Shown here one piece after another: positions 1 to 41,764 of a stretch of 41,764 nt of DNA. Each line of letters starts with the position of its first letter. Within the stretch, counting starts at the first letter, position 1. The notes beneath the pieces are model-generated. The model saw only the letters and a list, made by a program, of their open reading frames with translations. It made no database searches and was not told the origin of the DNA. Position numbers and translations under genes: made by a program. This stretch comes from Amoeboaphelidium protococcarum X5 (taxonomy: Eukaryota > Fungi > Aphelidiomycota), in NCBI GenBank assembly GCA_023515725.1, contig JALDTO010000135.1, forward strand, positions 188,648 to 230,411. The letters run 5' to 3'.

Positions 1-474
1 GAGTAGAGGGTATTTGCTCTTCGCAATGGCACAGACTCTGCGAAACTGGATTTACCTCAGTGGATGTTCACACTCGATGAAATGGTCACCAACGCAGAAT
101 ATGCGCATCATAGAGTGAGAAATAGGATTGCGTTAGCCAATGAGTAGTACCGAACTTATTAAAATCGTTAGAATGATGCATAATAAGTCCGTGATGAAGA
201 CGTGGTGTAAAAAGATCCTCTAGCCGAAACAACTTACTTCAGGTTCAATCCTCAGTGCCTGAAAGAAGATTACACAATGACTGAATGGCATCCTGAGAAG
301 TTGAAGTAGATGGAACAATCGGCTGAATAGTATTTGAAGACTGACACCATCTCAAAGCAGATTGATGTTCTGTGTGCCATTTTAACTGAGAAGAAAGGTT
401 GGCAAGAGAAAGCTAGAGCATTTCGCAAACGTCCAGTGGACACTCTTCTACCTGCAGAATGCCACATACAGTGA
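1..474 (+). CDS. Patatin-like phospholipase (PNPLA8/iPLA2-gamma-like), C-terminal part; truncated at the window start
   Basis: Frame 1 is open with TAR=Gln up to TGA at 472-474. It reads ...DEMVTNAEYAHHRV...TYFRFNPQC...EKLKQMEQSAEQYL..., resembling the YFRFNP C-terminal region of PNPLA8-type patatins. Confidence 0.65.
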
Positions 475-692
475 TACTCAATGAGTTGACTTTTTGTTGA
501 TTACTTAATAATGAACTACTGGAATAAACGATAAGTAGGGTCTGTTGCAACTTTTGATTTCGACGATTTTCTTCAGTTTTCGCCGGTTTATCTCTCACGA
601 ATGAATATCTGCTGAAGAATATACCAATTCAACTCGGTAATTTAGAAATAGGTAGAGTTTGGATAAATTAATACTAAGCAATACGGTTTAAT

Positions 693-2393
693 ATGATTGT
701 GAGGGGATTATCTTAAAAGGGAATGGCTAGATTAATAACTAGAAGTAGCCGTGGATTTTGGAAATATTCCATGGCGTCTAGGTAATCAAGATTATGGACT
801 GGCGCGTCTCGACCGATGCCTTCCATCAATGTTGTAATCAACAAGGTATGATCAATATTTACCGATTACTGCTAATGCCGTTGTTTTTAATATACTCGAT
901 GAGTGTAGTAATAATTTCATGGAAGCGCGTAATTGAAATAGAGCAAGCGGGATCCATATCAAGTGCTGGGAGTTATTAAATCATCTTCGCCGGCAGAGAT
1001 CAAGAAGGCATACTTTAAGTTGGCAAAGAAGTATCACCCAGATGCATTCTAAAGCGCGTCATAGAAGGAGAAGGATGATGCTAAGCAAAATTTCATTGAG
1101 ATTCAGGAAGCTTATGATATACTAAGCGATGAATAGAAGAAGGCGCAATTTGATCGGTATGGACACATTGATCCTAATCAGTATGCGGGAAATGGGTAGT
1201 AATAGTCCCCGTTTGGTCAAGGATCTCCTTTTGGCGCGGAAGATATATTTAAAGAATTTTTCAGAGGTGCTAGTAGTGCTCGAGGTGGTGCTGGTGGACC
1301 ATTTGGCTCAGCAGGTGGATTTAATTTTGGCGGATTCTCTGCTCAAGACATATTTGGAGGTGCTGGATTTGGTCAGTAATCTCCATTCAGTTCATCACAA
1401 TAACAGTCCACTCCCGCTGATGATGGTGCGGATATAATGACGCGACTATCCATATCGTTCATGGATGCAATTAAAGGTGTCAGAATGCCAATCTCATACG
1501 CAGCGTGGTCGAAATGTGGCACTTGTCACGGCTCTGGTCTCAAGTCTGGAGCGCGCCCGAGATAATGTACCAGCTGTGGTGGCTCTGGCGAATAGATGAT
1601 GTCTCGTGGTGGATTTAGAATTCTGATGACGTGTAGTGCTTGTGGTGGGGCAGGTCAAACTATATCCCAGTCTGATTATTGCGGAAGTTGTCGCGGTGAA
1701 GGACGTGTCAAGGAGCGAGTGGAGACTGTGGTCAACATTCCGGCCGGTGTGGACTCTGGTGAAAGATTACGCGTATCAGGTCGTGGCCATGCGTCTGTTG
1801 GCGCCAGTGGACGTAAGGGTGATCTCTATGTTACTCTGCAAGTGAATGCACCCACCAGGGCCGAATCTGTATTTAAGCGAAATGGCTCCGATTTAAATGT
1901 CGAGGTGGAAATTCCATTCCAGGATGCGATTTTTGGTTCGTAAGTAAATGTGCCCACACTTGAAGGCAGTTATAGTATGAAATTTCCATCTGGTTCTCAG
2001 CCTGGCGATTTAAGGGTACTTGGTAATAAAGGAGTGTAGAAGCTTAATCAGCCGGCTGGTGTCAGAGGAAATCTCAATGTTCGATTAAAGGTGAAGATAC
2101 CACGCGTTGACACTCTTAGTTCCAAGTAGAGAGATCTTTTGGAATAGTTTAGACAGACTTTCGCAAACACCGATAATGCCAAGTAAAGTAATACTAGTGA
2201 CTCCAAGTCTCAATCTCAGTCTAGTCAAAGCGATAGTGCTAATGCTAATGATGATGAGCCAAAGAAGGGATTCATCAGAAAGACTATTGACAAGCTGAAG
2301 GACAGTCTGTGTGATGATGAAAAGAATGGAAAATCACAGTCACAACAATAGAAAAGTGATTAAGAGAAGAAGAAATAAGGTGGGTCTTAATGA
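693..2393 (+). CDS. MDJ1: Mitochondrial type I DnaJ/Hsp40 chaperone (Mdj1/Tid1-like)
   Basis: Arg/Ser-rich presequence, J domain (DPYQVLGV...KYHPD...[10 protein letters not shown]), G/F-rich region, four CxxCxGxG motifs and a C-terminal domain; TGA at 2391-2393. A probable GT-AG intron at about 846-908 removes an in-frame TGA. Alternative start at 723. Confidence 0.9.
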
Positions 2394-2436
2394 ATTAATT
2401 AATGTCAAACTAGATCTATATCGTCTCGGGTGATCA

Positions 2437-4830
2437 TCATTTAATCAGTGCCAAAATCTTGTCCTAAACTTCAATCTTAACTTACAGAAAGTGCCATTCA
2501 TCTTCCTTTTCTTTCAGGAGAGCAGATTAAGTCTAATTCCTGCGCTCTTAAATCTCATTCTAATCTCCCCATGGAATATTCTTGTTGATGGCATCGGGAG
2601 AAGCGACTGATGATGAAGAGTTTGACGATGAACAACTGAAAGCAGGTTGCAATCTAAAGGGTAGCCAGTCCAAACTATCAGCAAGAATTGGCCTTTTCTT
2701 CTACTTCTTTCTAGGATCTACAGCAGGAGCATCAAAGTTGATCAAATCGTTAGATGTCTAAAGTTTAAGACTGCCAGAACTTGATCGCACCTCAGCATCA
2801 ATCACTTCATTCAGCTTTTTTAGGATTCTCATGGATATCTGCGACTCTTACTTCTCGTACATGTAATTGTCAAAAAGTAATCGCCGAATCTACTCGTTCG
2901 AAAGCGGGACGCCATCGACCACTAAATTCTACACTTTTGGTATATCTTTAGATTAGTTAATTTCAGAAAGCCCCTAGAGGACATTGTCTTCCTTTTCATT
3001 TGCCATAACTTCTTCACTGAAAGCAGCGGACGCGACTTGAAGTAATTTACAGGCAGTGATTGTGGGCAGGAATGGACTCAATAGTTAATCAATATTCCCT
3101 ACGTTTATAAGCCGCAGCAAGCTATCTATAGTGGTCGAACTTTCACTCGTCTTTAAACCATTAGAACTTGATGTCTGAGACTATTATTTCTGATCATTTA
3201 CAATTACACGACTGCGGACCCACTCTTCTATAATATTCAGATTGAATCTTACCAAAACAGCCTATGATCGACTGCAGACAAATCTTCCATCTACAAACGC
3301 ATTGATCAACTCAGCACCCAAAGCATAAATTAACTAGAGTAACAGTTGCCTCTAGTAAACTTGATGAATGTGATATTATTGCATAAGGAAGAGCACCGAA
3401 GCCAGATGTGTCAATAACGTCTTTGGAGATGTAGAGACAGGCGGAGCAGGTTTAAATGAGCTGAATAAAGCACCAAAAGTAGATTGACTCTTCTTGCCAT
3501 CATCAGTAGATGATTGCGATCTCTTCCTGCCAAATAAGCCTCCCCGAGTCTCAGAGCTTATACTTTCACTAGAACCCTGCTTAGATCGACCTCCCTTCCG
3601 TCTCTCCAACGGCCCAGAGTAAACTTTCACGTTGGGATATGTCATGGCTTCCACGGCAATGCTAATAATCTTACTTCTCGCCTCTGCTATTAATGTGGTG
3701 TAGAACAGCTCCAACACTTCTGCAATGCACGCCTGGAGTTCAGCTGAATTTTAAACCAGTTCCACATCTTTTCGCATATAATACAATAATTGGCTGATAT
3801 TTGCCAACCAATAGGACAAGAAACTAAGATCCTTTCTATTATTCCCTTGACCCAGTTGATACCGAAGTCTACTCACAAAACCATTCAGTAGCAACTCAAG
3901 CAAGTCATAAGACTAGTAATAATGTGCGTATCGTGCGCACAGGAACATGATGATTGCCGGTGCAAGCTTTGTTGATAATGAAGCTCTAGTTACGTGCGGC
4001 ACAGGAAGTTGATCAAATATAATCTACACCACAGTCTCAGCCTACTTCTAATCAATAACAATCATCTGATCAGATTTGCATTGCGTAAAATCAAATTTGG
4101 AGCCAGGACTACTGACAATCGAGCTATCGCCATCATCGCTATCAGGAGCATATTATTATGTACCTTCATCATGGGAATGTTAGTCATTCTAATGCACGGT
4201 TGATATCATAAGATTATTCCCAAGGACTGCACTAAGGTCTTAATCTATAGCCTCCAAGTCGAACTAATTAGCTGCATGATAAAACCCATCTCCATTTTAT
4301 TAAGTTTTACTAGATTTACTTTATAATGGATCATTATTATACACAGAATATTACAAGACTGTTCGAGAAGTCATGTCTGTATCGGCGCCACATTGAGCCA
4401 GGTAGGCTGCTACATTATCATGGCCGTTATTGACAGCCCACATATACGGACTCCAGCCTTATTACTAATCAGCTTTATTAATATCTGCGCCATTATCTAG
4501 CAATTGTCTGACAATATTCAGAAATCCAAGACTTGAGGCCTGACATAGTGGTGTGAGGCCATTACTGTTGTACTCATTCATGATATCCATCAGAAGATGG
4601 CTGAAATTGATGTTGATCTATTCTATGCATCTAGAGACTTCAATAGAATCATTATTCCGCACATAAGTATTTAATTACTTGATCATTCTATCCTTAGAAG
4701 GTCGGTCCAGCAGTTGTGAAGTTAAATCTTCAGCAGATGCTTATTTTCCCTACTACAGCATGGATGGGGATAAATCATTACTGACCAGCTATGAAGTTGT
4801 CTACTACCACGGATCTTCTATAGAATCCAT
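2437..4830 (-). CDS. Ankyrin-repeat and DIL (dilute) domain protein
   Basis: Read as one frame with TAR=Gln. Ankyrin repeats (GLTPLCQASSLGFLNIVRQLLDNGADIN; GWSPYMWAVNNGH) and DIL-like motifs (YWLANISQLL; VRFNLNIIEEWVR). Confidence 0.8.
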
Positions 4831-5147
4831 AATAATCCGACTCAATATTCTAAAAAGTGATATTGCGGTACTAATTAATATATGAAGGAGACTTGATCCC
4901 CAAGAATTAATACCGCAGCCAGTTTCCAAGGAAGAGGAATTTTCAAAATCTCTCGTTGAAACTCAAACGGAAAAACTCTCAATGGAGTTTGTCATAAATC
5001 AACTACGATAATAATGATGATGATGAATTTGAAGATACAAAACTGGTATTATTTCTCAAGTAAAAATGCAAAAATTATTTAATCATTAATTAATAAACAC
5101 TGCAATAACCATACGCATTATCAATACAAAGTTACCGCGATCCGAAA

Positions 5148-5756
5148 TCATTGAAGAGATTCTTACTCAACAGCGTATTGAGGGTCAAGTAGAATACGTT
5201 CATTCTCTTTTATTAACTTAATACGATGATGTTTTACCAGGATCCAGGTGTGAACATAGACACATACGGAGAGGAATGCCATATAGACGGCCATCATAGA
5301 GCCAGCAGGGAGATCAACTTTGAAGAATTGACGCGTCGTTTCAGCCGATAATGCCCAAACGGCCAATTGTGTGATATAACTGGCTTTGAACCACGTTCGG
5401 CTGAAGAACAAATGCATCCACACTGCTCCTAGAAGCAATTAACTAAGGTACACATTCAATGCTTTATTCGTTTTCACTATCTGCCGTAGGAACTACAGAG
5501 AGAAGATTGACTTGCCGATCAGTTTTATGGACTTGTGTGCCACTCGATAGCTTGATATTCCCATAAGACAATACATCGCAATCCAAGTGAAACGCATTTA
5601 TGGTGATGTCAGCATTAGTTTAGGCTTTTTCAACTGGCGATACCATCCAGTCATACCAGCTCGGTTCTAACGTCCACTGTAATGAGAAGCGATTAGTGGA
5701 AACATAATGTATATTAAAGCTCTAGTAGCTTCAGATTAATTTACGCGAATGTTCAT
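5148..5756 (-). CDS. TspO/MBR translocator family membrane protein
   Basis: GWYRQLKKP...WIAMYCLMGISSYRV, then LNVYLSQLLLGAVWMHLFF; hydrophobic helices; TGA at 5148-5150. Confidence 0.8.
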
Positions 5757-5888
5757 TGCTCTATTTAATGTGTAGGTAGACTCGGTTATTATTATTGAGA
5801 CCGAGTGATGTGACTAATAAATGAAATTTCAATCACAATCAGTTCCGCCTCAAGAAAGCGTTTGATCGATTAAGTCAACAACACGTCA

Positions 5889-6530
5889 ATGTTTAAACTT
5901 CGTAGACTGTCCAACATGTCGGAGCTAGTAACTTTAAATAATCCAGTCAGAATATTCAACAGCTGGTTTGACACGCATAAGAAGGAATTTCCCAAGGAGT
6001 CAAGGTATGCCTACAATGCCGCCCAATTAGCAACGTGCGGCGCGGATATGGTCCCATCAGTGAGAACGGTACTCATCAACTGGACCAGGGAGACGGAAGA
6101 TCGCGGTCTAGTACTGACGACATTTTCGTATTACTGCAGCAATAAGGGAAAAAATATTGAAGAAAATGGCAATGTGGCTCTTTGTTTCTATTGGGGTGAT
6201 AGACAAGTTAGAATATAAGGCACGGCTTAGAAGTGCTCAGATCAAGTGAATGACGATAACTTTTACTCGCGCCCCTTGTCCAGTCAAATTAATGCTCATG
6301 CCAAAATGCAGTCTCTACCTCTAGAAAATCGGTCATAGTTTGAGGATAAAGTTCAAAGCCTGGAATAGAAGTTTGGTGAGGGAAAGATTCCACGTCCAGA
6401 GTATTGGGGAGGATATGATATCACAGCAACGTCGTTTGACTTTTGGGAGAAGGCTGGTAGATTGGATGATAGATTTCAGTTTACTTTAAACTAGAATAAT
6501 GAGTGGTGTAAATAAAGATTATATCCATGA
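5889..6530 (+). CDS. Pyridoxamine 5'-phosphate oxidase-like protein (divergent)
   Basis: LATC...PSVRTVL, ALCFYW..RQVRIQG, FYSRPLSSQI, PRPEYWGGY, FDFW...RLDDR and the terminal RLYP-TGA match PNPO/Pdx3 architecture. Confidence 0.85.
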
Positions 6531-6581
6531 TGAAACATTTATTAATTTTCACAGTACATCAGAAAAGTAGTGCAAAGTGAA

Positions 6582-6597
6582 GGTGTTTAAAAACACC
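6582..6597 (-). promoter_or_regulatory. Histone 3' UTR stem-loop (H3 copy 1)
   Basis: GGTGTT-TTTA-AACACC on the minus strand, 40 nt after the H3 stop. Confidence 0.75.
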
Positions 6598-6637
6598 ATT
6601 TTACATTCAATAAATGAGATGATAAGAATCAAAGAGT

Positions 6638-7752
<1,115 letters not shown>

Positions 7753-7787
7753 ATACTCTCACTTCGATGTTTCTATTATCGCACAAT

Positions 7788-7803
7788 GGTGTTTTTAAAC
7801 ACC
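7788..7803 (+). promoter_or_regulatory. Histone 3' UTR stem-loop (H4 copy 1)
   Basis: AAT-GGTGTT-TTTA-AACACC-TTCA, 35 nt after the H4 stop. Confidence 0.75.
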
Positions 7804-7861
7804 TTCAAATGTTCAGCTCTATTAACTGAGTTTAATTTGAAAATTTGCATTTACTATTATT

Positions 7862-8196
7862 TCAATTCTAGTTCATTCTTCCAATTACACCTCTGTTAAT
7901 TAAATAGTCTTGGAATACAGCTATGAATTTAACAGTCTCCACCATCACGTCTCTCTTTGAGACACTTTCGCCGCGCTCCACTTTAACTTGCAGTGATGGA
8001 ATGAGCAACTTTAGCGTGTTCATGTGATGTTTCAACTCTTATTCACGCTTGCTTTCCTACATAGATTAAGTCGCAAGTTAAGAATTTTGATTAATATACG
8101 ATTTAAGTAATCGCTTACCTTTGAAGCTCCTCTTTCTTTTACTGATTAAAGTGGAGCTTGTATACGATTAACTTCAGTTAAACTTAGGCTGCGCAT
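7862..8196 (-). CDS. Small bHLH-like protein (about 90 aa)
   Basis: Two exons joined by a GTAAGC...TAG intron at 8057-8118. ESKREQELKHHMNTLKLLIPSL...VSKRDVMVETVKFIAVFQ fits a helix-loop-helix pattern. Confidence 0.55.
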
Positions 8197-8287
8197 CTTG
8201 AGGATCTGCAAAGTAAAAGATAAGATGGATCAAACCAAAAATAGCACAAAACCAAACGAAAGAAGTCACATCTAAGAATTTCCGTTG

Positions 8288-10369
8288 TCACTCACAATCC
8301 ATATGCTGGCAACCTTCTTCAGCCTCCATATCATCTTCGACTGGATTACGGTCATCCTGAGGCGCCACAAAGCTCGCGACAAAACTAGTAAGCTCTTCAT
8401 ACTTTGAAGGTATCAATGCTAACTGCGCATTCACACATGATAATTACTCGGTACTCAACTCAATAACTTGCCTGTCGTTTAAATCTTTGAGCATCAATCC
8501 ATCTTTTGCGGTTAAGCTTTTCATTATATTATCGATAGTGGAGTTCAATTGAGTATTATTTGATGTAAGTTTCAAAAATTCCAATTAGAGTGACTTGATT
8601 GCACTATTTCGCGGCATGCTTCCACACTACTCGAATACAGTCTACACATTGCTATCTAAAAGATGGCTTTGATTATTATGCAGCAGAACACGTAAAATCT
8701 GAGCCATGGCGCTATCCTCAATGTTCGTAACAACATTTTTAATTATGGCCAAGACTTCTTCAATGAAGATTTCACGTGTCTATTCTTGCTCAAGTAAAGC
8801 GATGTACACTTCAACAGTCAATTCTCCAATTTACGGGGCAACGTTCTCAAGATTAGACTTGACCAAAGAGAGTAAGTCGGACTTTAACTACTCAAAATCG
8901 ATACACTGCTACCGGTACACTTGATCATCTTTCAGAAGATCTTTAATCACTATTAACGACTTTATACGCACGCTTTCATCAAGCTAAATGGATGAGGCAG
9001 CTGCCAATAGTCTTTTAAATAGACGCATACTTTAAGCACTTTAAACCATTATAACTGATTAAGCAATATCGCATAAGTTATTAAATGCTTCAGATTAACT
9101 AATACCGCCGTCGACATCCCAGAATCGATATAAATAGTCACAGACAGAATCTTCAAACTCTAAAAGCAACTTTGGAATCTTCTAGCATATCTTCACTATT
9201 TAGGAAACTGCGCGACAGTTAGAGCCGTCCAAGGCGCGTTATATCATTGCTGCAAGTAAATGCTACATCAACAGGGAAAGTTCATCATGATTTAAGATTA
9301 CATTTAGAGCAGCTCCATCTGCGAACACACTCTACAGTACAGTTGTGATATCCGCATCAATGCAAGAATCATCTGAGTTCTCAAATTACTCGAAATACAA
9401 CAATAAACTCTATGTGTCAGTGCAATGAGGCAATACAGCAGTCGCCAACTTTGTATTACGCCAATTACTAACAACATAATCGCGTGCCAAATCTCTCTAA
9501 AATCCTCTCTAGTAAAGCCGCTAGATCACTCTGCAAGCGGTCAGCTAAACCATTCGATCACGCTAATTACACAGCTACAGTAAATAGTGATAACAGACAA
9601 GATCCATGCAAGATGAAAGGACATCTGGACGCACCAGGGAAAACACTTTAACGCAGTCTAGAAGCTGATTCCAGGGACTCGAAGGCTAGAGCTTCAGTAA
9701 ACCATCAAACTTGTCCTTGAACATCTTCAATAATAGATCTAAATAAAACCCAACATCATCATGTCCAGAATTGAAGAATTATGCTAGCAAATTGATGCTC
9801 GTTTGCGACGCCTACATAAGTGATGGTCGAGAAATTAGCATTATAATTAACGGATGATAAATATACCTAAAACTTGTCGCTGCAGCAGTTGAGAAATGCT
9901 CTATCTACCAATTTCATGGTAATGTGTGCCATATCTTCAGTTGAGAACGCGCAATCTGGCATCAAATCTATAACAACTTCCTGATGAGTAACAGTGTATT
10001 CATTAAATCCATCATACTCTACGCTCAGCTTGTCGACTAGTAATTGACCGGCATCAATAGAATGCGTTGTGATATAAAGCTACTTGCATACTTGAACTCC
10101 GATAACATACAATCGCTTGTAGGTACTTTGTAAAAGAGTCTACAAGAAACTGTTAAGTATAGCGGTATCATGGTAAGATAAACGTTTACTTTCAAAGGAT
10201 CTAACACGCGTTCCATATCGGAATATGCATCACGATCTAATGCCATTTGCGTCCATTGTAAAATCTTGTTCTGAGCAGAATCTTCTATAGCAGTGACAGT
10301 GTTGACATTTAGAGCACTAAGCTTAAGCAGAGCTTCTTCCAAAGTTAACGCATTAGATACAGCAGACAT
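8288..10369 (-). CDS. Alpha-helical (ARM/HEAT-like) protein, about 658 aa; possibly BRAT1-like
   Basis: The frame is restored by GT-AG introns at 10140-10189 and 9812-9866. Leu-rich helical sequence with an acidic tail ending HMDCE-TGA. The family call is weak. Confidence 0.6.
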
Positions 10370-10443
10370 TTGTAATTTGACTGATGAATAAATTTTAATG
10401 AAGATAGAAAGGAGGCAAGCTTTAAAAATCTTCAATTTTAAAT

Positions 10444-13290
10444 TCAAAATTCATACCACTTCTTTTCTGCCTGTTATCGATTGTACTCCCTGGCTCTTGC
10501 AAGAAAGTCCTCAGAACTTGTGGCAAGATTGGCAAATTTACTTTCTAGATTCTATAATCTCTCTCCGCGTTCATTTAAAGCGTTCTAAGCATTAGCAAAT
10601 GCATTGTCTCCACGTACTTGTGTCTCCGATTCGGGATCAATTGGTGGTAGCTCCTTGTCACGTATTTATCTACTTATAAGAGAATCGTTGGTAGAGGTTG
10701 GTGGAAAATCTACAATGCCAAATCACAACAATATAGCAGTGCAGGATAGTAAAACTTACATTGATCTACTAGAAGCTTAACTTGATCTGACCATTGAGAG
10801 TCATTGACTACATCATCACCTTTGAAAGCTCTTTTCATAGTCTCCATTATAGATGTCTTTCTATCCGGAACGATCCTATTAGGAAATGTAACCAGTGCAT
10901 CGTGATATTCAGCGACATGCTGACTTCTTAATGCGAATGACGGTATAACCTGTAGAGCATCATACAGCGCAAAAAATCGACAATCCTTGCGCGCCGACAG
11001 CAAGCCATCAGATTAGAACTCAAATTCACATCCTCTACACATTGCTAGTATAATCACGCGATTTGAATACCGTTAATCGAGTTAAGTGATCTTACCTCAA
11101 CCGCTGATCTAATTAAGAAACTACTACAGACTATAAAGTTTAAAACTCCCAGCAAATCAGTCGAAGCTAATCAGTCAATATCAACAACACATCAAGATTA
11201 CTAACTTGATACACTTTAGCATGAAAGCATTACTCATTTTCGTCCAACTGAAAAGACTGTTCAAGGAGTAAATCACCAGTTATAGAGTTACACAATTAGA
11301 ACTAGGTAGAACTGAGCAGTGCCAGTACGGCAGTATTTTTATCCAGTGAACTCTTACTCTTCTTGCTCATAGACTTTTAATCAGGCTTGGAGTAATGCTG
11401 TAATATTTCACACGATTGCCATTAAAGTCTAGCATCAGCACTGATGATTACTTCACAAGTATAGCAGCTGTCAATACCATCACCTCTGTTAATCTTAAGA
11501 GCAGATCCATCAGAGCATGTGCATATCACTATAATTGAACCAGCATCATTAGATTTACAACAGCTAGTTATGGACACGTTCTCATACGGAAGCCTACCAA
11601 CGTACAAAACTTCCAATGAAGTCAAATCAATTAAACTTATCACCGAGTCATCACTTTAAGAAAGCAAGTGACCATCAATTAACCAACAGCGAGTGAGATT
11701 TTACTATCCTTCCATCTAGTGAACTTTTACAGCTATAACTGATTTGACTTCAACCGCATCACTTTTCAATGATTCTACATTCAAAATCTCAATTTGACTT
11801 TTAAATAGATAGTCAGTCTGGAAAGCATCAAGATCAAAGCAGTTGATCAAGAATATTGTTCCATCTTCATATACAGATATGATTCCAGCACCAAATTGAT
11901 ACAATCGTGTAAGTCGCACGCTATCAAATGGTGTACATTTTATATTCTATTAGAGCAATAAAGACCCAGTTGCAGTATTCTCATACGAATAGCAACTGAG
12001 CATTCCTGACGCAATTCCCAGACATATTCGAACTTTAAACACTGTAGATGTCCCCGCATCAATATCAACGGATGGTAAACTTGACGCGCTAATACATGAG
12101 CAAGTCACGTCTTGAGTATTTAAAATCTATTGTAGACCAGATTAGTACTGAAAAGACTCAAACTTGGAAGCATTAAAGTCAAATTACAACAGATTTCCAG
12201 CTCGCGAAAGAGATATTAAAGCAGTCGGAGACTTTTCCAACGCGTAATTAGCTCCGAGATTAAAGTGGCCCACAGCACCTAAAGTTTCAATTAATTAAAT
12301 CATCTACTCCTTTCTGACCATTTTGAAGTCTTTATCAAAGGTCTTTATAGTCAAAATCTGATCTTAACTCTACTAATAGACAGACCACATGATTAAAGAG
12401 TATCGGTCATCTGAATCACCAGGCAACCACCATACTTTAGTCAAAAATTAATCTTCAGTATCATTGCTGGTAGCTACTACATCCGATTCCCATAATACAG
12501 AGTTGGCATTCCGAGATGAGATGATTCGAATGAGAGAATTGGAATACGCGCAACAAAGATAACGCCCATCATATGTCAAAGCGCAGTCTACCAAACTACA
12601 GTTCTCCTACTTGCAAATAAAAGTGCAAAGAGCGGCCTTTGAGTTCAAGTCGAACGACACGATACCACCGTGGCAGTAGGCGACGAATATTATACTCGCA
12701 AAATGAGGATGACACAGAATCTTCAAAACTGACTCCGAAGTTTCCACCAAGCATGGCACTTGATAAACAGAACTTATAGAACCATTATCGCCGTTCATGA
12801 CCAAGACACTTCCAATGACAGTACCCAAAAGCACCAGCGGGGACTTTGGCGCCAGTTCAATATACGTAATCTTGTCTGTAACATCACGTTGTTCATAATC
12901 AGGCATTTGCTTTATCAAATTCCAACCAATCACTTCATTATCAGAGTTGATGGATATGAGCAATCCTTGATTCTATTAGAATTTTAAAAATTTTATCGCA
13001 GATCCAGAAGATTGAGCATCGTCGTTGTATGCTGATAAGTAAGTGTAATCGCAATCCTTATTAATGAGTAGAATTTCCCCTTTAAAGGTTCCTAAAGCCA
13101 AAACCTTCTAGCAACAATCGTAATCAAAGCAAGTTGTAGCTGATAGAAGACCCAATCTAAGCAGTTCCACTAGCTCAAATTGGCGAATGACGCTCAGATT
13201 CTCCTCTTGGATATTCACAGAGCCATTTGAAGTCTTGTGCTTGTCCACTACGCCTGCAGCCAACTTCTTTAATTTCTTAACGATGCCCAT
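10444..13290 (-). CDS. Tomosyn/Sro7/Lgl family WD40 protein with C-terminal R-SNARE-like motif
   Basis: N-terminal RLGL...CFDYDCCQKVLALGT and WD40-like repeats; C-terminal NALNERGERLQNLESKFANLATSSEDF...KKWYEF-TGA. Introns at 11035-11095 and 10710-10759. Confidence 0.85.
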
Positions 13291-13420
13291 TGTTGCTCAA
13301 GTATAAGGCAATGTTCAACAATACTGAAGCTAAAGAAAAGAATGTAAAGATACTATAGTACTGCAAGATAAACAAGAAATATATTCAAATAAACTCAGTT
13401 AATAGAGCTGAACATTTGAA

Positions 13421-13436
13421 GGTGTTTAAAAACACC
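13421..13436 (-). promoter_or_regulatory. Histone 3' UTR stem-loop (H4 copy 2)
   Basis: GGTGTTTTTAAACACC on the minus strand after the H4 stop. Confidence 0.75.
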
Positions 13437-13471
13437 ATTGTGCGATAATAGAAACATCGAAGTGAGAGTAT

Positions 13472-13870
<399 letters not shown>

Positions 13871-14178
13871 TTAAGCGTTTCGTTCCGTCGCACAAACTCG
13901 GCCAGTTGTTTCCCGTTTCACTCCTGCAACGGCCGTTCACCAGTGTAAACACTGTGCAAGCCTCCCGAGAAACACGACTGTGGCCGCGCTGTTTGAGGCT
14001 TCTGAAACGGAAAGAGGAACTGGCACGGCTAAAACGCTCGCTTCGTCAGTTTGAATGACCACGGACAGTGTCTCAAGCGATAAAAGCCGCCCGTCGCCTC
14101 GTTCGTTTCTCTTCTCCTCTTTGCAGTTTTAATTATAATCCTTTTACTTACTCGCACAAATTCTAAAGACATTTCAAG

Positions 14179-14586
<408 letters not shown>

Positions 14587-14626
14587 ACTCTTTGATTCTT
14601 ATCATCTCATTTATTGAATGTAAAAT

Positions 14627-14642
14627 GGTGTTTTTAAACACC
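14627..14642 (+). promoter_or_regulatory. Histone 3' UTR stem-loop (H3 copy 2)
   Basis: AAAAT-GGTGTT-TTTA-AACACC-TTCA. Confidence 0.75.
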
Positions 14643-14848
14643 TTCACTTTGCACTACTTTTCTGATGTACTGTGAAATGAAATTTCATATGTGCTCATTT
14701 GGACACTGTTCTAAAGTTATAGAATATGTTGTTAAAGCTGGGCACTAGAGCAAATGTCTTTATGTAAATCATCTAGCATTAAGATTAAAGTTAGGTGAGC
14801 AATAAGAGACTACATTTTATTGCTATACACTTTTTCATAAGCTTTCAC

Positions 14849-15787
14849 TCACTATAACTGTTTACACACAGCCTCTGATGTTTTCAAGTATGAAGAAAGT
14901 CCTCCAACCTCGAGGCGCCCATCAAGTTGTAAGCCTTTAACTCGCACTTAGCCGCAGCTATTGACCAAGTACGCGATAAAACTTCCCATTGAATCTCGCA
15001 GTTTGAAATTCTATTACTCTACCGAATCAAGATAGACTTGCAACTCTTCAATCACAGAAGGCTTAAACACGTAAAAGCACGGGCATGCATTATTTTGGCC
15101 TGGCTCTACTTATTGCGGCTTTTCGCGGAACTTCTATACCATCTAAGTCTTGGGATCTATTTGGAGTACTCCCACTGACGAACACTCCTCCGGAGGACAC
15201 TTATAGTACGTCAAGAATACATCTAAAGAATCGTTAGCACCGAATTAAGCGAGAACTTGTCCCATATTAAACTTGTTAAACTCATCCAATTTGAAGATTG
15301 TATCACCTGCAATCACGACAATATTGTCAGATACCAAATTGAAATGCTGAAGACCAAGCTGTAGATCTTAAACAGCTCCGAGTCGTTTACTATTACTTTA
15401 AACACCATTACTGTAGACATTACGCGTCGGCACTCCCTTATTCTAAGCCCAAGCAAGAAACTGCTGGTTGTATAGACTGTTAGTGATCACGAAAATATCC
15501 TCAATGCTGACAACAGGAGAACTATCGTTGCCGCACAGTAATACATCAAGCCAATATGAGAGCAAAGAGTCAAACATTCCAACAGGCAGCAAAGCTTTAG
15601 GCAACGACAACAAATGATCATACTTGGAACATTGACCGTTTAGACGCGAATATTCTATGATGTCCTTTTACAGTCTTGTGCCAAATCCTACAGGTTGTTA
15701 CAGCTCTTAATATAACAATTGTCAAATAAGCATTATCCGAGTAGACTTGCCTGCACATAGGAATATAAACTTGGCTTGTAAAGTCAT
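14849..15787 (-). CDS. Nucleotide-diphospho-sugar transferase / NTP-transferase family protein
   Basis: FIFLCAGFGTRL...LPKALLPVG...VVIAGDTIF. The CAGFGTRL motif requires removal of a GC-AG intron at 15688-15750. Confidence 0.85.
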
Positions 15788-16534
15788 TTTCAAAGATTTT
15801 ATGACAAGTAGAAACTTGGATCTGCAGGCCAAAATAAAGAGGCCAAGTGCGGCTGATTTCTTAATCAAGATAAAACAGTAGATATGAAAATCTTACGTTA
15901 ATGAACTACTGATAGACGGTGTACAACGCGTAAAGTCTTCTACTAGTATGACCGATCTCAAAGCAGTATTAAAAAGTCGGTAAGGACGGTTTTACAAACG
16001 TTGAATTTATATCACACATCATCGCCGAATATAATCGTGCAGACTTCCGACGCGACTCCACGTTTAGCTCTTGCCTCTTCAGTTATTTGGTATAATGTAA
16101 CCGATTCGCCATTGTCATTGGAATGCATTTGTACCAAGAGCTTGCCTTCCGGCGCAGAGGCACTAACGTTGAATACCCAAACGAAGCGCTCTGCCTATTA
16201 GGGATCATCGCTGATCAGAAACTCTTCAATTTCATCTTTGTCTTGTTCTCAAGCATGCCAACAGTTTTCTCGAATCGTAAGCGTCAGAGGTCACTTCGAA
16301 TTCCTGATTTCCATAATCAAAATGGACAATGGTGGGCTCTTTTCTTCTTCTTCTTCTTCTCATTATTGCACTCTATCACACCGTGCAAATGCTTCCACAG
16401 GTGCTTTATGGGTAAACGAGTGGCCAAAAATGTACAACTAACTCCCTGAGATACGGTTTTCTCTTCCTCGCATGATTGAACAAAAGGTTTCAACTAACAT
16501 TAATATTTGGTTATCATTAATCCACATCAATAAT

Positions 16535-17467
16535 ATGAAGAATAAAATATTATGGCTAAAAACTGATCCTGTTAAGTAAAGAGGTTGGAATATCCCGTCA
16601 AAACCAATGAGTATTGATGAGATTCGCCAACTTTTAAAGCCTGAAATATTAACAGGTATTATGAATGCTATTTCCGCAGAGTCCTCATTACATGTCAAAC
16701 CATCAACTAAATCTGAATAGAAGCTGTAATAATCCAGGCGTAGTGCAGCAATCCTACTACCTCTATGTGATGTCTCAACTTATGACCACTCTGGAAATAT
16801 AATTTCATCTAAGATTCCGTCAGTGCTGTTCACAGTTAGAAATCTCAAACTTCGATCACATGCTGGTGAAATTGCTTTTCCAGGTGGACTTCATGATCCC
16901 ACTGATTCTCGAGATAATCATGGCACATTGATAAAAATGGAGTAAAACGTCGATTTAAAAGGTAAATAGCATCTGCTCAGTACCATGACCAGAGAAGTGA
17001 GTGAAGAATTGCAGATTTTTAAAATGCACCTACTTGGCAGTCTTCAAACAGTTCCAGATAAGACTGGATCTATAGCGGTGACTCCCTTTGTCGCGCACAT
17101 TGGTGAGATTAAAAGACATTAGAATTAGACAAAACGTAATGTTATAGAGTATGTGTATGATGTGAATTATAATCGACCAGAGATATGTCATGTATTTTCG
17201 CGGTCGTTGAGTGAGCTGCTTAATCCTGCTAATATTGCGTAATAAAAGTTCCGTGGTAATGATAAACTCATTGTTCCGACATTTAAAGGTTCGCAGATTC
17301 CGAGTCATCTCCTGTCTGATTACAAATCGCTGGGTGAAGATCACTGTTATTTGAATATTTGGTCTAAAGAGTCAGTGGAAGAGCAGTTGGATCCTGCAGA
17401 GCATTTTCGTATCTGGGGCCTCACATCATGGGTGTTATATCACTTTCTAAAGAATCTTATCAAGTGA
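16535..17467 (+). CDS. Nudix hydrolase, CoA diphosphatase type (NUDT7/8, Pcd1-like)
   Basis: SAAILLPL, SVLFTVRNLKLRSHAGEIAFPGG, TMTREVSEEL and RIWGLT. Start codon uncertain. Confidence 0.85.
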
Positions 17468-17572
17468 TATACTCAAGTTTTAGCAAAACATTATGCTTAT
17501 AAAATAACAAATGATGACGTTGATTATATACATATAGATCACTTTAAGACAATTCTTCAGAGGAGGCAAGTA

Positions 17573-18820
17573 TCAACTACTAGGCGCAATGATATTCCTG
17601 ACATCTTCAACCCAGCGAAGAGCTTCCAACACGGGGAGGAAATCGAGTAGAGACTCATCAATACTTGACGTGATAAAGCTATCAATTAGCAGGCCGTTAT
17701 TGGGATGCAACTTCATGCTATTTACACTATTATCCAGTAATATAACTCTCTTCATCATTTCTTCCTTTTGATCATCAGTCAATTACCGCTGCCGGGCATG
17801 AGATTAATTCTACTACTTTCTACCATTCGAACTATACTCGGATTAGCTAGCCAGTGGCTTCTATGTACCATCTTATTTGATATCCAAACGTCGCCTATGA
17901 CGATGATGATGATGTCGCGCGTATGATCCATTCCACTTGGTCACAGCGTGCCAGAGATCTTTCACGTATATTATTACCGGGTGAGTAGACGCGATATGAC
18001 AATCTTCTCTATAGAATCGCTGCAAATGCCTTAAGAACTTTACACCACTAACACGCTCAATATGATCTATGACTGCATCCGCGTACTATTGCACAGAGGC
18101 TGTGAAAATACACAGATCATACCACTGATGCAATCGCTATAAAAAGTAAATCACATGAGGTCGGAAGTAAACTTGGTACAGAATAGGATGATTATTAACA
18201 GTAATTTCTATAGTGAGTTCAGGAGACATGGTACTCACAGCATATTCATAATGATTGTATTAGCCTCGTCGACGTGTTGACCGAGAGGACTGCATTGATG
18301 CCGAATGGATAAGAGTTTCATCAAGATCCAGAATCAATAACTTTCTACTCAATTTAATTTCGTTCAAGGATGAGAATATTGCATCTGGCATCTAATCCTA
18401 TTTTTAATAATTCTTTTAATGAAAATGCAGTTATTCGCTGGCACTTTCATTACCTTATATAGAGCTTTCGTACCCAGGCCCCTGGTTCACAGGCGGCTAC
18501 ATCTGCGACTACTTGGTCGATCTCTATTATTCCTAAATTAAATGCTACCGCTTTCGCTTTACTCTGGTAGCAACTTTACTCTGACTCAATTATTACCTTA
18601 TCTTATCCAAAGCATCCAAATTGAGATCAAGCCTAGGCTACTTCACGTAGATGTCCCCATACAACATCAATCCTAATCTGCGACCTATATGGATAACCAA
18701 TATCCTGACTAGAATGAAGCGACATAGCTCGTACAGCAGTACAATTACATGCTTCACCAGATGAATTATGGTAGAAGCAATATACAAAATATTTAAATAC
18801 AAGTACGTATAGAATGGCAT
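17573..18820 (-). CDS. NIF/FCP1-family HAD phosphatase (Nem1/CTDNEP1-like)
   Basis: Hydrophobic N-terminus; LLILDLDETLIHS catalytic motif; RPHV, IFTAS..YAD, ILLDNS and LLDFLPVLEALRWVEDVR. Start could be 18838. Confidence 0.88.
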
Positions 18821-19070
18821 ATTCCGGCATTAAAACATTAACAATTTTCTCAAGCGTATAAAGAAATGAAATGGAATGATCGGCGAGGCGATGGTTTTGT
18901 GGCCGTGCGAGTAAAACACTGTTAGACAGTTGACACAACACGAAACTCGAATCGCTTGATTCAATCATCAGATCAAGATCACACACACACATGCTTACAA
19001 TGTTTGAGATAATGAAGATAATACACATTGATATCGTATTGATATAAGCAGTATACTCAACCTAATTGTA

Positions 19071-19103
19071 AAAACAAATGTATTTCTATCACAGCTAAAC
19101 ATC
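19071..19103 (+). repeat. 33-bp direct repeat, left copy (right copy at 20043-20075)
   Basis: AAAACAAATGTATTTCTATCACAGCTAAACATC occurs at both positions. Confidence 0.92.
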
Positions 19104-20014
19104 TTTAAAATTCCGACATCGTGTGGAGCGCCAAAATTTTCAAAGACTAAGTGATCGGAAGAGAATGATGATTTCGTTAAATAGAGTGATGATTAGTAGC
19201 AAGAATACTGCTTTATAAAAGTATACACTATTGGTCATATATCCATTATAGTATGGGTTATTTCATAAGCGCCAATCAACGTTAAGCACCAAAATAGTAT
19301 CACTGTGCAACTTCTTTAACAATTTATCAAATGACTACATTTTCCCCCAATGTGACGACGTGTAGCAACACTCTCATCAAAATAAAAGACATTTTCAAGC
19401 CACTGATCAAAATGCCCAAGCAGGTCCGTTTCAGCGATACTGTTTCTGAACATCTGATTGAATAACGCGTAATCTCTCGCGCCATCTCCTCTAATCTTGT
19501 TTCAACACATAGCAAGATGATGAACATTGAGAATTCTTATTTAAAGAAACAGGTTGAGAGCTTGGAATTACTGGTCAAAAGTTTGCAAGGGTAGGCTATG
19601 GCCACCCAGAAGATGACATATGAATAAGTAATGGCTTTACAAAGCCAGCTGGAAAGTAGCAAGGCGTATATTGCCCATCTGGAGCATAAGGTGGCCTCTG
19701 TGGAAGATGAGAAGGGCGTACAGAGTCCTGCTACTGAAAGTACGGGCCACATGAGCCTCGATAGTAAATGATATATGGATTATTAACGTCATTTATTCCA
19801 TTTTAAGGTGAGATTGTCAGCAGCTGATCGAGACGCGACTGAAATTGCTGCCTCTCAAACATTTCACGCCAAATCTCGTGTTTATGGCGTTACGGATTGT
19901 AATGAGAACTGATGCAAATATATAGTTCAATTACAATATTAATGTTCGATTGAAATTAATATGTTATCCAAAAGTTATATTTTCTAACTACGAGCTCAGC
20001 CACATCGAGTTTAA
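19101..20014 (+). repeat. Segmental duplicate of about 26952-28101
   Basis: Near-identical over 19101-19771 at an offset of 7851; the 3' part is more diverged and has indels. Confidence 0.92.
19331..19771 (+). CDS. Hypothetical 146-aa coiled-coil protein with a KQVRF (RVxF-like) motif, copy 1
   Basis: ATG-to-TGA frame with TAR=Gln: MTTFSPNV...PKQVRFSD...LKKQVESLELLVKSLQ...; frame conserved in copy 2. Confidence 0.7.
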
Positions 20015-20042
20015 AATGGTATTGCGCGATAACCTTATTAAC

Positions 20043-20075
20043 AAAACAAATGTATTTCTATCACAGCTAAACATC
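20043..20075 (+). repeat. 33-bp direct repeat, right copy
   Basis: Identical to 19071-19103. Confidence 0.92.
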
Positions 20076-20098
20076 ATTGCAAATCAAGTACAAAGTAA

Positions 20099-20839
20099 TC
20101 AATTCCTATGCAAAGATGTTGAATCATGTAGGGGACATTTCACAGACGACACCTTGGCAAACCATAGCCGTATACACTGCAGGTGATACTTGCAAAGGCA
20201 ACTGAGTAGAGCTATTGAATCGCCAACTTTGAAATCCTCCAAGCATATTCCACACTCTTCCGTGTCTGACCTCTTATCATAAGACATGATCACATAACTG
20301 GTCTGAGGAGACACGGTGGAGTTGAAACACGACTCCAAGTGCGATTACTACCGAGTAATCTACCAACCGGCAATTGATATACCACAAATTGGACACTGCT
20401 TCATACCATCACTGATATCCCGTCTTTACCGTCCTCTAGATTATTATTAGTGAGCCGGCCTACGTTATGCAATCGCGCGATAAGAATCAGTGATTAACTC
20501 GTCATCTATTGATCGACTTTGCGAACGATGATAATGTGTTGAGTGATGCCTATCTTCCGCATTATGGGGATTTCTAACCATACCTAGTTGACTATTACAA
20601 CTATCGCATACTCGCACTCGCTATAAATCATCGTACTTGTGTGGATGCTTTAGGAAATATTAATACTCGGCACTGGAGACTGATATACGCTTATTAGTGC
20701 AGTTGTGACAGAATATCAATCCACACAGGCGACAGTGATGCCTTCTGATAAAAATCCCGAAATATGTTCCGCAATCATTACAGCATTAAACTTCATCATC
20801 TCTCTACCACCTCTATCTCTAACTCTAAGTATCATTCAT
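20099..20839 (-). CDS. FYVE and RING-H2 E3 ubiquitin ligase (Pib1-like)
   Basis: WQRDDEV..C..C...FGIFIRRHHCRLCGLIFCHNC (FYVE) and ECGICLEDF...LSCLCKYHLQCI..WF....KCPLH (RING). Confidence 0.9.
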
Positions 20840-21077
20840 ATTAAATCTTTAAATGAATAGAATAATATATGTAAATACTCGGTTAAAATTATTGTGAAGA
20901 TCGATGATAAAGAAAAGTGTATTCTCTCCATCAATCAAAGTGATGAGATCAGCTGACTGATCAAACAAATCTAACACTTTAGCACTAGTTTAACTGGACC
21001 CAATTGATTGCTAAAAAATTTAACTTTTATTGTTCATCAACGCAGAAGTAGTAAAGCAAAACCGAGAATCTTAATGT

Positions 21078-22565
21078 TCACCAGTCGTCGTCTTCATCTT
21101 CAGAGCCACTGTCTTCGTCCTAAACTGATCCACCCATCGCTGCCTGACGACTCATTAGAGCCATTTTCAACGCGCTGGCAACATCACCACCACCGGCTCC
21201 GCTTGCAGCCAAATCTTCATTAGAAGTCTTCTGGTTAGCTTCTCTTTCGGCAGCAGGTTTAAGCACAGACTTGCCACCGGAGCGGATAGCATCTAGCAGA
21301 GCATTACGGCCATCTCCCGCATCGCTAGATGGAATACTAGCTTTAGGAGCCTTTGCAACAGGAGAAATGTTGTTGGCAGGTGGAGATAATGGTGGCATAG
21401 GAGGAGGCGCAGGAGCAGATGGTACGCCTTGTTATGGGGCAGCGTAACTCTACTCTTGTGGCTATTTAGACACCGGTGGCTGAGAGACACTTCTACTGGG
21501 CATTGGTGGTGGAGGTGCCGTGGTCTATGGAGCACTTACTTGAGGCTATGCGCGTCCCGGTACAGGAGGTACCTGCCTATTAGGAACAGGCGGAGGCACT
21601 CTGACAGCAGTCTGCACTTATTAAGACTATGGAACGGGCGGCTTCACCGGAGGAAGACCTGGAGCAGCTCTGCGTGAATCAACTCTCTCTGTAGTCTGAG
21701 GTTCATCCACACGCTAAATTTAAGGTGGCCCTGGTGGAACTGCAGCAGATGAGCTACCACCACCACCACCGCCACTCTCCTTGTAGTTGCTCATGAAATC
21801 AAAGATAAACTTGGCGGTGCTCTAATCCTTCAACTGCTCTTCCGTAATACCAGCCTTCTCAAACACTTTATTCCACTCTGGCGGGACATTGACCATATTG
21901 AAGCCACCTTCAGCACTGTATCCCACATGAGTCAAATGGCGAAAATTGGATGGCTACCCAATCTAAGACTTATCAATACGACCACCGCCGCCGCCACTCT
22001 TCTTCCCTTTTTTGGCTGAAGATCCAACACCTCCTACAGCGCCAGCGCCACTACTCACAATACCGCCAGACTGTGGTCCAATACCAACACCAGAATTCTA
22101 TCTAGAGCCAACGGATGATCCACCTGATGGACGACTGTTCAACTTCAAGTTATCTCTATTCATCACCTTGGAATAGAAACTTATACCCTCATTATCATCA
22201 GCAAACGACAGCCCATACATCATATCATCACCACCAAAACTATGGAACCATGCTCTATCCTGGCGATAACAATTCTGATTAGCTGGCGAACTGAAATCCC
22301 TATACAACTCCTACTCCCACACCACCTTGCCAGTATTCAAATCAACCATACGGAAGAAGAAAGTATTCATACGTCTAGTATCCTTCATAAAAGCGATGGC
22401 ACCAGTTAATGCATAATTCCAATCTCTATTAGATACTGAATGAGCAGTGGCCACAGCGGTGGAATAGTACAAACGAGCAATGGTGGCTGTATAGATTTAA
22501 CAGTCATGGCCAATCGCAGCTCTGATCACCGTCTTATCTTCAGGCAATAAAGTAGCACTAGGCAT
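21078..22565 (-). CDS. WASP family actin nucleation-promoting factor (WH1-CRIB-proline-rich-WH2-C-A)
   Basis: WH1 (VVWEQELY...FHSF...GLSFADD), CRIB (IGQPSNFRHLTHVG), polyproline, WH2 (GRNALLDAIR) and acidic end EDEDDDW-TGA. Confidence 0.95.
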
Positions 22566-22820
22566 ATTTCTATTTTACTAATTATAATATCAATTAGTAA
22601 ATTCAAATGAGTCTCTTTGTTGTTAATTAATCGAACTTTATGGTTTTCACTTTCAGAACAAACTATGAAAGAGAGAAAGAGAGACAATCCTGGTCAGTGT
22701 TGATTTTACGCCGAATATAGTTATTGGCTTTAGTTAAATCTTAAGGAATAAAAGACATTCATAATCAACAGTCATAGTAACATGAAACTAAGTTACAATA
22801 GTCTATAGATAGAGAGATAA

Positions 22821-23465
22821 TCATTATAGTTCAGAGTTTAGACGCTGGTAGCGTTGGAGAGCGTCAAGCTTTGACTGCAGACTGAGATAATCAGAATTGT
22901 CGAGAGCGTGAGATAGCGCTTTACTCTTACTGGAAATCTCATCAATATTGGCCAATAGCCGACCAACTTCAGACTCGGCATCCTACACGATTCCACGCAT
23001 CTTGCCTATAGTCTTACCGGCAGTGATAAACTTTTCATAATTCTCATATACCAGCGTTTTCATATCCCCGTCTAGATTCTTACACTCTTGAATTAGATTA
23101 GTCTACGTGGCTAGTAATGTTTACAGATTCTGACTCTTGAGCAGGAATGTGGTGTACTGTTCGACATTGAAATCTTTCTAATCCAGGATTGACTCTAACA
23201 GAACCGGATTACTAGCATTTTGGTTTACATTATTATTAAGATTACCAGTACCGAATGTATTACTAGATGATGATACACTGACTTAGTCTTCGCTTATCGT
23301 GGTGGGTGATGTTATTTAATCAGATACAGCGGCACCGGCTTACAGTCCATAAAAATCCTTCAATCTACTCCGACTTCTCCTCTTATCGTCTTCACTCGAT
23401 TATTACCTTGTGGGGGATAAATCTGCAGAATCGCTCAAGTTGGGAATACTAGAATTTCTGCTCAT
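22821..23465 (-). CDS. VPS51: Vps51-like GARP complex subunit (short form)
   Basis: RSRLKDFYGL...FNVEQY...LDGDMKTLVYENYEKFITA..TIGKM. Confidence 0.88.
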
Positions 23466-23800
23466 AACTATTATCTCTCCGCTAATCACTATTTTATCCT
23501 AATCAGTACGGTAGAGAAATCTTCAGCTCTCACTACACAGAGGAAAAGAAGTGAATAATCTTCTTGATCAACCAGCTGACTGATTTGACCGTTTCAGATT
23601 TCCGGTTTTGGAGAAGAAACTGTTTCTCCCGTTTGTTTCATTTCTTCTCTTTCATTACTACCATCAACAGCAATAATATACTATCATTTTTATTATTGGT
23701 GTTTATCCTCATCATCATAGTTCTTTCTACTTAACTCTTTGGCTTCAGATTCTTCCTGATTTTGAAATTTCTAAACTAACGTCTTAGGTTTGTGTAAAGT

Positions 23801-25063
23801 ATGGAGGTGTTTGAAGAGATATTCAGGTACACTGTCGAATATTTGACTCATGAGCACAATAATCATCATCATCATCATCATCATCACTTGTATCAGCATG
23901 ATGATATCTACGTGGGTAATAAGTAGGGATTCTGGGGACCTTCGAGTAGTACTGTGGACTGGTGTGAGGTGAATTATGAACGGTCGTATTACATCGCAGA
24001 GTTCTTTAACACTGTTTCATCTCTGGCCATGGTCGTGGTTGGACTATGTGGAGTGCTGTGGCATCTGCGTATATTGGAGAATAGATATCTGCTTGGACTG
24101 GCTGTGGTTTGTGTAGTCGGTGTTGGTAGTATATGCTTCCATGGTACGCTTCTATTTGCTTTACAAATGTTGGATGAATTGCCAATGATATACTCGGCAT
24201 TGATTATGACTTTCTGCGTACTCGAGCACACCACGCCCAAAGGTCAACGCAAGTATCCATGTCTTCCGTATATTCTGACTGCTCACTCTATTATGACCAC
24301 CGCTTTAGTTGCATCTCCTGCTCTATATCCCGCGTATTCTTCACCTCTACTCCAATTCGTATCATTTCATTTATCATTCGCAGCTCTGGAACTGTTCCTC
24401 ATCTACACTGTGACCAAATGGTACTTTGAAGAGAAAAAGTAGCGGTAATTATAAGTTGCCACTTTAGAATAGAAATCCAGCAGGGATGACCATAAGAAGG
24501 AGATTTAGAAACTTGATGATATGTTGACACTTCATCTGCGAGGATTGGCATTGTGGCTGATTGGAATTGGGTGTTGGGTGGCGGATTATTGCGGATGTGA
24601 GTACTTGTGGGAGGGCGGTTAGTCTTTCAGATTGAAGTATCTGACGTGGAAGTTGTCTCTTTAATTCATTGGACTACCGCGTAGATCTCTCATTCTATCC
24701 GTTCCTAATCCGTAATTACATGCTTGGTGGCATATTTGTGCTAGTTCTGGTCTTTACATGATGTGCATCATGGTGGCCTATAAGCGATTATTGCTTCTCG
24801 GCAAAGGCAATGAGGTTGAAATAAGGTACTACCTTGGCATTGTGCCGTACATCTGTCAGTTGCAGTCTATTTAAAAGAACAAGAGGTAAATCGGTGGCGT
24901 CAGTTCTTTATCCGGCACTATAAAGAAGGCTTACAATGAAGAGAATAAAGATGAGATTGTTGATGGTGAAATAATAGCTGCAGATGTTAATAATACTGGC
25001 AGCTAGTAACAGAACGATAGCAGAACTAGGAGACGTAAAGGATCAGTCAAACGTGCAAAGTGA
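23801..25063 (+). CDS. Alkaline ceramidase (ACER3/Ypc1-like)
   Basis: GFWGP.SSTVDWCEVNY..SYYIAEFFNTVS, GS..FHGTL...QMLDELPM and PQLHAWWH (Gln encoded by TAA at 24713); poly-His tract near the N-terminus. Confidence 0.93.
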
Positions 25064-25158
25064 TGTATAGCATAAAAGAGCTTTGATGCAATTAGCTAGT
25101 GATTAATGATAATATTACACTTATTTTATAATCATTAATATTCCATTACTTCAAATAT

Positions 25159-26970
25159 TCACTAAATGTTCCAGAGTTATCGAAAGGCTAGCTATATGTA
25201 TGGTGTAAATACATTTTTGATGGCCACATTGACAATCTCCTGCATGTCTTCTTGATTATTAGATGAAGAGGAAGAAGATGATTACTCCACGTTAGTAGCT
25301 CCAATCTTCTCCAACGATTACTGTAACGAACGCTGCATGGAGGAATGCAACTTTACAAAGAGCAAACTTCTTATCGCATTAAATAAGACCAAGTAATCAT
25401 TACTAAGGGCGGCCAGCACGGGAAACTGCTAGAGCATATCAGCACCACTTGACTTGAAATTAATAGCCGTCAATGAACATTATTCACACGATTCCTTCAA
25501 TAGTTCTAAATTCAAATTATTACCACCAGCACCACTCTGCGCTGCAACTGTAAAGTTTTTATAGCCAAATAAACTCACAAACTCTGAATACTTGGCCACA
25601 ATGACATCGAGATTCTAATTGAACAACTGCAGAATCTTGTCATAATATAAAGGCACGAATAACCATCTGGCGTCAAATCCTTTTCGACTGAGCGCCACTC
25701 CAAAATGCATGGATTAAGTCAATGATTGAGATATAATGGCAAAGCTATCGGCATTATCCAATAAAGTCTTTAGCTCAGTGCAAATTACATCCCGCAGAAG
25801 ATGATGCAAGAATAGACTCAGTGCACTCTCAGGATCTTTCAGAATAGAGTCGTCATTTAGATTAGAGTGATAACCATCATCATCATCATCCTCGTGTGTC
25901 TACTTGCCATCTTTAATTGATTAAGATTAGGAAGTAATTGAAATCTAAGTAAATATCGCCATGTAAACACTAATGATATCTAACGTAAATGATCTACAGA
26001 AATCTATAAACTGTTTTAGCACCTTAGACTCTGAACTTTAATGCATAGAAATAGAACTAGCAGGAGATCTCACAGATTATCCCGAATTAGATTTCTGATC
26101 AGTGCCACCTTGTTACTATTATCCTTGGTCTCCATTGGTCTAAGGAATATCAGAGCTTAGAGATTATTAAACTTGTTCCATTTTTAATTTTTACCATTAT
26201 ATTTTAAAGAAGCTTAGACGCGCCTTGAGATAGGTGGTGTGGACATATTCCTAATGAACACCATTCAGCTTGAGTTATCGAACACTTGACAAGTAATTTA
26301 CGCATCTAATGACTTGCTTAAGACTGAGGTCTTCTTTAGATAGCTCAACCTATAACAGAGAGGAGAATTCGGCCAAAAAATTAATCAAACCTTATTTTAA
26401 CTGAACTTGGAATACTTGAATGGTAGGATACTTGGTCAATAGAGCACAATACTACTGCGCGCATCGAATAAATTAATCATACTATTAACTTGACATCAAC
26501 GCTCGCAATTCTGATTCTAAATTCAACACTGACTTAACACTAATAAAGTTCTCAGAGACAAATGTACAATTCCGTAGCTGAGAGGATATCTTATTCATTG
26601 ATTCCAAGTCGTGACTACAGAGTTAGAATGACAGGTCGGCATTGGTTGAATGTGAACTTAGTAAAGATGCATTCTACAATGTTACTTCAATATTATAAAT
26701 AATGTCGTCAACCAAAAAAGTAATATTTACTTATTAAAATTTCTGTAAATATGTCTAGACTTCGACATAGTTGTGCAATTGAGCTTTTAATGACTTGTGT
26801 AGTTGTTACTTGTGTTCGCCGGTACTGAGAGCAAGCTCCGTCTCAATACTTTCCAATTCTTGTAGAGTGCAAGAACTCAACTCCCTCTCTATGAACTTCT
26901 CATACTATTCAATATCAATATCTTATAAACGAGATTTTAATGCGAGTGATAATCTTTAAAATTCCGACAT
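25159..26970 (-). CDS. COG8: Conserved oligomeric Golgi complex subunit 8 (Dor1 family)
   Basis: QSMHFGVALSRKGFDARWLF and LQQFPVLAALSNDYL..FNAIR resemble COG8 motifs (MYFGLSFSRVGADFR; LLDFPPLA..N...FNDLR). Confidence 0.75.
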
Positions 26971-28101
26971 CGTGTGGAGCGCCAAAATTTTCAAAGACAA
27001 AGTGATCGGAAGAGAATGATGATTTCGTTAAATAGAGTGATGATTAGTAGCAAGAATACTGCTTTATAAAAGTATACACTATTGGTCATATATCCATTAT
27101 AGTATGGGTTATTTCATAAGCGCCAATCAATATTAAGCACCAAAATAGTATCACTGTGCAACTTCTTTAACAATTTATCAAATGACTACATTTTCCCCCA
27201 ATGTGACGACGTGTAGCAACACTCTCATCAAAATAAAAGACATTTTCAAGCCACTGATCAAAATGCCCAAGCAGGTCCGTTTCAGCGATACTGTTTCTGA
27301 ACATCTGATTGAATAACGCGTAATCTCTCGCGCCATCTCCTCTAATCTTGTTTCAACACATAGCAAGATGATGAACATTGAGAATTCTTATTTAAAGAAA
27401 CAGGTTGAGAGCTTGGAATTACTGGTCAAAAGTTTGCAAGGGTAGGCTATGGCCACCCAGAAGATGACATATGAATAAGTAATGGCTTTACAAAGCCAGC
27501 TGGAAAGTAGCAAGGCGTATATTGCCCATCTGGAGCATAAGGTGGCCTCTCAAGAAGAAGAGAAGGGCGTACAGAGTCCTGCTACTGAAAGTACGGGCCA
27601 CATGAGCCTCGATAGTAAATGATTTATGAATAATTAACTTCATTTATCAATTTAATCTTGCTTTTATTTCTTTCTCTTTTGATTCTGTTTACATCACCTT
27701 TTAACGCGACTCCATCGTAAAGTGAAATTGTCAGCCTCTGATAGAGACGATGTGGTGAACATAAGTCGTTAGATTAAGGGGCTTAATTAAGTTTGATCTA
27801 TTTATTTCTTTGTATGTCGTTCAAGATCATCCTTTCTGAAAAGTGATCAATAATATCAAATATATATCAGTTGTCACTTACTCTATCTCACCTTATATTC
27901 GACATACATTATAGACGCGACCGAAACTGCATCCCATCCTCTCAAACATTTCACGCCAAATCTCGTGTTTATGGCTTTACGGATTGAAATAAGAACTGAA
28001 GCGAATATATAGTTCAATCACAATATTAATGTTCGATTGAAATAAATATGTTATCCACAAGTTATATTTTCTAACTACGAGCTCAGTCACATCGAGTTTA
28101 A
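26952..28101 (+). repeat. Probable donor copy of the segmental duplication
   Basis: Matches 19101-20014 and contains extra sequence at about 27655-27720 and 27750-27912. Confidence 0.9.
27182..27622 (+). CDS. Hypothetical 146-aa coiled-coil protein, copy 2
   Basis: Same ORF as 19331-19771; differs at VASVEDEK versus VASQEEEK. Confidence 0.7.
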
Positions 28102-29564
28102 TGATAGTAAGCCTTCCATAGTTCAGCATCATTAGAGTTGACAAACTCAACATAGACTATCCCCATTGCACAGTGAAACTTGAACATACTCTAGTCCAAT
28201 GATATGTGGTCAATCTATAATACTACATTAGTTGAATGAGCTTTATATGACGTATTTGAATGTGATAATTACCTTTCTTTGACGCGACTGATTTACCATC
28301 AGCCGTCATTGATTTGCTAGACCACATCAGATAATTATTCATCAAATTGAATGTGATATACTTGGTCTTGTACTTGTTACGCGCAAGGAACTTTCTTTAG
28401 AATTAAGTACGCAGGTACACTTTAAATTCGCTTTGAATGTCTTTCTAAAGCTAGGAGAAGTCTTATTCATAACCAGACACAGACTATGGTCTATCCATCA
28501 GGCTGTCAGTAGATGATGAAGGATCAGCATTTAGCTCGATCGGCATTTTATGCATTTAGGCACGCTCAATGTGTAATTAAGACAGCTCCTTTTCCAGTTC
28601 ATTAATTCGTTAAAGCAAATGTACAGAGTTATTGAGATTATCACCATCTGCATCAGTCTGAGTTAACCGATTCATCCTCTAGACTCTATCCAAGCTGTGA
28701 CCGTCAGCATAAGCGCCAGAGTCAACATTACCATGGCGGGGCTTTTATAAATTACCACCTTATCCATCAAATACTCTTTCACGACCAAGTTTTGTATTTA
28801 TAGCAAGCAATCTATAAACTTCCTCCTGCAGATCTTGAACTTGCTCTTCCAATAGCTTCTTTTCTTTTTGCAACTTTTGCCGCTGAGACTGTTCACTCTT
28901 TAACAGAGACTTTTACTCATACAAACTTGTTTCAACTTCTAATATATGGTCTACACAATTTATATGATACTTGATAATAGAGCAATGATTGTAAAATACC
29001 TTCAAGAGCTTTAATCTTTTCAGTGTACTATGAAACTTGTGATAACCGATTCTGATTATCGATGAGATCATCAACGATTTCCAGCTAGTCTTGATCATTC
29101 TCCGCCTGACGAAGAGCCCATTATAGTAATTAGCTTGATCTGATCTCCTTATCCTTTTACTTATGATTAACATCCCCTTTAATACCATAATTAGATGCAG
29201 ACTACCGCTTAAGAGTTGATGGAGTGGAGCATTTCGAAATGAAGCCAAACTTTGAATCCGAATTCCTCTTGGATGGCGATTGTGCTGAAAATACCTCTAC
29301 AGCTTTTCCGACTTCTCTACTATTCTTCATATCTTTATTAATAGTGGAATCAAAATTATCATCACTCAATCCATCATTATCGTCATCAGGAAACTGATTG
29401 AGATACGATTCAATGTCATTGATATCAGTGACTGCCGAATGGAAATCATCATCGTTATAGATTGAAGTATCATGACCAGCTGTTAAATTAAAGTTACCCA
29501 AACTATTTCTATCCTTAACCTATTACGGCGCCTATAGCTATTGCTTATCAGAGAGGCCAAGCAT
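28083..29564 (-). CDS. Coiled-coil protein with C-terminal PH-like domain
   Basis: The frame is restored by GT-AG introns at 28951-28999 and 28223-28272. Central heptads; C-terminal KTKYITFN...YLMWS...DAELWKAY pattern. Confidence 0.6.
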
Positions 29565-29807
29565 AATAATTCAAAGTAATCCAAGGACTTTAATATTGTA
29601 ATAAGAATTATATGAAGATTGAAGTTCAAGTAAGAGCAAAGGAGGACTATCGCTGTAAGAGAGCAAATGGTGATGAAACAAGAAGGGAACGCGAACGGTC
29701 CGTGAAAGTTTTATGAATGACGCTCTCAATACGATCACCTTTGGTTCAACAAAAAGTAATTCTGATTCAGAAAGTAAGATTTTGTAATGGAAAATTACAA
29801 TTAGCAT

Positions 29808-30866
29808 TCATTCGTCAGCAGATGATTACACAATAACGTTTTGCAAGTCGTCAAGATGGTGATCTCCACTATGATTACCATTATCATCATTACTACAACT
29901 TTATCGCGAAGCATATACCGCCTCTCTAATTCCAACCCAAGTGGCACTGAGGAACGAGATTGGCAGAAATACTGGAATCATCCATCCAGGTCGGCTATAA
30001 AAATCAAACGCCCACATATTGTAACAGATCATGCACTGACCAATAGACGATATGTTTAGCGATATTGCAGCCAAGTAGAATAACCACAGAGAGCAATTTT
30101 TAATCCAGCTCCGCTTCTGCAAATGCACAATATTTATCACTTCAATAGTCTCTGTCGAAGTTTCAGCCTCTGTAGTCTAACTCACGACATTCAACTCTTG
30201 AGGATCAGTGACTTGTTAGTCTTTAGGTGATTCCACGTTATCAATCGGTTAATCTATTCCATTGCGGCTCAAAGTAGGCGGAGTGACAGTTATAGTGATA
30301 GAGTCTACAGACTAACCGCCTTGCTATTTTCGTTGAAGAGTATTTTCGTGATTCAGATCTCCGCTCAAAGATGCTTGATTAGGCCGCTAAGATCTGTTTT
30401 TCTTTACCAAGAATGCCGGATACTTGCGGCCAATGTTCTACTTGAGATTGTCAAACTTCTACTGCAATTTAATACGCTCACTGCTCAACTTTTATCGAGC
30501 CCACAAGCTGCTCAATCGTGTCTGCATCGAAAGTCCACGGATGGTGTAGAAGAGCATAGCGAATCGCTTCGGCGAATCCACAATCATTGCCAGAGTGAAG
30601 ATTACAGTCAGGATCTGACAGTTGATCTCATAAAACTAGTTCTAGTACTAGATAGATGGATATGTTACGGCACCCACTAGGATGAGAAATACAATCGCGC
30701 CAGAGACAACAACTGCGGCCAAGAGAAGTAGCACTGCAGAATTGACCCAGATGTTTGAAGTGAACCATCTCGTAAATAACAGCCAACATTTTTTAAATTT
30801 TTCTCCAAATATTTAGCTAGTACACATTTAATCAGCACTAAGCTCTGAGCCAGCTTCAAACGTCAT
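29808..30866 (-). CDS. Multi-pass membrane protein, DUF2985-like
   Basis: VVVSGAIVFLILVG...YEINCQILTVIFTL...PKRF and NMWAFDFYSRPGW..VFLPISFL. Confidence 0.7.
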
Positions 30867-31309
30867 TCGAATATATTTGATTAATCAGCGGAAACTTGTA
30901 ATTCGAATATTATCAATCAAAAGAGGTGCTACAACCTAAGAAATCAATCCAGTCAGACTTTGAGACAAAGGGGCAATGTGTGTCTGTGTGTTTTCCCCTA
31001 CAAGATTCTAAAAAGCCTCCTTTAAAAAGATCTAATGAGGCGGTCCGAAAACAGAAACTAATTTTGATCAGAGAAAATTCCTGAAACACAGACCATGTGA
31101 GTTTTGATTGCCAAGCTGTTGTTCTCTCTGTGCGACCGTTGAGGCTCTCGGTGGTAGTCAAGGAAACGAACTCCCCTCCCCCTTGAAATGGCCGGCTGTT
31201 GAATTTGACATATGGATGGAATTAGCATAGTGATAAAAGTATAGACATTTCCCTGTTAGATAGAAGAAAAGTTTACATTTCAACTCAAATGATTAAATAG
31301 TACGTTCAT

Positions 31310-33287
31310 TCAGCGACTTGGTCTCCTAAAGTTCCAGCTTGAAGGGAAACGGCCATACTTGATGTACTGAGTCGCGCGCTCAATGGCGATATCCTTGCTC
31401 ATCAACGTCTTGATTTTCTAATCTTACTACCATGTCACGTACGGCTCGGATTCTAATGTAAATATTCTCATTGCAGATAACGGGACAGTTCCCCAAGAGG
31501 CGTCTTCGAAATAACGAACCACCACATCGAGATTGCTAGGCTTGATCCACGCAGGAGCTTTGTCGGCCGGAATAATGACACCTGGCCACCAATATTTATA
31601 TACTGGATCCCCAGCAGGGTCCACAAACACACAAAGATACTCATGATTGTCTAGAGATGGACGATCGCCGCCAATTTTTGGTTTCTTGACAACAGAAGAT
31701 TCCACCATAAGCTATTCCTCCACATATGGTTGAGGAGTTTAATTCTACTATGGATTGGTCGAAGGGTGGCGGTAAGGCCAAGGTAATTCGTACAATTTGT
31801 AGTGTCTTGCGCACCTGGAGCACAGAAGTTCACTTGGAACGTACGCCCAATTCTTATACTTGGAAGATTACTACGAATGCTTCTCGTACCAAAACTATTC
31901 TAGCTAACGTTAAATATGAGGAGGCGCCAGCTCCGCAGTGAACTCGCACTTAATACATATATTAAGAGGATGATCATCAATACTTTTTGTACCAGCTGCA
32001 CCGACGTTCGCATCCTGTCCTTATTTCGACTTGAAGCTCAATGATTTACGGACATCTTCACCATTAAAGATTTCGTTAAATGATCGCTAAATATTCATCT
32101 TTTTCAACTGAGCAGGAGATTTGTATCGGAGACTCTTAGTGCACTCATAATCATTCACCTGGAACATGTACTCTTTAGGAACTTCACTATCATTGTCACA
32201 TGTTGCACGAGCAGAGCTATCATCAATAGACTCGAGAGACGCCTGACTAGCGGAGGAGCCACGTCGAGATGTTGTAAGCGCAGGCGCAAGAAGGAATCGA
32301 TAAGCACCCTGCTAACGCTTTTCGCAGCTGTAACACATGCATAGCGAATTGTTATTACCAAAGTAAGATTTAGAATATGAAGTCAGAATCTCGTCGCCAA
32401 CTTTAATATCCCTGATAATTTTGAATGTTATGGCGCTCTAACCGAGTGCAGTAAACTCAACGTTCGGTCGACAGTCATGGTTCACCAGCCTGGCAGGACC
32501 GAGCAAAAGAGAAGCACATTTCTTCCTGGCAACATGAATAACACTAAAATCTTTATCTCCTATTTTGAGTTCATCCTCTTCCGTGAGAGGGGATATATAT
32601 CCAGTGGCACATTCCATAGTTTCGCCCACTCTCCAAGGTCGACTGGCAATCACTGCAGCCTACTTATCATGACCATATTTCGTGGTGGAGACAATATCAT
32701 ATCCAGCCTTGACATGATACATTGACAGGTACCTCTTACAATGTCTACACAAGTACAAATCAATATCATATGCGTTAGAGATACAGAAGGTATATATTAC
32801 TCTTTGAACCACAACTTCTGCTCCTCTGTCTTATTTCTAAATATAAGAGATCCCCACTTTGTTTAATCACTACCTAAAGAATTATCAACTAGTTATATAT
32901 AAGGCAATTGAGATACGAATATGGACTTACAATTGAGATTTCAACGAGTCTGCAGCCGTTTCAAAATCACCATTGACCGCACAACTTCTGATAACTTCCA
33001 CAACTTTATTCAAATCAATCTTCTTGGACACATATCTCTATCGCATCTTTGGCACTCTAGATAAAAATCTCGGTATAATTATGATGGCGCAATAACATCA
33101 AGACAAAACTTACTTAAAGTCCAAATACAGCTAGTCTATCAGAATATCGGTCAGAACATCGTCGTACTCGGATAGCAACGTGAATGGAATATCAATGGAG
33201 TTATTCGCAATCTTTAAAGCCTACACTAAATTATATATACAGCAGAATTAAAAAGCACAGAATATAAGTCAAACTTACAACAGTCAT
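31310..33287 (-). CDS. SET9: Histone H4K20 methyltransferase (Set9/KMT5) with C-terminal PWWP-like domain
   Basis: LSEYDDVLTDILID; DFSV....KKCASLLLGPARLVNHDCRPN; post-SET CMCYSCE; CSRCARHYKLYELPWP; then YWWPGVI...VVRYFED. Several short 5' introns were not precisely mapped. Confidence 0.9.
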
Positions 33288-33364
33288 CGCAACAATATCA
33301 CCACAGTTAGTAACAGAACTGCTGAAGAACGCAGCTCAATGAAACTGAAGAAAGAGAAAAATGC

Positions 33365-33388
33365 GAGAGAGAGAGAGAGAGAGAGAGA
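33365..33388. repeat. (GA)12 microsatellite upstream of Set9
   Basis: Read directly from the sequence. Confidence 0.9.
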
Positions 33389-33611
33389 ACGTCTCTGTAT
33401 CTAAATTTTAAAGCCCTGAAACGACATTCCCTCAAACTTTTCGCGTGTTTTTACTAGGACATCGCGTCAAACGAAGGATCGCAATGGATTAAAAGAACTT
33501 GAAATAACGCAGAGAAAGTGAGAATGGCGTCCAATGGATACACAACGCGTCAGAAATACTAAAAACAAAGTTTAGTTTATAAGAATCTTTTCTATTATCA
33601 ACTTTATGCGT

Positions 33612-35786
33612 TCAATTGATGTTTAATTACTACTTGAGCATGGTGACACCTTTAGTGATAATCTCGCGTTCACTTGCAAACTTGACAATTTCTGCCAATT
33701 CAGTCTTTTGATCTTCAGCCAAATGTGGACATACAGACAACAGTACGAAGAACATTCCGGTTGGCCATTCGCCTTCACACTTGGCCAAAGTGTCTTTCAG
33801 CTTAACAATGAACCCAGAACGCGATAACTCAGAAGACAGAGCTCTACCAAAAGACTCCATCTTTTTAATGCACTTGGTAACAAACTTACATGCCAGATCA
33901 CTGGTCAGTAAGTGCACGCCGTAGTATTTACTTCTCTCCTCAGTCTCCAAGTAAGTTTTACTAACAACAAGTTTTGGGCTGTTAGGATTATCTTCAGTCT
34001 CATCCACTTCGCCCTCAATCTCAATTTCATCCTCTTCCTATTCCTCATCACTGACCTCAGCCTCCAATTCCTAATCTTCTTATACTTCCTCACCTTGATC
34101 ATCCATAATGTCTTCTCCCTCACCAAAATCATCCTCAGAATCAGATTGATCTTCATCAGGATTTGCTGTTTTAGCACTAGCAGAGGTGACATCTGTTATT
34201 GGCCATACAAAGGCATCTTTACTGATCAAATTGGCAATCTAACTTTCCAGTAATGTATACTAAGCACTATCATTTGCCTATAGATACTGCATCAGCTCAA
34301 ACATCAATTATGTGCCAACTAAGCGAAATATGATTTCTTTAAGTAAATCATTATGATCTTGAAGCAGACTAGCAATTACTTTATGCAAGATATTATCAAG
34401 ATTTTCGCGTCTTCTAACCTATGGATCCTTCTTACTTGTAATTTAAACAAATTCAGATCTGGTATCCATGATTTCAATCTATGCTGGACTAAAATACTTG
34501 GTCGAGTTGCCACTCAATAAGTGCAGGATCACTTTCTACATATTCTTACTGCGCAGACAAGCATCCAAGTCATCCATTAACTCACTGACAATGCTCTATC
34601 TCACCAGCACTGTATCGTCAGCGCATGAAAGTATACACGCGATGACCATCCAGCCGTACTCATTCTATGCAACCTGAGACACATACGATTTCATAGCCTT
34701 AACAATCTACTTTCTATCTTTAGCAGTCCCGGCACTACGGATGACCGTCATGGCAATCTACGCACCATGTTTCGTATGAACGATAGATGCCAAATCTTTT
34801 ACAAACTGAGTTCTGAATGGAGCCTGATCATCGCTGTATAACGCCTGGATCTCCGCCAACTCTAAATGTTGCAAATACTCCAACAGCACGCGATGTACAA
34901 GCTCACTAGATCCAATAGCACCATCTTTACCAGCAATCTGTACTAAAGTCTCACGGAACTGCTTCAGAATGGCCACCTTCTTTTCAGGGAACTTGACCAA
35001 AACACAATTTAGGTCAATCTTTTGTACAGTATTACCAGCAGCGGGAAATTGCATGAGCAGCATCGACCTTTTAGTCAACAGGTACTCACTTCCATAAAAC
35101 GCATCAGCCATACACTGTCTCTACTACGAGTTGGCATACACACAGTAGATTGTATCAATGACCACGCTAGAGTACTTGTGTCTCAACAATTTTACAATCT
35201 TGTTACTTGGAACTTATCTCAACGCGTCATTACGTCCACCCTTGCCATTACTGGTATTAGATGATGATGGTGAGGCAAACACAAATTGATCAATAATCAG
35301 ATTTCTCCACTTGGCATCAGGCGCGTATTTCAAAGCTTTGAGGACGATAAAACGCGCATATGCAGTCTAGCTCATCTTTACAAAGTGAGGCAGCAATTCA
35401 GAGATTATACTCTCACGCGCTGACTGTTTCTATGCGCCAGTCTTTCCACAATCGCTGTACTTCAAAAGAGACTATACGATCCTGGATGCATCGTGCTTAA
35501 ATATCAACTCCTCCAAATGACCTTGAACCAGCTTTAGAGTATCAGCTACTAGCGATTGACGCTACTTCTTTGGAATATGCTTAATCCTCAACGATTCCCA
35601 CTTCTTTTTCAGCTACTAAATCAGATCATACAGAGGAGTCTACTACGTTCGCTCTAATCTCAGTTGCTTCTACATGCGGTTAATCGCGGCCTAATCTTGC
35701 AAACCACTCGTCTACTGAAACTCCATAGGATTAGCATCCTGTTCTTGAGACTGTTACTCATCACCAAATTACTTTCGCTTCACCAT
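33612..35786 (-). CDS. PUF6: Pumilio-homology protein Puf6/PUM3
   Basis: KKWESLR, LIFKHDASRIVQSLLKYS, AFYGSEY, IVHTKHGA, TAKDRKQIVKAMK, DDTVLV and TSKKDPQVRRR. Confidence 0.92.
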
Positions 35787-36057
35787 ACTTTCGATACTGC
35801 TTTAGATCCGTTATCGTAATAATAAGATTTAATGGAGATATATAGAGAAGATAAATTTTGATCAATTTGCAGACGGAGAGAGAGAGAAAATTTCAAAGCC
35901 CGTCGTCGCATCTCAGGCCTGTCTGTGAGAGTTTTCGCGCTTTGACTCTCTGCCGTTGCGACATTTCTTGACGTTCTTTCTCTATCAACCCAGTCTTCTC
36001 TCTGTTTTGAGTGAATAATATTAATAATAATAACTTTCGCTGTTTTTCTCATTGTAA

Positions 36058-37968
36058 ATGATGACTTTGTGTCCGTCAGCGGAGAAAAGAGATGATTAAG
36101 CTCTTATGACTTAAGGTGGTAGACGGTAGTAGCGTGGTAAAAGCAAAAAGTTGTCCAGCTAAACACCTTCTGCAGATGTTTAGATTGAACATTCTGTGGC
36201 TGATTAGAACTCTACCAAAGTTGTTGATACTGTATTTTGCAATGACTAAGCACCTATGGCCAATATGAACTCTGGACTACAATCGTAGGATGCTTCAAGA
36301 CATGGTCACAGTCGCAATCAAGTTGACATTCATACTGATGCGACTTTGAGCCACTCGCGCGATTTCAGTCATGGCGTGTAATAGTTATCGCTGTGTATTG
36401 TGAGACATTTTGTCAACTTTTAAGGTCATTTGCGCGCCAAAGTGGATCCGCTCTATATTAATTGGTCGATAAAGACATCTAATGCTGTACGCAGCGGTTC
36501 TGATGGACACTTGAATGCCACCTAATTCGAGTAACACCGATAAGATCTTACTGTTTAAAGGCAGGATCGTAAATAGTCTAAATTGGATCGTATTATGAAG
36601 TAGCACGAGTAAGAAAACTAGATATAAGGTTATCGCGGTGGTGGTGTTAGTAAATCTGGTAGTGGCTGGGATATTCATGAGGCAGATAATACTTAACACT
36701 AGACTGAGGTTATCACTCTTGGTTCTAAACGATTGTCGATAAGGAAGTAGGAGTGGTAGTTGTAAGCAAATGTGAAGGGATGGAATCATCAGCTTGAAGA
36801 TGATGTAGATCCTTCTCTTAATAAAGAGCCACCTGCTCCGGCAAGTAAATAGTCTCCACCAAGTTCGCCTAAACGTAAGTATGAGGCTGCGTCTGGGCAA
36901 CATCAATCCAAGTCACCAAAGATTACAGAAGGTCTATTCAAAGCATCTAATACGTATATGGAGGAGGATATGCTTAATAATGAAGAGTTTCCTCTGCCTG
37001 GTGAGACTAAATAAGTGAAGACGCGATCTGCATCTAAGCGCACCACATCGTCTAGTGGTATTGCGCATTCGTCCACTCCTAAAGAAGTTGCTGTGGTGGC
37101 TCCGTAATTGACACAACTAATGCACGTATCTAACGCGATTCGTATTCATAACAAGTTGTCCATATTTCTTCGTAAATCATCATTAGATCCTATACTATTC
37201 GCGCGCAAGATGGATTTCTAGGCGCCGTGTGATGCAAATGAAAAGACCCGAATTGTATTGGTTAAACTACACAATTCGACTGATCAGATGCTGGGTGCCG
37301 GTGCTATGGAGCATCTACAATAGAAGAAATTGCGAATTGGCAGTCATTTGGATAATCTCGGATGTGATGAAGGTGTCAAGATCATGGAAGCTTATAAGCG
37401 ACTATCTGAACGACTGTATTGGATCTTTGATGGAGAAGTTGTGGTGGCTATCACTTGGTGTCCACCTGAAGATGAGATCAAGATTGTTAACGATAATCTG
37501 AATAGAATTATCAGTAAGATCAAGCATAAACCTCATAAACTAGTCAAAGCTAAGAATACTGCATCAGATCAGGTGGATCCGGAACTATTACCGTCCATCT
37601 TATGCTTTAAGAACATTTTTGAAAGTTCGAATGGCTCATCTACTTCTGCTTCTACACAGGAATTCCGCAATATTAATGATCATAATCCTGTAAGTGACCT
37701 TGGCCGATTCCACCTACACGACTAGATGAGATAGCCTAAGCACTGGAACTATTTTCTATCAGATGCTGAGAATCCTGCATACTTTTTCGCGCCTTTTATG
37801 ACTTAAGAGAATCAATTTGACGCCGGCAAGGGTGATGGTTGTAGCAATGCTGTGGATGGACATATTGATGGTGTCGCAGATCCGCAGTAGTACCATGATG
37901 CTGTCGCTAAAGTGTCTTTAGAAGAAAGGTTTCTCGCTGAGTTGAATATGAAGGATGTCCTCAAATGA
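36058..37968 (+). CDS. Hypothetical protein (about 636 aa) with a low-complexity Q/S/G-rich N-half and a globular-looking C-half
   Basis: Long frame with TAR=Gln ending at TGA 37966-37968; no family recognised. Confidence 0.7.
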
Positions 37969-38113
37969 TCTTTTTGAATCCTTACAGATCCCTTTTTGAT
38001 CTTTTTGGCTATGGTAAATAATCAAACTGAAATATCTTGAAGCAAGCAAGAAGAGTAAATATATTTTTTGAAATTATAAAGTTCTTATTGTATGCTCCCT
38101 CATTAGGTAATTA

Positions 38114-38647
38114 TCACTCTATAGTAGAGTCCAAAACACTCATCAGATGCTCAAACTTATCCAGAGCATTCTTCTAGGACATTCTGTATTATCTGCTAGC
38201 CAGCAGCAGTTCATTCGTAGTATCATAGGCTAATTAATTAAGACTAAGTAGCGATTTTTCATGCTGAGGGTGTATCATCAACTGATACTCAACCATGCGT
38301 TGAAATATGGAGTAAACGCGCTAAATTCTAAACTCAACTTACTGTGCATCATGACTAGATGCAATCTTGATACGCGTCAAAAAGCTTAATAGCAGGCCCT
38401 CAGCTATCCTCTTTTCCTCATCTTGGAAGCTATCAGTCTCTTCCTTCATCATTTCAGTTATCTCGAGCTGACCATCACCCACGTCACTCTGAACAATGCT
38501 TCCATCATCATCATCATCAGATATCTCAATACCATGGGATACGATATTAGATTATAAACGTCGGCGTTCCACATTCATGCATACAATCTGGTTTGCAAAG
38601 ACGCAAATTAAGAGTATAAACAGACTCCAGTTTACACAATTCATCAT
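38114..38647 (-). CDS. Hypothetical secreted protein (177 aa)
   Basis: Signal-peptide-like MMNCVNWSLFILLICVFANQIVC, an acidic stretch and a helical C-terminus. Confidence 0.6.
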
Positions 38648-39096
38648 TATCTAATCTTTTGTATTGTGATCTGATCTGATAAAGACCTTTTACAGAATTT
38701 TCAGTAAGAATGACGAAGAGCTCCCTGAGCGTGAAAATTCAAAGATCAATTGTTGTACGGACGTACATCCGCATGTAATTATTGTTCTGAACGATCACAC
38801 AGTGCATTATCTTCTTCTTTGTTATAATAGTATAAAAGTTCATTAAAAGCCAACATCTTTCGCATGGTAGAGTTGAAACCGTCAGATTCTGTAGCGTGTC
38901 ATAAAATCTTGTTGAAAGCATACATATCAAATTGAGATGCCAAACAATATCGAATTTTTTATATTTTACAACGTCATTGAAGAAGAAATGTTGAACAGTG
39001 CAACGCGTATCAGCTGTATATACCACTATGCAGCTTCAAACATATGCCAGCCTTGGTTAATAACAATGTAGTGAAATGAACCATACATCATCAGCT

Positions 39097-39597
39097 TCAT
39101 AATGGACATGTAAAAGATGGCGGCATTGGTTCTTAACCCATTGAAACTCTGTAGCAAACCACTGTAAAATCTAAACAGATATCCATTTTCGCGTCAAGAT
39201 CCGCTCCATAGCATTCGCTGCATTGATTATAAGTTCTGCGCATGCACATCTCATTAGTAGTCATGTTAGCACCAGGAGGGGCAATTGGCTTAGGCATTGA
39301 GTCACCAAAAGGACGCCTGGGTGTGCCAACTTGACACTCGGCAGACGAGCCCTCGCACCTGAAGCGGTAAGGCCATTCTTCTATGCCTTGAGACGCTCTC
39401 TGACATTGATCCGCGTATGGTTCACACACTTATTACAGCCAATCTAAATCTCCTTTGATGAATTGAGTGCATTCTTGGTAGGTTTCAAGCATACATTCAT
39501 CGTAAAGGCTATTTCCACCAGTGTTGCCAGCCCAACCTGAAATCTGACTTTAACACGATGAAGCTATAACAGCTAAAATTACAATGCTAAAATTCAT
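39097..39597 (-). CDS. Secreted Cys-rich protein, paralog A (166 aa)
   Basis: Signal-peptide-like MNFSIVILAVIASSCQS and 12 further Cys; colinear with 40960-41460. Confidence 0.85.
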
Positions 39598-40959
39598 TTT
39601 AATTGTTATTTGAAATTAAAAATGGGAAATAACGGATTACAGAAATATGAACATGAGTAATCATTATGAGCTCAAGCGAAGCATCTGATATTTCAATTGG
39701 TAGTGTGATAATCGAAAGATCAATTTATTGGTCAAGCATGTGATACACAGCGTACACACACGACCATCACATTACTATTAGTGTCACGATGTAATAAAAT
39801 TCATTATATCATATTGTAGTTACAAGATGTTATAGCCAAAAAGTGTTTAAAAGATAAGCTCCTCGCTGTGTCAGATGTCCTTAAATGTATATCCTGTTTC
39901 CACAAAGTGTCATTCTGACCACCGACGCGATAAAAAATCAGTATCTTGAGTAGCACTCCGCACGGTCCGGTCTACCGGTCTCAAAGTGAAGCCAGCTCCA
40001 TAAATCAATGTTATTATCAGCTTTTAATAGTGTAATCAAGATTTTTAAAAGCTCCCTCATGTTTCATAATCTAATACTCAGCGTGGCGCAAGATCAGCAT
40101 CTACTCGTGTTTAACGACAGAACGAACATATAGTGGCGTCATCCGTTTCAAGTTGATTGAGCTCTTGTTTATCATTTTATTTGTTTCTAAACTCGTATTT
40201 AAATCTTTCGTCGATAACTCATTATTGAACTATGCGAAATTACGGTACTTTATTGCAGTATTTTACGCGTTAAGTCTTAATTAAATGGCAATGCTGAGAT
40301 TTCTATTGGTCTGGTATGATTTGGTCTCCTACCAAAAATGCAGTCTGCGCTGGATCGTGGCGAGTGCTAATCTTGAGTTAAGCCGAGAGATTATGTCATT
40401 CAATGAAATGTAATATCGAATGATTGACTTTGGCGCTCCGCATTCATGTATGCGACCTGGTGTGCAAAGATGAAAATAAGAGTTCAAGCAGACTCAAATT
40501 TACACAATCGGCCATTTATCTTTGTGATCTGATGTGAATTGAAACTTGAGGAGGATTATCAACATGATTGAAGTAGCGCTCCTGAGCGTGGAAATTCTAA
40601 TTGGGGGTCATCTATTATATACCGAGATACTTTTGCGATTTACTAAGGTTCAGACAGACTGCATAACACTTGATCTATTTCATTATCTTCTTTGCTGCAG
40701 TATACAATATATGTAAGTTAAAAACTCAACATCTTTCAGCTGGGGAATGTGAAACTGCTAGACTCTTAAGCACACCATAAAGATTTTGTTGAAAGCATGG
40801 AAAATTGATATATTTGAGAAATTATAACCTTTAGCTACGTCATTCAATATAGTATGGGCAGTTCAAAGATTATCAGCGATGGAAACTAGTATGTACTTTC
40901 ACACAAGTGTCAACGTTAATTTACGTGAAATCAATAATGGGCACCATTCATAGTCAATT

Positions 40960-41460
40960 TCATCTAAGACATGAGAAAGGGGACGGCATAGGCTGTTTCC
41001 CATATGAAACATCCACACAAATTTGGAAATATGGCCAACAATACTGGTCTTTCAACTCGTATTACCCGTCGTAACACGTGTTACATGGGCCGAAGGACCG
41101 GCTCAAGCATACTTCATAATTAGTCATGTTAGCACCAGGAGGGGCAATTGCCTTAGGCCTTGAGTCACCAGAAGGAGGCCTAGGTGTGCCAACTTGACAG
41201 TCGGCAGACGAACCCTCGCACCTGAAACGTTGAGGCCACTGTCCCGAGCCTTGAGAAGCTCTCTGGCACTGGTCAGCGTAAGGTTCACATTATGACACAA
41301 TAGCATTTACATTTCCTCTGTAAAATTGAGCGCATTCTTGGTAGGTTTCAGACATACACTGATTGTAAAGACTACTTTCACCAGTGTTGCTACCCCAACC
41401 TGAACGCTGACCCTAACACGATGAAGCTATAGCAGCCAAAATTACAATGCTTAAGTTCAT
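40960..41460 (-). CDS. Secreted Cys-rich protein, paralog B (166 aa)
   Basis: MNLSIVILAAIASSCQG...; same length and Cys spacing as paralog A. The upstream non-coding DNA is also homologous. Confidence 0.85.
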
Positions 41461-41764
41461 TTAATTACTGCTAATATCGAAATTAAAGTACGATTAGGAG
41501 AATATAAATTGTTTACAATGAGCCTTTAGGGAAGTCGAGATATACACAATAGGTGGTGTGACACGAGCAGATCAATTTTATAGGTCAAGCATGTAATACA
41601 ATGCGTACAAACGATAATCACAATACTCTTAGTGTCACAATGTGTTAAAAATCCAAAAATATTAATTTGTAGTTACAAGATGCTATATCCAAAACTTATC
41701 TAAAATATAGGCTTCTCGCTGTGGCAGGTGTCCTTATGTCTATCATGTTTCCTCAAATAGTATT

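Follow-up and report, generated by a model that had tools for sequence, protein, structure and literature searches.

A candidate SLBP-binding stem-loop and an abutting second hairpin behind the core histone genes of the aphelid Amoeboaphelidium protococcarum

Does an aphelid, a parasite of algae that belongs to the lineage sister to Fungi, keep the stem-loop and the stem-loop-binding protein (SLBP) of animal histone mRNAs, and if so, what else stands at the 3′ ends of its histone genes? The question is raised by a divergent pair of H3 and H4 genes in the window (by which we mean the whole stretch of DNA that was analysed, 41 764 nt of Amoeboaphelidium protococcarum X5), both of which carry the same hairpin in their 3′ UTRs. 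To our knowledge, the textbook view is that the SLBP/stem-loop pathway has been lost in fungi. A recent preprint (Zhao, Bond and Ni Leathlobhair, bioRxiv 16 Oct 2026, doi 10.64898/2026.10.14.759114), which describes both orthologues of SLBP and stem-loops from Cryptomycota, Chytridiomycota and Blastocladiomycota, overturned this view for Rozella, chytrids and Blastocladiomycota; with the aphelid, the one deep branch left beside Fungi joins them. Aphelids are not mentioned in the main text of that preprint (doi 10.64898/2026.10.14.759114) and may be in its data set, since NCBI files them under Fungi.

SLBP and a stem-loop are thus already known from neighbouring lineages, and the aphelid is a new lineage for them; what goes beyond published work is the combination, described below, of the stem-loop with an adjoining hairpin and a histone-specific motif in one module. 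The aphelid presents an unusually clean case: a single invariant stem-loop stands on all 16 core histone genes, SLBP is encoded by two genes, and what lies downstream is a defined module. It poses the question by what route histone 3′ ends arise in a genome that has SLBP and the stem-loop but no detectable U7.

The H3–H4 pair and its genome

The genome analysed comprises 23.6 Mb in 346 contigs, and the window has a GC content of ~40%; a size of 24.7 Mb in 258 scaffolds, with 40.5% GC, is given for the A. protococcarum assembly (PMC10608142). Most loci occur as diverged homeolog pairs (C135/C156, for example), and the two SLBP genes are ~86% identical to each other. The H3 gene of the window has in-frame TAG at the canonical Gln positions Q5, Q85 and Q93 and ends in TGA, and A. 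protococcarum is an aphelid known to read UAR as Gln (PMC5304391). A fungal-related genome, which an earlier reading of the window made from its letters alone (the sequence-only reading) had proposed, is thereby borne out, both by TAG as Gln and by the identity of the organism. Under this code, lists of standard-code ORFs overlook most genes of the window.

An exact search of the window placed the 23-mer that holds the hairpin at four positions, two on each strand (Table 1), at a distance of 32 nt from the H4 stop (7750–7752) and of 37 nt from the H3 stop (6638–6640), and found no match in 100 dinucleotide-preserving shuffles, even with up to three mismatches. MFE folding gives a 6-bp stem with the loop UUUA (−6.5 kcal/mol, z = −2.7), and coordinates and fold together confirm the stems of 6 bp with a 4-nt loop that the sequence-only reading had located. 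That reading had also counted four sites; the element is indeed exact at all four, but only two of them are independent, namely those in the H3 and the H4 3′ UTR, because the H3–H4 pair is a perfect inverted duplication (1291 nt, 100% complementary) that spans the whole of the divergent pair. Elsewhere in the window, dispersed direct repeats with 95–99% identity lie ~8 kb apart (19101–19400 and 26952–27251; 19851–20014 and 27938–28101), and the end of the window (39238–41743) consists of a tandem unit of ~1.86 kb with 80–85% identity.

Table 1. Positions of the histone genes, hairpins and duplication arms in the window, and of the SLBP genes in the genome
Feature	Position	Strand	Remarks
H4 gene	7441–7752	+	103 aa, TGA stop
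H4 3′ UTR stem-loop with flanks (23-mer)	7785–7807	+	GGTGTT-TTTA-AACACC at 7788–7803; Histone3 17.8 bits, in register
H4 second hairpin	7804–7841	+	TTCAAAT 7804–7810 with ATTTGAA 7835–7841; inner 5-bp stem
H3 gene	6638–7045	−	135 aa, three in-frame TAG at canonical Gln positions, TGA stop
H3 3′ UTR stem-loop with flanks (23-mer)	6578–6600	−	Stem-loop 6582–6597; Histone3 13.3 bits
H3 second hairpin	6548–6581	−	TTCAC 6577–6581 with GTGAA 6548–6552; compensatory variant of TTCAA/TTGAA
Second H4 gene	13472–13783	−	Identical copy
Second H4 copy, 3′ end	13384–13439	−	23-mer 13417–13439; stem-loop 13421–13436; second hairpin 13414–13420 with 13384–13390
Second H3 gene	14179–14586	+	Identical copy
Second H3 copy, 3′ end	14624–14676	+	23-mer 14624–14646; stem-loop 14627–14642; second hairpin 14643–14647 with 14672–14676
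Inverted duplication, arm 1	6547–7837		Arm 2, 13387–14677; 1291 nt, perfect
SLBP gene L005	C179:126632–129835		PF15247; RNA-binding domain at L005:1381–1743, minus strand, TAG read as Gln
SLBP gene L006	C249:682828–686031		PF15247

Several peculiarities of the histone genes themselves were recorded. The H3 of the window (6638–7045, minus strand) has one alanine fewer between K23 and K27 and a Thr in place of the usual Ala. For the exact H2B and H4 proteins the only record is in GCA_023515745.1, and a second H2B isoform has no database record. In one H2A copy (L017:2389–2880, plus strand, on C206), ~41 aa of the histone fold are duplicated in tandem and in frame, which makes a frame of 211 aa as against 130 aa; damage to the copy or an error of assembly may be the cause. 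The C-terminal SQEM motif of H2A (L019:1567–1935, minus strand, and other copies) is legible only with TAG read as Gln. Neither an H2A.Z-type gene, sought with PF16211, nor a clearly distinct H3 variant was detected in the genome-wide search with PF00125 and PF16211, which was six-frame and exon-wise and had limited power; the histone copies that it did find are canonical H2A, H2B, H3 and H4. The remaining PF00125 matches are NF-YB/NF-YC and NC2-type histone-fold factors, which are without the hairpin.

The stem-loop across the genome and its putative binding protein

A genome-wide search for the exact 16-nt hairpin gave 16 sites, as compared with 0 for the reversed control. All 16 hairpins are in sense orientation and are confined to core histone 3′ ends, lying 34–40 nt past the TGA stop of an H2A, H2B, H3 or H4 gene; with two mismatches allowed, 11 extra sites appeared against 12 in the control, which is noise. 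The occurrences are independent in that the 16 genome-wide copies sit behind four histone classes whose 3′ UTRs are otherwise unrelated, yet have an identical 23-mer in common. Moreover, the sister assembly GCA_023515745.1 has the same element on H2A, H2B, H3 and H4, with a sole change at loop position 2 (UUUA to UCUA), a tolerant position; the variant retains the diagnostic U1 and U3 of the loop. A metagenome scan with a 22-mer gave 0 matches. Considering that the four window copies collapse to two, and that many of the genomic copies are homeologs or recent duplicates, one could suspect a chance likeness or an artefact of gene duplication or assembly. The identical 23-mer in four classes with unrelated 3′ UTRs, and the count of zero both in the shuffles and in the reversed control, speak against this suspicion, to which we give next to no weight; the genome-wide hairpin counts, the sense placement and the second assembly effectively refute it.

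According to the sequence-only reading, the other histone loci should be inspected for the same hairpin; the genome search found it at H2A and H2B, whereas the H1 genes (on C155 and C146, with a lysine-rich tail) have no stem-loop within 400 nt of the stop. This is one departure from the metazoan system, in which H1 genes have a stem-loop.

Comparison with the Rfam family of the animal histone stem-loop (Histone3, RF00032) gave a mixed outcome. At the gathering threshold nothing was found in the window. Under relaxed thresholds, the Histone3 model ranked first at all four classes, with the stem-loop in register, but the scores (H2A 24.4, H2B 18.8, H4 17.8 and H3 13.3 bits) are all below the gathering threshold of 34, so that the scan proposed by the sequence-only reading agrees with it in placement and falls short in score. 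The metazoan-trained Histone3 model is described as having limited sensitivity outside animals (doi 10.64898/2026.10.14.759114). In the genome-wide RF00032 scan, scores were computed for only 75 of 4188 candidates, and the true sites escaped it; its four matches, L001–L004, are sub-threshold and were rejected, and of the two with an upstream gene read, neither stands behind a histone gene.

Base by base, the likeness to the metazoan element and its SLBP system is close where the preprint places the diagnostic positions (doi 10.64898/2026.10.14.759114): the aphelid stem-loop (GGUGUU-UUUA-AACACC) has G-C as its second stem pair, U in the first and third places of the loop, and a loop-closing U-A pair. 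Further features in common are the 6-bp stem with a 4-nt loop, the G-C pair at stem position 1, an A-rich 5′ flank, the placement ~35 nt past the stop, the presence behind all four core classes and a cognate SLBP gene. The two elements differ in the middle of the stem, which reads U-A, G-C, U-A in the aphelid and C-G, U-A, C-G in animals, and in their flanks. The 5′ flank is (C/U)AAAAU or CACAAU, A-rich with U rather than A beside the stem, as compared with animal CCAAA, and the 3′ flank is UUCA(A/C) rather than ACCCA, with CA alone in common. Since the stem is invariant across copies, it yields no covariation evidence of its own. The aphelid also differs from the metazoan system in being without an AAAGAG-type histone downstream element (HDE) and without a detectable U7, and in having a second hairpin that adjoins the stem-loop.

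A putative cognate protein is encoded twice. The domain model PF15247 (SLBP_RNA_bind) matched two loci, which score 95.3 and 93.4 bits where 27 is the cut-off and cover 68 of 70 positions, and had 0 matches in 14 control genomes. The ORFs are at least 608 aa each, run off the locus and are rich in recoded Gln, and the domain lies towards their C-terminus. A TAG within the domain was the reason for searching its two stop-free halves separately, and both match the SLBP structures from Drosophila (4TUW) and human (4L8R), so that the search for an SLBP homologue suggested by the sequence-only reading succeeded at two genes. The conserved motifs are RQKQIDxGKNT, TP(N/D)K, K/R-R before W, and LH; aligned to 4TUW and 4L8R they read QRQKQIDIGKNT, TPDK, SKRNW and LHMFD, and they deviate from RRQKQIxYGKNT, TPNK, SRR-x-W and LH in that Ile replaces the Tyr before GKNT, and Asp the Asn of TPNK. 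In the 4L8R structure, the Arg of the basic pair reads the second G of the stem, and both this Arg and the second G-C pair of the stem are retained in the aphelid. An LSM-domain match lies ~22–25 kb from each of the two SLBP genes.

On these grounds of sequence and placement, we regard the hairpin as most likely the SLBP-binding 3′ stem-loop of aphelid core histone mRNAs. The stem-loop would be transcribed as part of the 3′ UTR, ~35 nt past the stop, and the proteins encoded by the two SLBP genes would bind it, by which the 3′-end formation, stability and translation of histone mRNA would be tied to a dedicated factor. The earlier suggestion that SLBP-type histone control, with a variant stem, may persist in this lineage is supported by the hairpins on 16 of 16 core histone genes and by the two SLBP genes.

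It could be held instead that the element acts at the level of DNA, as a palindromic transcription-factor or terminator site at histone genes that is unrelated to SLBP. The sequence is indeed nearly palindromic as DNA, and the TTCAA…TTGAA pair that follows it (see below) is an inverted repeat as well. Yet the asymmetric loop and flanks are sense-oriented in 16 of 16 copies and in four classes, the geometry and the diagnostic positions fit an SLBP ligand, and without such a ligand the two SLBP genes would lack a target; we consider a DNA-level palindrome very unlikely.

The SLBP-bound stem-loop, our preferred reading, would place the aphelid alongside the early-diverging fungi (Rozella allomycis, Paramicrosporidium, chytrids and Blastocladiomycota), which combine SLBP with a stem-loop in the same way. 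Rozella has the stem-loop behind all four core histones, ~26 nt past the stop (doi 10.64898/2026.10.14.759114). In contrast to the aphelid stem-loop, which is identical in 16 copies, the fungal candidates are variable and often found on subsets of genes, and an abutting second hairpin and TTGAAAYTAT, to which we now turn, are not described in the preprint.

The second hairpin and the downstream motif

The 5–7 nt directly 3′ of the stem-loop are the reverse complement of a segment 26–31 nt downstream, a pairing that the sequence-only reading had overlooked. The pairs of this second helix are TTCAA/TTGAA in H2A and H2B, TTCAAAT/ATTTGAA in H4 and TTCAC/GTGAA in H3. In all four classes MFE folding returns the stem-loop followed by an abutting second hairpin (z = −2.1 to −3.7), with −15.9 kcal/mol and z = −3.7 for the two hairpins of H4 and z = −3.2 for those of H3. 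In shuffles, the chance of such a second helix is 0.03–0.08 per class and ~8e-6 jointly. Across the distinct copies of both assemblies, a helix of at least 5 bp is present in 20 of 25 (one H2A homeolog reaching 10 bp) and weakened in the other 5. A literature search found no paper on a second hairpin after a histone stem-loop.

Helix 2, in addition, has compensatory changes. The formal pair count was made on H2A, H2B and H3 only, the four-class alignment misplacing the 3′ strand of H4; helix 2 is 85% paired, and the whole two-helix structure 92.5%, as against 30–53% with slid partners. The covariation score of the H2A, H2B and H3 alignment was equalled in 1 of 500 shuffles. By compensatory change, AU has become CG in the H3 class and GC in one H2B copy, the former being a single evolutionary event that was inherited by several copies.

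A longer motif, (G)TTGAAAYTAT, contains the 3′ strand of helix 2 in H2A and H2B; TTGAAAYTAT itself, or a (G/T)TGAAA variant of it, stands 26–33 nt past the stem. Between H2B sub-lineages that differ in both flanks, TTGAAAYTAT stands out as an island of identity. Further, within each class conservation collapses directly past the downstream element, and it is there that the inverted duplication of the window ends, on both sides; bounds of the duplication at the second hairpins suggest gene conversion, or selection limited by a functional unit. The spacer of the inverted duplication measures 5.5 kb, and identity between its arms stops at both ends on the 3′ strand of the second hairpins. Genome-wide, the downstream 11-mer is not enriched (92 occurrences vs 150 in the control), and it is therefore not a general genomic signal.

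The 3′ module that we propose would accordingly consist, in its order along the mRNA, of the stem-loop, a second hairpin that starts from the very next nucleotide, and a downstream motif that would serve as the 3′ strand of this hairpin. The sequence-only reading had noticed no clear purine-rich downstream element; this holds as regards an animal-type AAAGAG and needs to be amended in that a conserved, histone-specific element, TTGAAAYTAT or its variant, does exist. The motif is found at H1 as well: the homeologous H1 loci L048 and L049 (C155:554147 and C146:552481) have GTTGAAACTAT ~118 nt past the stop, the same motif as behind the H2A and H2B stem-loops, here without a stem-loop and without a pairing partner.

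As in the U7 snRNP/HDE system, then, a short, conserved and histone-specific element stands at a fixed distance downstream of the stem-loop. Unlike the HDE, the aphelid element is TTGAAAYTAT and not the purine-rich AAAGAG, and it pairs in cis with the 3′ flank of the stem-loop; nor was a U7 RNA detected in the aphelid.

Candidate routes to the histone 3′ end

The searches for U7 were the following. With the Rfam model RF00066, a weak search, the best match reached 17.7 bits, which is the level of the bacterial control and hence noise. The pattern probes combined the complement of the TTGAAAYTAT motif with an Sm site, the U7 Sm site consensus being RUUUNUCYNG (PMC5054213). With an animal-type Sm site 8 matches were obtained vs 19 in the control, and with a general Sm consensus 28 vs 31 in the control, both being likewise weak searches. 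As to Lsm10 and Lsm11, LSM-domain matches numbered 31, or ~16 homeolog pairs, vs 15 expected, the weakest pairs being C249:661706/C179:153279 and C146:84775/C264:1718124. For Rozella, LSM11 and a U7-like RNA are recorded; overall, factors of the U7 system are sparse, and in some transcripts poly(A) follows the stem-loop, for which an intermediate state, termed ‘SLBP-SL-PAS’, has been proposed in Cryptomycota and Blastocladiomycota (doi 10.64898/2026.10.14.759114).

We infer SLBP binding and a role of the module in directing 3′-end formation, and two accounts of that role can be compared. In the first, the stem-loop is kept and bound by SLBP, but the mRNAs are cleaved and adenylated further downstream, as in the ‘SLBP-SL-PAS’ intermediate. 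The motif and the second hairpin would then be part of a cleavage or termination site and not of a U7-type mechanism. We hold this to be possible, if on the whole unlikely. In agreement with it, the preprint reports a stem-loop followed by a poly(A) tail in Allomyces H2A and Catenaria H4, U7 was not found, and AATAAA-like strings lie past some copies (e.g. H3 copy 1 and H2B). Moreover, the occurrence of the downstream motif at H1 without a stem-loop suggests that the motif may act alone. Against it, the downstream 11-mer does not behave as a general 3′-end signal, given its counts in genome and control, and AATAAA is missing from several copies.

In the second account, the histone pre-mRNA would carry its own ‘guide’ in cis, and the tandem double hairpin would replace or gate the U7–HDE duplex; we give this idea little credence. 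In its strict form, the duplex of the 3′ flank of the stem-loop with the motif replaces the U7–HDE duplex, so that SLBP is needed and a guide RNA is not, a form that we consider equally doubtful. The start of helix 2 at the first nucleotide past the stem-loop, common to all four classes, and its compensatory changes argue for such a cis duplex, as does the failure to detect U7. However, the predicted cleavage site would lie inside the duplex, and CPSF73-type nucleases do not cut duplex. Conservation of the motif over 10 nt, where the helix needs 5, and its presence at H1 without a pairing partner both suggest a trans-acting reader. In addition, the U7 searches are weak, and a few loci do join ATTTCAAC with an Sm-like site.

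If the cis duplex were nevertheless to operate, it would amount to a U7-independent, SLBP-dependent route to histone 3′ ends, possibly an intermediate between the animal pathway and fungal polyadenylation. For what is missing from the mechanism, the second hairpin and TTGAAAYTAT are specific candidates that can be mutated.

As to the individual matches of the pattern search, which overall was at chance, the 8-nt anti-motif ATTTCAAC is followed 1 nt later by an Sm-like site at C136:223195–223213, C244:94291–94309, C212:374408–374426, C192:857003, C314:13738 and C211:294226, partly on homeologous contigs.
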